Assembly (NCBI GenBank): GCA_965203905.1
Contig: CBDBDQ010000005.1
Span: 1,888,001-1,952,000, forward strand
Source of the DNA: Spirochaetia bacterium
GTDB lineage: Bacteria > Spirochaetota > Spirochaetia > SZUA-6 > Bin103
Direction of reading: 5' to 3'
DNA length: 64,000 nucleotides
The notes under the pieces are model-generated. The model was not told where the DNA came from and did no database searches. It saw nothing but the letters and a program-made list of their open reading frames with translations. Positions 1-64,000 of the stretch are shown here, in pieces. Numbering within the stretch: the stretch's first letter is position 1; every line of letters begins with the position of its first letter. Both the position numbers and the translations under genes were made by a program.

Positions 1-2
1 TC

Positions 3-800
<798 letters not shown>

Positions 801-826
801 CGCTGTCCCGGAGCCGCACGGGGGCG

Positions 827-1153
827 TCAGCCGCGCGATGCAGCGCGGTGCGGGTCGCCGTGAGAAACCTGGGTGATCCTGTCCTTTTCCTTGGCCACCT
901 TGGCCTGGATCTTGTCGAACAGCTTGTCGACCGCCTCGATAAGGTCGTAGCCGCTGACCTTGAGATGGGTGGTCGCACCCCACCGAAAGTGGAGCGAAGC
1001 CTCGGCATGAAACAGGCTGCGTTCGCGGGTGAGGGTCAGCGCCAGGTCGACCAGATACTCGCGCGCATAGGTGAAGCGTTGCAGGCGCCGGTCGATGTGC
1101 TGCCGCTGCTGCTTCCCGAGCTCGAAGTGAACCGCTTTTACCTGAAGTTGCAT
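827..1153 (-). CDS. hpf: Ribosome hibernation promoting factor (HPF/RaiA, sigma-54 modulation protein)
   Basis: 108 aa with DLIEAVDKLFDKIQAKVAKEKDR-type helix; located between rpoN and hprK. Confidence 0.85.
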   Translation of the reverse strand: MQLQVKAVHFELGKQQRQHIDRRLQRFTYAREYLVDLALTLTRERSLFHAEASLHFRWGATTHLKVSGYDLIEAVDKLFDKIQAKVAKEKDRITQVSHGDPHRAASRG

Positions 1154-1175
1154 ATCGTGGTATCTCCTCGTCTGT

Positions 1176-2552
1176 TCAGGTGCGTCGATAGGAGCTGTCG
1201 ATATCCAGCTCCCGGCGATACTTTGTTACCGTACGGCGCGCGATCTTCACTCCCTTCTCGGCGAGGATCTCGGCGATACGGCTGTCGGATAATGGCTTCT
1301 TGCTGTCGGACAGTGGCTTTCCCGTGACGATCTCGCGCACCATCTCCTTGACGCCCGCTTTCGAAAAGCGGGAACCCTTGGACCCCGCCCCGGAAATCGA
1401 ATTGGTGAAAAAGTAGCGCAGCTCGAAGACTCCGAACTCGGTCTGCACGTACTTGCCATTGGCCAGGCGCGACACGGTGGCCTCGTGAACCCCGACCTCG
1501 GCGGCGACATCCTTGAGCGTGAGCGGCACCAGGTACTTGGGTCCGCGGCGAAAGAACTCGCGCTGAACCTCCACCACCGCGCGCGTGACATTGAGCAGGG
1601 AGCGGTTGCGCTCATCGATGGTGCGCATGAACCAACGCGCATCCTGCAGGTTGTGATTGACGAACTTCCTCAGTTCGCGATCGGGGCTGCCGCGGCTCAA
1701 CTCCTCGAAGAACCGGCTGACTCCCAGCACCGGGATCTGTTCGTCATTGAGCAGCAGGCGGAGCTCGCCGTCGACCTGCCGCACGATGACGTCGGGGCTC
1801 ACGTAGCGCACCTGCTCGGAGCTGTAGTTGCGCCCGGGAATCGGGTCCAGCCCGCGCACGTAGTCGAGGATGGAGCGCACTTCCCGTTCCGAGATCGCCA
1901 TGACGCGCGCGATCTCCCCGATCTTGCCGCGCTCCGCCAGGTCCATGTGGTTGCGCACCAGCTCGGCGCTGCCCGGCTCCGGATGCGGGTGCACGCGGAT
2001 CTGGGCCAGCAACGAGTCGGTGAAGTCGCGGGTGCAGCAACCGGGTGGATCGAACCCCTGGATCAGCTCCATCAGCTTTCTCAGCCGTTCCGGCGGGGCA
2101 GCCCGATCCAGGGCTTCCGGCGCCTCCAGCATGAACCCGTTGTCGTCCAGGTTGCGGACCAGCAGCTCGCCGAGCAGGAACTCCTGTGCCGTGAGAGGCT
2201 GCAGCCGAAGTTGCCACAGCAGGTGCTCCTGCAGCGTCTCCGGCCGCGACAGGGCCCCCTCCAGGAATCCGCGCTTGGTGTCGTCGGAGCCGCCGCCGCT
2301 GCCGCCGTTCAGAAAGCCCGAATCGGAGGACTCGGCGAACACGCTCTCTTCCTCGCTGCCGTCCGGGGCCGCGTCCAGCGACGCGGTGGAGTTGTCCTCC
2401 AGCACCTCCAGCGCCGGATTGCGCTCCAGCTCCTCCTGGATGGTGACCTGCAGGTCCTGCAGCGGCATCGCCATCATGCGGATCGCCTGGTAGAGCTGCG
2501 GGGTCATTTTGAGACGCTGCTCCTGGCGCAGAACGGGCCGTTGCGACAACAT
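1176..2552 (-). CDS. rpoN: RNA polymerase sigma-54 factor
   Basis: N-terminal QEQRLKMTPQLYQAI, HTH VHEATVSR, RpoN box ARRTVTKYRREL. Confidence 0.97.
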   Translation of the reverse strand: MLSQRPVLRQEQRLKMTPQLYQAIRMMAMPLQDLQVTIQEELERNPALEVLEDNSTASLDAAPDGSEEESVFAESSDSGFLNGGSGGGSDDTKRGFLEGALSRPETLQEHLLWQLRLQPLTAQEFLLGELLVRNLDDNGFMLEAPEALDRAAPPERLRKLMELIQGFDPPGCCTRDFTDSLLAQIRVHPHPEPGSAELVRNHMDLAERGKIGEIARVMAISEREVRSILDYVRGLDPIPGRNYSSEQVRYVSPDVIVRQVDGELRLLLNDEQIPVLGVSRFFEELSRGSPDRELRKFVNHNLQDARWFMRTIDERNRSLLNVTRAVVEVQREFFRRGPKYLVPLTLKDVAAEVGVHEATVSRLANGKYVQTEFGVFELRYFFTNSISGAGSKGSRFSKAGVKEMVREIVTGKPLSDSKKPLSDSRIAEILAEKGVKIARRTVTKYRRELDIDSSYRRT

Positions 2553-2647
2553 GGCGTGCCCGCATGGTGGGTGAGGGGGCCCCGTTTGTCAACGAGAAAC
2601 GGGTCTGGCGGAGGCGCCGGCGCCGCCCCCGCGCGGCGCCGCTGCCG

Positions 2648-3895
2648 TCAGCGGCGGGAGCCGCTGCGGCGTCCGCGCGGGCCGCCGCGCTGCTGCTGCG
2701 CCGCGGCGGCGCGGGCGCCTTCGGGAGCCGTGGTCCGGCGGCGCAGGGTGGTCACGCTGCGGGCACGGCCGTCGGGCGCCACGTCCAGCACCACGCCCTG
2801 CAATTCCAGCAGCCCCCACGCGTCGCGTGACTGCTCGTGCACCTGATTGACGAACTTGCGCGTCTCGACCGCGGGATCGAGTCCGCCGACGGAGTGCAGG
2901 CTGCCGGTGCGCCCGCAGTGGGTGATGGCCGCGGTGCCGCCCGGCAGGATCCGCGCGTCCGCCGACAGCGTGCGCACGTGAGTACCCAGGAGGGCGCTGG
3001 CCTTGCCGTCGAGGAAGATGCTCATGGCCACCTTCTCGGCGGTGGTGGTGGCATGAAAATCCACCAGCACGATGGGGGTCTGCTGCTTCACGCGCTCGAT
3101 CAGGCCGCCCACCACTTCGAACGGATTGCGCAGGTGCACCCGGCTGAAGCCCGCCTGGCCCAGCAGCGAGATCACTCCTGCCGCGGGGCCGGGAGGCCGA
3201 ATGGGTGCCGCCGGAGCGGACTTCGCGCTCGCGCTGCCCGATCGCCCCGGCTCCGCGGCCGGCGCGGGACGGTCGCCGCCGGAAGGCGGGGTGCCACCGG
3301 AAGGCGGGGTGCCACCGGAAGGAGGGGTGCCACCGGAAGGCGGGGTGCCGCCGGAAGGCGGGGTGCCACTGGAAGGCGGGGTGCCACTGGAAGGCGGGGT
3401 GCCGCCGGAAGGCGGGGTGCCACTGGAAGGCGGGGTGCCACTGGAAGGCGGGGTGCCGCCGGAAGGAGGGGTGCCACCGGAAGGAGGGGTGCCACCGGAA
3501 GGCGGGGTGGTGGCAGGGGCCGCCGGTTGCGCGTCTGCCGGCCGCTCACGGCGCCGCTCGCCACGCTGCGCCGGCGGCCGCGGGCGCGCCACCATCCAGC
3601 CCCTTCCCGGGTTGCCGTAAGGGTAATTCGCAGGCCGCAACAGGTAGCGCGCCTGGGCGATGTGGCCCACCATGTCGCGCTTGTAGTAGGCGAAGTCGCC
3701 GGTGGTGATGACGTCCACGCCCAGCTTGTGCAGGTAGATGGAATGCCCCTTGCCGAGCCCGAAGCCGCCGGTGGCGCCTTCCGCCGCCGCGATGGTGAGG
3801 TCGATGTCCAGTTCGCGCTTGAGACCGGGCAGCAGCGCCTTGATGCAGTATACGCCGGCGCCGCCCACCACTTCGCCAATGAACAGAATGCGCAT
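2648..3895 (-). CDS. YmdB-family metallophosphoesterase with a large low-complexity insertion
   Basis: MRILFIGEVVG, VDVITTG, LLRPANYP, LVDFHATTTAEK, GTHVR motifs; start placed at ATG 3895. Confidence 0.88.
   Translation of the reverse strand: MRILFIGEVVGGAGVYCIKALLPGLKRELDIDLTIAAAEGATGGFGLGKGHSIYLHKLGVDVITTGDFAYYKRDMVGHIAQARYLLRPANYPYGNPGRGWMVARPRPPAQRGERRRERPADAQPAAPATTPPSGGTPPSGGTPPSGGTPPSSGTPPSSGTPPSGGTPPSSGTPPSSGTPPSGGTPPSGGTPPSGGTPPSGGTPPSGGDRPAPAAEPGRSGSASAKSAPAAPIRPPGPAAGVISLLGQAGFSRVHLRNPFEVVGGLIERVKQQTPIVLVDFHATTTAEKVAMSIFLDGKASALLGTHVRTLSADARILPGGTAAITHCGRTGSLHSVGGLDPAVETRKFVNQVHEQSRDAWGLLELQGVVLDVAPDGRARSVTTLRRRTTAPEGARAAAAQQQRGGPRGRRSGSRR
3275..3508. repeat. In-frame 18-bp tandem repeat, 13 units (TPPSGG/TPPSSG)
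   Basis: Unit gcc(a/g)c(c/t)ggaagg(c/a)ggggt read directly. Confidence 0.97.
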
Positions 3896-4017
3896 CGGTT
3901 CCAGCATAACAGAGCCGGCGCACCCGGTCTGCTGGACCGGCAGCGCCCGCGGAGAGTACCGTCGGCGGCAGAAGCACCGGCAGCCGCTGGTACCCATGCC
4001 GTGCTTCGCCAATCGTC

Positions 4018-5205
4018 GTGCTAGCGCGTGTCCTTGAAGTCCTGTTGGTGGCCCTGAAACTGGGCGTTACCTCGTTCGGCGGGCCGGTCGCCCACATCGG
4101 CTACTTCCGCGACGAGTACGTGACCCGGCGGCGGTGGCTGGACGAACGCTCCTACGCCGACCTGGTCGCGCTGTGCCAGTTGCTGCCTGGCCCGGCCAGC
4201 AGCCAGGTCGGCATTGCCGTAGGGATGACGCGCGCCGGCATCGGCGGCGGCGTGGCCGCGTGGCTCGGCTTCACGCTGCCCTCCGCGGCGCTCCTGATCC
4301 TGTTCGGCTACGGCGTGGCAAGCTTCGAGCCGCTGGTGACGAGCGCCCTGCTGCGCGGCCTCAAGGTGGTGGCGGCGGCCGTGGTCGCGTTCGCGGTCTA
4401 CGGCATGGCACAGACTCTGGCCCCGGACCGGCGCCGCGCGACCATCGCCGTGCTGGCGGCGATCGGGATGCTGTTCTGGCGCACGCCGCTGGCGCAGGTG
4501 CTGGTCATCGTCGTTGCCGGGGGCGCCGGCTGGATGTTGCTGCGGGACACCGTGCAGGAGTCCGGAGCCGCGCCTCGCAACGCTTCCGTAGGCGTTCTCA
4601 GGAGCGTGGTCTGCCTCGCCCTGTTCCTGCTGCTGCTGCTGGGGCTGCCGCTTGCCCGGCAGCTCACGGACAGCGTCTGGCTCGGCGTGTTCGACGCCTT
4701 CTACCGCGCGGGGGCGCTGGTGTTCGGAGGCGGACACGTGGTCCTGCCCCTGCTGCAGGCGGAGGTGGTGCCGGTCGGATGGGTGAGCGGCGACCAGTTC
4801 ATCGCCGGCTACGGCGCGGCGCAGGCCGTCCCCGGACCGTTGTTCACCTTTTCCGCCTACCTGGGAACGGTGATGGCGGGACCCACGGGCGGCTGGCGCG
4901 GCGGCCTGCTTGCCCTCGGGGCGATCTTCCTGCCCTCGTTTCTGCTGGTGATCGGCATCCTGCCGCTGTGGGATCGGCTGCGTTCGGTCGGGCGCTTCCG
5001 CGCCGCGGTCGCGGGCGTCAACGCGGCGGTCGTGGGGCTGCTGCTCGCCGCGCTGTACGACCCGGTATGGATCACGGCGCTGCACGCTCCGGGCGACGTG
5101 GCGCTGGGCCTGGCCGCGTTCGGCATGCTGGCCTGGTGGAAGCTGCCGCCGTGGCTGGTGGTGCTGCTCGGCGCCGCCGCCGGCGCCGCACTCGGATCGC
5201 TTTAG
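4018..5205 (+). CDS. chrA: Chromate efflux transporter, long-chain CHR family
   Basis: SFGGPVAHIGYF, LPGPASSQVG, VFGGGHVVLP, AVPGPLFTF motifs; two-domain membrane protein. Confidence 0.95.
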   Translation: MLARVLEVLLVALKLGVTSFGGPVAHIGYFRDEYVTRRRWLDERSYADLVALCQLLPGPASSQVGIAVGMTRAGIGGGVAAWLGFTLPSAALLILFGYGVASFEPLVTSALLRGLKVVAAAVVAFAVYGMAQTLAPDRRRATIAVLAAIGMLFWRTPLAQVLVIVVAGGAGWMLLRDTVQESGAAPRNASVGVLRSVVCLALFLLLLLGLPLARQLTDSVWLGVFDAFYRAGALVFGGGHVVLPLLQAEVVPVGWVSGDQFIAGYGAAQAVPGPLFTFSAYLGTVMAGPTGGWRGGLLALGAIFLPSFLLVIGILPLWDRLRSVGRFRAAVAGVNAAVVGLLLAALYDPVWITALHAPGDVALGLAAFGMLAWWKLPPWLVVLLGAAAGAALGSL

Positions 5206-5847
5206 CCGCGTCTACTCGCAGCGGGCGCGCGTCGACGGATCGGTGAGTCCAGCATCGCCTGCAGTCGCCGGCGTCCGCCCGTCCTTCGCGCAGCCTGCGG
5301 TACTCGGCAAGGTAGTCTGAAAGCGGGGGAGGCCGATGGCGTGACGTCGCTCGTTGCAGCGAAGGCTCACCAGGGCCATCCCATGCTGAACGACGCCTGC
5401 CTGACCGCTAGCACACTGCTCGAATGCACCACGACGTCTGAATCCCGTGTGGGCGAGCGGCGATGATGGCCCCGGCGCCTGCCAGATCGCCGCCGCCTTC
5501 AGGGTGCGTGCGTTCGTTAGCTGTACGATGTGTCCAGGAATGGGTGGGTTGCCGCCCACCGACAACGCGCCGGTCTCCGCCGATGCGTTGCTGCCACGCC
5601 GGCGCCGCGGTGCAGGATTCGCAGGATTCTGCAAAAAGTGCTAAAAAAGTGCGCCGAGTACTTGACGGGTTTGGCGCTGCTCGTGACGGTCTCCTGCCGC
5701 ACGTTCCGGCCCCTCCGCCCCTTCGAACATCTCGCCACGACCTCCAGGACCGTCAGCACCCCGCCAGCGCCGGCCTAAGCCCTTCCCGGTGCCCGTCCCG
5801 GGACTTGCCTAAACCTGGCATTTCTCAACCATGTTTATATTTACGCC

Positions 5848-6039
5848 ATGGCTACCGCGACCGCTTCGGGCTTCTCCTCCTCGCTCTCCGGGCTCCCCGA
5901 CCAGGTGCTGCTGGCGCATACCAGGTCCCTCGTCCTGCACGAGCAGGCGCTGCAACTCGCCGTCCTCGACCACCTGCGCGAGATCCACGCCCGCCACCTC
6001 CACCTGCGCCGCGGGTTCTCCAGCCTGTTCGACTACGCC
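5848..6039 (+). pseudogene. N-terminal fragment of a DUF222-like/HNH endonuclease-family protein, truncated by the island
   Basis: LAVLDHLREI..RHLHLRRGFSSLFDYA resembles the N-terminus of this family; GC and codon usage collapse at 6040. Confidence 0.55.
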
Positions 6040-6518
6040 ATTATCGCTCTTATTTATAAGTACGATAATAGTTTACTCATTACTCCAGTATCCCGTTATT
6101 GCTCTCGCAACCCCTTGGTGGTATCCGATCATCCTTTGACTTCCTTCGGTCTTGCGCCGAGACGCGAGCGGAGCCGGTCATCGTGACTGTGAACGGCGTC
6201 AACCGCGGCTCCGCCACCGCCGTACCCATTGCCCTCACCTTCTCGCACGCGATTGGGACACCGTCAAGACGGCAGGAACTGAGCGTTCCGACGTGACGCT
6301 GAGCCAAGCGGCGTGGCTTGAACAATTCTATTCCGGCAGCGACGATGTTCCGCGACTGGCGCCGGTGCCACAGACGCTCAGCGTGAGGTTGCCGTGCACG
6401 CGCTCGCCCACATGAACCCGAACAGCATCCAGGCGGGCCTACTTCGCGAACCGGCTAGTCCGAGCGGCGGCGAAAGCTGATGGATGCAGCCACTATCCTG
6501 CCGCAGCAGAAGGGTCTG

Positions 6519-6942
6519 TCACTCACGGCGGACGAGTTGACTGCACGGTCTGAACGTACGTGCTTGCTGTGATCGTGGCCAACTTGGCGTGAGACGGTGT
6601 ACCTGAGTGCCGGGCTTCACGTCCAGCGGCGCCACGCTCCCGCCGCGGTCCCGGTACCGGAACCAACGCCGCGGCCGCACCACCTCCTCGCCGAAGCGGT
6701 TGATGAACCGCAGGTTGCGCACCCGCTCAAAGACTGTGACCTCTCCGCCGACGCTGATCTGGTTGACGCAGGTTGGCTCGTCGAGACAGGCTAACTCCTG
6801 CACCATCGCGTCGCCGATCCAGTTCACCATCTCCAGGAGCTTGGCCTCTGCGTCCTGGAGCCCAAGCCCGCCGGCCGTTGATGCCTCCCTGCAGTTCCTC
6901 GACTAGACCCTCGGCCACTGCTGTAAGTTCTTGTGTATCCAT
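6519..6942 (-). pseudogene. Frameshifted N-terminal transposase fragment (ISKra4/UPF0236-like)
   Basis: Two overlapping ORFs; RFINRFGEEVVRPRRWFRYRDRGGSVAPLD resembles the N-terminal region of these transposases. Confidence 0.45.
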
Positions 6943-7058
6943 GGTCTACCTCCCTATGATGTGGTGTTCTGGCGTAGGTAGAAGGATTTGCTACCGCCCT
7001 TAGCGTTCGCACCCGTTTGGGTCGATGACTTGACGATTCCAACTGCTCATGATATACG

Positions 7059-8084
7059 ATGCTCGTGTCCACGGCGGCGGCGCGAGAGAAAGAGAATGGG
7101 ACGTTATCGAACAGGCAACTCGACTTGGGCGTGCACGTTCCAGAACAGTACTATTGCCGAACCGACCAGGGGAGCGTAGCAGGCGTGCTCCTTCAGGACG
7201 CTGCGGGAGCGTTGAGTTTGCTACCGTCCGGTGCCTTCAACGTAGCTCTGACGTCCCCTCCCTACTACTGGGTACGCGACTACGGGTACGAGGAGCAGAT
7301 CGGACACGAGCAATCGGTGGACGAGTACATCAACGCGCTCATGGAGGTATTCGACGAGGTGTTTCGGACGCTGCATCCGGAGGGGTGCTTCTTCCTAAAC
7401 ATAGGCGACACCTACTACTCGGGGAACGGGCAGCCACATGGTTCCGACCCCAAATGCTCCTCCAGGAACTTCCTGCGCCAGAAGGTACGGGCGGTGGATG
7501 TGAGCGGCTGGGACATCCCAAAGAAGTCGCTGATCGGGATACCATGGAAGGTCGCCTTCGCCATGCAGGATCGAGGCTGGACTCTGCGGAGTTCGATCAT
7601 CTGGAACCGATGCAATGCCTTTGTGGAGCCGACGGCGCGCGACCGACCGCACCGTCAGTATGAGTTCATCTTCCTGTTTTCGAAGGCCCGGTTCTACTCA
7701 TTTGACCGGTCCGAACTGGTAGAGGAGGACGTCTGGAACATCCCGATTGAGCGTTTTCGGAAGGCTAACCACAACGCTGCCTTTCCAAGCGAACTCGTAA
7801 GGCGCTGCATCCACCTAGGGAGTCCTGTCGGTGGACATGTGCTCGACCCTTTCGTCGGAAGCGGCACCACCATCTTCACAGCCCTCGAACACGGACGGAA
7901 CGTGGTAGGAATCGACTTGAGCAAACAGTACGTTCAGTACATCCAAGGACGATTGCGCCAAGCCGGCCATGAGACGATCAGCTGCGATACGATGAAGGCC
8001 ACGCTATCGACACCGTCTCCACTGTGGGATGAGTGGGCCGGCAACGTGGAGAACCTCCGTAAGAAAGTCATCGACAAATCCTGA
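7059..8084 (+). CDS. DNA methyltransferase, beta class, probably N4-cytosine
   Basis: Catalytic TSPPY, FLNIGD, HNAAFP and SAM-binding VLDPFVGSGTT, in beta order. Confidence 0.92.
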   Translation: MLVSTAAAREKENGTLSNRQLDLGVHVPEQYYCRTDQGSVAGVLLQDAAGALSLLPSGAFNVALTSPPYYWVRDYGYEEQIGHEQSVDEYINALMEVFDEVFRTLHPEGCFFLNIGDTYYSGNGQPHGSDPKCSSRNFLRQKVRAVDVSGWDIPKKSLIGIPWKVAFAMQDRGWTLRSSIIWNRCNAFVEPTARDRPHRQYEFIFLFSKARFYSFDRSELVEEDVWNIPIERFRKANHNAAFPSELVRRCIHLGSPVGGHVLDPFVGSGTTIFTALEHGRNVVGIDLSKQYVQYIQGRLRQAGHETISCDTMKATLSTPSPLWDEWAGNVENLRKKVIDKS

Positions 8085-8086
8085 CC

Positions 8087-9661
8087 ATGCGGTACTTCCC
8101 GCTGAGCTTCATCAGTTCAGCAATCGTCCACCTGTCGAGTTATAGCGCCAACTGGCTGATCCCGCCGTTCGTATTCGCGGCAAACGATGTCGATATGAGC
8201 GACGTCGTCGACATGTCCAAGAAGCACGGAACCGATCGGTTTCTCGACAAATACTTTAGCGGCGACCTGCTTGGCATTCGTCCCTATCCGTCCGGTAACA
8301 ATCTATTGCGGCCGATCATGAGGGGAAGCAGAGGAATCGACTCGGACCTGTTGATTCACCAGGACACCAAGTTATGGGGGAACATCTTCTCCTCTCGTGG
8401 TTACCGCGAGATGCGACAACGTGGGGAGATAGACGGTGAGGGATCGATCATCCGACTAACGGAGTCCTTTCAACCGAAGTTCGAGCGGGAGATTCCAGAA
8501 TCGTTCCGATTCGAATACTTTATGACATGGTTGTTTGCCTTCACGGGTTTTCCTGATAACATTATGGGCTGGGCGGCTCTGATGGAAGAGCTGCTCCATA
8601 ACCACCTAAAGATAGACCATTTCGCACCTCCATACCGTCAACGGTTCACGCTATCCGATGTTCCGCCAGCCTGGCCCAGGAGCTGGCGACAAAGGATGGC
8701 CAATAGCAGAATCATTCAGCAACTCGCACCCGCTCTCAATCGAACACTGCGGGGGGAGAACAATATAACCAGCGACACCCGGGACAGTCCTCCATCGGCT
8801 GAAAGCGCACCCTTACTCCCAGACGATAACGAAGCGTTGGTGACTATCCGGAAGTCAATATCGGATCAGTCCAGCTTCGCGTTTCTCCTGACTGGTCCGC
8901 CAGGTACTGGCAAGACGAGAACGGCCCGACAACTGGCCAGGAAGCTGACGGATGACGACAGTGATCGATCCTTGTTCTTGCAGTTCCATCCCGGATTCAA
9001 TTACGACGATTTCATAGAGGGTTTCCGCCCAAAGGCGACACGATCTGGGATTCTCTATGAGGTGGACCGCCGGCTGTTCCTCTCGTTCGCCCTAAAGGCA
9101 ACCAACGATAGCGACCGGATATATGTGGCGGTGATCGATGAGCTAAACCGCGGGGATGTAGCCGGAGTGTTCGGCGAAATACTCACGTACATCGAACCGG
9201 ACTACCGAGGCGTGTCCTTCACGCTGCCGTTCTCGGGAACCAAGCAGACGCTGCCAAAGAACCTCGTGCTGATTGCTACCGCGAATCCGTACGACCGATC
9301 CGTGACCGAGATTGACGACTCCTTGCTGCGCAGATTCTGGGTGATAGATATACAGCCGGACCGAATGCTGTTGCAGGCACACTTGAAAGAAAATGGCGTG
9401 CAGGACGGCGTGATTCGTCGGACGTTACGGCTGTTCGAGATTCTGAACGAACGGCTGCCGCACGGATTTGGCCACACGTCCTTCCTGAATGTCAGGAGCG
9501 TTGATGACCTTGCGTCGGTCTGGCTAGGGCGGATCCGGATGACCCTACGTCGCTCTATTGCGTACGACCGTGCGTTTTATCAGGAGGCGGAGGCGGAGAT
9601 CGAACAGCTACTGGAGACCAGCAGAGACGAAGGGACAGACGAAAGCGGTTCCACGTCCTGA
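8087..9661 (+). CDS. mcrB: McrB-family AAA+ GTPase with unrecognised N-terminal domain
   Basis: GPPGTGKT, QFHPGFNYDDFIEGFRP, IDELNRG, TANPYD (NxxD), LLRRF. Confidence 0.93.
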   Translation: MRYFPLSFISSAIVHLSSYSANWLIPPFVFAANDVDMSDVVDMSKKHGTDRFLDKYFSGDLLGIRPYPSGNNLLRPIMRGSRGIDSDLLIHQDTKLWGNIFSSRGYREMRQRGEIDGEGSIIRLTESFQPKFEREIPESFRFEYFMTWLFAFTGFPDNIMGWAALMEELLHNHLKIDHFAPPYRQRFTLSDVPPAWPRSWRQRMANSRIIQQLAPALNRTLRGENNITSDTRDSPPSAESAPLLPDDNEALVTIRKSISDQSSFAFLLTGPPGTGKTRTARQLARKLTDDDSDRSLFLQFHPGFNYDDFIEGFRPKATRSGILYEVDRRLFLSFALKATNDSDRIYVAVIDELNRGDVAGVFGEILTYIEPDYRGVSFTLPFSGTKQTLPKNLVLIATANPYDRSVTEIDDSLLRRFWVIDIQPDRMLLQAHLKENGVQDGVIRRTLRLFEILNERLPHGFGHTSFLNVRSVDDLASVWLGRIRMTLRRSIAYDRAFYQEAEAEIEQLLETSRDEGTDESGSTS

Positions 9662-10905
9662 TGGCCGACCGTACCATCGAACTATTCGAATACGAGAGCA
9701 AGGTTTTCGGCCGGGACGAGTTCCGAGGTCCCGATGGAACCAGCTTGATCCTACCAGAAGCCCGCAAGCTGGGCGCGATAGAACTTCGCGATACCTACGC
9801 TGGAATAACCCTGATGGCCAGAGGAGTCTCTGGATACTTACGGCTGACCACTCAGCTATCACTACAGATCAACCCTCGATTCCCTATCGAAAACCTATGG
9901 CGAATGATGCTCTGGACGGACGAGCGGTACCGTCGGATGCTGCCTATTGTCCGATCGTACGCCCGCCAGGTTGACGGACCGCCTCATCTGTTGCTCGTCC
10001 GGAGCTTCTGCCATTTTCTACGATCGATACTGCGAGACGGTCTATGGCGTGCTTACCTGCCAGAGGAAGTCGAGGGGCATTTCAAGCCGAGGATCCGCTT
10101 CGGCAGGACCGTGAGCCGGTTCCTGTCGAAGGGCGATCAGAACAACGTTGTTCGCGCGGAATACATACTGTCAAACCGACTGGACGCAAACTACGCGCTC
10201 AAGGCGGCCTGCCAGAAATTCCTGCGCATCATCCCGATGAATCGTGATTGGGAACAAGAAAGGCTCGATCTTCATGAAGCGCTGAACCTCCTGGCACGAG
10301 TACCGGTCAGAGAACCACTATTTGGCCACCGCGAAATGACCCGTGGAATACCGTCCTGGCTAAGAGACGGGTATTCTAAAGCCCTCGCGGTCTACTCGCT
10401 CTATAGGGGAAACACAGGTGCCGGGTTCCAGCATGAGCTTCCTGGTATGGACATGCCGTCCTTCCTGTTCAAGCTCGACGAGATATTTGAACAGTTCGTC
10501 AGGAACTCCCTGCGAGCCAATGTGGATGGCGCCGAGGTGGTCGACGGGAACCAACGACGAATACGCCTATTCTGGACAGGCAGCGATCTTGAGGTATCTC
10601 CTGACATCATACTCCGAATCGATGGACGGACGGCCGCGATCATCGAGGTGAAATATAAACCGAAGATTAGCGAGGCCGATCGGTATCAGACGATCGCCTA
10701 CACGGTCGCCGCGGATGCCCCGATAGGGATATTGGTGTCGCCAGCGACCTCGGGCCACGACGGGTTGGACTACTTGGGGTCAGTGTCGGGACAACGCTTC
10801 TACCACTACCGGCTAGACGTTAGCACCGACCTCGATGTCAGTACGGGCAGAATGGCCAGGGAGATTATGCTAGAGTGTGATGGCATGCAAAACGCGAGCT
10901 CATGA
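9661..10905 (+). CDS. mcrC: McrC-family PD-(D/E)xK nuclease subunit
   Basis: TGATG coupling to mcrB; LFKLDEIFEQFV, SPDII, IEVKYK, DRYQTIAY. Confidence 0.9.
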   Translation: MADRTIELFEYESKVFGRDEFRGPDGTSLILPEARKLGAIELRDTYAGITLMARGVSGYLRLTTQLSLQINPRFPIENLWRMMLWTDERYRRMLPIVRSYARQVDGPPHLLLVRSFCHFLRSILRDGLWRAYLPEEVEGHFKPRIRFGRTVSRFLSKGDQNNVVRAEYILSNRLDANYALKAACQKFLRIIPMNRDWEQERLDLHEALNLLARVPVREPLFGHREMTRGIPSWLRDGYSKALAVYSLYRGNTGAGFQHELPGMDMPSFLFKLDEIFEQFVRNSLRANVDGAEVVDGNQRRIRLFWTGSDLEVSPDIILRIDGRTAAIIEVKYKPKISEADRYQTIAYTVAADAPIGILVSPATSGHDGLDYLGSVSGQRFYHYRLDVSTDLDVSTGRMAREIMLECDGMQNASS

Positions 10906-10923
10906 GGGATGTGCGGATCTGAC

Positions 10924-10944
10924 GGTAGTGCATCAGTTTGAAAC
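10924..10944. mobile_element. Putative IS1-family-like terminal sequence
   Basis: GGTAGTGCATCAGTTTGAAAC resembles, from memory, ends of passenger-carrying IS1-like elements; no transposase or partner end seen. Confidence 0.4.
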
Positions 10945-11003
10945 CTGCTAATCTCAGACTGCAACAGCTTGACAGCGCGGTGCCGACGCTGTACACCCAC
11001 AGT

Positions 11004-11225
11004 ATGATCGGACCGAACGAGGAGAAGCGTCCAGGTGACGTGATCGCCAACGCGGTGCACGTCGCGAAGATCGCCACCGGCGAGATCGAGAAAGAGTACG
11101 TTGACCAAGCGAAGCGCGCCGGCGCTCGCAAGGGCGGAAACGCCAGGACCAACAGCCTGACGCCGGAGCAGCGGCATGAGATAGCGAAGAAGGCCGCAGC
11201 CGCCCGGTGGCGCGACCGCACCTGA
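11004..11225 (+). CDS. Small basic KGG-motif protein, IS/phage-associated
   Basis: KRPGDVIANAVHVAKIATGE...RKGGNARTNSLTPEQRHEIAKKAAAARW. Confidence 0.75.
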   Translation: MIGPNEEKRPGDVIANAVHVAKIATGEIEKEYVDQAKRAGARKGGNARTNSLTPEQRHEIAKKAAAARWRDRT

Positions 11226-12607
11226 TGCCAACGCCCAATTGGGCGAACCAGACGATATGGACCGGCGACAACCTGCTGATCATGCGCGGCATGAACTCGG
11301 CGTGCGTGGACCTGATCTACTTGGACCCGCCGTTCAACTCCAAGGCGAACTACGCGGCGCCCATCGGCTCCAAGGCGGCCGGTGCCGAGTTCAAGGACAC
11401 ATGGACGCTGCGCGACGTGGACGCCGAGTGGATCAACCTCATCGAGGCCAAGCACCCGGCACTGCACCGCGTCCTACTAGCCGCCATGACAAAGAGCGAC
11501 AAGTCGTACTTGGTCTACATGGCAGTAAGGCTGCTGGAGATGCATCGCATCCTAAAGCCAACGGGCAGCATCTACCTGCACTGCGACCCGACCATGAGCC
11601 ACTACCTGAAAGTGCTCATGGACGCAATCTTCGGGCGCGCGCAGTTCCGAAACGAGGTTATCTGGAAACGTCGGCATGGATCGGCAAGTCATGTCCACGG
11701 CGGCAAGCGGTTCGGGGTCAACAACGACAGCATTCTGTTTTACGTGGCGTCAGAACAAGCAGCATTCAGCCCTCAGTACACTTTTGACGACCCGGAATAC
11801 CAGGAATATATCGACAAGTTCTTCACAAAGACGACGGACGACGGGAGGCGCTATGCGACCGACAATTTGGCCAATCCGGCCTCGCGTCCGAATCTCATGT
11901 ACGACTACAAGGGCTATCCGCACCCGAAGAACGGATGGGCCATATCGCGCGAAAAAATGGAGGCTTGGGAAGCCGAAGGCCGGTTAGAGTTTCCCAACAG
12001 CCCAGGTGGCCGTATCCGTAGGCGCCGCTTTCTCGACGAACTCCGGGGCAAGCCCGTACAGTCAGTGTGGGTGGATATCAAGGGGATCGGGGCACACGCC
12101 ACCGAAAGGCTCGGATACCCTACTCAAAAGCCGCTGGCTTTACTGCGGCGCTTAATCAGTGCCAGTAGCGATCTGGGTGACGTGGTGTTGGACCCGTTCT
12201 GTGGGTGTGCTACTGCCTGTATAGCGGCCGAGGAGCTCGGCCGGGACTGGGTTGGTATCGACATTAGCCCGAAAGCCGCCCAACTGGTACAGCGGCGCAT
12301 GCGCGACGAGCTGGGTATGTTCTACCAGGGCGCGCACCGCACGGACATCCCCTCGCGCACCGACCTAGGCAAGCTCGCTCCGTACCGATCTCACGCCAAG
12401 ATGCTCTACGGTGAGCAATCCGGGAACTGCGCTGGGTGCGGTGAGCACTTCGAGGCGCGACACCTGGAAGTGGACCACATCATCAGTCGGCGCAAGGGCG
12501 GCACCGACCATATCGACAACCTTCAGCTACTATGCGGCTCCTGCAACCGGATCAAGGGGCACCGCGGCATGGAGTACCTGCGCGTCAAACTGCAACTTGC
12601 CGGTTGA
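11225..12607 (+). CDS. DNA adenine methyltransferase fused to a C-terminal HNH endonuclease
   Basis: IYLDPPFN, YPTQKP, VLDPFCGCAT; C-terminal CAGC...EVDHIISRRKGGTDHIDNLQLLCGSCN. Confidence 0.92.
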   Translation: MPTPNWANQTIWTGDNLLIMRGMNSACVDLIYLDPPFNSKANYAAPIGSKAAGAEFKDTWTLRDVDAEWINLIEAKHPALHRVLLAAMTKSDKSYLVYMAVRLLEMHRILKPTGSIYLHCDPTMSHYLKVLMDAIFGRAQFRNEVIWKRRHGSASHVHGGKRFGVNNDSILFYVASEQAAFSPQYTFDDPEYQEYIDKFFTKTTDDGRRYATDNLANPASRPNLMYDYKGYPHPKNGWAISREKMEAWEAEGRLEFPNSPGGRIRRRRFLDELRGKPVQSVWVDIKGIGAHATERLGYPTQKPLALLRRLISASSDLGDVVLDPFCGCATACIAAEELGRDWVGIDISPKAAQLVQRRMRDELGMFYQGAHRTDIPSRTDLGKLAPYRSHAKMLYGEQSGNCAGCGEHFEARHLEVDHIISRRKGGTDHIDNLQLLCGSCNRIKGHRGMEYLRVKLQLAG

Positions 12608-12875
12608 CGCGCAGGTCGCAGTCTTCGATGCGGCGAGCTTGTTTGCCCTTCTGGAGCGGAGCGCCGCACTGGCTTCTGCTTCCCACGTCCCCCCTACAGA
12701 CACACTCTTCGTTTCTACTGCCACGATGGAATCAAGGGAGTTGGCCGAGGCGGCGGCACTGAACGGAAAGCCGACGACCAACGGCCTCTGGGTTCTCCGG
12801 CGAAACCTGTACGGCCGTTAGTGGTTTCTTTGGTGTCGGCAGATCAGAATCTTCGATGAACGACAAATGAGGCGG

Positions 12876-13373
12876 CTATTGGATTAGGTTTGTCCTGTCT
12901 CTATACAGGACAAGATCGAGTGCCCCTGTGGAAACCTTGGCGCTTCCAAGCTGATTCCTCATGCTCACGATTAGTTCCCGGAATAGGATCATTCCGTCTC
13001 TAGTGAAGAGGTACGGAATCTCTCCGTCATACTGCCCGATTCCTTCCTCGAAGGTTCCCAGACTACTCACGACATCTTTGTCCGCGAACGCAGCAATCTG
13101 CGGTATGGCCGGAAGTCTTTTTTTAGGATCGTCGGAGACGGCAGTCAAGTACGCTTGAAACGCTGTCGCCGCCATCTCAATACGTTTCTCCTGAACGATC
13201 TGTCTGCTCACGAACAGGTTGGTAACAACGGTTCCGATAAGCGCACCCAATAGAGCAGAGACAAGCGGTGGCCACCAAGGCGCCGCAGCCACACTCACGT
13301 ATTCCGTCCTAGCCAAGACTGAAACCAAACCGTAGTGAGCAAGCTCGTCATGACGATACACATACACCGACAC
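12876..13373 (-). CDS. Hypothetical protein with an N-terminal membrane anchor
   Basis: Low-GC ORF with hydrophobic segment LVSALLGALIGTVVTNLF. Confidence 0.6.
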   Translation of the reverse strand: MSVYVYRHDELAHYGLVSVLARTEYVSVAAAPWWPPLVSALLGALIGTVVTNLFVSRQIVQEKRIEMAATAFQAYLTAVSDDPKKRLPAIPQIAAFADKDVVSSLGTFEEGIGQYDGEIPYLFTRDGMILFRELIVSMRNQLGSAKVSTGALDLVLYRDRTNLIQ

Positions 13374-13899
13374 CTCATTACTGGACCTCCTGTCAGTGGG
13401 TCACCTAATCCGGGAGCGGGAAAGCCAGCATCTCGCACGACTGCCGAGAGACCCTGTATCTGAATCGCTCAGAGCCGCAATTTCGCGGTGCGTCACACCG
13501 CGTGGTGCGGTGCCCGTTGGTGTGCGCTCATGCGTGGGCGCAACGCGGCGCGTTCGCGCGGGGTGCGGCCAAGCCGCGGCCAGCACTTCTCCCCCGCCAC
13601 GTTCTACCGCCTCAATCATACGGAAAGGAGAATTCTGTGAGTGCCCTCAAAGAGGGACCTTCGTTTGGTCGGCCAGTCTGATTCTGAGTCCGCTGATCGC
13701 GACACATTTACGTTCATATCAAACTCCTGCGTAAATGTCAACCTTCCCTACAATTCTTTACAACAAAACGAATAAAGCGTCCATAACAAACCGCCCACAA
13801 AATGTCAACATGTCGCTCGCACTGTCGCTTCATATATACATGTATATATGACCGTGCTGTCTCGCCGTAAAGCCCCAGGGAGTAACAATTTACTGGATT

Positions 13900-14000
13900 T
13901 CGTTCAGAAAGAGCTACAATTCCCGATGAACTTGGCTCACGTGGCAGACCGCCCGTTTGTTCTGACCGAGCACGGCGCGCTGTTGGTACGAAATAACGAC
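13900..14000 (+). pseudogene. ORF6N-like DNA-binding domain remnant
   Basis: RPFVLTEHGALL resembles the PYAFTEHG motif. Confidence 0.35.
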
Positions 14001-14322
14001 GGCGTGTACCGTCCAACCTCTGGTTGTATTCGACCCCGCCGGGAGTGGGCGATGGATCGACGTGGTTATGCGGGTATCCGGGACGTACGACCTGTTGACC
14101 GCGTGGTGATTGGCCCGCCGCAGTAGGCGAAGGCCGATCACCGACAAGTGGACCCTTACCGCCGAGGATAGCGTCGCCGCAAGTGAAGCCCGTATCCACC
14201 AGCAAGACCGGATTGGCCGGCCGCATCGTCAGGCCGGCCGGAGCCGAGAGCGACAGAAACCGCCTTAACGGAAGTGAGTGGCTGGGCAGCGCGCCCATCG
14301 TCCGTGCCTCCTTGCGGGCGGG

Positions 14323-14916
14323 CTACCTGGGTAGGGCGTCACGACGATGCCGGGCGGTAGGCGGTGCCGTCGGACGGGTGTCGTTGAGCCAGGGCCAGCC
14401 CCCACCCTTGACCAGCCAAGCAAAGGCGAAGGGCAAAATCGTAAGCACCTCGGAGATGGTCACCGCACAAGCAACCCATCGCTCCGCGTGTTCGCGCTGC
14501 CAACTGAGGACAATTGATGCGAGTAGCCCCCGGACCATGATCCACAAGCATACTTTGTAGACTCTGTTGCGTGTTTGCTTCTTTCCCACACGCTCGCTTC
14601 CCTGCTGAAACTGGCAGGTGAAGTAACACATGAGCGCCATCGTTACCACGGCGCTGACGGCGTGAATCCCGTTGAGTAATGAAAAAGAGTCGTCACTGTG
14701 TTCGCGCGGGGGAAACATCCCTACGCAGATCGCCGCGACGCCCGCCAGACTGCTGATCCAATCCTCGTGTCGGGCCTCGGGGTATCCTTTGTACGCCACT
14801 AGTCCGAGGCCGATGGCGACCATGAATCCTGCGAACAGCAGGGCCAGCGGCGTGTGGTAGTAAGAGCTGAGTGCGTAGGGTATCGGCACTCTGAAGCGCC
14901 ACATCCCTACGCTCAT
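14323..14916 (-). CDS. Multi-pass membrane protein (DUF998-like), possibly 5'-truncated
   Basis: LSSYYHT, LVAYKGY, VGMFP, IHAVSA, FAWLVKG and about 5 hydrophobic helices. Confidence 0.6.
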   Translation of the reverse strand: MSVGMWRFRVPIPYALSSYYHTPLALLFAGFMVAIGLGLVAYKGYPEARHEDWISSLAGVAAICVGMFPPREHSDDSFSLLNGIHAVSAVVTMALMCYFTCQFQQGSERVGKKQTRNRVYKVCLWIMVRGLLASIVLSWQREHAERWVACAVTISEVLTILPFAFAWLVKGGGWPWLNDTRPTAPPTARHRRDALPR

Positions 14917-15171
14917 CCGGTTCTCCCGGTCGGCCGGCGGGGTCTAAGTGTGGTGGGCCGACCGCACCGTTTCATTGGGGACCTCTTCATTGGGGACCTC
15001 ACCGGAAAAGGGCCAAAGAGTCAATTGACCGCCCACCCGGCAGTCCGAGGATGCAAACTCTTACGGAGCCACGACTTACAGATAACGCATCTTCATGTCA
15101 CGGACGTAAACCTACTCCGACAGATTGACATTTTCGGCTCTGCGTGATAGAGCCTCGCCAAGAGAAACACA

Positions 15172-16151
15172 ATGAGCCCCAACAATCGAAGCTCCAAGGG
15201 ACCCGGCCGGGCATACCGGAAGGGCATCTCGTTGATTGAGCTCGCCAGGATGTTCCCGGACGATGCGGCCGCGGAACGCTGGTTCAGCAAGGGCCGTTGG
15301 CCTGACGGCCCCCGCTGCCCCCACTGCCACAAGACCGAGACGGTCAAGCGGCGCACCCACCCCAGCATGCCGTACCACTGCAGCAAGTGCCGGCGGTTCT
15401 TCAGCGTGAAGGTCGGGACCGTCATGGAGAACAGCAACCTCGGGCTCCAGAAGTGGGCGTTCGCGGTGTACCTGATGGCGACGAACCTGAAGGGCACGAG
15501 CAGCATGCACCTCCACCGGGATCTGGGGATCACCCAGAAGTCCGCCTGGTTCATGGCGATGAGGATCCGTGCCTGCTGGGAGCAGGGGCGCTCGCTGTTC
15601 GATGGACCGGTCGAGGTGGACGAGGCGTGGTTCGGTGGCCGGGAGGCCAACAGCACGCCAGCAAGCGCCTCGGATCGGACTGGCGTACCGGCAAGACCGT
15701 CGTGGCCGCCGCCCGCGATCAGGCGACCGGGCAGATCACCGCCAAGGTGGTGCCGGACACGCCCCCGTGGGTACTGCAGAACTTCGTGATGGACACGGCC
15801 GAGACGACCGCCGAGGTATTCACGGACGACAACCCCAGCTACAAGCGGCTCATGTACCTGCATCGTACGGTACGGCACAGCGTCGGGGAGTACGTGAATG
15901 AGCAGGCGCACGTCAACGGCGTGGAGTCGTTCTGGTCGATGCTCAAGCGGGGCTACTACGGCACGCATCACCGGATGAGCCCGGCGCACCTACAGCGTTA
16001 CGTGGACGAGTTCGCGGGCCGGCACAACCAGCGTGATGCGGACACCGAGGTCCAGATGCTCGGCATGGTGCTGGGGATGGTGGGGAAGCGGCTCCGCTAC
16101 CGTGACGTCGCCGTCGGAAAGGCCGCTGGCAACATTCGGGCGGCTCAGTAG
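15172..16151 (+). pseudogene. IS1595-family transposase, frameshifted near 15650
   Basis: Zn ribbon CPHC..CSKC, VEVDEAWFGG, FTDD, HSVGEYV, HVNGVESFWSMLKR, YVDEFAGRHN split over two frames. Confidence 0.92.
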
Positions 16152-16157
16152 CGATCG

Positions 16158-16481
16158 ATGCTCGACACTCTACTTGTTGGCTTCCAAGCGATTATTACGA
16201 TGATCTTCATCGGGATATTCATCCTCCTGGCTTTCCCGAGTGCAGCCGTAGCCGTTTGGATTCTCAACCTTTTCTCGTTCGTGATCCCCACCATCATGGG
16301 GATGATGACCATAGGGGTCGAGGACGAGATGCTCAGCGCAGCTATCTTCGGAGCAACCTTCCCTCTCACCTTATTCCTGTGGATCTCCGCCGTCGTGGCG
16401 ACCCGCAACAAGCATCAGGCTGATCTCCGCCGAGAAAGACACAGGGCTCAGGCCGAGGCGCTGACAAGATTATCGTCATGA
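16158..16481 (+). CDS. Small membrane protein
   Basis: Three hydrophobic segments. Confidence 0.6.
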   Translation: MLDTLLVGFQAIITMIFIGIFILLAFPSAAVAVWILNLFSFVIPTIMGMMTIGVEDEMLSAAIFGATFPLTLFLWISAVVATRNKHQADLRRERHRAQAEALTRLSS

Positions 16482-16755
16482 GCGAAAGTGTCAAGCTGAT
16501 TGACAAATATCGCACCCTCCTGTTAGGCTAATCCCTGGAACCGATCAGACCGCACTGGTGTCCCCGCATGTCGGGTCACCCGCGCGGAATACAACAGCCC
16601 CTCGTGTGCGGTACGGGAGTAGCTACCCAGACCCGCCGGGTGAATACGTGCGGTACGCACCAACCCTAAGGGACACCTATCGGTCGGGCAGATTCAAGAC
16701 GGCCCGGCTCCTTGCCGGGCACAACGGCTGAACGATCGGACGGTCCAACCACCTG

Positions 16756-17067
16756 TTGATCTTCCGCCTACATGAGGACGAGGAACTGCTGGACTACATC
16801 GTGGGGATGCGTCCCGAGGACAACCGTAGTACCGTCCTGATGGCGACCAACGAGCGGCTCTTCCGGTTCACCAAGAAGTTCCTGGGGGACGAGGTTGAGG
16901 AGTTCCCCTACGGGAACATCACGTCGATCGTGCTGGACCGGAAGGCCCTGACGGGCTACACCGTCACGGTGGTGGCGGCCGGCATCGCGGTCCAGATCAA
17001 GATGGTTCAGCCGAGCGATGAGCCGGAGGATATGGTGAGGGAGGTGCGGCGACGTATAGCCGCGTAG
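16756..17067 (+). CDS. Bacterial PH-domain protein (start uncertain)
   Basis: LMATNERLFRFTKKFLG..VEEFPYGNITSI pattern. Confidence 0.7.
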   Translation: MIFRLHEDEELLDYIVGMRPEDNRSTVLMATNERLFRFTKKFLGDEVEEFPYGNITSIVLDRKALTGYTVTVVAAGIAVQIKMVQPSDEPEDMVREVRRRIAA

Positions 17068-17129
17068 ACTGATGATTGACTTGACAACCACATACGGTCC
17101 ACATAATAGTGGGTCCTGTCGTGAAACCG

Positions 17130-17558
17130 ATGTTCGTTCGTAAGAAGTTGAGCCTCGTGCTCCTCTTGGTGTTCGTCGGCATGGCCACCGGGTTCGCCCA
17201 AAAGCTTTCCCTCGAATCGGAGATGGCTCGATTCTACGGGGAGGTGTGGCAGAGTCACGTCGTGGGTATGATGGAGGTTCTGATCCTTCTGGACGGCTCG
17301 TACATATACATGAATGAGCCTCCGCAGTATTCACAACAGGACGGCCAATCTGTCCGTCCCCATGTGGAACAGGGGACGTGGAGCTTAGAGGTCTTTGTGG
17401 AGATCACACAGCCGTCCGTCGTCAGGTTCTACACGCTCCACTTCGTACCCGAGGCTGATGGGGAGAAATGGTCACGGGCGGCTAAAGCCGATAGGGGAAC
17501 CCTCTGTCTCGGTATAACCGGTGGTAGATGTCTTCGGATGGTTGCCCAGATTCCGTAG
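17130..17558 (+). CDS. Secreted hypothetical protein, possibly lipocalin-like
   Basis: Signal peptide; DGSYIY...EQGTWSL. Confidence 0.55.
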   Translation: MFVRKKLSLVLLLVFVGMATGFAQKLSLESEMARFYGEVWQSHVVGMMEVLILLDGSYIYMNEPPQYSQQDGQSVRPHVEQGTWSLEVFVEITQPSVVRFYTLHFVPEADGEKWSRAAKADRGTLCLGITGGRCLRMVAQIP

Positions 17559-17887
17559 ATCAGGTCGTCAAGATTCTTGTTTCGTCCGAGTCTGATAGGT
17601 CGATTTTGAAATTACGGCCTTGGCTCCCGCTACCCGTCCTGATACGCTTGGTGACATGCCATGCCGGAGCAGGACTGCCCGGATCGCGAACAGGTCATCC
17701 AGATGCTACGGAAGGGCCGGTCGGGGCCGGGGCTGCAGGTCAAGCGTGCGCGTAGCTAGGTTCCATCGGGCCGCTTGGTCGGTGTAGACTCGGGACCATG
17801 CGCCCCAGATTTTTCCTCGAGGCCGAGACGTCCGCCATTCTCTGCACCTTCCTGGCGTGGTCCCCCATTATTCTTTACATGCCTTAA

Positions 17888-18169
17888 CTAGTCGGTCTCC
17901 CTACGGTAGTGCGTCAGCCGAGTCATCCGGTACACGAGGCGGTCCAGGGCGGCGCATCCTTTGGGGGTGATGCGGTACTCGCCCTGCTGCTCCAGATGTT
18001 CCACCAGACCCTCCTGCTTCAGCTTGTCCGTTATACCATAGGTAGCTGCTAAGCTGTAGCCAGTTTGTCGCATGCGGGCCATCACTTCCGTGGGTCCAGC
18101 TGGCTTTCGGTCCGAGAGCGCCTGCAGAAAACCCCAGTAGTTGGCTTCCAACTGTACCGAACTACTCAT
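17888..18169 (-). CDS. Winged-helix (PadR/MarR-like) DNA-binding protein
   Basis: TYGITDKLKQEGLV..YRITPKG. Confidence 0.7.
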   Translation of the reverse strand: MSSSVQLEANYWGFLQALSDRKPAGPTEVMARMRQTGYSLAATYGITDKLKQEGLVEHLEQQGEYRITPKGCAALDRLVYRMTRLTHYRRETD

Positions 18170-18285
18170 GCGGAATCCGTATCACGAACAGACGATTACG
18201 TCAATTCCATGATAGGGTACGGGCCGCAAATCACCCAGCAGTAAGTACTTGTCACTTTTCGCGGGACCCGATATGCTTTGTCGGT

Positions 18286-18492
18286 ATGTCAGGAGAACCA
18301 GAACGGAAGCCACGCGGCCGGCACCGCAAGCACCGCTGGCCGGAGCCGATCGACGCTGATCCGGAGGACATCATGCGGGCGTTGGTCCGGACGCCCCGGA
18401 AGCTGGTAGAGCGGGAGCTGGATAACCAAGACGTGATTCGCGACACGGAATTGGATGACCAGCAGGACGAGGGCACCAGCAACCCTCCCTAA
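18286..18492 (+). CDS. Small IS1595-associated hypothetical protein
   Basis: RGRHRK..PEPIDADPEDIMRALVRTP. Confidence 0.55.
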   Translation: MSGEPERKPRGRHRKHRWPEPIDADPEDIMRALVRTPRKLVERELDNQDVIRDTELDDQQDEGTSNPP

Positions 18493-18612
18493 GCGCTCAA
18501 TTTCGTCCTTCGCTGTTTACGACCATATATAATTTCCCGTCGATTCGGCGATTCGGCCAGGTTGCGCCCGGTCAGAGAGTCTTGAAGTACTCAGTCTGAT
18601 AGAGTACGACCC

Positions 18613-19859
18613 GTGCATCGCTTTAACTTCCTGAGACTGGCCGCCGTCCTGGTAACGGCTGCCGTGGCTTTCGTCGCCTGCGCCCACGGTCCAGGTACTC
18701 TTGAACTGCGAGGGCCTGAAGAACCATCTGGGCCCGCGGGCCCGCCTGACACCGCCCCAGCCTTCGCCGTCACGGTAGCCGATCAGACCTTCACAGAGGG
18801 CGAGCCAATCAGCCCGCTGACGCTACCCGAGGCCAGCGGCGGCAATGGACCCTTGTCTTATCCCTGGCGCCCACGGTTCCGGGCCTGACGTTCGCCGCGG
18901 CCACGCGCACGCTGAGCGGGACGCCCACCATGGCCGGAAGCTATAACGTCGAGTACAGGGTAGAGGATGGCGACGCCAACACGGCTGCCAGCGACGCTGC
19001 GACGCTTACCTTCACGGTCACGGTGGAGGAAGCGCCAGAGCCCGATACCGCGCCCAGCTTTGGCAGCCAGACGGTGCCGAACCAGAGCTACACGGTAGGC
19101 GTGGCGATCGGCGCCCTAGTGCTGCCCCAGGCCACCGGCGGCAACGGATCCCTGAGCTACTCTCTGACGCCCTCGGTTCCGGGGCTCACGTTCGACCAGA
19201 ACAGCCGCACGCTGACTGGCACGCCGACCACCGCCGGGACCCATCTCGTCCAATACCGAGTAGAGGATGGAGACAGCAACACGGCCGCCAGCGACGCTGC
19301 GACGCTCACCTTCACGATCACAGTGCAGGAACCGCCCACGCCATACGTGGGCTGCTCGTCAGACGCGGAGACGTGGCGCGGGTTGAGGGTCTGCAGCGAA
19401 CGTTCGCGGGAAGGGTACGACCGCGACGACTACGGGACCGGCTACAGGAGTCTGGAGGACGAGATCATCGCGGCGTTGCCGGCAACCATGAAGGCTGACG
19501 GCAAGGTCTACACGCCCTACTCCTGCATCGCGTTCGACATCACGTCGAGCGGGACCGCCGCCACCGACATTGAGCATGTCGTCGCGCTGGCGGAGGCGCA
19601 CGACAGCGGGATCGCTGACGATCAGCGCCGAGACATCGCCAGCGACCTCGACAACCTCACAATCGCGGATCCGACCGTGAACCGCTCGCAGAAAGGCGCG
19701 CGGGACGCCGCCGAGTGGATGCCGACCCACCACGGCGCATGGTTCGCCGAGCGGGTCATCCAGGTGAAGTTGGAATATGGGTTGACGGTCGACCCGGATG
19801 AGCGGGACGCGCTGGCGGCACTACTCGCGGGCGGAGGAGCGCAGACTGATGGCTATTGA
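18613..19859 (+). CDS. Lipoprotein with two putative-Ig repeats and a C-terminal DUF1524/HNH-type nuclease; frameshift near 18865
   Basis: Lipobox FVAC; two LP.A.GGNG.LSY...RTL.GTPT repeats; DIEHVVALAEAH...NL...VNRSQKG..DAAEW. Confidence 0.75.
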
Positions 19860-22800
19860 CTACGCCGCGGTCGCAAACGACCAAGCGCGGCTCAAAAGAA
19901 CCGCTACAAACAGCATCCGTACGCTCGCGCGTCTCTACGCTGATCGAGCACACTTTATATTTGAGTTATTGCAGAACGCTGAGGATGCACTCCGTCGGCG
20001 CCCCGCCGCTTGGAGCGGACCGCACACGGTGAAATTCCAGCTTTGCTCACAATCCCTCCGTGTCAGCCATTACGGCGAACCCTTCAATAATCGTGATGTG
20101 GAGAACATCTGCAGTGTCGGAGAAACAGAAAAGGAGCTTACTGACATCGGGAAGTTCGGTATTGGCTTCAAGTCGGTCTACGCGTTCACGGATCGTCCGA
20201 CGATTCATTCCGGGCCAGAGGACTTCGCCATAGAGGACTTTGTTCGACCCACTGCCGCCCCCCGCATCGACCGCGACCCAGGCGAGACAGCCATCATAAT
20301 ACCCGTTCCGGTGACGGACGAGTTGGCTCATCCCGAGATCGCTCGCGGACTTGGCAGCCTTGGCGCCTCGACACTACTATTCCTACGCGAGATCGAAGGG
20401 ATCCACTGGAACGTGGAGAGCGGTCGGTCGGGGCTCTACCTTCGGGATTCAAAGGAGATCACGCCCGGCGTTCGCGCCGTGACCGTGATGGGTAAGGAAG
20501 ACACGCAGCCGGAGCTTCATGAAGAGTGGCTAATCTTCTCGCGGGCCGTGACTACGAATGGCGGGCTGGCCGCCGGGCAGGTCGAGATTGCGTTCTCCTT
20601 GGTTAAGGACGACCAACTCCAGCTAGAGCGGATTGGACGCCTCAGGCGGTCCCCACTCGTCGTATTCTTTCCGACGGTACTTGAGACACATCTTGGCTTC
20701 CTTGTTCAAGGTCCGTACCGGACAACGCCGAGTCGCGATAACGTGCCGGACAAGGACGATTGGAATAGGCATCTCGTCGGCGAAACGGCTTTGCTCCTTC
20801 GGCAAGCCCTAAGGTGGCTGCGAGACAACGATTTCCTCGATACGAACGGGCTGGCGTGCCTCCCAATCGATTCGGCGATGTTCGGACAAGATAGCATGTT
20901 CGCGCCGCTCTACGACGCCACGAAGTCCGCACTTTCGTCGGAGTCCCTCCTTCCGCGTTTCGACGCTGGTCATGTGGCGGCCGCGCGCGCCCGGATCGGG
21001 CGCACACAGGAGCTACGCAACTTGCTCACGCCGGATCAACTCGCGGCTCTCTATGGGGAGAAACATCAGCTCGTCTGGCTGAGCGGAGACATCACGCAAG
21101 ACCGGACGCCGGAGCTCCGCCGCTACCTTATGCAGAGGCTGAACATTCCGGAACTCACGGCGGAGACCGTCATCCCGCAGCTCGGTCGAGAGTACCTCGA
21201 GAAACAATCGGACATCTGGATCGAGAGGCTTTATGAATTCTTGAGCGGTCAGCCCAGTTTGCGACAGCGGCTCGAAGACGCGCCATTGATCCGGCTGGAG
21301 AACGGCACTCACGTCCCGCCCCGCCTGGGTGGCCAGGCTCAGGCGTTCCTACCAAGTGAGGTCGCGACGGAGTTCCCGGTGGTGCGCAGTACTGTGTGTG
21401 CCAGCGAAAGGTCGCTCGAGTTCCTGCGTTCGCTAGGACTGTCCCAGCCTGATCCGGTCGACGACATCGTCCGAAACGTCTTGCCGCGGTATCGAGCGCA
21501 CGAGGCCGACGTGAACTACGCGGACTACGAAACCGACATCGGTCGAATCCTGAATGCCTTTGCCACCGACTCGAAGGGACAGCGGGAGAAACTGGAGGCT
21601 GCACTGCGAGAGTCGGTGTTCGTGATGACTGTTGACTCCGGCGATCGATCCAAAAGGGTCTCGAAGCCCGGGAAGGTCTATCTGTCAACGGAACGACTTA
21701 GAGAGTTGTTCGACGGCGTTGATCGTGTTTTTCTCGTCGACAGCGATTACCCCTGTCTCAGGGGCGACAGCATCCGCGAGCTTCTCGAATCCTGCGGCGC
21801 GACGCGGTCTCTGCGATCGGTCGCCGTCGCATGCGACTTGTCAGAGGAGTATCTGGCCGAGATCCGACGCAATGCAGGGCTTGAGCGATCCACATCGGAC
21901 AAAGCGATTACCGACTGGACCTTGCATGGCCTTGATGGGCTATTGAGATTGCTTCCGAACTTGGAACTAGTTGAGCGGAAACGAAGGGCAGCTCTGCTCT
22001 GGGAGGCACTCGTGGATCTCGAGAACCGTCGGGGCTCCAGAGCGTTCGTAGCCGAGTACTTGTGGAGTTACTCGCACGAAACGAAGACTGCCACGATCGA
22101 CGCCGCCTTCGTTAGACAACTCCTCAAAACGGAGTGGGTCCCCGATTCAGACGGTAACCTGCATGCCCCGGAGCTGGTCGCTTTCGCCACACTCGGCTGG
22201 AAGCGGAACCCGTTCCTCCTCTCCAAGATTCGCTTCAAGCCGCCGATCATTGATCAACTTGCGAAGGAAGCGGGCATCGAGCCCGGCGTCCTTGATCTCC
22301 TCAAGAAGTTGGGCGTCACCAGCGAAGCGAAACTGCGAGCTCGACTTGGTGTACCGAGGGACGACGACGCCACCGTGAGTGATTCAGAAAAAGACTTGCA
22401 GGATGTAGTCGAGAAGCTCGTTGGAACACCCAACACTACGCCGATAGTGTCGGACTCGGCCGACCAGGAACCAGTGAAGCGAGACAGCATCGGTGGTCGC
22501 GCCGGTTTCGGGGCTGGCGCAGGATCGGGCGATGAACGCAAGCCTGGTAGTCGCGCAAGTGGCGACGCAAGCACCCTTGACATAGACACGCACGCTCGGC
22601 CGACAGGAGGTAAGCGGCTACCGGGAAGCTCGGGTGGGCGACCGTTCGTCTCCTACGTTGGCGTGCACATGGAAGACGAGGTCCCCGATCCTGATGATCT
22701 CAACCAAGCGGCCCGGATGGCGCTTGAGGAGAGGGCCATCGAATTCATTTTATCGCACGAAACAGGATGGCAACGAACACCTCCTTACCACCCAGGCTTC

Positions 22801-23088
22801 GATTTATTCGAAACAGGACCAGGTGAGCAGCCGAAGCGGTGGTGCGAAGTCAAGGCTATGACCGGCAACCTCTCTGGACGCCCAGTGGCACTGTCCCGAA
22901 CGCAGTTCGATTTTGCTCGCGAGCACGGCGATGCGTATTGGCTCTACATTGTCGAGCAGGCGGGTACGGACAGCGCCCGCATCGTCCGCATCCAGGACCC
23001 GGCCGGCAACGCTCGAAGCTTCACATTTGACCACGGTTGGCGTGAAATTGCTATCTTGGATCGCGATGAAGAACGCCAAGTGGACTGA
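19849..23088 (+). CDS. Sacsin/NO VEIN-type GHKL ATPase with C-terminal DUF3883 nuclease-like domain
   Basis: FIFELLQNAEDA, IGKFGIGFKSVY, FLVQGPYRTTPSRD; C-terminal PGFDL..CEVKA..LSRTQ..YWLYIV. Confidence 0.88.
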   Translation: MAIDYAAVANDQARLKRTATNSIRTLARLYADRAHFIFELLQNAEDALRRRPAAWSGPHTVKFQLCSQSLRVSHYGEPFNNRDVENICSVGETEKELTDIGKFGIGFKSVYAFTDRPTIHSGPEDFAIEDFVRPTAAPRIDRDPGETAIIIPVPVTDELAHPEIARGLGSLGASTLLFLREIEGIHWNVESGRSGLYLRDSKEITPGVRAVTVMGKEDTQPELHEEWLIFSRAVTTNGGLAAGQVEIAFSLVKDDQLQLERIGRLRRSPLVVFFPTVLETHLGFLVQGPYRTTPSRDNVPDKDDWNRHLVGETALLLRQALRWLRDNDFLDTNGLACLPIDSAMFGQDSMFAPLYDATKSALSSESLLPRFDAGHVAAARARIGRTQELRNLLTPDQLAALYGEKHQLVWLSGDITQDRTPELRRYLMQRLNIPELTAETVIPQLGREYLEKQSDIWIERLYEFLSGQPSLRQRLEDAPLIRLENGTHVPPRLGGQAQAFLPSEVATEFPVVRSTVCASERSLEFLRSLGLSQPDPVDDIVRNVLPRYRAHEADVNYADYETDIGRILNAFATDSKGQREKLEAALRESVFVMTVDSGDRSKRVSKPGKVYLSTERLRELFDGVDRVFLVDSDYPCLRGDSIRELLESCGATRSLRSVAVACDLSEEYLAEIRRNAGLERSTSDKAITDWTLHGLDGLLRLLPNLELVERKRRAALLWEALVDLENRRGSRAFVAEYLWSYSHETKTATIDAAFVRQLLKTEWVPDSDGNLHAPELVAFATLGWKRNPFLLSKIRFKPPIIDQLAKEAGIEPGVLDLLKKLGVTSEAKLRARLGVPRDDDATVSDSEKDLQDVVEKLVGTPNTTPIVSDSADQEPVKRDSIGGRAGFGAGAGSGDERKPGSRASGDASTLDIDTHARPTGGKRLPGSSGGRPFVSYVGVHMEDEVPDPDDLNQAARMALEERAIEFILSHETGWQRTPPYHPGFDLFETGPGEQPKRWCEVKAMTGNLSGRPVALSRTQFDFAREHGDAYWLYIVEQAGTDSARIVRIQDPAGNARSFTFDHGWREIAILDRDEERQVD

Positions 23089-23599
23089 CGTGATGACGAG
23101 TTTGGTATGGGATCTAGATTAGACACAATAGGATCCCTACAGGTTCTGCAAGAAGCCATTCAATAGGTTCCAAAGGTATGTAGGAATTTGGTAGGCTTGT
23201 GTCCACCAGACAGCATGTGATGTCGCTGCCCAGTTTATTCATGGCACTTTCGCCCTATAGCTGCGCAGATAGATCCGTACATTCTATCCTCAATCGAGCA
23301 AAATATGATGGCCTCTCAGGTCTATGGAGACCTGGTAAAGACAGAGAATCTGGAGCCCTCACGGATTATGATTGACAGGAATGAAACTCAAAACATATTC
23401 AACTCGGACTCTTGAGGGAAGAGTGGCCACCCCTTAGCGGCACATTCGAGAAATGAACGGCCCCGGCCCACGGGGTGTCGGATCGGGGCGGCCGGGTCGG
23501 GTGGCTCGAGAAGGGTTCAGTGGAGCAGTGAGGGCGTCGGAGGCATGCTGATCTGCCCCTGAACGCCACGATGGCCAAGCCGCAATCGGCGGGCGTGGG

Positions 23600-24146
23600 T
23601 CCCGTTGCGTATCGTGGCCACCACCAGGAGCTGCAGGAGAAAGTGGCCCGCCGGGATGAGGGCGACAGAAACGGCAGCTTGGAAGGCTGTTGCTTTCGAG
23701 AGAACAGGGGGATACTACTCTCAATGTACCAACACTTGGCCTCCGCCTGCGGCAGGGCCGACCTCTAACCGCAGGCGGCGAGACGGTGGCAGAAGTTGTC
23801 GACCGCCACGGCAGCGAGCTTCTGGAGCTGCCGAAATGAAAGCCGCGGACGAGTCGGTCGCGTCCAGCGACACCGCGCCAGTACAGAACCCCGCCGCCGC
23901 TTATCGCGAACGCCTCCACCCGTCCGGGCGCCGCAGCATGCGCCGGGAACTCGCCACAACGAGCGGCAGGTCTACGCGACCAACGGCGGCAAGGAAGCGA
24001 TCGACGCCTGGATCGCGATCCGCGGCGGCTGGCCGGGCCCCCTGCTGTGCCCGGTCGCCAAGGGCGGGCGCATCAAGCCACGGGACATGACCGCTCAGGC
24101 TGTGATGGTGCGGGTGCGCAGCATCGCAGAGCAGGCGGGGCGTTGA
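23600..24146 (+). pseudogene. Decayed phage hypothetical gene end plus internally deleted tyrosine recombinase
   Basis: Near-identical to 27085-27258 joined directly to sequence matching 27699-27870. Confidence 0.8.
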
Positions 24147-24410
24147 CCTGGTTACCCCAATATGGGATGCTGACTCGGACGATGGGAGAAGTGGTGGGGT
24201 GTGGCATCCGGTTCCCGGACGACTACCGGCTGGGAGTGCACGAAGAGAGCGCCACCACGGCGCACATGATTCTGCTGCCCTCGAATGAGTTCAGCCGGGT
24301 TGAACTGAAATCTGCTGCTGGAGGCCATCACGGCGGCTCATCCTCTTGGTAGGATGATTGCTTGATTAACCAGACATTAAGCGGTCCAGCACAATACAAA
24401 GGACTTGGCC

Positions 24411-24776
24411 ATGCGTATTTCGATTCTGCTGATTCTTGTGGTGGCGCTGACTGGCTGCGCCACACTGTTCAACGACAAGACGCCCTCGGTCGGTATGCGG
24501 TCGAATCTGGACGCAGCCGAAGTGTATGTGAACGGGTCCTATGTAGGCGAAGCACCGATTGAGGTGGACCTGTCGATCCGGAAGGACCACACGATCCTGT
24601 TTCGGAAGGAAGGGTACCGGGACAAGACGTACAGGGTGACGAGGTCGGCGGGATTGGGGTGGATAGTCCTGGACATCCTGGGAGGGCTGGTGCCCCTGAT
24701 CGTGGACGCTGCGACGGGCGATTGGTTCATGCTGGACACGGATGAGGTGAACGTAGTTTTGCAGCCATCGGACTAG
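24411..24776 (+). CDS. PEGA-domain lipoprotein
   Basis: LTGCATLF, AEVYVNG..G.AP, FRKEGY, LIVDAATG. Confidence 0.85.
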   Translation: MRISILLILVVALTGCATLFNDKTPSVGMRSNLDAAEVYVNGSYVGEAPIEVDLSIRKDHTILFRKEGYRDKTYRVTRSAGLGWIVLDILGGLVPLIVDAATGDWFMLDTDEVNVVLQPSD

Positions 24777-24907
24777 AGATAGCTTACGCCACGGGGGTTC
24801 GAATGACGCTACGCCGCGCGGCCGATCGAGGGAATCGTCTATATACCGTCACCGTCCGTGGCGGGAAGGATTCCAACCGCACGGGGCATCTAAAGAGGAG
24901 GTTCAAG

Positions 24908-25252
24908 ATGAAGAAGTTGACCCGCGGTAGGATGGCACTAATCTTAATACTGATCGTTTGTGTAAGTTGTGCAACGACCAAGATTCCAGCCGCTACAGGT
25001 GGTAGCAAGGCCGATGCTACGGTTGTTATGGGGTATCAATACGGTGGGTTTGAAAGACCTGTCGTTGATTGGGACGATGCAGCCGAGAAAGCCACTCAGA
25101 TATGTCAGAATTGGGGATACGATTATGCTGACACCTTCGGTGGAATAATGCGCGAATGCAACGCGTTTAATGCGTACGGCTGCACCGGTTATCTTGTTAC
25201 AGTCCAGTATCAGTGCATAGATAATAAGGAAAAATCGGACCGAAATGAATAG
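24908..25252 (+). CDS. YecR-like lipoprotein
   Basis: SCAT..ATGGSKADATV, CQNWGY..A..FGG, VQYQC. Confidence 0.85.
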   Translation: MKKLTRGRMALILILIVCVSCATTKIPAATGGSKADATVVMGYQYGGFERPVVDWDDAAEKATQICQNWGYDYADTFGGIMRECNAFNAYGCTGYLVTVQYQCIDNKEKSDRNE

Positions 25253-25991
25253 ACTCTGCGTCATCGACCACGTGCGACGCCAGAGGCGGTAACCGTGGAA
25301 GGAGAGAAGATGAAGTCCAACTTTAGGACGACCGTCTGGACGGGAATGGAAAGCCATAAGGGCATTAGCACATCTTGGTAGGATCGTCCTGGCGCATCCG
25401 GAAGACGGGAGCGTCCGCAGCAGTTGTCGATCAGCTCAGGAAGAAAGCGGAAGCAGACCGGACTGTTTGCGCCAGCCGGCATTGATTTGCGGTGTCTCAT
25501 TGATCGCGCGTTTACGGACGCCGAGATTGACGCTCTCGTTGCGTGGAGCGAGTTGGTGGCGCAGGGGGGCCGGGAGCACACGAGTGCGCCGGCACTTGGT
25601 TGATAGAAGCAGTCTTACCGGAAGTCCCGCTTGGCCGAGTTCGTTTCTGCGAATGATGGCTGCTGATCCGAAACCAGCCCTGCGCGACGGCTGCCTATCA
25701 CGAGGCAACGCGGCTGTACCGCCGGTGCCGCCGAGAAGGCGAGACGGTGCGGCGGCTGATCGCCGCCGCCAGCGGTACCGGCGTCCCGGTGCTGCGCGAC
25801 GACTCTTTCGACGTGCTGGCCCTTCACACCGAACTCGATAAATCGTCCGGTGACTGGTAAATTTCAACTTCCCGTAACTGGCCTTTCTGTCGCGCCCTGG
25901 GACCGCTGCTCCGTTGCGCCGGACGGTCATGAGTGACGCCCGCCTGCTCCGGACGCCCATTGAGGGTCCGAATTCAAGCGCTTGGTGGCGG

Positions 25992-26669
25992 TTAGCGCAG
26001 GTGGGTATAAACGGAGTACTTGGCCATTTCGGAGTCGGTCATCCAGTGCATTCCGTCGGCGGGCGCAGCCTGGAGCGTGAACCAATAGAACTCCTGGTCG
26101 ATTGCGAGCGCGCGGTAGTAGTCGAGATAAATCCGGTGGGCCTCGGCTTCGCGGGAAATGGTGGCGCCCGTCGCGGAACCGTCCGCCCAGCTATGGACCC
26201 CGATCTTGGCACCGCGTTCGACAATACGCAGGATCCCGGCCAGGAGCAGGTCGGTGCCGCCGGAAGCGACTAGGCCACCGGACGGCAGGTAGGTGATGTA
26301 GTTCGCTTCGCGCAGCATGAGACCCAACTCCAGATTGGTTGTATCGTGCGCCGAGCCGGGGACGTGGGTTAGCACGACTACACCCACGTCGGGCGCGGCC
26401 AGCAACGCCTTGTATACGCGGCGGGCGCTACGGCGGTTGACCACGCCTTTGACGTACAGAAGGTCACCGCGTACCGAAAGCCGCAATCGGTCGCCCTCAG
26501 GTTCGACAAGATCGGCACCTGTCAGGTGCTCGGCTACCGACTGTGCCAGTCGCTCCACGTCGGCGTCAGTCACCGGATCGCGGTCCGGCAACGTCAACGC
26601 CGCAGCGTGGCCGCCGCAATAGACCGCCACGCTGCATAGCAGCAGGCCGCCGGTCGCAACCACACGCAT
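25992..26669 (-). CDS. Secreted ClpP/crotonase-fold (COG3904-like) protein
   Basis: VPGS, VASGGTDLLLAG, IGVHSW, MHWMTDSEM. Confidence 0.7.
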   Translation of the reverse strand: MRVVATGGLLLCSVAVYCGGHAAALTLPDRDPVTDADVERLAQSVAEHLTGADLVEPEGDRLRLSVRGDLLYVKGVVNRRSARRVYKALLAAPDVGVVVLTHVPGSAHDTTNLELGLMLREANYITYLPSGGLVASGGTDLLLAGILRIVERGAKIGVHSWADGSATGATISREAEAHRIYLDYYRALAIDQEFYWFTLQAAPADGMHWMTDSEMAKYSVYTHLR

Positions 26670-27141
26670 CACACCTGCAGGCCACGCCGCGTGAGATACC
26701 GTCATAGGCGCCGGCAACGCTCAGAGGCCCAGGGCCGTGGGCGAAGTGGCCAGCGGGTCGAATCCGTTGCGTGAGAGTCGCATGAGCGCACAAGGGTACC
26801 GCGTGGCAGGCACCAGCGGCCAGCTTTTTCGGGGGACAGCGATGGTCCCATCTGCCAACGCGACGACTATCTGGTAGCGATCTTGACTGGCGCTGACCTG
26901 TACAAGGGTGGTGGGATGCGAACGCGGGGACTAGAACGTGACCAAAAGGAGCCGGACTGCCGACCAACGCGAAAGTGGTTGGAGCTCCCACCGGACCCTA
27001 TCGTCGGCGCGCCAGTCCTCGAGCCAACCCGACGGCGGGCTGGGTAGGATTGGCCTGGTGCTTTCGCCGAAACAGGGTGGTACTGAGACGGTGGCAGAGC
27101 TTGTCGACCGCCGCGGCAGCGAGCCTTCTGGGCCTGCCGAA

Positions 27142-28027
27142 ATGAAGGCCGCGGACGAGTCGGTCGCACCCAACGACTCCGCGCCAGTACAGAACCCCGC
27201 CGCCGCTTATCTCGACCGCCTCCACCCGTCCGGGCGCCTCGGCATGGAACGGGAACTCGACTGCGCAGTGGCAATCTTCACGGACGACGCCGTCACAGAT
27301 GCGACGGCGTTCGACTGGTCGCAGATAGACCTGCAGCAGGTCCAAAAAATGCGTTCGGTCATGCTCGACCGCGGCGTCGCCGCCGGCACCGTCAACCACC
27401 ATGCTCTCCGGGGTCCGGAGCACGGTGCGCATAGCATGGGAACTCGGGCTGGTAGACGACAAGACGCGGATCGCTGTCGAGGACCAACGGAACGAGAAGC
27501 CACAGCCGCGCCGGCGTGCAGGACGATACGTCCAACGGGACGAGGTTCGCCGCTTGTTCGCGGCGCTTGGTACCGATCTTATCGGCGCCCGTGATGCAGC
27601 CATGCTCGCGCTACTCTACGGCGCCGGCCTGCAGCGCTCGCAAGCAGCCGCGCTGCAGCTCGCGGACTACGACCAGGTGTCCGGAGCCATCGTCATTCGC
27701 CACGACGAGCGGCAGGTCTACGCGACAGACGGCGGCAAGGAAGCGATCGGCGCCTGGATCGCGCGCCGCGGCGACTGGCCCGGAGCCCTGCTGTGCCCGG
27801 TTGCCAAGGGCGAAAAGCTCCAGCCGAAGGCCATGACCGCCCAGGCGGTGATGGATCGGGTGCGCACCATCGCCAAGCAGGCGGGCGTCGACCCGGTTAC
27901 TCCGAACGATCTACGCCGGACGTACTTGACCCAACTGGAGCAACGGCAACTCGATGCCCGGACGAAGGGCAGGCCCGAAGGGGTGCCGGCATCCGTAATG
28001 CTGTCCGTTCCGTACCAAGCGCCCTAA
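27142..28027 (+). pseudogene. Tyrosine recombinase pseudogene (frameshift near 27400, catalytic C-terminus lost)
   Basis: NPAAAYL, ARDAAMLALLYGAGLQRSQ, TPNDLRRT (R>Q and H>N changes; no GH or catalytic Y); paralogue of 43971-45080. Confidence 0.85.
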
Positions 28028-28156
28028 CCTAATTCGACGATCAATCCGGCGGGGAGTGAACCAGCACAGCGCTCCAGGCGACAGAAGCACTCTTAACGGC
28101 AGCGGCAGGTCACTTGGCTCATGCGCGGCGGGGCAGCGCCCGGTCACTGAAAGACG

Positions 28157-28411
28157 TCAACGGTTTTGTAGCGCCTCCAGGGCATCCACCTGGTCGCTCT
28201 CGGCGACGGACAACCGGTAATGCTTCACGGCTTCCTGCTTCGCAGCCTCGGCATTGTCCGCCTGCCACACGATGACGTACAGCTGCAGCACGATCCCTTG
28301 ATCGCCCTCGGCCTCGACCGCGAGCGCATCGCCCACTGGCAACGGGCGCCAGCGCCAGCATGCCGATTCCAACGACTCGCCAGCACGGCACGTTACCTGC
28401 AGGGTCACCAT
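28157..28411 (-). CDS. Small hypothetical protein
   Basis: ORF with RBS-like upstream sequence and normal composition. Confidence 0.4.
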   Translation of the reverse strand: MVTLQVTCRAGESLESACWRWRPLPVGDALAVEAEGDQGIVLQLYVIVWQADNAEAAKQEAVKHYRLSVAESDQVDALEALQNR

Positions 28412-28486
28412 CCACTGCTTTGGACGCCGTATATCGCACTGTTCCATCGCGGATTCTCCTTGCTGTAAAAGCCGGTCCGCGGCTCT

Positions 28487-28687
28487 TCACAGTTCTGTCT
28501 CGGCTACCCCGGTATCCTTCATCAGTCGAAGCTGAATACTGATCTTCAGATCCCTGTTTCCGTGCACCGGGACTACCACCCTGCTGCTTCCACAGGACAA
28601 GGCGTGGTGGCTTCCCCTGATTCTATCTATGACCCACCCCTTGGACTGCGGGATCCGTACAAGTCGCCGTCCTGAAACGGCTTTCAC
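28487..28687 (-). CDS. hicA: HicA-family mRNA interferase toxin
   Basis: GWVIDRIRGSHH, VVVPVHGNRDL; GTGA overlap with hicB. Confidence 0.9.
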   Translation of the reverse strand: MKAVSGRRLVRIPQSKGWVIDRIRGSHHALSCGSSRVVVPVHGNRDLKISIQLRLMKDTGVAETEL

Positions 28688-28938
28688 ACAGCAACCTGTA
28701 GGACCTCGCGGACGTTCTCTTTGGGCTCGTTCATGGCCATGTAACGCTCCGGTTTCTCGGCAACTAGCTGCTCGGCGGCCCCCGCGCCATATCCCGCGTC
28801 GATGTAGCACTGGACGGCTTCGCGGACATTCCCTTCGAGCTCGTCCATGGTCTCGGCCTGGGTGTAACACCCCGGATACTCGGGCATCTCTGCCCAATAG
28901 CCGCCTTCCTCAGCACGATACACGTGGACGGTCACCAT
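28684..28938 (-). CDS. hicB: HicB-family antitoxin (short, no DNA-binding domain)
   Basis: AEEGGYWAEMPEYPGCYTQAETMDEL..NVREAV. Confidence 0.92.
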   Translation of the reverse strand: MVTVHVYRAEEGGYWAEMPEYPGCYTQAETMDELEGNVREAVQCYIDAGYGAGAAEQLVAEKPERYMAMNEPKENVREVLQVAV

Positions 28939-29036
28939 CGAACTGCCCTCTGTCGTGTCCTGACCCGCCATGCGGTCCTCCGAAGGAGGCGGTGCTGGTC
29001 AGATCCCCGATCCCCAAGCGGCCCCCAGGTAGAGGC

Positions 29037-29504
29037 CTAGACCGCCCCTCCTTCGTGGCGAAGTAGTCTGGCGAGCTCGGTGCGCACCGTCAACGGCCGG
29101 CAGGCCGAGTAGCCGGTGGCCTCCGGGGGTGCTGCCCTTTGGGCGCCGCCGTAGAACCCATCGCGGCGGTAGCAGAGCATGGTGCGGGCAGAGCACAAAC
29201 CGCCGGCGGCAGGATCGTAGGTGAGTTGAGTCTCGGGCCAGCCGGCGGCCGGCCGCAGAACCACGATGACCTGATCGGAGACGCGAGAGAGGATCCAGGA
29301 TCCGGTTTCGGCGTGGCCTAGGCCGCGGCCGTCAAGAGAGAGGCGGCGGTAGGTGCCGTCAGGTGAGAGGTGGAGCCGATCGGAGTAGGTACCCTGGTGG
29401 ATGAGCCATGTGCCGGAGAGGTTGGGGAGATCGGCATGGGCGGTAGGACTGAGCAGCAGCAGCGGAAACGCGAGCATCAGGCGGGTGTGAGGATTACCCA
29501 TCAC
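29037..29504 (-). CDS. Secreted hypothetical protein, possibly lipocalin-like
   Basis: Signal peptide; LSGTW, LSPDGTY, ETGSW. Confidence 0.55.
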   Translation of the reverse strand: MMGNPHTRLMLAFPLLLLSPTAHADLPNLSGTWLIHQGTYSDRLHLSPDGTYRRLSLDGRGLGHAETGSWILSRVSDQVIVVLRPAAGWPETQLTYDPAAGGLCSARTMLCYRRDGFYGGAQRAAPPEATGYSACRPLTVRTELARLLRHEGGAV

Positions 29505-29731
29505 TGAGCGGTGCTCCTACCAGAGGAAACCATGCCGGAGCCGGAAAGTTGCATTCCGAGCGCCCCGGACGCACCGTTTCCGCTGCCCTGCGATGGGTGC
29601 GGCTTGACGGTCGCCATTCTGCCGGCACCGTTACGGCCAGCAGGATCGCAGCCATGGCGGATAGCCGCGGCACTCACGGGCGTCACCGGGAGTCCCGCGC
29701 CGGTGACCCTGAGGGGGCGACAGCACACTCG

Positions 29732-30355
29732 TTACCGGAGAAGCCTGTACGCCTTCTCCACCGTGGAGAAGATGTTCGGAATCATCGCTGACTCGAACGC
29801 GGATAAGTCGATCCGCAATATTTCGTCGCTGGGGAACGGTGCGACCATCACCGGAAAGTTGGCGAAGTCGTAAACGATTGGGGCTCTGTTCTCTGCTGTT
29901 CTCAGCATCAGTTGGATAAGATAGAAATGGATTCCCTGCATCGGCTCATCCTCAGTTCGGAGGATCTTCGCATATTGGTCCATACGGTTGTTGAATACAT
30001 CAGCAAGCGGAACGCCTAGCGATGATTGAAATGCCTGTAGGAATGTCGGGATCAGCCTCTCTTGTAGTATGCTCTGGCGATGATAATCGTACCCTTCCTT
30101 GAGATGCCATACATCAAGACGGAAGTACATATACGTTCCAAGCTCAAAAATTGTTGCGTCACCCGTGAACTTACGGCGCGTTCGATCAAGGGAATCCCGC
30201 GAATATGGCTTGGATATTGTGCGCTCAGGCATGATGCTCTTGATCAGAATTACCGCTAACCCGTCCATAACAGAATTCGGATCGTCTTCTCTCATCGTTC
30301 TCTTGGCGTATCTTATAGCCTGATTGAGCCACTGACGGACCTTTGACCTACGCAT
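29732..30355 (-). CDS. Hypothetical protein
   Basis: Low-GC open frame of about 207 aa with upstream GGAG. Confidence 0.6.
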   Translation of the reverse strand: MRRSKVRQWLNQAIRYAKRTMREDDPNSVMDGLAVILIKSIMPERTISKPYSRDSLDRTRRKFTGDATIFELGTYMYFRLDVWHLKEGYDYHRQSILQERLIPTFLQAFQSSLGVPLADVFNNRMDQYAKILRTEDEPMQGIHFYLIQLMLRTAENRAPIVYDFANFPVMVAPFPSDEILRIDLSAFESAMIPNIFSTVEKAYRLLR

Positions 30356-30647
30356 GAGCCTTCTCTCCTGCAGCGAAGCGGGTGCGACGGTGGGATCTCG
30401 GAGCGGCTGGTCGCCTGTATTACCCACCGTCAGCCGGGTGCCAGTCGCCCCCAGCGTAACGGCGCAGGGTGACAACAAAAGGGATATACACGGCCATGCA
30501 CAGGGTCAGGAATACGCCCAGGGCCACGCCGCCGCCCGCGATGGCGATGGCCTTGGCACTCACGGGCGCCATCATCCTCGACTGGCGCCACGGCGTCAAG
30601 CTGGCAGTATCCCTCGCTGCCGCCGCGTGCGACAGAACCACAGTTAT

Positions 30648-31320
30648 GTGCGTCCAGCAAAGGCTGGCGCGTTCAGCGGGAGACAGACCCGCCGGGGCAA
30701 AAGCCAGAGCCCCGTAGCTTGAGTGACAGGGAGGAGGGAAACCGAGTGAACTGAAGCTCACTGACACGGCCACCGGAAGGGTGGTCGGCGAGTCACCGGG
30801 CCGTAGCGAAAGCGAACGCGCAGGTGGCCACGAAATGTTCATGCCCCGGAGGCCGAGTCTGCGTAATTGGGATGAAGGCAACATGGCGCAGCGCAGACTG
30901 GCTGAAGCGCTGCGGCACTCCGGCGTGGTGGTAGCGACGGCACGGCGACAAGGACGCGCTAAGCAACTGGAGAAGCCCTCCTCGCCCCGGCGAGAAATCG
31001 GCGGAGCAAGGTAGGCCGTATAACCGGGAGCACCGGGTGGTCGGCCGACAGGCGAGAGGGTGGCGGCGAGGCTGGTAGTACCGAGGAAGCCGGGTAACGC
31101 CGGTGGAGGGAAGCGGCCCTGCTGCCTGCGACGACTTCGACAACATGGGAGGCAGAGGCGAGATGAGAAAGGCGCCGATCGAGCTGCGGGACCTGAGACG
31201 AAGGATATACGTGAAGGCGAAGGCAGAACCAGAATGGCGATTCTGGGGCCTGTTCGTACACGTGTGCAAGATGGAGACCCTGCGTGACGGGGTGACGTTC
31301 GAGTCCATCGAGGCCAGCGA
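30648..31320 (+). mobile_element. 5' fragment of a group II intron with truncated RT/maturase
   Basis: GTGCG 5' end, GTAGTACCGAGGAAGCCGGGTAACGCCGGTGGAGGGAAG DII/DIII motif, ORF MRKAPIELRDLRRRIYVKAKAEPEWRFWGL..DGVTFESIE; no YADD, DV or DVI. Confidence 0.9.
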
Positions 31321-31336
31321 GACCGCGGCAGCGCCG

Positions 31337-31804
31337 CTACCTTGATGTTGACTGAGCGATTTTCAGCGCCTCGTACAACCTCAGCATTTCATCAACTGTG
31401 GCTACCGCACCACTACGTCTACTCTTTCTTGCAGAATCCCGAAACTGCCTTAATGAAGATATGGTCCATTTTATGTAATCATCACAGTTTGCCCTGTATA
31501 TTTTGGTCTCTATTAGAAGCTTACAATCATTCAATACAATGTCATTCTCTGAGTCGTTGGCTATGTTTTTCACTAGAATCGCCACCGATGGCTGATGGGC
31601 AAAGTGAACTCCGCTATCGCGGCATTCTATCGATATCGGCGATTGAAGAAGTCTGATAGCTTTCCCCGGGCGGCATCCAGTAAAGTACGTATCGACAAAG
31701 TCCGTCGCAAATACATAATACCCGATTAGGGATGAAAAATCTTGGGGCACTGCTGCCGTGGCGATCAGCACACTCAGAAATGCCATGACGATGATACGCT
31801 TCAT
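31337..31804 (-). CDS. Secreted hypothetical protein
   Basis: Signal peptide MKRIIVMAFLSVLIATAA; strong RBS. Confidence 0.65.
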   Translation of the reverse strand: MKRIIVMAFLSVLIATAAVPQDFSSLIGYYVFATDFVDTYFTGCRPGKAIRLLQSPISIECRDSGVHFAHQPSVAILVKNIANDSENDIVLNDCKLLIETKIYRANCDDYIKWTISSLRQFRDSARKSRRSGAVATVDEMLRLYEALKIAQSTSR

Positions 31805-31948
31805 TGTTCTCCTCCTCCCGCCTTCTCGCGGATAACGTCAGCTCGGCGCTGGTACCGCCAGAGCGTCAGCAACGGGCTATGTTTTGTTCCCGGCGGGACG
31901 GCCAGCAAAGCGAGCGCACCTGAGAACCGCACTCCGTTCACCATTATC

Positions 31949-32893
31949 TTACCTAACCGGAATAAAGTTCGAATGGACAAATGCCTCATCGTCAAATTCG
32001 GTCGCTCCAGTCCGCCATCCGGCACTCTCCAAGGCAGAGCCTGCCACAAGCTTATTCATCGTTTTGCACACAGTAGTTGAGTATAAATATCTGTCACTCA
32101 TGACGACGGTACGTCGGTTATATTCTTGCACGTCCCGACGGGAGATGATGCGACACTTCTGGTCTCTCTGTTTCCAGGACAGAAAAAGCATTACTTGAGG
32201 ACTCAAGGGAAAACTCACTTCAACGGCCTCATGAGCCAACGCCCCACCATATACAGCCACCGGTGTGTCTCCGGTGAAAAAGCGGGCATCATGTGGAGCG
32301 CACAGCACTTCTACATTCATTTTGGAAAGAAGATCTAGGAGTGGACTGGATGAAGCACACTTGTACATTTGCTCGACCAAGGCCCAATTGGCGATTTTTG
32401 TGGATACCATATCCTTAAACTTAATCATTCCGTGTTCTTTGAACGCCGTTGCTAACTCCGGCGGCGGCGCTGGAAGCCGTCCCTTACGCAGCATAGTATC
32501 ACTTACCGTCTCTACCGTTGTCCGCATCAAGTTCTCTATCATACCTTTGAACTTCGGAACTCGGCAGTACATCAGAGCAACCACAAATGCCAGCTCTTGT
32601 CTATCAGGCGTTTCGACAGAACGACTATTAATTATCCGTGACAAGAGACTCGCGTGTACGCTTTCCACCCGCGACAGCACGGTTTCAACGGACTTGCGGT
32701 CCACACCCTTTCTTGTGTCAATCGTGTTGTAGTCCCGTAGAACACCGGTACTGTGTACTGCGGCAGGGAACGACCGAGCGTCTTTAGATTTCTCAATCAT
32801 GAAGATCTGAGAATTTTTTGTCACTTTCGGTTCTATCCTAAAGAACTTGAGGTAGAATTTCGGAAGAAAATGATGCTTCTTAGGGTCGGGCAC
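31949..32893 (-). CDS. DUF4238-like protein
   Basis: KHHFLPKFYLKFF, FFTGDTPV, FPLSP. Confidence 0.85.
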   Translation of the reverse strand: MPDPKKHHFLPKFYLKFFRIEPKVTKNSQIFMIEKSKDARSFPAAVHSTGVLRDYNTIDTRKGVDRKSVETVLSRVESVHASLLSRIINSRSVETPDRQELAFVVALMYCRVPKFKGMIENLMRTTVETVSDTMLRKGRLPAPPPELATAFKEHGMIKFKDMVSTKIANWALVEQMYKCASSSPLLDLLSKMNVEVLCAPHDARFFTGDTPVAVYGGALAHEAVEVSFPLSPQVMLFLSWKQRDQKCRIISRRDVQEYNRRTVVMSDRYLYSTTVCKTMNKLVAGSALESAGWRTGATEFDDEAFVHSNFIPVR

Positions 32894-33073
32894 TCTAACT
32901 CCTCATCATTGAAATTAGTGCAGTCCCCGCTTTCGTTGCCGCTTCCGCGCTCATAAGGCGATAGCCGCATCTGAGACCTGTCGTATCCTTACCTTGGAAG
33001 CTGCCTACTCCTTGAGCGGGTAACCGTAGTGAACTGCCGTCGTCTGTCCGCGTAAGGGAGATCTTAGAACGAA

Positions 33074-36000
33074 TCACCGGACCGACCTCACATCAGCCTC
33101 GCCAGGGCCATGGTTCCGGTCGCCTGCCCCCGCCGTGTCGCCGGGGCCGTTCCGGACAGCTTCCGGTAGCGGGTGATCGCCGGCCGCCGCCGCGGCGTCG
33201 GGGTCGCGGCACAGCCTCTGAATTAATTTTTCAAGTTCAGTGGTAATGATTTGTGCCGCAGGCGTGAATTTCTTCGATGCCTTACTTAGGGCATCTATCA
33301 TTTTTCGGGTCGCCTCATAGGCTAGTTGGTCAGCCGTGGCGTCACCACCAAGCGCCATCTCCGCTTGTACCAGATATTTCTCGGCCAGCATGATAGCGAT
33401 ATCGGTCTCTAAGCTGAGCTTAGTGCCCTGTCTCATTGGAAACGACAGCCTATAAACCTGATCGATCGCTGCGGAACGCCCCCTATGCCTATGCTCATTC
33501 AGCACCACGTACCCGTATGTGGGCGCACTGATATAGACGGTTTTGCCTTCTGTGACGATATGCCCTTCTGCGAGTTTGAGCAGCAAGGGAAACACCTTTT
33601 CGATTAGGTCGTCCACTTTTGCAGGTGTCGTCGGGGCCGCTGGCTCTGGCGGCTGCGCAGGCACCGGCCCCCGTTCTACGAACCAGGTGCGTTCCCGATC
33701 CCCCTTGCGTAGCACCCACGGACCCGGCCGGTCGCGTCGGCGTCCGCACCAGAACCCCAGTGATCGCCGGTTGATTGCTTCCCTGCTTCTGTGCTGCGGC
33801 GGCGCAATTCCGATATGGCGGGAGGCCTCTTCCAGGGCCGCGGACTCCGCGCTAACAGTGACGACGTCGTCTTCCCTCTTGCACGCATCATCGATGTCGG
33901 CGGTTGTAACCTCGCGCGAGCCGAACATCCCGTGCCACGCTTCCAGGAACGCCATTGCCTCAGCTTGTTCCGGCACGGCCTCTTCCTTGACGGCTGCGTT
34001 GCCGAGCCAAGGGTCCAGGGCAGCGTTACCAAGAGCCCACACGATGGCGCTCCGAACGTAGTCGGACCACCTTCCGTAGCTGTTGATCCATGGACGAATC
34101 AAAACCGCTTCGCCACGGGCTACTTCCTCCGCGGTACCCTCAGCCCTGGTGCCGGCAAGCTTCCTCGCGTGATGGTGCGCGGACAGGATGGTAAGCACCG
34201 CGCCGAGCAACTCCGGGCGGTTTTCGCGCACGTACCGCTGCGGGTCGGGGTGGATCCGATATTGATGCAGCTCCGGCTCCATCTCATCGGTGAGCAGCTT
34301 GCACAACAACGCACGGCGCAGCATGTCGCTGCGGAACATCAGGTTGTTGCCGGTGGCGACTACCACCGTACGCCACGGTACCGTTCCGCTCGTGCGCGAT
34401 TCGCCGAGAATCCGGTCACTGATAGAGCCGGGAATGCTGTTGTCGCCACTGCTCAACGCACCTTCCAGCGCCGAGGATCCTAACGCCTGCCCGGGCTCAA
34501 CGTTGTCTATGAGCAGCACTCGCAAGCCAGCCAGTGCAACCGAAATAAGCCGCTTACGTTCCTCGTCCGCGACATCTGCCGCCTTCCGGCCAGAGATCGG
34601 TGACCACTTGGCTGGCGCACGCCCGGTAGCGATAATCGTTGCCAGATCGACCAGCGTTCCTTTCCCCGCGCCGCGATGGTTCGCGGTTATGCCGAACATC
34701 GGCACGTTGCCGGTGACGTAAGTGCGTCCGACGATCGTCAGAACTAGCGTCAGCCATATCGCCGAGTCCAGCGGGCGCGCGAAGTGCGACTCGCTCACCA
34801 CGTCCAACAACACCTGCGCGGCGGCCATGGCGTCGAACCGCGATGGCATCTGCGGCACCAGGTCAGGCGACCAGTCGTCGGTATGGAAGTCCGCGAAGAG
34901 ACCCGACTTCAAGTCGAAACCAGGCTTCGTGATGAGGGACCCGTCGCGCCTCATGGTTGGCGAATCTACGATCCCTTCAAGCAACCGAAAACGCGGGCGC
35001 GAACCGTCCAGCGTGTCCGCCTTGTAGCGGGCCTGGATCGACCCGGTAACGGCCTTGCTGGGGTCTGTGGGCGAAGACTTTCCATTTGTAAGGCGGCGCT
35101 CCCACCGCGTATACATGTCTAATCTGGTTTCCACGTCATCGTCCTTCGCTATGTCGATCCACAGGCTGCCCTCCGGGTTTTTGAGCCCAGAGTAGTCCTT
35201 TGGTAACTGGACGCGACGTAGAGCCGACAACATCCCGCTGGACGCTCCGGTAGAAGTCGATCTCACCGGCGATTCGTATAGTGCGTATTCATCGTTTGGC
35301 GTATCCACCAGAACATCGATAGCCGCGCGGGACCAAGCTAGCCTGTTACCGGACGAGATAGTGATCACAGGACGATCATCGCCTTGCTCGGCGGCGGGGT
35401 CGTCAGAAACAACGCCGGACTGATCGTCCACCGGCCACCGAACCTTATCAAATGCCACAGCTTGGGAGAGGAGTTGCTCCACGTCGCGAGCGCTTCGGTT
35501 CGGGTCTTCGTCCAACCAATCGGAGATGTCTTTACCGTTCGTATTCCGTAGCTCGAACCCCATCGCCGCCGGCAGCACAACCAGCACTTGTTCCACGCGG
35601 GCGTACTTCAGCAGGGACTCTCCGGCCTTCGCCAGGTGCCGCTGGCCGGGAAGGTCGGCGTCGCCGAGCAGCACAACCGTGTGCAGCCCTCGAGGTAGCC
35701 GCCGCGAGTGCGCCGCCGTCCACTTGCCTGCGCCTCCAGCGTTGCATGTGGCTACAAAGCCCAGTATCGCCAGTCGATCCGCGTCCTTCTCCCCTTCGAC
35801 GAGGATCAGGGGCTTGCCGCTGACCGGGACCGCGGCCAGCTCGTGAAGCCGATACGGGATCCCGCGCCCAGCCGGCGGCAACTTCCACACGACCTTGCCG
35901 TCTGCTGTGTGCCGCTGCCGAAACCTCTTCTCGCCGTACAGGCGCACGACTTCGAAGATCTCGTCGCCACGTTCGTCGCGGTAAGCGTACGTTACTCCGG

Positions 36001-36259
36001 AAGGCGGTGGCGAAGCGGCACCAACGGAACCGTCGTTCGCGTCGTGCAGCGGCGGCAGGTCCAGCCTCTCGGCCAAGTCGCTCAGAGTGCCGCCTTGGTT
36101 GCAGCCGTGGCAGAACCAGGTGCACTTGACGGGGTTCGCACTGGCGCTTGCGTGAGCGTCCGCGTGCTCCGGCAGCGGGCAGCAAATCGTAGCCTCATCG
36201 CCACGCCAGCGCTCTGGCGTAAGGTGCTGGTCGATCCACGCGCGCGCCACATTCCTCAT
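33074..36259 (-). CDS. Phage/satellite-type primase-helicase (Zn finger + Toprim + P-loop)
   Basis: CPLPEH..WFCHGC, LVEGEKDAD, GDAD, DISDW, GAGKGTL, LLIDNV, TGNNL..DMLRR. Confidence 0.88.
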   Translation of the reverse strand: MRNVARAWIDQHLTPERWRGDEATICCPLPEHADAHASASANPVKCTWFCHGCNQGGTLSDLAERLDLPPLHDANDGSVGAASPPPSGVTYAYRDERGDEIFEVVRLYGEKRFRQRHTADGKVVWKLPPAGRGIPYRLHELAAVPVSGKPLILVEGEKDADRLAILGFVATCNAGGAGKWTAAHSRRLPRGLHTVVLLGDADLPGQRHLAKAGESLLKYARVEQVLVVLPAAMGFELRNTNGKDISDWLDEDPNRSARDVEQLLSQAVAFDKVRWPVDDQSGVVSDDPAAEQGDDRPVITISSGNRLAWSRAAIDVLVDTPNDEYALYESPVRSTSTGASSGMLSALRRVQLPKDYSGLKNPEGSLWIDIAKDDDVETRLDMYTRWERRLTNGKSSPTDPSKAVTGSIQARYKADTLDGSRPRFRLLEGIVDSPTMRRDGSLITKPGFDLKSGLFADFHTDDWSPDLVPQMPSRFDAMAAAQVLLDVVSESHFARPLDSAIWLTLVLTIVGRTYVTGNVPMFGITANHRGAGKGTLVDLATIIATGRAPAKWSPISGRKAADVADEERKRLISVALAGLRVLLIDNVEPGQALGSSALEGALSSGDNSIPGSISDRILGESRTSGTVPWRTVVVATGNNLMFRSDMLRRALLCKLLTDEMEPELHQYRIHPDPQRYVRENRPELLGAVLTILSAHHHARKLAGTRAEGTAEEVARGEAVLIRPWINSYGRWSDYVRSAIVWALGNAALDPWLGNAAVKEEAVPEQAEAMAFLEAWHGMFGSREVTTADIDDACKREDDVVTVSAESAALEEASRHIGIAPPQHRSREAINRRSLGFWCGRRRDRPGPWVLRKGDRERTWFVERGPVPAQPPEPAAPTTPAKVDDLIEKVFPLLLKLAEGHIVTEGKTVYISAPTYGYVVLNEHRHRGRSAAIDQVYRLSFPMRQGTKLSLETDIAIMLAEKYLVQAEMALGGDATADQLAYEATRKMIDALSKASKKFTPAAQIITTELEKLIQRLCRDPDAAAAAGDHPLPEAVRNGPGDTAGAGDRNHGPGEADVRSVR

Positions 36260-37271
36260 CTTGCAGCCCCCCGATCCTGCACTCAGTTGCTCTTGTCCAG
36301 TATAACAAAATGAACGAACAAACTACAAGTAAGGGGGTCATGGAATGAGGAATGTGGAGTAGGGGCCGCCCCGCCAGGCGGACATTTTCTGCTGTTGGGT
36401 CCCATCCCGGTCCCTGAGACTTCCATTTTCAGATTCTGTCCGCGGGTCCCTTCTGCTGGGGCCCCAGCTCGGGATTCTCCTCCCTTCCCCCCGTTTCTCC
36501 CAATTTTTTCGTGGCGCGCGCGCCGGCATATGAAGCCCCGCGCGCAGCGCGGGGTGGGAAATGAGCGGGGGGGCGGGGTGGGGGTGGCCGGGGGTCCCTG
36601 AGCGTCTGCGGACCGCCGGAGACGGAGCGCTGCCGCGCCGCGGGCGGCCTGCCGGGCCTGACCGCACCCGCTGAACACCTCGCGAACGCGCCGCGTAGTG
36701 CCCAACCATGAGCGCATGGCCGCTCAACGCCACGCTGAGCCCATTGCCCATGAGCGCACACCAACGGGCACAGCACCACGTCCAACGCTGAGCGCGAGCC
36801 TGAGCAGGGTTGGTGAAGGGAAGGGCGAGCGTCCCGCCGTGGATAGGTGCGGTGCCGGGTGGGGAGCCCAACCCCAAGGCGCCGGCTGGGTCGGCTTCGG
36901 GCGGTGTGGCGCCGGGGTGAGTGACCGCTCGGTCGGGCGGGGGAAGCGGCAGCCGCTCGGGGTGACCGGCGCCGGTGGCGATCCCGACGCCGCACCGGGG
37001 GTGGCAGCCTCGCCGTTGACGCGCACACGTCAAACAGGCCACCCGGCACCGGGATCTGCGCCGCGCCTCGATGCCGGCGTTGCGCCACCGGACACGTGGC
37101 CCGCGGCCTGTCGAACACCGTAGTCAGCACAGCACAGTATGCCGTGACCAGCATCCGGGAGTCTGAGCGCGCTTCGAGCGGTCCTCGGTCGGCGCAGCGG
37201 GGCGAAAGGACGGCGTGAACGCCGCGTAATGCGCCGAACGGCGGGCCTGTGAAAAAAGCGTCTGAGGGGGG

Positions 37272-37300
37272 TTGACTCCCCTAATTTAGATTATGACAAT
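37272..37300 (+). promoter_or_regulatory. Putative sigma-70 promoter for the small-gene operon
   Basis: TTGACT-N17-GACAAT in an AT-rich patch. Confidence 0.55.
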
Positions 37301-37500
37301 GTATCTTGTAGGAAGCTAATCAAGGGCTTCCGGGGAGGCGAGCAGGCGCGCATCGCAGCGCGCGCCACCAACCAACCGGCAGGGCGGGGAGCCACCGAGC
37401 TTTGATCCGCGCCATGCGTCTCGGGTGGGTGAAGGGCGCACCGCAGCCCACCCGTAGAGCGCAGCACCGGAGGGGGTGCACGGGGTGCAGATCAACCAAA

Positions 37501-37556
37501 CAGCGGCGCGCGCGGGTGCTTCCGACAGGAACGTGGTCCGACTCCACGGCGTGCTG
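37501..37556 (+). ncRNA. tRNA-like module 1
   Basis: CAGCGGCGC/GCGTGCTG closing stem; TTCC-GACA-GGAA hairpin; CGTGG-TCCGACT-CCACG T-arm. Confidence 0.5.
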
Positions 37557-37598
37557 CATACCAACTCCCGCTGAGCGCGGGAGCACGGGAGGACATAG

Positions 37599-37907
37599 AT
37601 GGACGGGAGAACCGTATGGGTGAAGCCCGGCGACGTGGACGGCCGGATCGAAGCCGGAAACGTTGTCACGGCAACGCGAGCGCTCGATGCGTGGTGCCTG
37701 CGCGGGGACGACGGCAGCACGCCGATCGCCGCCGGCAGCGCGCTTGAGATCGTCGAGGAAAGGGCTTGGGGCGCTTCCATGGCCATGGAACTGCCGGCGC
37801 TGAGCGAAGAGGACGATGCCGGCAGCCGTGCCGCTGACAGCGAGGCATGGGTACAGGCCGGCCTTGAGCTTCAGGAGCTTGGCCTGTTCGAGGTGATCGG
37901 GCTGTGA
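37599..37907 (+). CDS. Hypothetical protein
   Basis: GGAGG RBS; first gene of a translationally coupled series. Confidence 0.65.
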   Translation: MDGRTVWVKPGDVDGRIEAGNVVTATRALDAWCLRGDDGSTPIAAGSALEIVEERAWGASMAMELPALSEEDDAGSRAADSEAWVQAGLELQELGLFEVIGL

Positions 37908-38683
37908 GCACGGCGACGATACACGCCAACGGGAGGGTCAACGTGACCCTCCCGAACATCAGCATCCTCGTAGATCGGCAGGACGCCGAGAGCCTGCGCG
38001 ACGCGCTCAACGCGGAGTTGCCGCTGGAGCAGGCCGCGGCGCCGGTAGCGCGTGAACGCGACCTGATGCTCGATCCCACCATCCGCGACATCGACGTGCT
38101 GCGCGCGGCGCAGGCCATCGCAACCGAGCACGCATGCCACGGCGTGGTGAAGCAGCTTGCGCACATGGTGACGCTGTACTGCGGCGGCGATGCCGACGAG
38201 GCGTTCGTACCGGGGCAGGTGATGAGCGACGTTACTGCGCCGCGCATCCGGTGGATCTCGGACGAATGGGTGAACGGGCGCAACGCGACCATCGAGACCA
38301 AGGAGCGGCGCCTGTCGCCGGCGATGGTGGAGCGGACCTACAGGGTTGAGGGCTACGTCCTGAACCGGCATCGCCTGCCGGAGCTTCGCCACACCAAGCC
38401 GTTCCCCAACTACACCGATGCGGAGCGCGCTGCCGAGCAGTGGACGCGCGCTGCCGAGTGGCCGGGGCACACCGAGCCGCCGGCGGACGTGTACGACCCG
38501 CCGGCCGAGGTCGTTGACGACGAGTATCCCGTCCACGTGGGTGACCGCGTACGCGATCCGATGGATGGGCGCTGGCGGACCGTGACGCGGATCGAGGGCG
38601 ACACGGTGTACCTGGCGGACGGCGGGTGCATGTCGGCCGACGAGTGCGGCGAGATCCGGCTGCCGGGCGAGGACCTGGACTGA
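37904..38683 (+). CDS. Hypothetical protein with a C-terminal SH3-like segment
   Basis: GTGA overlap; VGDRV..RTVTRIEGDTVYLADG. Confidence 0.65.
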   Translation: MSTATIHANGRVNVTLPNISILVDRQDAESLRDALNAELPLEQAAAPVARERDLMLDPTIRDIDVLRAAQAIATEHACHGVVKQLAHMVTLYCGGDADEAFVPGQVMSDVTAPRIRWISDEWVNGRNATIETKERRLSPAMVERTYRVEGYVLNRHRLPELRHTKPFPNYTDAERAAEQWTRAAEWPGHTEPPADVYDPPAEVVDDEYPVHVGDRVRDPMDGRWRTVTRIEGDTVYLADGGCMSADECGEIRLPGEDLD

Positions 38684-39093
38684 TGCGGGTACTGACCAAC
38701 CTGGAGGTCAACGACAAGGCGGCTGCGCTCCTGGAGCGCGCCGCCGTCTTTGTGGGCATCGGATGGACGCAGGGCGCGGCAGCGCGGAACGACGCCGGTG
38801 TCCCGGTGTCGCCTACCGCGCCGGATGCGTGGTGCTGGTGCGCAACGGGCGCCCTGCTGATCGCCAGCTACCGCGTGGGGCTGCTGAAGCTGAGCGGCGG
38901 CGATGAGACCGCAGTCCGGCGGGCCGCGTGTGCCGTTCTGGAGAAGCTGATCCGTGAGACCACCGGCCTGCCGGAGGATCGGGGCGGGGTGATTGCGTAC
39001 TGGAACGACCTGGACGGCCAGCGGCAGGCGGACGTGAAGGACGCGCTGATCCGCGCCGCGCGGACGCTGAAGCCGCTCACGGAGGCGTGCTGA
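38683..39093 (+). CDS. Phage protein, DUF6197-like
   Basis: GWTQGAAAR..AWCWCATGAL..YWND. Confidence 0.75.
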   Translation: MRVLTNLEVNDKAAALLERAAVFVGIGWTQGAAARNDAGVPVSPTAPDAWCWCATGALLIASYRVGLLKLSGGDETAVRRAACAVLEKLIRETTGLPEDRGGVIAYWNDLDGQRQADVKDALIRAARTLKPLTEAC

Positions 39094-39575
39094 TGACGGA
39101 TCTGCTGGACGCGCTGAAGCGCAACAACCGGTTGCTCCAGGAGATCGCGTTGCAGTACGGCGCCGGCACCGGGGAGGGCGGCGCCGCTGGTACCCCCGTG
39201 CTGAACACGCCGGAGGCCGTGGCGAACCAGTGCATGGACATGGGCGGCCTGCTGCAAGAGCAGTTGCGGGTGCTGCTGCTGAACACCAAGTCGGAGCTGC
39301 TGGAGGCCGTGACGGTCTACCAGGGCACGGTCAACGCCGCCTCGATCCGGGTCGCGGAGATCCTGCGCCCTGCCATCGTGAGGGGCGCGCCCTACTTCAT
39401 CGTGGTCCACAACCACCCCTCGGGCGACCCGTGCCCAAGCGGGTCTGATACGCGGGTGACGCGGAAGGTGCGGACGGCGGCGGAGTACTTCGACATCGAG
39501 CTGTACGACCACGTGGTCGTCGCGCGGCGCGGCTTCGTGAGCCTGCGGCAGCGCGGCATCGGCTGGGAGGGCTGA
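39093..39575 (+). CDS. radC: RadC/JAB-domain protein
   Basis: QEQLRVLLLNTK, VHNHPSGDPCPSGSD, LYDHVVV. Confidence 0.93.
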   Translation: MTDLLDALKRNNRLLQEIALQYGAGTGEGGAAGTPVLNTPEAVANQCMDMGGLLQEQLRVLLLNTKSELLEAVTVYQGTVNAASIRVAEILRPAIVRGAPYFIVVHNHPSGDPCPSGSDTRVTRKVRTAAEYFDIELYDHVVVARRGFVSLRQRGIGWEG

Positions 39576-39800
39576 ATGGCAGGGGAAGTGATCCACGGTC
39601 AGGCCGGCCGGGAGACGTTGGTGATCCGGCGCGAGGAAACGCGCTCGTCGCTGACCGCGATCTACTACGCGATCTACGCCAAGAAGGACGGCGAGGACGT
39701 GTGGTACGCGGAGCGGCTCGCCGGGGGCTTGGCGCTGGACGTGGCTGAGGCATGGGGCTGGCGCGGGGAAGTGCCGGCCGACAGCGAGGCAGCATCGTGA
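39576..39800 (+). CDS. Small hypothetical protein
   Basis: Abuts radC; RBS GGGAGG. Confidence 0.6.
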   Translation: MAGEVIHGQAGRETLVIRREETRSSLTAIYYAIYAKKDGEDVWYAERLAGGLALDVAEAWGWRGEVPADSEAAS

Positions 39801-39806
39801 ACGAAA

Positions 39807-39851
39807 GCCGGCAGGAACAGCGTGAGCGTGGTTCAAACCCACCCTGCCGGC
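39807..39851 (+). ncRNA. tRNA-like module 2 (minihelix)
   Basis: GCCGGCAGG/CCTGCCGGC 9-bp stem stacked on GTGG-TTCAAAC-CCAC. Confidence 0.6.
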
Positions 39852-39906
39852 AGACCCAGCCCGCAGGCGCTACAGGGCGCCGGGGCACTTCTGGAGGGAC
39901 CCCCGA

Positions 39907-40353
39907 ATGACCGCTGCACAGAGATTTCTCAAGGAGGACCTGGACGACGCGCAGCGCATGGCGCGACTGCGCGCCGCGGCCGTCACGGTCGAGGATCGCA
40001 CCTACAGCACCGTGTGGACCATGCAGGACGGCAGCCGGGTCGAGCGCGGCTGCGCCCGTGGCGTCGCCGCCTACGGCACGCTGCCGTCGCTGGTCGCCAT
40101 GATCGAGCGCACCCTGAAGGCAGACCGCGAGACGATCGTCTACTACCGCCGGTGCGAGGCGCAGGCGCGGTTGCGCGCCAAGCGCACCGGCAGCGCTGCC
40201 TGGTCGGCTGCGGCTGGGCAGTGGGTCATGGCGCGGTTCGAGCTGGAGGCCGACATCCGCCGGCACCTGCGGGAGCTGATCCGGCTGCGCCGTGGCTGGC
40301 AGGCCATCACCGACTACCGCCTCGACCACTACGTGGCGCGGAGCGCTGCCTGA
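39907..40353 (+). CDS. Hypothetical protein
   Basis: GGAGG RBS; GC3-rich frame. Confidence 0.65.
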   Translation: MTAAQRFLKEDLDDAQRMARLRAAAVTVEDRTYSTVWTMQDGSRVERGCARGVAAYGTLPSLVAMIERTLKADRETIVYYRRCEAQARLRAKRTGSAAWSAAAGQWVMARFELEADIRRHLRELIRLRRGWQAITDYRLDHYVARSAA

Positions 40354-40757
40354 TGGTGGCGCAGCCTCAGACCATCCGCACCGCGGCCGCGGAGGTCCTG
40401 GACGGCGCCGCCCGGTACATCGAGACCGGGTGGTGCCGCTTCTCCACAGCACGCGGCGCCGACAACGTGCCCTGCGCACCGACCAGCACCGACGCGGTGT
40501 GCTGGTGCGCTTCCGGGGCGATCCACGTCGCCGCGCGGCGTAGCGCGCCCCCGCATCGGCTGGGAACCATCACCGAGCAGGCGCAGCGGGCCATGGTCGA
40601 CGCGATCCTGGAGACGCATCCGGAGTTCTTCGACCCCGGCACGCTGCCGATGTGCGCGATTGCCTCCTGGAACGACCACGCGGAGATCGGGCCGACGACC
40701 GTGATTGATCGGCTGCACCGCGGCGCCGAGCTGCTGCGGCTGCCGGCGGCGGCATGA
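40353..40757 (+). CDS. Phage protein, DUF6197-like (paralogue of 38683-39093)
   Basis: GWCRFSTAR..AVCWCASGAI..SWND. Confidence 0.75.
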   Translation: MVAQPQTIRTAAAEVLDGAARYIETGWCRFSTARGADNVPCAPTSTDAVCWCASGAIHVAARRSAPPHRLGTITEQAQRAMVDAILETHPEFFDPGTLPMCAIASWNDHAEIGPTTVIDRLHRGAELLRLPAAA

Positions 40758-41029
40758 AGGTTGCCATCCGCGCCGGCATGCGCCTGCAACTGTCCCGCGA
40801 GCCCGCGCGCTTCACCCGCGCGCCGCGCCGGGTCCTGGTGTACCGCCAGGGCGACCGGCGCGCCGTGGTGTGGCGCAGCGACCTGATTCTGATGGGTCGG
40901 CGCGGCCGGCCGTACACCGTGCTGCTGCTGCGCGAGGACGGCGGCGACTGCCGCACCGAGTCTCACCGCACCGTGCCTGCTGCGCTCGATACGGCGCGCG
41001 GCTGGGTAACGGGTGCCATCGCCGAATAG
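40754..41029 (+). CDS. Small basic hypothetical protein
   Basis: ATGA overlap with the previous gene. Confidence 0.55.
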   Translation: MKVAIRAGMRLQLSREPARFTRAPRRVLVYRQGDRRAVVWRSDLILMGRRGRPYTVLLLREDGGDCRTESHRTVPAALDTARGWVTGAIAE

Positions 41030-41117
41030 TGGCGAAATACGGGCCATAGCGCGCCCGTATCGTGCCGGGGCTGGCCGCCCGGTGCCTGAATGAGCCATGG
41101 CCGACAGGAGGGTTGCT

Positions 41118-41498
41118 TTGAACAACCTCAACTCCGTTTTGATCGAGGGCAATCTGTGCCGCGATCCCGAGCTTCGCTACACGCCGAAGGGCACGCCGAC
41201 CTGCACGCTGGTGCTGGCGTCGAACCGCTCCTACAGGGACCCGGAACGCCAGGGCGAGCGCATCGAGGAAGTCTCGTTCATCGAGACCACGACCTGGGGC
41301 AAGCTCGCCGAAGTGTGCCACGAGCACTTGGCGAAGGGGCGCGGCATCCGCGTGGTCGGGCGCCTGAAGCAAGAGCGCTGGGACGATCCGCACGGCAATC
41401 AGCGCGCCAAGGTCGTGATCGTCGCCGAGCAGGTTGAGTTCCAGCCGAAGCGGCAGCCGGCCCGCCAGACGGCGGAACCGGCAGCCGCTGCCAGCTAG
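41118..41498 (+). CDS. ssb: Single-stranded DNA-binding protein lacking the acidic C-terminal tail
   Basis: NSVLIEGNLCRDPELRYTPKG, WGKLAE, KGRGIRVVGRLKQERW. Confidence 0.95.
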   Translation: MNNLNSVLIEGNLCRDPELRYTPKGTPTCTLVLASNRSYRDPERQGERIEEVSFIETTTWGKLAEVCHEHLAKGRGIRVVGRLKQERWDDPHGNQRAKVVIVAEQVEFQPKRQPARQTAEPAAAAS

Positions 41499-41606
41499 TA
41501 CCAAGGGGATGGCGGGGCGCTTCAGCTACGAGAGCGTTCCGCCAACCCCAACCCCTGCGGCCTTCTCTTTGCCGGGTCGAGCCGCAGGGATCGGAGGACA
41601 CACCCT

Positions 41607-41807
41607 ATGCCGAACCGTAGAGGATCGCAACGCCGGCGCCAGGAGCGCCGCGAGAACAGGCGCGTCGAGCGCGAGCTGCTGCACACCGCCATCAAGGACC
41701 TGCGCGCCGCAGTGATCGACGAGGACGCGGGCAACGACCACGTGAGGGACTGCGCGTTCGAGGTCGTCGAGGCCTACGAGCGCGCTGTGCCGGAGCATCG
41801 AGAATGA
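41607..41807 (+). CDS. Small hypothetical protein
   Basis: GGAGG RBS. Confidence 0.55.
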   Translation: MPNRRGSQRRRQERRENRRVERELLHTAIKDLRAAVIDEDAGNDHVRDCAFEVVEAYERAVPEHRE

Positions 41808-42004
41808 CCCGCACCATGACCTTGGCCGACCGGGCCGCGAAGCTCGGCCTGCGGGTCGAGACCGAACCGCACGGCGCCGGCGCCGGGATCGCCGGCTACA
41901 CCGTCTTTCGGGGCGGACAGTGGCTGTTCCAGGGGACCGCGGCCGAGGCGCATGCGTTCCTGGACGGCTACGGTGCCGCCCTGGCGCTGCGGTGCCTCCC
42001 ATGA
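41804..42004 (+). CDS. Small hypothetical protein
   Basis: ATGA overlap. Confidence 0.5.
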   Translation: MTRTMTLADRAAKLGLRVETEPHGAGAGIAGYTVFRGGQWLFQGTAAEAHAFLDGYGAALALRCLP

Positions 42005-42311
42005 GCGCGCCTGAGGCACTGTGGCGAACCAAGGACGGCAAGGTCGCCATCTTCCGCCTGGTCTACCACGCCCGGCGACCTGGACACCGCCAGCTACCCC
42101 GCCGGCTATGCGCAGCGCAACCCGCGCTTTGCGCCCCTGACATCGCCCCCCGGCTACCCGCTGCAGGTACTGGCCAGCGATGGCGAGCTGCACTACGCCG
42201 AGGCAGCGGACCGGGGGCGCATCAACGCCGACGGCGTGTTCCGCCTGCGGGACCTGCGGCGCGGCTGAGGCGCCGCTTCCCCTACCCCCATTCAGACATT
42301 CAGGAGAACCT

Positions 42312-42728
42312 ATGGAACGACATGAGACGTTCGCCGCGGCTGCCCTGCAGGGCGTCATCGCCGCGCGCACCAACTTCGACATCGCCGGCGAGATCGAGCT
42401 GGCGTGGCGCTACGCCGACGGCATGGAAGCCGAGGCGGCGCGCCGCGGCAAGCTGGCGATGGCGGACCAGCTTCCCTACGACTGCGAGGTCACCATCACC
42501 GCCAAGGCCGACTACAGCTACGCCCTGGTCGAGGGCATCGAGGCCGCGACCGAGCAGGGCATCGAGTACTCCAACCGCGATCGCCGCTTGATCGGCGAAG
42601 TACTCGCCGCCTACGGGCGCGCCGAGGACGCCGGCAATTCGTTCACTGGCCGGTGCGAGCTGTCCCACACGTTCGGCGAGGTCTGCCGCTTCACGTTCAC
42701 GCCGAAGCAGGACGACGAGCCGAGCTGA
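42312..42728 (+). CDS. Phage hypothetical protein
   Basis: FAAAALQG..LAWRYADGM motif seen in phage early genes; AGGAG RBS. Confidence 0.7.
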   Translation: MERHETFAAAALQGVIAARTNFDIAGEIELAWRYADGMEAEAARRGKLAMADQLPYDCEVTITAKADYSYALVEGIEAATEQGIEYSNRDRRLIGEVLAAYGRAEDAGNSFTGRCELSHTFGEVCRFTFTPKQDDEPS

Positions 42729-42781
42729 TCCCGCGCCGGCGGCGCCGCCGGCACCACACCACAACCGCACACGACACGCCT

Positions 42782-42820
42782 GCAGGGCGCCTTCGGACTC
42801 CGGGGGCGCCCTGCTTGTGT
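42782..42820 (+). terminator. Strong GC hairpin (terminator-like or processing stem)
   Basis: GCAGGGCGCCTTCGG-ACT-CCGGGGGCGCCCTGC followed by TTGTGT. Confidence 0.5.
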
Positions 42821-42821
42821 C

Positions 42822-42872
42822 CGGACGCCCGGGCTGGGCCTGCGCAGGGGTTCGACTCCCCTGCCCCGTCCG
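42822..42872 (+). ncRNA. tRNA-like module 3
   Basis: CGGACG/CGTCCG closing stem; GCAGGGG-TTCGACT-CCCCTGC T-arm. Confidence 0.6.
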
Positions 42873-42901
42873 TAGCCGCTACTGCGGCCAAGGAGCTCCA
42901 C

Positions 42902-43372
42902 GTGAAGGTTGGAGTACCGATCATCGTGATCGCCATGGTGGCGATCCTCGTCATGGGTTGCGCCGGCAGCGAGATCGCGCCGGCAACGTCCGACGCGCCG
43001 GCGCCGGGGAACGGCGACCCGCTGGCAGCGCTGTACGCGGCACCGCCGGCCGGCGCCGCCTTCATCACCGTCGCCGACGTGGACAGCGTGGGACCGGACG
43101 CCCTGTCGTTCGATCCCTTCTACCACTACGGCTACGCCGCCGAGCTGGTGGTGCCGTCCGTTCCCTGGGGCGCGCCGTTCGAGGACCTGAGCCTGGATCT
43201 GGCGGCTTCGGACGCCGTGGCGCTGCCGGTGCACGTCGACATCGACGCCCACTTCACCGCGGCCATCGCCGCCGCCGCAGTCGACGCTCAGCCGGTGGTG
43301 TGGGAGCGCGGTCCGGAGACGCAGCAGCCGCTCCCGGAGGGTTGGGAAAGCCCGCCGCTGGACGCGAAGTAG
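42902..43372 (+). CDS. Putative lipoprotein
   Basis: AGGAG RBS, GTG start, lipobox ILVMGC. Confidence 0.65.
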   Translation: MKVGVPIIVIAMVAILVMGCAGSEIAPATSDAPAPGNGDPLAALYAAPPAGAAFITVADVDSVGPDALSFDPFYHYGYAAELVVPSVPWGAPFEDLSLDLAASDAVALPVHVDIDAHFTAAIAAAAVDAQPVVWERGPETQQPLPEGWESPPLDAK

Positions 43373-43521
43373 CCGGTGGCCGAGTTGTTCCTTGGGGCGG
43401 CAGTCATCGCGGCTGCCGCCCTTCTGGTGTGGGTGGCCGTACGCATCGTGGTGCGGCTGTTCACGCGCCCGGGTGGCGATGGGCCATGACCGGGACCGCT
43501 CTGGCCGGCAGGAGGCGGCGC

Positions 43522-43821
43522 ATGCTGATAGATCTGATCTGGACGGCGCCGCCGGCACTGCTGGTGGTCGCCACGGCCGCCTACGCTGCCGGCTTGATGT
43601 GGGCGCTGGCCTGGGACGTCGAGCGCCTGCGCTGGCGCGAGTTCGACGGCTGGCGCACGATCCTGCGCGATCGCGTCGCCCGGGGCGCGGCGCCGGCCCC
43701 GCCCATCCTGGGCTGCAGCTACTTCGCGCGGCTGCGCTGGCACCGCACCTACGGCTGCGGCTGGCGCCGTGTGCAGCGCGCCCGCATCGCAGCCCGGCGC
43801 TGGGACCGCTCGTTCCGGTAG
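43522..43821 (+). CDS. Small membrane protein
   Basis: AGGAGG RBS; one transmembrane helix. Confidence 0.5.
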   Translation: MLIDLIWTAPPALLVVATAAYAAGLMWALAWDVERLRWREFDGWRTILRDRVARGAAPAPPILGCSYFARLRWHRTYGCGWRRVQRARIAARRWDRSFR

Positions 43822-43841
43822 CAGGCGGTCCTACCCCCCTT

Positions 43842-43916
43842 GGCGAGAGGTTTTCCAACACCCGGAGGAGAAGCGGGTCATGACCCGCCGGCAGGTTCGA
43901 GCCCTGCCCTCTCGCC
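43842..43916 (+). ncRNA. tRNA-like module 4 (non-canonical cloverleaf)
   Basis: GGCGAGAG/CTCTCGCC; TTTTCC/GGAGAA arm; GCGGG-TCATGA-CCCGC arm; GGCAGG-TTCGAGC-CCTGCC T-arm. Confidence 0.7.
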
Positions 43917-43970
43917 CTACCGGCACCCGGACCGGGAGCCGAAATACACTACCAGGAGGAACAGTGCCAC

Positions 43971-45080
43971 ATGAGCACCCCCGACAGACCCCAACTGCCC
44001 GCCGCGGCCGCGGTGTGCGCCGACCCGCCGGCGACGGTGCCCACCCTCACCGAGCCGGGACCGCTCGACCGCAACCCCGCCGCCGTGTACCTCGCCGCCA
44101 AGGCGTCCGCGGTCGGGCGCCGCGGCCTGCAGCGTGCGCTCAACCGCGCCGCCAAGATCCTGACCAGCGGTATCACCAAGGATGCCCTGAGGGTGGAATG
44201 GACCGAGCTCCGCTACCCGCACGTGGCGGCGCTGCGTGCCTTGCTCATCGACCAGGGCGCCGCGCCCGCCACGATCAACCACCTGCTGTCCGCCGTCCGC
44301 GGCACGGTCAGGGAGGCGTTCAACCTCGGCCTGGTCGACGCCGACACCATGCTGCGAATCGGCAACGTCAAGAGCGTGACCGCGAGCACCCTGCCGGCGG
44401 GCCGCCACGTCGACGTCGGCGACATACGCCGCCTGTTCGACACCTGCAGCGAAGGCGACACCCCGGTGGGCGCCCGCGACGCGGCCATGCTCGCCCTGCT
44501 GTACGGGTGCGGGCTGCGGCGCAGCGAGGTCGTGGCGCTGGATCTCACCGACTACGACGCCGGCGCGGTCACGGTGCGCTCAGGTAAGGGACGGAAGGAT
44601 CGCATCGTCTATCCCCCGACGGGTGGTCGCGCCGCGATCGACGCTTGGCTGGCACGCCGCGGCTTCTGGCCGGGCGCGCTGCTGGCGCCCGTGGCCAAGG
44701 GCGGCAAGATCCAGCATCGCGGCATGAGCGCCCAGGCCGTGATGCTGCGCCTGCGCCACCTGGCCAAGGCGGCCGGCATCAAACCGTTCTCGCCGCACGA
44801 CCTGCGGCGCAGCTTCGTCGGCGAGCTGCTCGACAAGGGCGCCGACATCAGCGCCGTGCAGCAGCTCGCGGGGCACTCCAACGTCTCGACCACGCAGCGC
44901 TACGACCGCCGCCCCGAGGAAGCCAAGCGGCGCGCGGCCGAGCTGCTGCACGTGCCGTACAGCGGTCCGCCGCCGATGCTGCCGGGCAAGCCCGCGGAAT
45001 CGCGGGACGATCCCCCACCCGCCGTTGAGGCCTCGCCGCCCGGGCGCGCCGATCCGCCGCCTGCAGGCGCACCTGGTTGA
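43971..45080 (+). CDS. Tyrosine recombinase/integrase, intact
   Basis: GLRRSE, GKGRKDR, HDLRR, LAGH, TTQRY: full R-K-H-R-H-Y set. Confidence 0.95.
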   Translation: MSTPDRPQLPAAAAVCADPPATVPTLTEPGPLDRNPAAVYLAAKASAVGRRGLQRALNRAAKILTSGITKDALRVEWTELRYPHVAALRALLIDQGAAPATINHLLSAVRGTVREAFNLGLVDADTMLRIGNVKSVTASTLPAGRHVDVGDIRRLFDTCSEGDTPVGARDAAMLALLYGCGLRRSEVVALDLTDYDAGAVTVRSGKGRKDRIVYPPTGGRAAIDAWLARRGFWPGALLAPVAKGGKIQHRGMSAQAVMLRLRHLAKAAGIKPFSPHDLRRSFVGELLDKGADISAVQQLAGHSNVSTTQRYDRRPEEAKRRAAELLHVPYSGPPPMLPGKPAESRDDPPPAVEASPPGRADPPPAGAPG

Positions 45081-45331
45081 CCTACGGTGGGAGATACACC
45101 CGCCGGCAGCGGGTCGGCCTCCCACCGAAACGGAGCGTCTGGAGCGGCAGCGTTGCCGCGAGCTCGGCGCATCGAGGGCCTCGCCGCGGCGGATCCGGAG
45201 CTGCGGACGTGGGAGCCGTACCCGTGAATCGAGGGGCGTGTCTCCCACCTTGGCACCTTCCCCCGCTACTTGCCGTGCCCCGGCGCACCGCGTAGGCTTG
45301 TGCCTGGGGTAACACCCCTCCGTAACTGCCG

Positions 45332-45368
45332 CCTTCCCCTGCCGAGTGTCGGGGGGAGGCGGCTTTTT
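45332..45368 (+). terminator. Rho-independent terminator-like hairpin
   Basis: GCCGCCTTCCCC...GGGGGGAGGCGGC followed by TTTTT. Confidence 0.6.
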
Positions 45369-45382
45369 GCGTCTAAGGAACG

Positions 45383-45580
45383 ATGCCTGACCTGAACGAC
45401 TGGCGCTTGAACGGCCGGCGCCGACTCGAAGGCCGCCGGCGCACTCCGCCGTGGGTGGGGGTGCTGGTGCTGGCGATGGTGATGTACCTCGCCAGCATCG
45501 CCCTCACCTTCACGGTCGCGTTCTTCCTCGACCAGCGCATCGTCGCCATCGAGCAGCTCCTGGACATCAGGGAGAAGTAG
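45383..45580 (+). CDS. Small single-TM protein
   Basis: Basic N-terminus and hydrophobic helix. Confidence 0.5.
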   Translation: MPDLNDWRLNGRRRLEGRRRTPPWVGVLVLAMVMYLASIALTFTVAFFLDQRIVAIEQLLDIREK

Positions 45581-45626
45581 GGGAGGTCCCAGCGGGCTGG
45601 GCGGTCCCACTGGGAAGGCGTGTACC

Positions 45627-45975
45627 CCCTCTCTGTCAAACCGTGCAAAGTCTACAAGGGCTGCGCGCGAAAAGGCCAATCCCTGCCTCTCTACGCACTC
45701 CTTTTGGCCATTTCGCCTTGTGGACTTTGGCTGCCGGTCCACAAGCGGTACACAAGGGGTCCCGCAAGCGCGGCCGCCGCCAGCGGGTTCGGCCATCCAC
45801 AGGCGTCAGCACGTAGGTCGCCCTCTCTCTCAACTGTGCAGACTTGACAAGGGGTGCGCGCGAAAATGCCAATCCCTGCCTCTCTACGCACTCCTTTTGG
45901 CAGTTTCGCCTTGTCAAGTTTTGCTGGGCTTGACAAGCGGTAGACAAGGGGTTTCGAGGGACCCGGCAAGCGCGG
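45627..45975. repeat. Two imperfect direct repeats of about 150 bp (period about 193 bp)
   Basis: Identical core GCCAATCCCTGCCTCTCTACGCACTCCTTTTGGC at 45675 and 45868. Confidence 0.92.
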
Positions 45976-46481
45976 GGCCGGTGGGGAACCGCGGGGCCGG
46001 CCTTCGCTGCCTTGCCGCGCCGCCAAGCCCACCGGTACGCTGTCAATAGGGACCGCCCCCGCGGAATCCCTCCCAAGCTGGCCGCCGTCTCCTTGAGAGC
46101 CCAGGAAACGGCGGCTTTCTTTGTGCCCAGTCGCTCAGGCGCTTCAGGAGCGCTCGCAGGCGCCGGATGGTGGGCATGTACCACCTCGGCGCGGCGAGCG
46201 TGCTGTGGCCACAGGAGCGGGCACTCCGCTGGAAATTAAGAGACGGGCGCCCGGTGTCGTTTCCAAGACTCAACGGGCACCCGCGACCAGAGCCCCGGCA
46301 GGTGTCGAGATACCGACGGGAAGCGCTGATCCGTCACTTAATGTACCGCAAGCGCCGCGGCGCGTCACCTGTCCCGAGCGGCACCAGCTTCACCCCCGTG
46401 TTCCGCCACGCGGCCAGTGCTCCCACACGCTGAGACCGCCGACGAGGACGCCGAGCATCCCGCCCCGCCAGCGTGCCGCCA

Positions 46482-46721
46482 TCACGACGCGGCAAGCACC
46501 TGGCCGACGCCAGCCCGTAACGCTTCGTTCACTTGATCCCAGGTCAAAGCGTAGGGGCTGATCGGACCAGGGGCGTGCAGCAACTCGCCGGTGCGAGCGT
46601 CATGCAGAGCCCAACAGCCGTAGTCCGCGGCCCCCGGATCACGCGTGCGGGACGCAACCAAGCGGATGCCGCGTCGGTAGGCCATGGCGCGCACGCGTAC
46701 GACTTCACTTCTATCGATCAT
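46482..46721 (-). CDS. Small hypothetical protein divergent from VapE
   Basis: RVRAMAYRRGIRLVASRTRDP..DYG. Confidence 0.6.
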   Translation of the reverse strand: MIDRSEVVRVRAMAYRRGIRLVASRTRDPGAADYGCWALHDARTGELLHAPGPISPYALTWDQVNEALRAGVGQVLAAS

Positions 46722-47015
46722 GGGTTTCTAATCTTACGCCAGCCGGCGGGTCATGTGCAATAAGCTGATCGTAGACACGCCCGAGGTGTTGCCGTTATGT
46801 TATCCAAAATTTGGTCACGAAACGTTGTTCGTGACACAGGGAGGGTAAGACTCGGCAACCCGCACCGATAGCACGACGTATCGTGCTGGTGATCTATCCC
46901 CCAGATCCTGGAAGCGGGCAATCTGAGCCAAGCCTGCTATATGCGCTTAGTAGCAGGGGAGTCTAACTAGCCTCTTGTTGGCGCTGCCGCAACACCTCCC
47001 TTTCTCAGAATCAGT

Positions 47016-48380
47016 TTGGGGAAGGGGAAGTTTGTGCGTAGACCACTACGAGAATCCAATGAACGCGGTGCCACCCGCGGCAACGGCCAGCAGAACGGTG
47101 CCGCGCTAGCGACACGGAAACGAGTTCGCAAGGACAGGAGTGATAAACCTGTCATCCCGGCCAGTGCCCGCGGGTTCAGCGACTCGTTAGAATTGGTGAA
47201 TGCTGACATCCGATACAATGTCCGCGCTGCAAAGTACGAAATCTGCCTGAATTTTTTTGACGATCCATCCGGCTGGGAGGAAGCAAACTCGCGTCGCTGG
47301 GCCTACCTGTTCGAACAGGTAGCGGAGCGCTGCGATTTCGCGACCGCCAGTAGTATAAAACCGGCGCGGTTTTCCAGGGAGCTACGCAAGCAGGTAATCG
47401 ATGCGTACGGCTTCGCACACGAGGTCGATCCATTCAAGAGCTGGCTGTTAAGCCTTCCTCCGTGGGACGGGGTTAAACGCCTGGACACTTTGCTTGACCT
47501 CGTTTTCGAGGTCCGCGCCGGTCAAGATCCGGACCTGGTTAAGTGGATCTCAGGTGTCGTGCCCACCACCGCTGTTTGGCGCTGCATGGAGCCAGGCTAC
47601 CAGCAGGACGTTGTGCCGGTGCTGATCGGGGGGCAAGGCATAGGCAAGTCCACTTATCTGCGTGCGCTGCTGCCCGACGATCGGGACGAGTGGTTCGGCG
47701 ACGGGCTGTCGCTCATCTCGGATGACAAGGCGCGGGTGGAAGCGACGTTGGGCAGGGTCATCGTCGAAATGTCGGAGATGGCCGGTTCCACCAGAGCGGA
47801 CCGGGAGCAAATGAAAGCTTATATCTCGCGTCGCAATGATAGCGGCGTCCGGTTGGCCTATCGACGCGATCCCGAGGACATGCCACGCCGCTTTGCACTG
47901 GCCGCGACCAGCAACGACCGGTCATGCCTGCCTGCCGATCCCACCGGCCTGCGTCGCTTCGCGCCGGTGGAGCTGGACGCCAAGATCGCCGGCTGCGGCG
48001 GCGAGCGCCAGCCGGCGATCTTCGTCCGCGAACGGATCGCGACCAGCCGCTCTCAACTATGGGCGGAAGCTCTGGCACGCTACAACGCCGATATCCCACC
48101 GGCCATGCCCCTCAAGCTGGAAATGGGTGCCGCCGCCGAACAGGCCGAACAGTACCGCAACGCCGATGAGGTCCTGGAGGAAAAGCTCCGCGACTGGTTG
48201 TGGGTTCAGAGTGATCCGTTTCGGCTGAAGGATGCCATGGAAGCCGCTGGTTACCGCTCGGAAGCGCCGCCTACCTCCGCCGAGGGAAAACGCGTCGCAG
48301 GCGCCCTGATTCAGCTCGGCTGCACGAGAACGAAGATCCGCGATGCGAGACTGTGGCGGCCACCGTCAGACCTGAGTTGA
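47016..48380 (+). CDS. VapE/VirE-family P-loop ATPase (phage/satellite helicase); start uncertain
   Basis: LPPWDGVKRL, LIGGQGIGKST, VEMSEM, RLAYRR, ATSN..DPTGLRRF, QLWAEA. Confidence 0.92.
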   Translation: MGKGKFVRRPLRESNERGATRGNGQQNGAALATRKRVRKDRSDKPVIPASARGFSDSLELVNADIRYNVRAAKYEICLNFFDDPSGWEEANSRRWAYLFEQVAERCDFATASSIKPARFSRELRKQVIDAYGFAHEVDPFKSWLLSLPPWDGVKRLDTLLDLVFEVRAGQDPDLVKWISGVVPTTAVWRCMEPGYQQDVVPVLIGGQGIGKSTYLRALLPDDRDEWFGDGLSLISDDKARVEATLGRVIVEMSEMAGSTRADREQMKAYISRRNDSGVRLAYRRDPEDMPRRFALAATSNDRSCLPADPTGLRRFAPVELDAKIAGCGGERQPAIFVRERIATSRSQLWAEALARYNADIPPAMPLKLEMGAAAEQAEQYRNADEVLEEKLRDWLWVQSDPFRLKDAMEAAGYRSEAPPTSAEGKRVAGALIQLGCTRTKIRDARLWRPPSDLS

Positions 48381-48410
48381 CAAAGGGTTGGTGAAGGAGT
48401 CCCCGGTCCG

Positions 48411-48608
48411 TAGACACTTCGGACACTTCAACGCTATTCGTTTTGTTTTTTTCTCCTCTCATCAGGAAACGTGTTCTACGCACTTCTTTTGCTCTGTCGT
48501 TATCCATCGCCGTAAAGGAAGTGTCCGAAGTGTCCATAGTGTCTTAGTGGTTCGGTGACAAGGATTTAACCGTGGACACTTGCGGAATTGAAGCGTCCCG
48601 AAGTGTCC
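48411..48608. promoter_or_regulatory. Putative iteron replication origin
   Basis: Eight GGACACTTC/GAAGTGTCC-like 9-mers in both orientations around a T-rich core. Confidence 0.7.
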
Positions 48609-48671
48609 GGCGAGAGCGGAGCAAGGCCGGCGAGAGCGGAGCAAGGGTCCCCGTGGTATCGTCTCCCGAGA

Positions 48672-49289
48672 ATGAAGCGCTGCTACGCTTGTTTACACCC
48701 GCAACGCGCCGCCATCGACGCCGATCTGCTCCAGGGCATCTCCTACCGGACGGTCGCCGCGCGCTACGACATCAGCGCGGCCGCCCTCCATCGCCATCGA
48801 AGCAAGCACCTGTTCCTGCCCACTGTGGGCGACCTGCGGGGTCCAGCGACCGGGACCATGCAGTACGTCCCCGACTGGTTGCGCTGGGACGGTAGGAAGT
48901 GGCAGCCCTGCGACCCGCCCGACCCCAAAGATGTGATCGAGGTGAGCGGTCGGCCTGTAAGACCCAGCGAGTTCAAGAAGGAGGGCCGCGTGGTGGGCAC
49001 CTACACTCGCAAGACCTATCGGCTGCGCAGGTCAAAGCTCCGCTCCACAGAGCACGCCGTGGGCGACCTGCTGGGGCCGGCTGCCGGGACCACCCTCAAA
49101 CACTGGTTGCGCTGGGACGGCAATGAGTGGCAGCGCTGCGACCCGCCCAACCTCGAAGATGTGATTGAGATGCACGGTCGGCCCGAGCACAAAGGCAACA
49201 TCGTGGACCCCAAGGACCGCAGCCGCGTGCTGGGCACCTACATCCGCAAGACCTATCGGCCGCGCAGATCACGGCGCCAATCCTCGTAG
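48672..49289 (+). CDS. HTH protein (CxxCxHP type) with a duplicated C-terminal domain
   Basis: CYACLHPQRAAIDADLLQGISYRTVAARY; two VGDL.GP..WLRWDG..WQ.CDPP..GTY.RKTYR units. Confidence 0.7.
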   Translation: MKRCYACLHPQRAAIDADLLQGISYRTVAARYDISAAALHRHRSKHLFLPTVGDLRGPATGTMQYVPDWLRWDGRKWQPCDPPDPKDVIEVSGRPVRPSEFKKEGRVVGTYTRKTYRLRRSKLRSTEHAVGDLLGPAAGTTLKHWLRWDGNEWQRCDPPNLEDVIEMHGRPEHKGNIVDPKDRSRVLGTYIRKTYRPRRSRRQSS

Positions 49290-49950
49290 ACCCGCTCCAG
49301 CTCCCACCGCCGTCGTCCTCGCGTGTACGCGTACGCGCACCGGATGCGCACGTCCCCCCGCAATTCACGTGGAAAACGTTACTAAAGGGAACAACCAGCC
49401 CCCTATATGAAACTAAAACCAACCCGGTAGACCGCCTCCAATCCACGAATCGACCCTCTCTTTCCTCCACTGAACAACTTGGAATCGAAACACTTAGGGG
49501 GCACCTGGTTCATATCCTACCCCTCTGGCCGAGTGATCCAATCTCCGGGTGCATTTTTGGAAAGCGTTACCGGTACAACATCAAGGTGAACGTTATTGAA
49601 CCTTGTAGACGGCGACATATCGCCCTTATCCGAGGGGTCTGGCAAGGGAGTAACACCACTGAACAGTCGCTTATCGAGACGGATAGAGTGATATGACGGC
49701 ATCTGGAGCGCACCTCGACCGCGGTCGGCTCCCGGTGGTGCAAAGTACGCATTTTCGGCCAAGTTTCAGGAAGTTCGAACGAATCACGGGGGCAGACCCC
49801 TTGTCCCCGAATCGGTACGAATACACGGCCCCAGGGTCCATCTCTCATCGTGGCTGTGCCAAAAGCCCCTTCCGCCCTGAGGCGGGGGAACCGTGGCGGT
49901 GGCGGGGCCTGCGGCCCTGAGCTGCGGCGTGCGGCTCTGGCTGCCGGGGC

Positions 49951-50379
49951 TCAGGTAGGCGGCGTAGTCCTGGCGGGGCTCGTTCTTCTCCACACGTTAG
50001 GGTTGCCGGGGACGGGTTCGAAGCCCTTGTGTTGCGCCCGGAGCCTCTCCATCTCCTTGGCCTCTCTCTCCTGCCGCGCGATCTGGAACGCTTCCTCCAC
50101 CGCCCGCCGGCGCGGTTCGGCGACGGCTTGAATGCTGTCAGCGAACGCTCGCTCCGCCAGCTCCGCGTAGCCGTCCGGGTGCTGGGTTCGGTACCAGTGG
50201 GCCAGACGATATGCCTGCTTTGTGCGGTTCTTGGGGTTGGCCGTGGAATGCGGATGGGTGCGCTGATAGCAGGTCTCCCACGGGATCCTGTGGCGTAGAT
50301 GGAGGTAGATCATCTCCTCGGCCGCCAGCTTGCGATTCAGGACGGCGGGGGTCTCTCCTGCAGGTCGGCGCGGCGGCAT
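49951..50379 (-). CDS. Hypothetical protein, paralogue set A
   Basis: MP.R...RKLAAEEMIYLH...CYQRTHPHSTA. Confidence 0.65.
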   Translation of the reverse strand: MPPRRPAGETPAVLNRKLAAEEMIYLHLRHRIPWETCYQRTHPHSTANPKNRTKQAYRLAHWYRTQHPDGYAELAERAFADSIQAVAEPRRRAVEEAFQIARQEREAKEMERLRAQHKGFEPVPGNPNVWRRTSPARTTPPT

Positions 50380-50507
50380 GGACGTGCTACTGACCAGATC
50401 GCGGCGGCACCGGCCGTGTCCGACGAGCCCGCCATCGTTCGAGCTGCCGTGGCCGCGGCATCACGGCCCACCAGCAGCCCGCCCAGGCGCCGCCGGCGCG
50501 GCCAGGG

Positions 50508-50843
50508 TCAGCGTGCGGCCGAGGGGTGGCGCCGCCCTGCTGCGGGGCCAGTCGTGGGAGGTGCAGCGAAGGAATCCTCGATGCCAAGTCGTTTGCGAGT
50601 TTGCTTGCGCGCTCTCCGCAGCCGCCTCTCGAATTCCTTGGGGTACCGTCGGCAGAACCATGAGATCTCTCGTCGAGCCAGAACTTCCGCGCTCTTGGGC
50701 TTGGCCGTGGCCTTCGGGTTGACCCGCTTCCAGCATTCATCCAGGGGGATGCCCTTGGCGAAGTGCAACTCGATGATTTCCTCGGCTCGCACCTTCCGCT
50801 CCTTATCTCTCGGCGTATCAACTGGTGCTTTTCGGCGTGGCAT
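50508..50843 (-). CDS. Hypothetical protein, paralogue set A
   Basis: MP.R...RKVRAEEIIELH...CWKRVNPKATA. Confidence 0.65.
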   Translation of the reverse strand: MPRRKAPVDTPRDKERKVRAEEIIELHFAKGIPLDECWKRVNPKATAKPKSAEVLARREISWFCRRYPKEFERRLRRARKQTRKRLGIEDSFAAPPTTGPAAGRRHPSAAR

Positions 50844-50845
50844 TA

Positions 50846-51664
50846 TCAGGGGCGAGGATAGGGTTCCAATAGATGATCGTCAATGCCGGGAATGAAGGTA
50901 CGGTCCCCGAAGCTCTGCCGCCGGATAATGGCCTGCTGCACTTGCAGATCGATTCCCAACTTCGCGTACATTTTCTTCGCAGCCTCTCGCTTCCTTCTTA
51001 TCTCCGCAGCTTTTTCCATCTCTTCCTCTTCGACTCTCATCCTCTCTGCTTCAGCGACCTTCCTCTTTGCCTCAGCGACCTGAGCATGGTATCGCCCACG
51101 GCGCTTCTCCTGACGATCCTCCTGGTTATTCTGATAGTTATTCCGGTTGTCCCCCTGGCGCTTCAGCCGCGAGTGCTCAGCGCGGCAGTCCTCGCAGCGT
51201 GGCGATCGCGTGGTAATCACCTTCGCGCACGCCCTGTCGGCGACGCCTCTGCATTCCTTCGGCCGGTACTTCTGCAGTGCCGGCGCCGCATCGCTCTCTG
51301 CCTTTCTCTCCGCTTCTGGAGCGGGTTCCTGTTCCTGGTCGCTGGTGGCACTTGGAGTTCCGGCCAGTGCGCTGAGTAAAAGGTCTTCACCACCTGGGCC
51401 GAGTATCGCTCTTGTGTCGCGAAGCCACCTGAGTTCCCGGCGGTACAGTTGCGCAGCACTATCGTCATTCGCCGTGCTGTCGGGGTTAGCGAGTCGCCAA
51501 GCCGCGGCTGGCCCCATGGCTATGCGCGAAAGTGCCATCTTTTCGGTGCGGCGCATACGTGCCAGCGTCCTCACTATTACGGTTGCTTCCCCTATCAAGG
51601 TTATACCCGATCCTGTCCCTAAGTACTCTACTTCCCAGGCTTGATGCTGGCAACCTCCAGGCAC
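50846..51664 (-). CDS. Hypothetical protein, paralogue set A, with Zn-binding Cys motif and coiled coil
   Basis: AWRLANPDSTA..LYRRELRW; C..C..CEDC; charged helix. Confidence 0.6.
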   Translation of the reverse strand: MPGGCQHQAWEVEYLGTGSGITLIGEATVIVRTLARMRRTEKMALSRIAMGPAAAWRLANPDSTANDDSAAQLYRRELRWLRDTRAILGPGGEDLLLSALAGTPSATSDQEQEPAPEAERKAESDAAPALQKYRPKECRGVADRACAKVITTRSPRCEDCRAEHSRLKRQGDNRNNYQNNQEDRQEKRRGRYHAQVAEAKRKVAEAERMRVEEEEMEKAAEIRRKREAAKKMYAKLGIDLQVQQAIIRRQSFGDRTFIPGIDDHLLEPYPRP

Positions 51665-52010
51665 GCCGACTCGACGCTTGGTTGGCGCTCTGCCAGTCGT
51701 GCCGATACCGTCACCGTCGCGGCAGTAGACGATGGCACCAGCAGCTCTTCGCCCGCCTGCAGCTTCAACAGCACCTTGTCACTTACCAATCGGGTGCCGT
51801 CGATGGCGATCGTTCCCTGAGGGACGCTCTGCAGAATCAAGGTGATGTCCGGCCCGTCGGTCACGTGCTTAAAATGCTCATTCCGAAGCACGACGGCGCC
51901 ATAATGCTTCAGGCGCAGCGCCCGGTCGGCGCCGACATCCCAGCCCTGCTCGCGGGCCTTCGCGGTCACGTCGGTCGATTGGAAGAGGCCCTCAATAAAC
52001 AACAGTGCCA
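51628..52010 (-). CDS. Hypothetical protein
   Basis: MALLFIEGLF... open frame. Confidence 0.4.
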
Positions 52011-52431
52011 TGTGCCAAGGCCGCCAGTCTACTCTATCACAGCCTGGACTAGCCTGGATGATGCGCGGCTTGGCCTGGTGTGACGAGCCATCATAGAATA
52101 CCGACTCACAAAGGACTTCGGCACCCGTATGTGGCCCGTGGTCGAGGGGCAACGAATGGACGGTACCGCGCCTCTATCAGACGGCCTTCGTGGGGCTGGT
52201 CATCGCATCTGCCTTGCTGGGATAACCGTCAAGGTGCGCTGCTGCAACCTCTCCCACCGTCTGGTTGACGAAATCGCAATAGGAAACCAACAATCAACGA
52301 CATTGAGAGAGTCGTGCGTCTTCGGGTTCATGCCGGGTCGCAATACAAACAGTTCCGCCAAGGGAATAGCTACCGGACCCGGAGCGAATAGGTCAAGACC
52401 CAAGGAAATGGCTCCTGGCCAGGAGGGAGAG

Positions 52432-54510
52432 ATGAGGGCCGTCGTGTTTCTGTTGCTCGTCTTGGTGCTGGGAGGGTGCGATTGGATGATCGGCCCACCA
52501 GGTCCCCCTGGGCTGCCTGGACAGCGCGGAGAACGGGGGCCGGATGGGCCGCAGGGCGAACCCGGGGCCGACGGACAGCCCGGCGAGCAGGGACCACAAG
52601 GGCCGCCGGGAGAGACTGGCCCGCAGGGGCCAACGGGGCCAGCCGGGCCGCAAGGGCCGCCGGGAGAGACTGGCCCGCAGGGGCCAACGGGGCCAGCCGG
52701 GCCGCAAGGGCCGCCGGGAGAGACTGGCCCGCAGGGGCCAACGGGGCCAGCCGGGCCGCAAGGGCCGCCGGGAGAGACTGGCCCGCAGGGGCCAACGGGG
52801 CCAGCCGGCGAACCCGGAGAACCAGGCGCTGGACCGCAGGCACCACCGCCGACGGTCAGTTTGGCAGCAAGCCCGAATCCGGTGAGCGAGGGCAACACTC
52901 TCACGATGCGGGCCACACTTTCACGGACGCTGAACAGCTCGGTGTCCGTCCCGCTGACGCTGACACCAGGCACCGCGGAGCCTGATGACTACGGTCGGCT
53001 GGCGCGCATCACCATTCCCGCCAACAGCCTTACCGGCAGCGGCCGCATTACGACAGTGGACGATGCCGACTCGGACGACGAGACGTTTACGATTGCGTTG
53101 GGCAACCTGCCGCCTGCGGTGACGGCTGGCAGCCCGCCCTCGGTTACGGTGACCATCAATGACCGAACACAACCGCCGCCGGCGGCTCTACCGGTAGTGA
53201 GCATCACGGCGGGGCCGGCGGTAACCGAGGGTGGCTCTGCAACATTCACGGTACATGCAACGCCCACGCCAGCCAGTGCGCTGGCGATACGACTGGGCAC
53301 TGTGGGTAATGTTACCTTCGTCGACCCGGAGCGTCGGGGCATAGAGACGCTGACCGTCGCGGCGAACACGTCTTCGGCCGTCTGGAGGGTCGCCACCATC
53401 GACGATGACATGGACGAGCCGGACGGATCGGTGACGGCGGCCCTCCGCTCCGGCACGGGCTACACGGTCGGCTCTCCGAGGTCGGCCAGTGTAACGGTGA
53501 TCGACAATGACACCGCGCCGCTACCTGTAGTGTCGTTCTCAGCGCCCGGGTTGGATGTCTGGGACACGGACCCCGTAGAAATGGTTGAAGCCACACTTCT
53601 CCTGTCGATTCCGGCACCACAGCCGCTCACCATCAATCTCGGAAGACCAAGATTTGAGGGCGTCTACAGCCATCCGTCGTCTATATCGGTTGCCAAGGGT
53701 GAAACATCGGCGACGGTGCGGATCATTATTCACGACTTCCACTCCGGGTGGCACATTGGCGTATGGGTATTCAGCGGCGATGGATATATCGTTGGAGAAC
53801 TGCGGAGCTTTTACCTCAATGTTTACCACGACGATCGCCCACAGCACCTCGACCCACGCTGCCCCTACCCCACACATTACCCGCTGCTTGATAGGGTATC
53901 CTCTGCCGGCACGCTCTGTGCTACCAGCAACAGAGTGGTCTCGCAAACCACCCTGGATAGAGTAAGTCGCGCATCATCTACGATGCTGCAACACCGCCCG
54001 GACCTCGCGAGAATACTCAGCGCTCCCCCCGATCCCTCGGCGCCGATTCCCGAGCAGCTACGAATTCTCCCTTTTGTTGCTCTGTTCGGTCCAGATGAAG
54101 ACTGGTGCACCGCCTTTCCTGTCTACGTCGAGGCGCTCAGGCTCGACTGTGACGGGCTTTTCTTTCAACAAAGGGGGGTGACCAACAGCTACTTTAGCCT
54201 GTGTCCGGAGAACGACTTCGCCGCCTGCGTCCACCATCTAGCCCGCGCCATTTGGGCAACGCTCGGGAAAAAACAGTGGGACATCAGAGATCGCTTCAAT
54301 GAACCGGACGTGAGCCAGCTATGGAACGGCTTCGCCTTGGCGGATTATGGCACGTTCTTCACCGAGATGACGACGATCTACTTCTGCGTCAACACGAGAG
54401 TTACCTCGCCAGAGATCTACTGTGCCGACGCGCTCAAGGCGTACGACCCGGCAACGTACGAGGTGATCCACGGCATCTACCGAGGATCGGCCGACCTGCG
54501 TAGAACGTAA
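52432..54510 (+). CDS. Surface lipoprotein with collagen repeat, Calx-beta-like domains and a degenerate zinc-peptidase-like C-terminus
   Basis: Lipobox LGGC; (G-X-Y)n; V.EG..TVDD.D.DDETF repeats; [19 protein letters not shown]. Confidence 0.85.
52600..52808. repeat. 54-bp tandem repeat, about 4 copies ([18 protein letters not shown])
   Basis: Identical nucleotide units read directly. Confidence 0.95.
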
Positions 54511-54523
54511 TAGAAAGAGGCGT

Positions 54524-55048
54524 ATGAAGCCGCTCGTCTACTTCCTTACGCTGCTCGTGGCCGCTGCCTGCCTCGCAGCCGGCTGCCGCGGCGCCACCGG
54601 CCATCCTGAACCAACCCCTGAACCAACCCCTGAACCAATCGACCGCGACGAGTTGCCTCCGGCCCAGCCCGAATCCCCGGTGCCGGTGGTCTTCGGCCCC
54701 ACTGCCGATCTGCAGACCGATCCGTTCGCCCTGAATTCCGCCGCGGTCAGCGGCAACATCCTTGCCCTCTCGGTCTCCTACGGCGGCGGCTGCCGCAGCC
54801 ACCTGTTCCTCCTCACCGCCGCCGAATCCTTCCAGGAATCCTCTCCGGTCCAATTGCCGATGGTGCTCACCCACGACGCCAACGACGATCCCTGCGAAGC
54901 CTATCCGACAGAGCAACTCCGCTTCGATCTCACGCCAATCAGGGAACGCTACCAGAGAGCCTACGGCCAGGACTCCGGCTCCGTCCTGCTCCACCTCCAG
55001 CCGGAGCCCGCCACCAACACCGACCAGCCGCTCGTCTACCAGTTCTGA
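54524..55048 (+). CDS. Lipoprotein, NigD C-terminal-like
   Basis: LAAGC; VSYGGGCRSH, HDANDDPCEA, FDLTP. Confidence 0.75.
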   Translation: MKPLVYFLTLLVAAACLAAGCRGATGHPEPTPEPTPEPIDRDELPPAQPESPVPVVFGPTADLQTDPFALNSAAVSGNILALSVSYGGGCRSHLFLLTAAESFQESSPVQLPMVLTHDANDDPCEAYPTEQLRFDLTPIRERYQRAYGQDSGSVLLHLQPEPATNTDQPLVYQF

Positions 55049-55061
55049 CCGCCACCGGGGC

Positions 55062-55451
55062 TCATGCCGGGGCCTCCGGCAGCGCTCCGTTCGGCGGCCG
55101 CCAGGGGCCGGACAACACGCCCTCAATGCGCGCCACGCGATCGCTGAGCACGTGCAGATCGGTGCGTACCTCCGCCAGGTCGGTGCGCACCTCGCGGCGC
55201 AACTCGGCCAAGTCGTTGCGCACCTCGCGGCGTACTTCGGCGAGATCGTCACGGAGCTCGCGCCGCACCTCGGCCAGATCCTCGCGCAGTTCACGGCGCA
55301 CCTCGGCCACAACGGCACTCAGCTCGGTCCGGGTGGCTGCCACGTCGGCTGCCACCACCCCGATGCGGCGGCCCTGTACTATCAGCAGCGGCACCAGCAC
55401 GGCCAGCAGTGCTACGCCGACAGCGACGACGGCGATTATCACGGTAGTCAT
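55062..55451 (-). CDS. Membrane-anchored coiled-coil protein with 11-aa (33-bp) repeats
   Basis: TM helix, about five AEVRRE(L/V)R.DL units, RVARIEG. Confidence 0.8.
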   Translation of the reverse strand: MTTVIIAVVAVGVALLAVLVPLLIVQGRRIGVVAADVAATRTELSAVVAEVRRELREDLAEVRRELRDDLAEVRREVRNDLAELRREVRTDLAEVRTDLHVLSDRVARIEGVLSGPWRPPNGALPEAPA

Positions 55452-55815
55452 TGACGCGAGGATAACGGCGGACGCGGGGCAAACCAATGCGCGTTCGGAC
55501 ACAGGCGCCAGTCCGCTCCGCTGATCGGGCAGGCGCAGGCCACGCCGCGGCAACGAGCGCACTCCGGTTCGGGGGGACAGCGTGGCGCTGGGCGCCCCAC
55601 TGCTCCCGCCGACAGCGCGCCGCGGCCGCGGAGTCCGGAGGCGGCCCGCCGGCACGAGTAATGGAGCGCGGATCATCGTGCCACCACTTGCTGCTCCCGG
55701 AGCGAACCAGAGCGTCGGGCCGACCTAACCACATCGTTGGTTGGGTATGTGCCAACGCATCACCCCCGGTGGCGGCGTCTCTCGTGCTCGTCTCTACCAA
55801 AGGGGGGGCTGCACG

Positions 55816-56396
55816 CTAAAAGGCAATCCCGAGGTCTATTCCCAAGCCGGTCACTGGACCGTCGACGCTGATATTTCTCTTGATGTCAGCGGCATCCGCG
55901 AACACGTGATGATAGCCCGTGTGCAGCCGCGGCGTGATCGCCACCGGCCCCCACAAGACTCGGTAGCCGAAGTGTCCGCGAGCACCCAGTTGCACCGCAT
56001 CCACCACGCTGCTTTGGTACCGGGCGTGGAGGTAGCCGGGCTCCAGCGAGACGCCCACAAACAGGCCGCTCGGGGCGCGCCCCGCCAGAAAGTAGTGGGC
56101 ACCGACGGCGCCGCCCAGGCTCCACCGCTCATAGTCGGCGGGATCCACCCCCATGGTTTCGATCAGGTGCCCTTTGCGTTGGAGTAGGTCGCCACCACGG
56201 CGATGCTCCAGTGCTGATCCAGTGCCAGCTCCAGCGATCCTCTGTAGTCCCCGAACAACAGGCCCACCAGGTTGACCCCCACGATGCCGCTTACCGGCTG
56301 CTCCTGGGCGAAACCGGGGACAGCGACTGCCATGCTTCCGGCTGTCACCAGCACGGCAATGACTGTGCAGCGGTAGCTACGTCCGGGCCATCTCAT
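55816..56396 (-). pseudogene. Outer-membrane beta-barrel-like protein (DUF3575-like), split near 56160
   Basis: Signal-peptide ORF plus downstream ORF ending in DLGIAF. Confidence 0.6.
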
Positions 56397-56562
56397 ATGA
56401 TGCCTCCCCCCCTCCCGTCAACGGAAAGCTGCGTTGCCCAGCACCCGGGTCCGGTGCTGGATCGGCGGCCAACCCGCCTACCGCAACCGCGTGTGCCCTG
56501 GGCGCCGGCAAGGCCGTTGGCCTCGCTCCGTACCGCGTCCCGCCGGCTGCGTGAGCGCCTAT

Positions 56563-56982
56563 TCACCCGGCAGCGCGCTTCAGCGCGGCCACGTCGGCCT
56601 TCAGATCGGCAACCTCCGCCTGCAGCGTGCGCAGGTCGACCGCGTAGGCGGAGCGCTCGATCCCGGTCATGACCGCGGCCAGGAGTTGCTGCGGCAGCTC
56701 GCGCAGCAGCGTCTCGTTGCCCGTTTCCACTTCACCGCTCAGCGCGACGAGGGCCTCCCCGTTGGCGATCGCCTTGGCTTCAACACGGTCCAGCCGCTTC
56801 CCATGCTCGGCCACCTGGTCGTCCAGCCGCGCCTGCCGCCCGCGCACGTCGCCCAGGCCGACCCGCACCTCGCCCAGCTCGTCGCGGATCTCGTTGATGG
56901 CGCCGCCGTTTGCACCCACCTTGTCCAGTACTTCTTGCACCGCATCGAGCACGTCCCTCAGCGTCGGCTCGCTCTCGCCCAT
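56563..56982 (-). CDS. Coiled-coil hypothetical protein
   Basis: EPTLRDVLDAV, heptad pattern; 3' part duplicated at 61307-61435. Confidence 0.7.
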   Translation of the reverse strand: MGESEPTLRDVLDAVQEVLDKVGANGGAINEIRDELGEVRVGLGDVRGRQARLDDQVAEHGKRLDRVEAKAIANGEALVALSGEVETGNETLLRELPQQLLAAVMTGIERSAYAVDLRTLQAEVADLKADVAALKRAAG

Positions 56983-57096
56983 GGCTCGCTACTCTATCCC
57001 GGCGGCGGGGAACCGGCCACTGTCATCGGGGGGCGTGGTGAATTTGACGGCGCACCACGTGACCCGCGCAAACTGCATACTGCTACACTGACGCCT

Positions 57097-58893
57097 GTGA
57101 AATCCCGCTTTCTGATCCTGGCCCGCTGCTTATGGGGCCTTGTATTCCTCGTCTTGGGCCTTGGTCTGGTCTCGGGTTGCAAAGACTCGTCACTGTTGGC
57201 CCCGAAGCCCCTCCCCATCGAACCGACCGGCCGCTACCGCGGGAGCGGTGACCAGGTGTTCGTGCTCAACCCGGACGACGGGATGCTCGACGCCGAACCC
57301 TATACGCTGATCCTGGGCAACGCCTCGCCCGAGGTTTACCTGATCGCCACCAACACCGCCGCCTACCACATGGATCCCCATATCAAGCGACTCGACCTCA
57401 GGGGGCGACGGGCGGCCGTGCAGGACGGCTACGTGCCGCCGCCGAGACCTTCCGCGGCCAGTGCCCGCGTACCCGAACGCGCTTGGATCACCCAGTTCAA
57501 CAACAACCCCCCGCTGGCGAGGAGATCGGCCCCGGCGGAAGGTGCCCGTCTGCAGACGCCAGTCGCAACGAGAGTCGCAGAGGGCGACCGGTTCACCTTC
57601 AGGGACCTGGACGACGAGCAGAACCTCGTCTTCATCCCCGCCACTGCCCGGAGAGTGGTCACCGACGGCGACATGACCGTGGCATTGTGGGTGGCCGACC
57701 GGGACTGGGGGCCGTCCTGCCGCGGCGGCGGGCCGTGCGTGACCGGGGAGATGGTCGACGCGATGGCGGACCGCTTCCTCCGCCCCGGTGTCGGCAACGA
57801 CATCCACGACTGGGTAACGGCCATCTACGGTGATCCCTGGGGGCCGCACCGCTACTCGCACCTGATCCCCGCGGACGCCGCCGACGAGATTCACATCCTG
57901 CTGTTCGACATCCGAGGCGACGGTATCCCCGCACCGGGAGAGTGCCGCATCGTGGGGTTCTTTTGGGCAGTCCACAACTTTCTCCAAGACCCTGATGCTC
58001 CTGCCGAAGTCTCGGCCGAACGGCTGATCTTCTTCATGGACTCGGCCCTCACCGCGTACCCGGAAGGTCTGACCTGGGAGATCACCGACCGCGCGCCGAG
58101 CGTCGTCATCTCCACCCTCGCTCACGAGTACCAGCACATGATCCACTTCTATCAGAAGCCGGTTCTGCGCGATACCGCCAGCGAGACCTGGCTCAACGAG
58201 ATGACCTCCGAAGTGGCGAGCGACCTGATAGCCGACAAGCTGCTGGTGAACGGCCCGCGCGGCGTCCCCTACGACGACCCCTCCGCCGGTGCGCCGGGCA
58301 ACGAAGACGGGCGGCTCCCCTACTACAACCTGTTCAACGACCTGCAGGTCACCACCTGGAACAGCGTGATCGCCAACTATGCCCTCAACTATGCCCTCGG
58401 CGCCTACTTGGCTCGCACCTACGGCGGCGCCGATCTGTTCAGTGACATCGTGCAGAGCGCCGGCTCGGGTATCGACGCGATCGAAGCGGCGCTCGCCGCA
58501 GCCGGCCATGACGTCTCGTTCGGGCAGGTGTTGGCCGACTGGGCAGTTGCGACCCTGCTGTCGGACAGCACCGCGGCCCCGGCTCCGTACCGCTACAATC
58601 CGGGCGCCTGGAGCACCTCGTACGCCGGCGGCGAGCAGTTCCGCTTAGGCTCGATCAACCTGTTCAACTACCGCTACGAGCCACCGGAGATAGTGTCCGA
58701 CTGCATCGGGCCGGACCTCGCCAGTCGCTCGGCCCTGGAAGGGCCTTATCTACACTCCCTGCGCACGTTCAACGCGCGTACGCAGCCGCCTCACTCCAAC
58801 ATGATTGCCACCCTCGGCCGCAACTCCGGAATCGTTCGCCTGTCCGTGAGCGCAGCGCAGGGCAACGTCATCACCGTGGTCGTCAAGGAGTGA
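57097..58893 (+). CDS. Lipoprotein zinc metallopeptidase, M30/hyicolysin-like
   Basis: Lipobox VSGC; TLAHEYQHMIHF, WLNEM.SE, NYAL.Y.LGAYLAR. Confidence 0.88.
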   Translation: MKSRFLILARCLWGLVFLVLGLGLVSGCKDSSLLAPKPLPIEPTGRYRGSGDQVFVLNPDDGMLDAEPYTLILGNASPEVYLIATNTAAYHMDPHIKRLDLRGRRAAVQDGYVPPPRPSAASARVPERAWITQFNNNPPLARRSAPAEGARLQTPVATRVAEGDRFTFRDLDDEQNLVFIPATARRVVTDGDMTVALWVADRDWGPSCRGGGPCVTGEMVDAMADRFLRPGVGNDIHDWVTAIYGDPWGPHRYSHLIPADAADEIHILLFDIRGDGIPAPGECRIVGFFWAVHNFLQDPDAPAEVSAERLIFFMDSALTAYPEGLTWEITDRAPSVVISTLAHEYQHMIHFYQKPVLRDTASETWLNEMTSEVASDLIADKLLVNGPRGVPYDDPSAGAPGNEDGRLPYYNLFNDLQVTTWNSVIANYALNYALGAYLARTYGGADLFSDIVQSAGSGIDAIEAALAAAGHDVSFGQVLADWAVATLLSDSTAAPAPYRYNPGAWSTSYAGGEQFRLGSINLFNYRYEPPEIVSDCIGPDLASRSALEGPYLHSLRTFNARTQPPHSNMIATLGRNSGIVRLSVSAAQGNVITVVVKE

Positions 58894-59013
58894 TGCGCAC
58901 CGCGCCGGCCTGAGTTTCGAGGTCGGCGGGCGGTTGCCGATTCAACGAGAGAGAGAAGTTCGTGACCCGTGCGCTGCCGGCTTCGCGGGGCCGTCTGAGG
59001 GGTGGTGGTGAAT

Positions 59014-59042
59014 TTGACGGCGCAGCAAGTGACCCGCATACT
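59014..59042 (+). promoter_or_regulatory. Sigma-70-like promoter (related copy at 57044-57081)
   Basis: TTGACG-N17-CATACT. Confidence 0.6.
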
Positions 59043-59252
59043 GCTTCACTCATGGGGCTACTACGGGAACGTCGCGCCGCGGGCTGACGTTACCCAGCAT
59101 ACCATCGAGGGCCACGTCTGGGTGGTGAAGGATACCGGCCTCACCAATCTGTCGGTCTTCCGCGCCGCGCGATCAATCAGCCTTGCTATAGTGAGCTCGG
59201 GTCGTGGCAGTCGGCCGGAGAGCCAGACGCAGGGCGCGGAACAGGCGAGCCG

Positions 59253-59686
59253 GTGAGCGCGACCACCGGCGAGCGGGCGCGGGGCGAGATCCGGAAGCTG
59301 CTGCAGCGCTTCGGCTGTGATTCGGTCGGGGTTCATGGACGAGTTCGCCGAGGGGACGCTAGCTGCTGGCGTTCCGCTACCGCGGGCACCAGGTGCAGCT
59401 CCGCGCGTCCGCCCGCGGCTGGGCCGACCTGTACCTGCGCGAGAACCCCTGGCACACGCGCCGGCGCTGCAGCGAGGCCGAGTGGGGGCAGCGTGCGCTC
59501 GACCAGGGAATGATCGCGGTCAACTCCATCCTCAGAGACTGGGTGCGCGGCCAGGTCACGGCCATCGAGACCGGCATCACCGAGTTCCGCCACGTGTTCC
59601 TGCCCTACCTGGTCACGGCGAGCGGCGAGACGGTTGCGGAGCTGGTCGACCGCCGCGGCGGCGAGCTCCTGGAGCTGCCGGAATGA
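59253..59686 (+). pseudogene. Phage hypothetical protein, frameshifted copy
   Basis: RARGEIRKLLQRFGC..LRASARGW..NSILRDWVRGQV; nearly identical to 61462-61907. Confidence 0.75.
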
Positions 59687-60081
59687 ACGGCCGCCCCGAC
59701 GCAACCAGCGCCGGCGACGGCCGCCACGCGCTGCTGTTTCCGCGCCTGCTGCACTACGACCTGACCGCCGCCACCGTCTCGGTTCATGCGGTCGTCGATC
59801 GGTTCCCCGCGGCCGCGATCGTGCGCGCGCTGCAGGCGGCGCTCGGCGGCTGCCTGGTGCTGCTCTCCAGCGGTCTGCTGCTCGGTGCCCACCAGCGCTA
59901 CAACGGGTCGCTGCTGCAGGTCAGCCTCTACTGCCGGTCGTGCGTGGAGGGTGTGCTCGATGCCGTGCTGGCGCAGCAGACCACGGATCGGACCATGACC
60001 GCCTGGCACCAGCTTCGCGAGCAGGTGCCGGCGCTTCTGCGCGAGCACCTGATGCCGGTTTTACCGCCGCCGGCACCCTGA
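59683..60081 (+). CDS. Hypothetical protein
   Basis: ATGA overlap; partial copy at 61928-62035. Confidence 0.5.
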   Translation: MNGRPDATSAGDGRHALLFPRLLHYDLTAATVSVHAVVDRFPAAAIVRALQAALGGCLVLLSSGLLLGAHQRYNGSLLQVSLYCRSCVEGVLDAVLAQQTTDRTMTAWHQLREQVPALLREHLMPVLPPPAP

Positions 60082-60208
60082 GGCGTCAGCGAGATACGGC
60101 CCGACGCTTCGTCTGGCCATGCGAGCCAGGGGCCGTGGCTGCAGGACGTCGTGCGCACGCTCGCCCGGGCGTGGCTGCTGCCGTGATGGACGGGGCCCGC
60201 CGCGGCGA

Positions 60209-61246
60209 TCACCTGGGGCGTGCAGGAATCGTCTGCCTGTTCCAGTCCTTCGGGTATGCGCGGTAGGTGGCGTGCGGGTAGACCCTGGTACCGGCTGCCG
60301 GCGCCGCGCCGCCGGCCTCGATGAGGTCGATCAACGACCACGCCTCATCAACGCGGATACCGAAATCGAGATCGCCGATGGGGATCACAACCGGGAAGCC
60401 TTCCTCATCAACCACGACAACTCCGACGCCGCAACAGGATACCGCTACGATGAAGCCCTCGTGGTCGAACACCGGGCTGCCGCTGGTTCCCCCTGTCTGC
60501 CCCAGGTTGAACTGGACCAGCTTGCTGTTCTCCAGCGTTACCTGGGTCTCCTCAAAGTCGTACGGGCGCAACGCACTGATGGTGCCATCCTTGAAGGTGG
60601 CAATCGGGACCGCTTCGAGAGCCGTTATCTCACCGGGGAACCCCAAGGTACCGACCGGCTGCCCTGCCTGCAGCCCGCTGGCGAGCTCTCGCGGGAGAAA
60701 CGATGGCACGTCCCGAAATGACCCGCCATCAAGGTGAAACACGGCAAGGTCAGGAGAGTGGAGAAGCTCCGGATCGTACTCCGGGTGGATCCGGGCCGTA
60801 TCCATGTTCAGCCGGTGCGTGTGAGCACCACCGATAGCGGTGCCGGACCGCACGGCGACCGGGACTGCGGTAACGGCTACGTTGCCGGCGTCGTCTACGA
60901 CACCCCCCATGGCTTCACGTACGGCCTCCGCTACATGGGCGTTGGTCCAAATGGTATCGGGGTAGTGGGCGGCGAACCCGGTGCCGATAAAGATGAACCC
61001 GAGCCGTCCCGGGTCCACTGCTGCATCCTCTTCGGCAAAGCCGACGCCGGCAACTTCGACCCCGATGGCGTAGACGGAGTCGGCCAGGTTGGCATCTGCT
61101 ACTACGGTAGCCCAGTTCAGCGGCTCGCCTTGCGGGGCCGGCTTCAAAGTGCAGGCCCCGAACACCGCGATCGTGAAGAGGACCACCACTCCTAATCTCA
61201 TGAGCACCGTCTGCCGGCTCATCCGTTCTTGCTCGAACAACGCCAT
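60209..61246 (-). CDS. Trypsin-like serine protease lipoprotein
   Basis: GTGF, WTNAHVA (His), PDLAV (Asp), GTSGSPV (Ser). Confidence 0.92.
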   Translation of the reverse strand: MALFEQERMSRQTVLMRLGVVVLFTIAVFGACTLKPAPQGEPLNWATVVADANLADSVYAIGVEVAGVGFAEEDAAVDPGRLGFIFIGTGFAAHYPDTIWTNAHVAEAVREAMGGVVDDAGNVAVTAVPVAVRSGTAIGGAHTHRLNMDTARIHPEYDPELLHSPDLAVFHLDGGSFRDVPSFLPRELASGLQAGQPVGTLGFPGEITALEAVPIATFKDGTISALRPYDFEETQVTLENSKLVQFNLGQTGGTSGSPVFDHEGFIVAVSCCGVGVVVVDEEGFPVVIPIGDLDFGIRVDEAWSLIDLIEAGGAAPAAGTRVYPHATYRAYPKDWNRQTIPARPR

Positions 61247-61461
61247 CGCACTCCCTCCGTGATGCATCCAGCGCATCCCTCCCGTAAACGGAAAGCTGCG
61301 GCGCCGGAGCGCCTATTCACCCGAAGCGCGTTTCAGCTCGGCCACGTCGGCCTGCAGCTCGGCTACCTCCGCCTGCAGCGCGCGTAGGTCGGTAGCGTAG
61401 GCGGAGCGCTCGATCCCGGTCAAGACCGCAGCCAGGCGCAGGGCGCGGAACAGGCGAGCCG

Positions 61462-61907
61462 GTGAGCGTGCCGTACGAGAACGCGACCACCGGCGAGCGG
61501 GCGCGGGGCGAGATCCGGAAGCTGCTGCAGCGCTTCGGCTGTGATTCGGTCGGGTTCATGGACGAGTTCGCCGAGGGGACGCTGCTGGTGGCTTTCCGCT
61601 ACCGCGGGCACCAAGTGCAACTCCGCGAGTCCGCCCGCGGCTGGGCCGACCTGTACCTGCGCGAGAACCCCTGGCACACGCGCCGGCGCTGCAGCGAGGC
61701 CGAGTGGGAGCAGCGCGCGCTCGCCCAAGGGATGATCGCGGTCAACTCCTCCTCAGAGACTGGGTGCGCGGCCAGGTCACGGCCATCGAGACCGGCATCA
61801 CCGAGTTCCGCCACGTGTTCCTGCCCTACCTGGTCACGGCGAGCGGCGAGACGGTTGCGGAGCTGGTCGACCGCCGCGGCGGCGAGGTCCTGGAATTGTC
61901 AGAGTGA
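61462..61907 (+). pseudogene. Phage hypothetical protein, second copy, frameshift near 61748
   Basis: MSVPYENATTGERARGEI...; paralogue of 59253-59686. Confidence 0.75.
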
Positions 61908-62185
61908 GCGGCGCCGAGAGCTGGGCCGCTGCTGCAGGTCAGCCTGTACTGCCGGTGGTGCGTGGAGGGCGTGCTCGAGGCCGTGCTGGCGCAGCACACA
62001 ACCGCCCGCACCCTGGCTGCCTGGCGCCAGCTTCGCCGCTCTGCCCGATCCACTCTACATCTTTGTGCGTGCAAGCATGGGCTTCATCCATATCTGCCGG
62101 TGACGTTGTGACATTCCAGAACTCGCGCTACGCTCAGCGAAATCGGCTGGGCCCAGGGGGCGCCGCCCACCTGCTGGAGGGATCG

Positions 62186-63358
62186 ATGAGACGTATTGTA
62201 ACAGGCCTATTGATGTTGCTGATGCCGCTTGGCGTTGCGTTCGCGGACGAGGTCAAGCTGGGAGTGCTGCTCGGCTTCACCGGCCCGATCGAGTCGTTGG
62301 TCGGACCCATGGCGGCCGGCGCAGATCTGGCGATCAAGGAGGTAAGCGACAGCGGCGCGCTGCTCGGTGGCAGGCAGGTCGTCTCCGTGCGCGGCGATAC
62401 CACTTGCATCGATTCCGCCGCGGCAGTAGCGGCTGCCGAGCGGCTGGTGACCGCGGAGCGGGTCGACGCCATCGTCGGCGGTGACTGCTCGGGCGTAACC
62501 ATCGCCATGCTGCAGCAGGTGGCCAAGCCCAACGGCATCGTGATGATCTCCCCATCGGCCACCTCGCCGGCGCTGTCGACGATCGAAGACGACGGGCTGT
62601 TCTTCCGCACCGCGCCGTCGGATGCCCGGCAGGGAGAGGTAGTGGCCGACATCCTGCAGGAGATGGACATCCACGAAGCGGCCATGACCTATACCAACAA
62701 CGACTACGGCAAGGGCCTGGCGGACAGCATCCAGGCCAACTTCGAGCAGCGCGGCGGGCATATCACCATCTCCACCCCGCATGAGGACGGCAAGGGCGAC
62801 TACAGTGCCGAGGTCGGCGCTCTGGCGGCGGTCGGCGGCGACATCCTGATCGTGGCCGGCTACCTCGACCAGGGCGGCAAGGGGATCATCCAGGCCTCGC
62901 TCGATTCCGGTGCATTCGACCAGTTCTTTCTCCCCGACGGCATGATCGGCGAGAGCCTGGTGGAGGCGATCGGACCCGATCTGAACGGTTCGATCGGATC
63001 CGTGCCCGGAACCGACAGTCCCGGTGTCGCACGGCTCGGAGAGCTGCTCGGGATGGCGCCAGCGCCGTTCGTGGGCGAATCGTACGATGCGGCCGCGCTG
63101 ATCCTGCTGGCCATGCAGGCGGCAGGATCGGTGGAGAGCGGCGCGTTCAAGGACCACGTAATGGCGGTCGCCAACGCCCCCGGCGAGAAGATCTTTCCCG
63201 GCGAGCTGGCGAAGGCGCTCGGCATCCTCGCCGACGGTGGTGCCGTAGACTATGTTGGTGCGTCGGCGGTCGAGCTGGTGGGCGCGGGTGAGAGCGCCGG
63301 CAACTATCGGCAGATGGCAGTCGAAGACGGCAAGCTCGTAACCGTCCGCTTCCGCTGA
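62186..63358 (+). CDS. Branched-chain amino-acid ABC transporter substrate-binding protein
   Basis: Signal peptide; LGVLLGFTGPIES, ISPSATSPAL, FFRTAPSDARQG, NNDYGKGLA. Confidence 0.93.
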   Translation: MRRIVTGLLMLLMPLGVAFADEVKLGVLLGFTGPIESLVGPMAAGADLAIKEVSDSGALLGGRQVVSVRGDTTCIDSAAAVAAAERLVTAERVDAIVGGDCSGVTIAMLQQVAKPNGIVMISPSATSPALSTIEDDGLFFRTAPSDARQGEVVADILQEMDIHEAAMTYTNNDYGKGLADSIQANFEQRGGHITISTPHEDGKGDYSAEVGALAAVGGDILIVAGYLDQGGKGIIQASLDSGAFDQFFLPDGMIGESLVEAIGPDLNGSIGSVPGTDSPGVARLGELLGMAPAPFVGESYDAAALILLAMQAAGSVESGAFKDHVMAVANAPGEKIFPGELAKALGILADGGAVDYVGASAVELVGAGESAGNYRQMAVEDGKLVTVRFR

Positions 63359-63622
63359 TCCGATAGCGGTGCGCTAATTGCGGCTATTCCATGCCTGCCA
63401 GGACCGGGAACGGCGTGCTCGTACCCCGTTCCCGGTCCTGATTCCAGGATCCTACGTGTATGGCCCCGTCGAACATCTCGTACTCGACGATATCGGGTCG
63501 CGCCTCGGCAAGCCGGTCGCTGAGCAATACGGGCACCCGAGAGTCGGCGGTAGTGTCCCAGTTCGAAATTATAGGCAGCCCCGGAAGGGGCTGATCGCTA
63601 CGACTCAGACAACAGGAGTAAG

Positions 63623-64000
63623 CTATGAATATTCGTCATCGACAATCGCGCCAGGCGCGCCCGGACCTCGCCTCCATGAAATGTGATGATCTAGTACACA
63701 TTCGAAATAATCGAGGACCTTCTGCACGGGTCGCTGGGCCTCTTCCGAGAGTGTCGCCTGAGCGGCTGGAAGCACTCGCGCGCGTACTCGGTAAAAGGCC
63801 TCTCGTTGCCCCGAGTACTCCACTTCCTGCTCAGCCATCTCCCAAAACACCTGTGCAATAAGGCCCATCACGAGGAGCATAGCTTCGACCGTTTCAGTCG
63901 GTCGGACGCTGTGTTCCTCGGCTACTTCTTCCAGCGCCGCTCGGCGCGCTGCATGTCCTTCTTCCATTCTTGAGTTAGCCTCCGACCTCAATTCTTATAT
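63623..64000 (-). CDS. Hypothetical protein, probably entering from the right edge
   Basis: Open frame reaching the window end. Confidence 0.45.

What the first reader, a model, noticed from the sequence alone, without database searches (positions are those of the whole stretch)
37501..43916. Four tRNA-mimic modules punctuate the operon leading to the integrase
Seen in sequence: four intergenic elements on the same strand (37501-37556, 39807-39851, 42822-42872, 43842-43916). Their stem sequences differ but the architecture is the same: a closing acceptor-like stem with a T-arm at its 3' side and a 7-nt T-loop (GG-TCCGACT-CC, GG-TTCAAAC-CC, GG-TTCGACT-CC, GG-TTCGAGC-CC). Each lies 30-55 nt upstream of an RBS-led gene (37599, 39907, 42902, integrase 43971). 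Established: RNase P and RNase Z recognise acceptor plus T-arm minihelices, P1 C4 and P4 CI RNAs are RNase P-processed, and mitochondria use tRNA punctuation. Inference: conserved structure without conserved sequence suggests selection on RNA fold. This could be a mobile-element tRNA-punctuation system that cuts or stabilises mRNA blocks, releases small regulatory RNAs, or supplies decoys against anticodon nucleases.
Basis: partly seen in the sequence, partly recalled or inferred. Interest (0 to 1): 0.85.

Follow-up and report, generated by a model that had tools for sequence, protein, structure and literature searches.

The report
tRNA-like punctuation of a mobile-element operon
A roughly 8 kb operon of a small mobile element carries tRNA-shaped RNA modules in its gaps between gene blocks; they probably let the host's tRNA-trimming enzymes cut one long messenger into separate pieces, as plant mitochondria do.

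Summary
All four modules are at the stated places, on the coding strand, in gaps of one predicted operon (promoter 37272-37300, terminator 45328-45363). Each has a closing helix stacked on a GG-UYCRANN-CC T-arm, and none has an anticodon loop. Chance does not explain them: 4 observed against a mean of 0.065 in 1000 shuffles of the operon. The T-arm motif GGTTCRANYCC is about 40 times denser in the element's four genomic copies than elsewhere outside tRNA genes. Modules recur at matching gaps in nine operon copies from four sources, in about eight sequence families. In those copies 26 of 506 plus-strand scan hits carry the loop, against 0 of 469 on the minus strand. They are not tRNA genes (ARAGORN and Rfam negative) and not att-site relics. 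The host has RNase P RNA and RNase Z, and its tRNA genes lack an encoded CCA. A hammerhead-like element fills another gap. Best reading, at about 0.5: bacterial "t-elements" that punctuate the mRNA. No transcript data exist, covariation is thin, and cleavage is inferred. The decoy-against-anticodon-nuclease idea is unlikely.

The parts
37272..37300 (+). Sigma-70-like promoter, TTGACT-17 nt-GACAAT, of the operon
   Evidence: This is the only promoter-like site found in 36900-46500. A matching TTGAC..TATGACAAT or TTGACA box precedes g1 in L003, L004 and L005 and in the other three copies in the genome.
37305..37500 (+). Conserved structured 5' leader upstream of m1
   Evidence: RNAalifold on the four genomic copies gives 72 pairs over 37305-37600, 13 of them with compensatory changes. 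It also offers a distal partner (37348-37357) for the 3' strand of m1. No Rfam match.
37503..37557 (+). Module m1: 9-bp closing helix (2 G-U pairs), a 2-bp hairpin, a 4-bp hairpin with a 4-nt loop, and a 5-bp T-arm with loop UCCGACU
   Evidence: It is the minimum-energy fold. Across 4 copies 98.8% of cells are paired, with 2 compensatory pairs in the 4-bp hairpin and 3 G-U/G-C switches in the closing helix. In two copies the loop is UUCGACA or UUCAACC.
37565..37583 (+). Hairpin between m1 and the ribosome-binding site of g1 (start codon 37599)
   Evidence: The stem sequence differs in the second C5 copy while pairing is kept. Its energy is not distinguishable from control 45-mers.
39807..39851 (+). 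Module m2: 9-bp closing helix, GC-GUGA-GC mini-hairpin and a 4-bp T-arm with loop UUCAAAC
   Evidence: Minimum-energy fold with z = -3.68 and 0 of 200 shuffles as good. Present in all 4 genomic copies, with one compensatory pair A-U to G-C in the closing helix.
41030..41100 (+). Hammerhead type II-like three-way junction between g8 and ssb; the core reads CUGA-A-UGA, with one extra base after A6
   Evidence: Rfam Hammerhead_II scores 22 bits against a gathering score of 37, E = 0.72. The minimum-energy fold is the three-stem junction. It is nearly identical in all 4 genomic copies. An insertion after A6 ('A6a') is a natural variant reported with low activity (PMC3088659, section 8).
41505..41589 (+). 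Two stable hairpins after ssb. Relatives carry a tRNA-like module in this slot.
   Evidence: Fold z = -4.95 with 0 of 200 shuffles as good. The post-SSB modules are in L003, L004, L063 and L077.
42773..42821 (+). Long GC hairpin preceded by a C-rich unpaired stretch, just upstream of m3
   Evidence: Fold z = -4.06 with 0 of 200 shuffles as good. Conserved in 3 copies.
42822..42872 (+). Module m3: 6-bp closing helix, a small hairpin with a GG-containing loop, and a 7-bp T-arm with loop UUCGACU. It is the least tRNA-like of the four in this copy.
   Evidence: Its T-arm is identical over 18 nt to that of the host tRNA-Glu(UUC), but the match stops at the T-arm.
42875..42888 (+). Hairpin GCCGC-UACU-GCGGC between m3 and the ribosome-binding site of g14 (start codon 42902)
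   Evidence: Identical in 3 copies.
43842..43916 (+). Module m4: four-way junction with an 8-bp closing helix, a weak arm, a 6-bp arm with a 4-nt loop, and a 6-bp T-arm with loop UUCGAGC
   Evidence: Minimum-energy fold with z = -3.31 and 1 of 200 shuffles as good. Weak Rfam tRNA-Sec match at 25 bits against a gathering score of 47. A covariance model built from the 3 copies scores them 80-93 bits.
43922..43940 (+). Hairpin between m4 and the ribosome-binding site of the integrase gene
   Evidence: Pairing is kept with different stem sequences in the C3 and second C5 copies.
43971..45080 (+). Tyrosine integrase, the last gene of the operon
   Evidence: Pfam Phage_integrase, E = 1.1e-29. More distant relatives (about 45-50% identity) lie beside real tRNA genes.
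45328..45363 (+). Intrinsic terminator: 14-bp stem followed by TTTTT
   Evidence: It is the only strong terminator-like site downstream of the promoter in 36900-46500.

Best explanation
The four modules are tRNA-like RNA structures inside one long polycistronic mRNA of a roughly 10 kb integrase-bearing mobile element. Each has a closing 'acceptor' helix stacked coaxially on a T-arm (13-15 bp in all), usually a small D-like hairpin, and no anticodon loop.

The most likely mechanism is the following. The host's tRNA-maturation enzymes recognise the acceptor/T-arm elbow. RNase P would cut at the 5' side. RNase Z would cut at the 3' side after an unpaired base, since no CCA is encoded. These cuts would divide the transcript into separately stable and translatable pieces: leader | g1-g5 | g6-g8 | ssb-g13 | lipoprotein and membrane genes | integrase. 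Short tRNA-like RNAs would be released. A hammerhead-like self-cleaver would do the same job in the gap before ssb. The arrangement would then be a bacterial counterpart of plant-mitochondrial and haloarchaeal t-elements, and of the multi-hammerhead arrangements of prophages.

Shown: the structures, their non-random occurrence, their strandedness, their conservation at matching gaps, and the presence of the host enzymes. Inferred: that they are transcribed as one RNA, that they are cleaved, and what cleavage achieves.
For: 1. The modules are not chance.
- 4 were observed against a mean of 0.065 in 1000 operon shuffles, and 4 against 0.003 in shuffles of the gaps.
- GGTTCRANYCC occurs 111 times in the genome: 46 in tRNA or tmRNA genes, 10 in the four element copies (35.8 kb) and 55 in the other 7.95 Mb.

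2. They are strand-specific and RNA-like.
- In nine operon copies, 26 of 506 plus-strand scan hits carry the T-loop, against 0 of 469 on the minus strand. The genome-wide figure is 288 of 98,676.
- All 28 curated modules have the G-C pair closing the T-stem, with U at loop position 1 and A at position 5.
- 13 of the 28 scanner hits listed hold at least one G-U pair, which would be an A-C mismatch on the other strand. That list includes one chance hit inside the ssb coding region and lacks the L077 pre-integrase module.

3. They are conserved at matching gaps.
- m1-m4 recur in the three other genomic copies at 74-93% DNA identity.
- Four further families occupy the gaps before ssb, after ssb, after g13 and before int in L003, L004, L005, L063 and L077.
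- Compensatory changes are present but few.

4. The modules lie in one transcription unit. One conserved promoter and one terminator bracket them.

5. The host has the machinery. RNase P RNA scores 218 bits and RNase Z 333 bits, both above cut-off. CCA is encoded in 1 of 58 tRNA genes.

6. A different RNA-cleaving device sits in the same operon.
- The hammerhead-like element lies before ssb.
- L005, L063 and L077 have a tRNA-like module upstream of ssb instead.
- Perreault et al. 2011 report multiple hammerheads flanking genes near integrases and ardA in prophages, and propose mRNA processing (PMC3088659, passages seen).

7. There is precedent. t-elements defined by the same GGTTCRANYCC motif give mRNA ends through RNase P and Z in Arabidopsis mitochondria (PMC1920247, passages seen) and in Haloferax (PMC4326828, passages seen). 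One relative's module weakly matches Rfam mascRNA-menRNA at 27.9 bits, below the gathering score of 42.5.

8. The blocks between modules differ in kind: RadC and DUF6197; SSB; then a lipoprotein-like protein and small membrane proteins; then the integrase.
Against: - There are no transcript data at all. No RNA run holds the stretch, so co-transcription, cleavage and small RNAs are all unobserved.
- Within-family covariation is weak because the copies are few and close. m1 has 2 compensatory pairs, reached by 76 of 500 shuffles. m2 and m3 have 1 each, m4 has 0, and the families after g13 and before ssb have 0.
- The acceptor/T stack is 13-15 bp rather than the 12 bp of tRNA, and m3 has a 2-nt gap. 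Whether and where RNase P or Z would cut is therefore uncertain.
- m1 and 6 other modules carry C at loop position 2, where tRNAs have U55.
- m1's 3' strand has an alternative long-range partner.
- m3's closing stem is not in the minimum-energy fold of the window copy.
- The hairpins after each module, which I read as 5' stabilisers, are no more stable than random 45-mers of the same operons: median -15.6 against -14.8 kcal, with 43% of controls as low.
- Rfam places none of the modules in a tRNA-clan family at gathering score.
- The hammerhead-like element is below the Rfam threshold and has a core insertion reported as poorly active.
Confidence: 0.5

Rival explanations
1. The modules are real RNA structures in the mRNA but are not cut by RNase P or Z. 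They could act as barriers to 3' exonucleases, as insulators that keep neighbouring ribosome-binding sites unfolded, or as binding sites for a T-loop-reading host or element protein. They could also be sponges or decoys for proteins that bind the tRNA acceptor/T-arm.
For: All the structural, strand and conservation evidence fits this reading equally well. The 13-15 bp stack and the C at loop position 2 depart from tRNA. The operon sits among defence genes and carries genes typical of anti-restriction regions.
Against: A full T-loop with a G-C closing pair stacked on a closing helix is more specific than a mere barrier needs. The minimal known substrates of RNase P and Z have exactly this shape (recalled, not tested). 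No element protein has a recognisable RNA-binding family: 10 of 10 unknown proteins gave no PHROG match. There are no anticodon loops, so anticodon nucleases cannot be the target.
Confidence: 0.25
2. The modules work as DNA. They could be folded single-stranded recombination sites for the adjacent tyrosine integrase, in the manner of attC sites or CTX-phage attP. They could also be single-strand signals used during transfer or replication.
For: They lie in successive intergenic regions next to a tyrosine recombinase. Weinberg et al. 2017 note that motifs in consecutive intergenic regions may be attC-like single-stranded DNA (PMC5737381, passages seen). Gene content differs between copies near some modules. 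SSB and ParB-like genes suggest a single-stranded DNA phase.
Against: The T-loop motif and the G-U pairs are specific to the coding strand. The modules bound multi-gene blocks, not single cassettes. The extra gene after m2 in two copies is translationally coupled to g6 and has no second module. A standard double-stranded promoter drives the operon. No direct repeats of any module mark element ends.
Confidence: 0.1
3. The modules are decaying tRNA genes or leftovers of tRNA-gene att sites from earlier integrations, and have no present function.
For: The integrase family targets tRNA genes: real tRNA genes flank many of the 45-50% identical relatives. The m3 and m4 T-arms match host tRNA T-arms at 18 of 18 and 17 of 18 nt. 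m4 weakly resembles tRNA-Sec.
Against: The matches to host tRNAs stop at the T-arm and never run into the acceptor 3' strand. Every module also keeps a complementary 5' strand, which an att relic would lack. The same truncated design, without an anticodon loop, is kept in about eight sequence families at fixed gaps across diverged operons. No duplicate of any module lies at the element ends.
Confidence: 0.07

Closest known systems
t-elements of plant mitochondria (Forner et al. 2007, PMC1920247; abstract and passages seen)
   Same: Both are non-canonical tRNA-like folds recognised by the T-arm motif GGTTCRANYCC. They lie beside coding regions in long precursor RNAs, lack a working anticodon, and have ends that coincide with mRNA ends made by RNase Z or RNase P. 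m2, m3 and m4 match the motif exactly, and m1 differs by one base.
   Different: Those are in an organelle and have mapped RNA ends. Here the setting is a bacterial mobile element, four modules sit in one operon, the coaxial stack is longer (13-15 bp), and no ends have been mapped.
t-elements of Haloferax volcanii (as described in PMC4326828; passages seen)
   Same: [quoted passage not shown]
   Different: They are archaeal. The natural example precedes the 5S rRNA rather than dividing an mRNA operon, and no link to a mobile element is stated in what I read.
Multiple hammerhead ribozymes flanking genes in prophages near integrases and ardA (Perreault et al. 2011, PMC3088659; passages and section 8 seen)
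   Same: Both are RNA-cleaving devices in successive gaps of long mobile-element transcripts near an integrase and anti-restriction-type genes, proposed to cut them into shorter mRNAs. This operon itself holds a hammerhead-like element of their 'A6a' variant type.
   Different: Here four of the five devices are tRNA-like, so they would rely on host enzymes rather than on self-cleavage.
mascRNA / MEN-beta tRNA-like RNAs (Rfam RF01684)
   Same: Both are small cloverleaves with a reduced anticodon arm, cut from a longer RNA by RNase P and RNase Z (recalled). One relative's module matches the model weakly.
   Different: Those are eukaryotic. The match (27.9 bits) is below the gathering score (42.5), and no window module matches at E<=10.
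tRNA punctuation of animal mitochondrial transcripts; RNase P-processed phage RNAs P1 C4 and P4 CI
   Same: Host tRNA-processing enzymes define the ends of non-tRNA RNAs.
   Different: Mitochondria use real tRNAs. C4 and CI are single regulatory RNAs, and Rfam found no such family in the window.

Membership tests
Canonical tRNA gene (Rfam clan CL00001) | Cloverleaf with a 7-nt anticodon loop, detected by tRNA finders | tested here: not met
   ARAGORN finds 0 genes in the window. The middle arms have 4-nt loops or are absent.
Canonical tRNA gene (Rfam clan CL00001) | Score at or above the Rfam gathering threshold | tested here: not met
   No tRNA-clan match at gathering score. At E<=10 only m4 matches, to tRNA-Sec at 25 bits against 47.
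Canonical tRNA gene (Rfam clan CL00001) | T-arm with loop UUCRANN and a closing G53-C61 pair | tested here: met
   All 28 curated modules have G-C closing the T-stem. Of these, 21 have UUCRA and 7 have UCCGA.
Canonical tRNA gene (Rfam clan CL00001) | Coaxial stack of a 7-bp acceptor stem and a 5-bp T-stem (12 bp) | tested here: not met
   The window modules have 14, 13, 13-15 and 14 bp.
t-elements (tRNA-like mRNA processing signals) | Non-canonical tRNA-like fold containing GGTTCRANYCC | tested here: met
   m2, m3 and m4 match exactly, and m1 reads GGTCCGACTCC. The motif is as used in PMC1920247.
t-elements (tRNA-like mRNA processing signals) | Lies within a longer precursor RNA next to coding regions | tested here: inconclusive
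   All modules are intergenic, on the coding strand, between one predicted promoter and one terminator. No transcript has been observed.
t-elements (tRNA-like mRNA processing signals) | Borders coincide with RNA ends made by RNase P or RNase Z | not testable with these tools
   No RNA runs are available. The host does encode both enzymes.
Hammerhead ribozyme type II (for 41030-41100) | Three stems around the core CUGANGA...GAAA, with an A15.1-U16.1 pair and H17 | tested here: inconclusive
   All features are present except one extra base after A6. That variant is reported as poorly active. The score is 22 bits against a gathering score of 37.
Integron attC sites | One site at the end of each single-gene cassette, with an integron-type integrase | tested here: not met
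   The modules bound blocks of 1 to 5 genes. The extra gene after m2 has no site of its own. The domain specific to integron integrases was not examined.
tRNA-gene att-site relic | Identity to the 3' part of a host tRNA gene through the acceptor strand, repeated at the other end of the island | tested here: not met
   The matches to the 58 host tRNAs stop at the T-arm and are at most 18 nt long. No module repeat lies outside the element copies.

The most novel reading that the evidence does not exclude
A family of bacterial mobile elements has evolved its own set of minimal tRNA mimics with two jobs. First, they recruit host RNase P and RNase Z to punctuate the element's early operon, interchangeably with a hammerhead ribozyme. 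Second, once excised, the mini-tRNAs persist as small RNAs that titrate tRNA-directed host factors, such as defence nucleases or modifiers that read the acceptor/T-arm, or the CCA-adding and quality-control machinery. Their tRNA-Sec-like 13-14 bp stack and lack of an anticodon would keep them out of translation.
Probability: 0.1. Interest if true: 0.85.

Novelty: new variant of a known kind. Interest (0 to 1): 0.62.

Why it matters
tRNA-like processing signals inside mRNAs are established in organelles, in a haloarchaeon and in eukaryotic long non-coding RNAs. In bacteria, RNase P and RNase Z are seen almost wholly as enzymes for stable RNAs.

A mobile-element operon with four to five dedicated tRNA-shaped modules at its block boundaries would show something new. 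It would mean that bacterial elements use the host tRNA-maturation machinery for mRNA punctuation. It would also give a natural counterpart to the engineered tRNA-spacer arrays used for multiplex expression.

The case is directly testable with short transcripts and standard enzymes. In five full-text searches I found no paper describing such a system in a bacterial mobile element. The searched library lacks most subscription journals, and supplements were closed.

Tried and rejected
- RNA evidence: the look-up of sequencing runs listed no RNA holder.
- Read laying on four coded runs gave DNA contigs only. It showed many diverged relatives, but the listing was too coarse to read covariation in the modules.
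- g1 was not found in viral contigs. It was found in 1 of 401 sampled genomes of the phylum, namely G000 itself, and in 2 of 151 relatives, G000 and G401. No larger sequence set could therefore be gathered.
- The covariance model R1, built from the three m4 copies, scored other module families at only 15-18 bits (E 0.37-1.6). It missed the pre-integrase modules of L004 and L077 at E<=10, so it gave no cross-family alignment. I built no further models.
- The idea that the hairpins after each module are unusually stable failed its control. I keep them only as an observation.
- The leader with m1 as a tmRNA-like RNA: rejected. The genome has a normal tmRNA elsewhere, and the leader did not match.
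- m4 as attP or attL of the integrase: rejected. There is no partial duplicate anywhere, and the module is interior to every copy.
- I inspected ten of the 55 GGTTCRANYCC sites outside tRNA genes and the element, chosen because they lie close together. They showed no closing helix and look like coding sequence.
- PHROGs gave no match for 10 of 10 unknown operon proteins.
- Supplementary files of the papers were not opened. Figures S1-S7 of PMC3088659 may bear on the A6a variant and on gene contexts.

Full report
**What is there.** The window is C5:1888001-1952000 of a 7.99 Mb genome with 66% G+C. Bases 36.4-46.4 kb form a block of about 70% G+C among flanks of 55-63%. The block holds a run of plus-strand genes:
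- g1 and g2, both unknown;
- a DUF6197 protein, a RadC-like JAB protein and g5;
- g6, a second DUF6197 protein and g8;
- SSB and four small genes, one of them frameshifted;
- g13;
- a lipoprotein-like protein and two small membrane proteins;
- a tyrosine integrase.

Only one sigma-70-like promoter (37272-37300) and one strong terminator (45328-45363) are found in 36900-46500. The same promoter box precedes g1 in relatives. I therefore read 37.3-45.4 kb as a single operon. This is a prediction, not an observation.

**The observation.**
- Folded alone, m1, m2 and m4 take the proposed shape as their minimum-energy structure.
- m1 and m4 are four-way junctions.
- m2 is a three-way junction.
- m3 is also a three-way junction once its closing helix is enforced. 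That fold costs 2.6 kcal in this copy, 0.4 in the C3 copy and nothing in the second C5 copy.
- None has a 7-nt anticodon loop. The middle arms carry 4-nt loops or are missing.
- The closing helix and T-stem stack to 13-15 bp, against 12 bp in tRNA.

ARAGORN finds no tRNA in the window. Rfam at gathering score finds only a group II intron piece elsewhere. At E<=10 the only tRNA-clan match is m4 to tRNA-Sec, at 25 bits against a threshold of 47.

**Is it more than chance?** I wrote a scan for a T-stem of at least 4 bp, a 7-nt loop T[TC]C[GA]A and a closing helix of at least 6 bp within 0-2 nt.
- In the window it returns exactly the four modules, all on the plus strand: 4 of 323 architecture hits there and 0 of 340 on the minus strand.
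- Genome-wide, 288 of 98,676 architecture hits carry the loop, and 47 of those are in tRNA genes.
- In 1000 dinucleotide shuffles of the operon the mean was 0.065 hits and the maximum 2. In the seven gaps (967 nt) the four observed compare with a mean of 0.003 in 2000 shuffles.
- The plant t-element motif GGTTCRANYCC occurs 111 times in the genome: 46 in tRNA or tmRNA genes, 10 in the four element copies (35.8 kb) and 55 in the remaining 7.95 Mb. That is about 40-fold enrichment.
- Ten of the 55 other sites, picked because they cluster, showed no closing helix.

**Relatives.**
- The 10 kb block occurs four times in this genome: the window, contig C3, contig C4 (first half only) and C5 at 4.77 Mb. 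DNA identity is 74-93%. m1-m4 are present in every copy that covers their position.
- A profile of the integrase found 52 loci in genome contigs. The three closest (65-67% identity: L003, L004, L005) share the g1..SSB..integrase order and carry tRNA-like modules.
- More distant integrases lie beside real tRNA genes.
- A profile of g1 found 22 metagenome loci. The two that span the whole operon (L063, L077) have three and four modules.
- Same-genus genome G401 has two copies. These may be the same as L003 and L004, so I did not count them twice.
- These relatives carry four further module families, with unrelated stem sequences. They lie before ssb, after ssb, after g13 and before the integrase region.
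- Over the nine operon copies, 26 of 506 plus-strand architecture hits have the T-loop, against 0 of 469 on the minus strand.
- All 28 curated modules have a G-C pair closing the T-stem.

The copies are related, so these counts are not independent. About eight sequence families from four sources is the fair number.

**Covariation.** It is present but thin.
- m1 (4 copies): 98.8% of cells are paired. There are two compensatory pairs in the small hairpin and three G-U/G-C switches in the closing helix. The score is reached by 76 of 500 shuffles.
- m2 and m3 have one compensatory pair each. m4 has none. The family after ssb has two, in its D-like arm. The families after g13 and before ssb have none.
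- The stronger argument is across families: the same design is kept with different sequences at fixed gaps.
- 13 of the 28 scanner hits listed contain G-U pairs, which would be A-C mismatches on the other strand. That list includes one chance hit inside the ssb gene and lacks the L077 pre-integrase module.

**What it is not.**
- The modules are not copies of host tRNA 3' ends. BLAST of all 58 tRNAs matches only the T-arms of m3 (18 of 18 nt, tRNA-Glu) and m4 (17 of 18 nt, tRNA-Arg), and never runs into the acceptor strand.
- No module fragment or direct repeat marks the element ends.
- They are not cassette-type sites. The extra gene after m2 in two copies is translationally coupled to g6 and has no module of its own.
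- The leader is not a tmRNA. A normal tmRNA lies elsewhere in the genome.

**Mechanism.**
- The host has a type A RNase P RNA (218 bits) and an RNase Z equivalog (333 bits against a cut-off of 293).
- Only 1 of 58 tRNA genes encodes CCA. Its tRNAs should therefore be matured by RNase Z, whose substrates lack CCA (recalled). The modules lack CCA as well.
- An acceptor helix stacked on a T-arm is the minimal shape that both enzymes recognise (recalled).
- A second kind of cleaving device sits in the gap before ssb: a hammerhead type II-like junction. It scores 22 bits against a threshold of 37, its minimum-energy fold is the three-stem junction, and it is conserved in all four copies.
- Its core has one extra base after A6. 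Perreault et al. 2011 saw this variant in nature and measured low activity (section 8).
- The same paper reports multiple hammerheads flanking genes near integrases and ardA in prophages, and proposes that long transcripts are cut into shorter mRNAs.
- In L005, L063 and L077 a tRNA-like module lies upstream of ssb instead.
- Each module is followed within 0-10 nt by a small hairpin and then a ribosome-binding site. I suspected a 5' stabiliser, but the energies do not differ from control 45-mers, so this remains only a pattern.

**Caveats.**
- There is no RNA evidence of any kind.
- m1 lies at the end of a roughly 250 nt conserved structured leader (13 compensatory pairs), and its 3' strand can pair with a distal segment instead.
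- m3 is marginal in the window copy.
- The stack length and the C at loop position 2 in 7 of 28 modules differ from tRNA.

**Comparison and novelty.** The closest known things are:
- plant-mitochondrial t-elements, which share the motif and give mapped ends through RNase P and Z;
- Haloferax t-elements;
- mascRNA-type tRNA-like RNAs, to which one relative matches weakly at 27.9 bits against 42.5;
- prophage multi-hammerhead arrangements.

Five full-text searches and the main text of Weinberg et al. 2017 gave no description of tRNA-like punctuation in a bacterial mobile element. The library is incomplete and supplements were closed. I file this as a new variant of a known kind. My confidence is about 0.5 that the modules are RNase P/Z processing signals, and about 0.95 that they are real, selected structures.

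Noticed in passing
window 41030-41100 (+): A hammerhead type II-like element lies between g8 and ssb, with an extra base after A6 in the core. It is nearly identical in all four genomic copies of the element but is below the Rfam threshold.
   Followed up: partly
window 37305-37500 (+): The operon has a conserved, highly structured 5' leader with no Rfam match. RNAalifold finds 13 compensatory pairs over 37305-37600, and alternative pairing could open or close module m1.
   Followed up: partly
window 45639-45733 and 45832-45926 (+): Two 95-nt direct repeats (86% identity, 193 nt apart) lie just after the operon terminator, each with inverted ends. They are conserved at the right end of the element copies. 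Their function is unknown.
   Followed up: no
window 42001-42268 (+): A small gene appears frameshifted. The high-GC3 frame switches near 42060-42085, and no start codon opens the second frame.
   Followed up: no
window 6000-36300: The flank is a defence and mobile-element island. It holds two DNA methylases (one fused to HNH), an McrBC pair, a 1096-aa NOV_C/sacsin-like protein, an integrase fragment, DUF4238 and a group II intron domain (30674-30811). A VapE/D5-type primase lies to the right, at 47016-49289.
   Followed up: partly
G000:C5:4211301-4211376 (+): ARAGORN calls a tRNA with anticodon UUA, which would read the stop codon UAA. Its T-arm differs from that of m4 by one base.
   Followed up: no
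L063 1566-6402 (-) and 14559-16508 (+): In a metagenome relative the operon lies next to a CBASS-type set (SMODS, a ThiF-like protein and SAVED-HNH). It also carries a 649-aa ParB-like gene between two modules.
   Followed up: no
window 42755-42780 (+): A C-rich, G-poor, unpaired stretch (CACCACACCACAACCGCACACGACACG) lies between g13 and the hairpin before m3. It resembles a Rho loading site by composition only.
   Followed up: no
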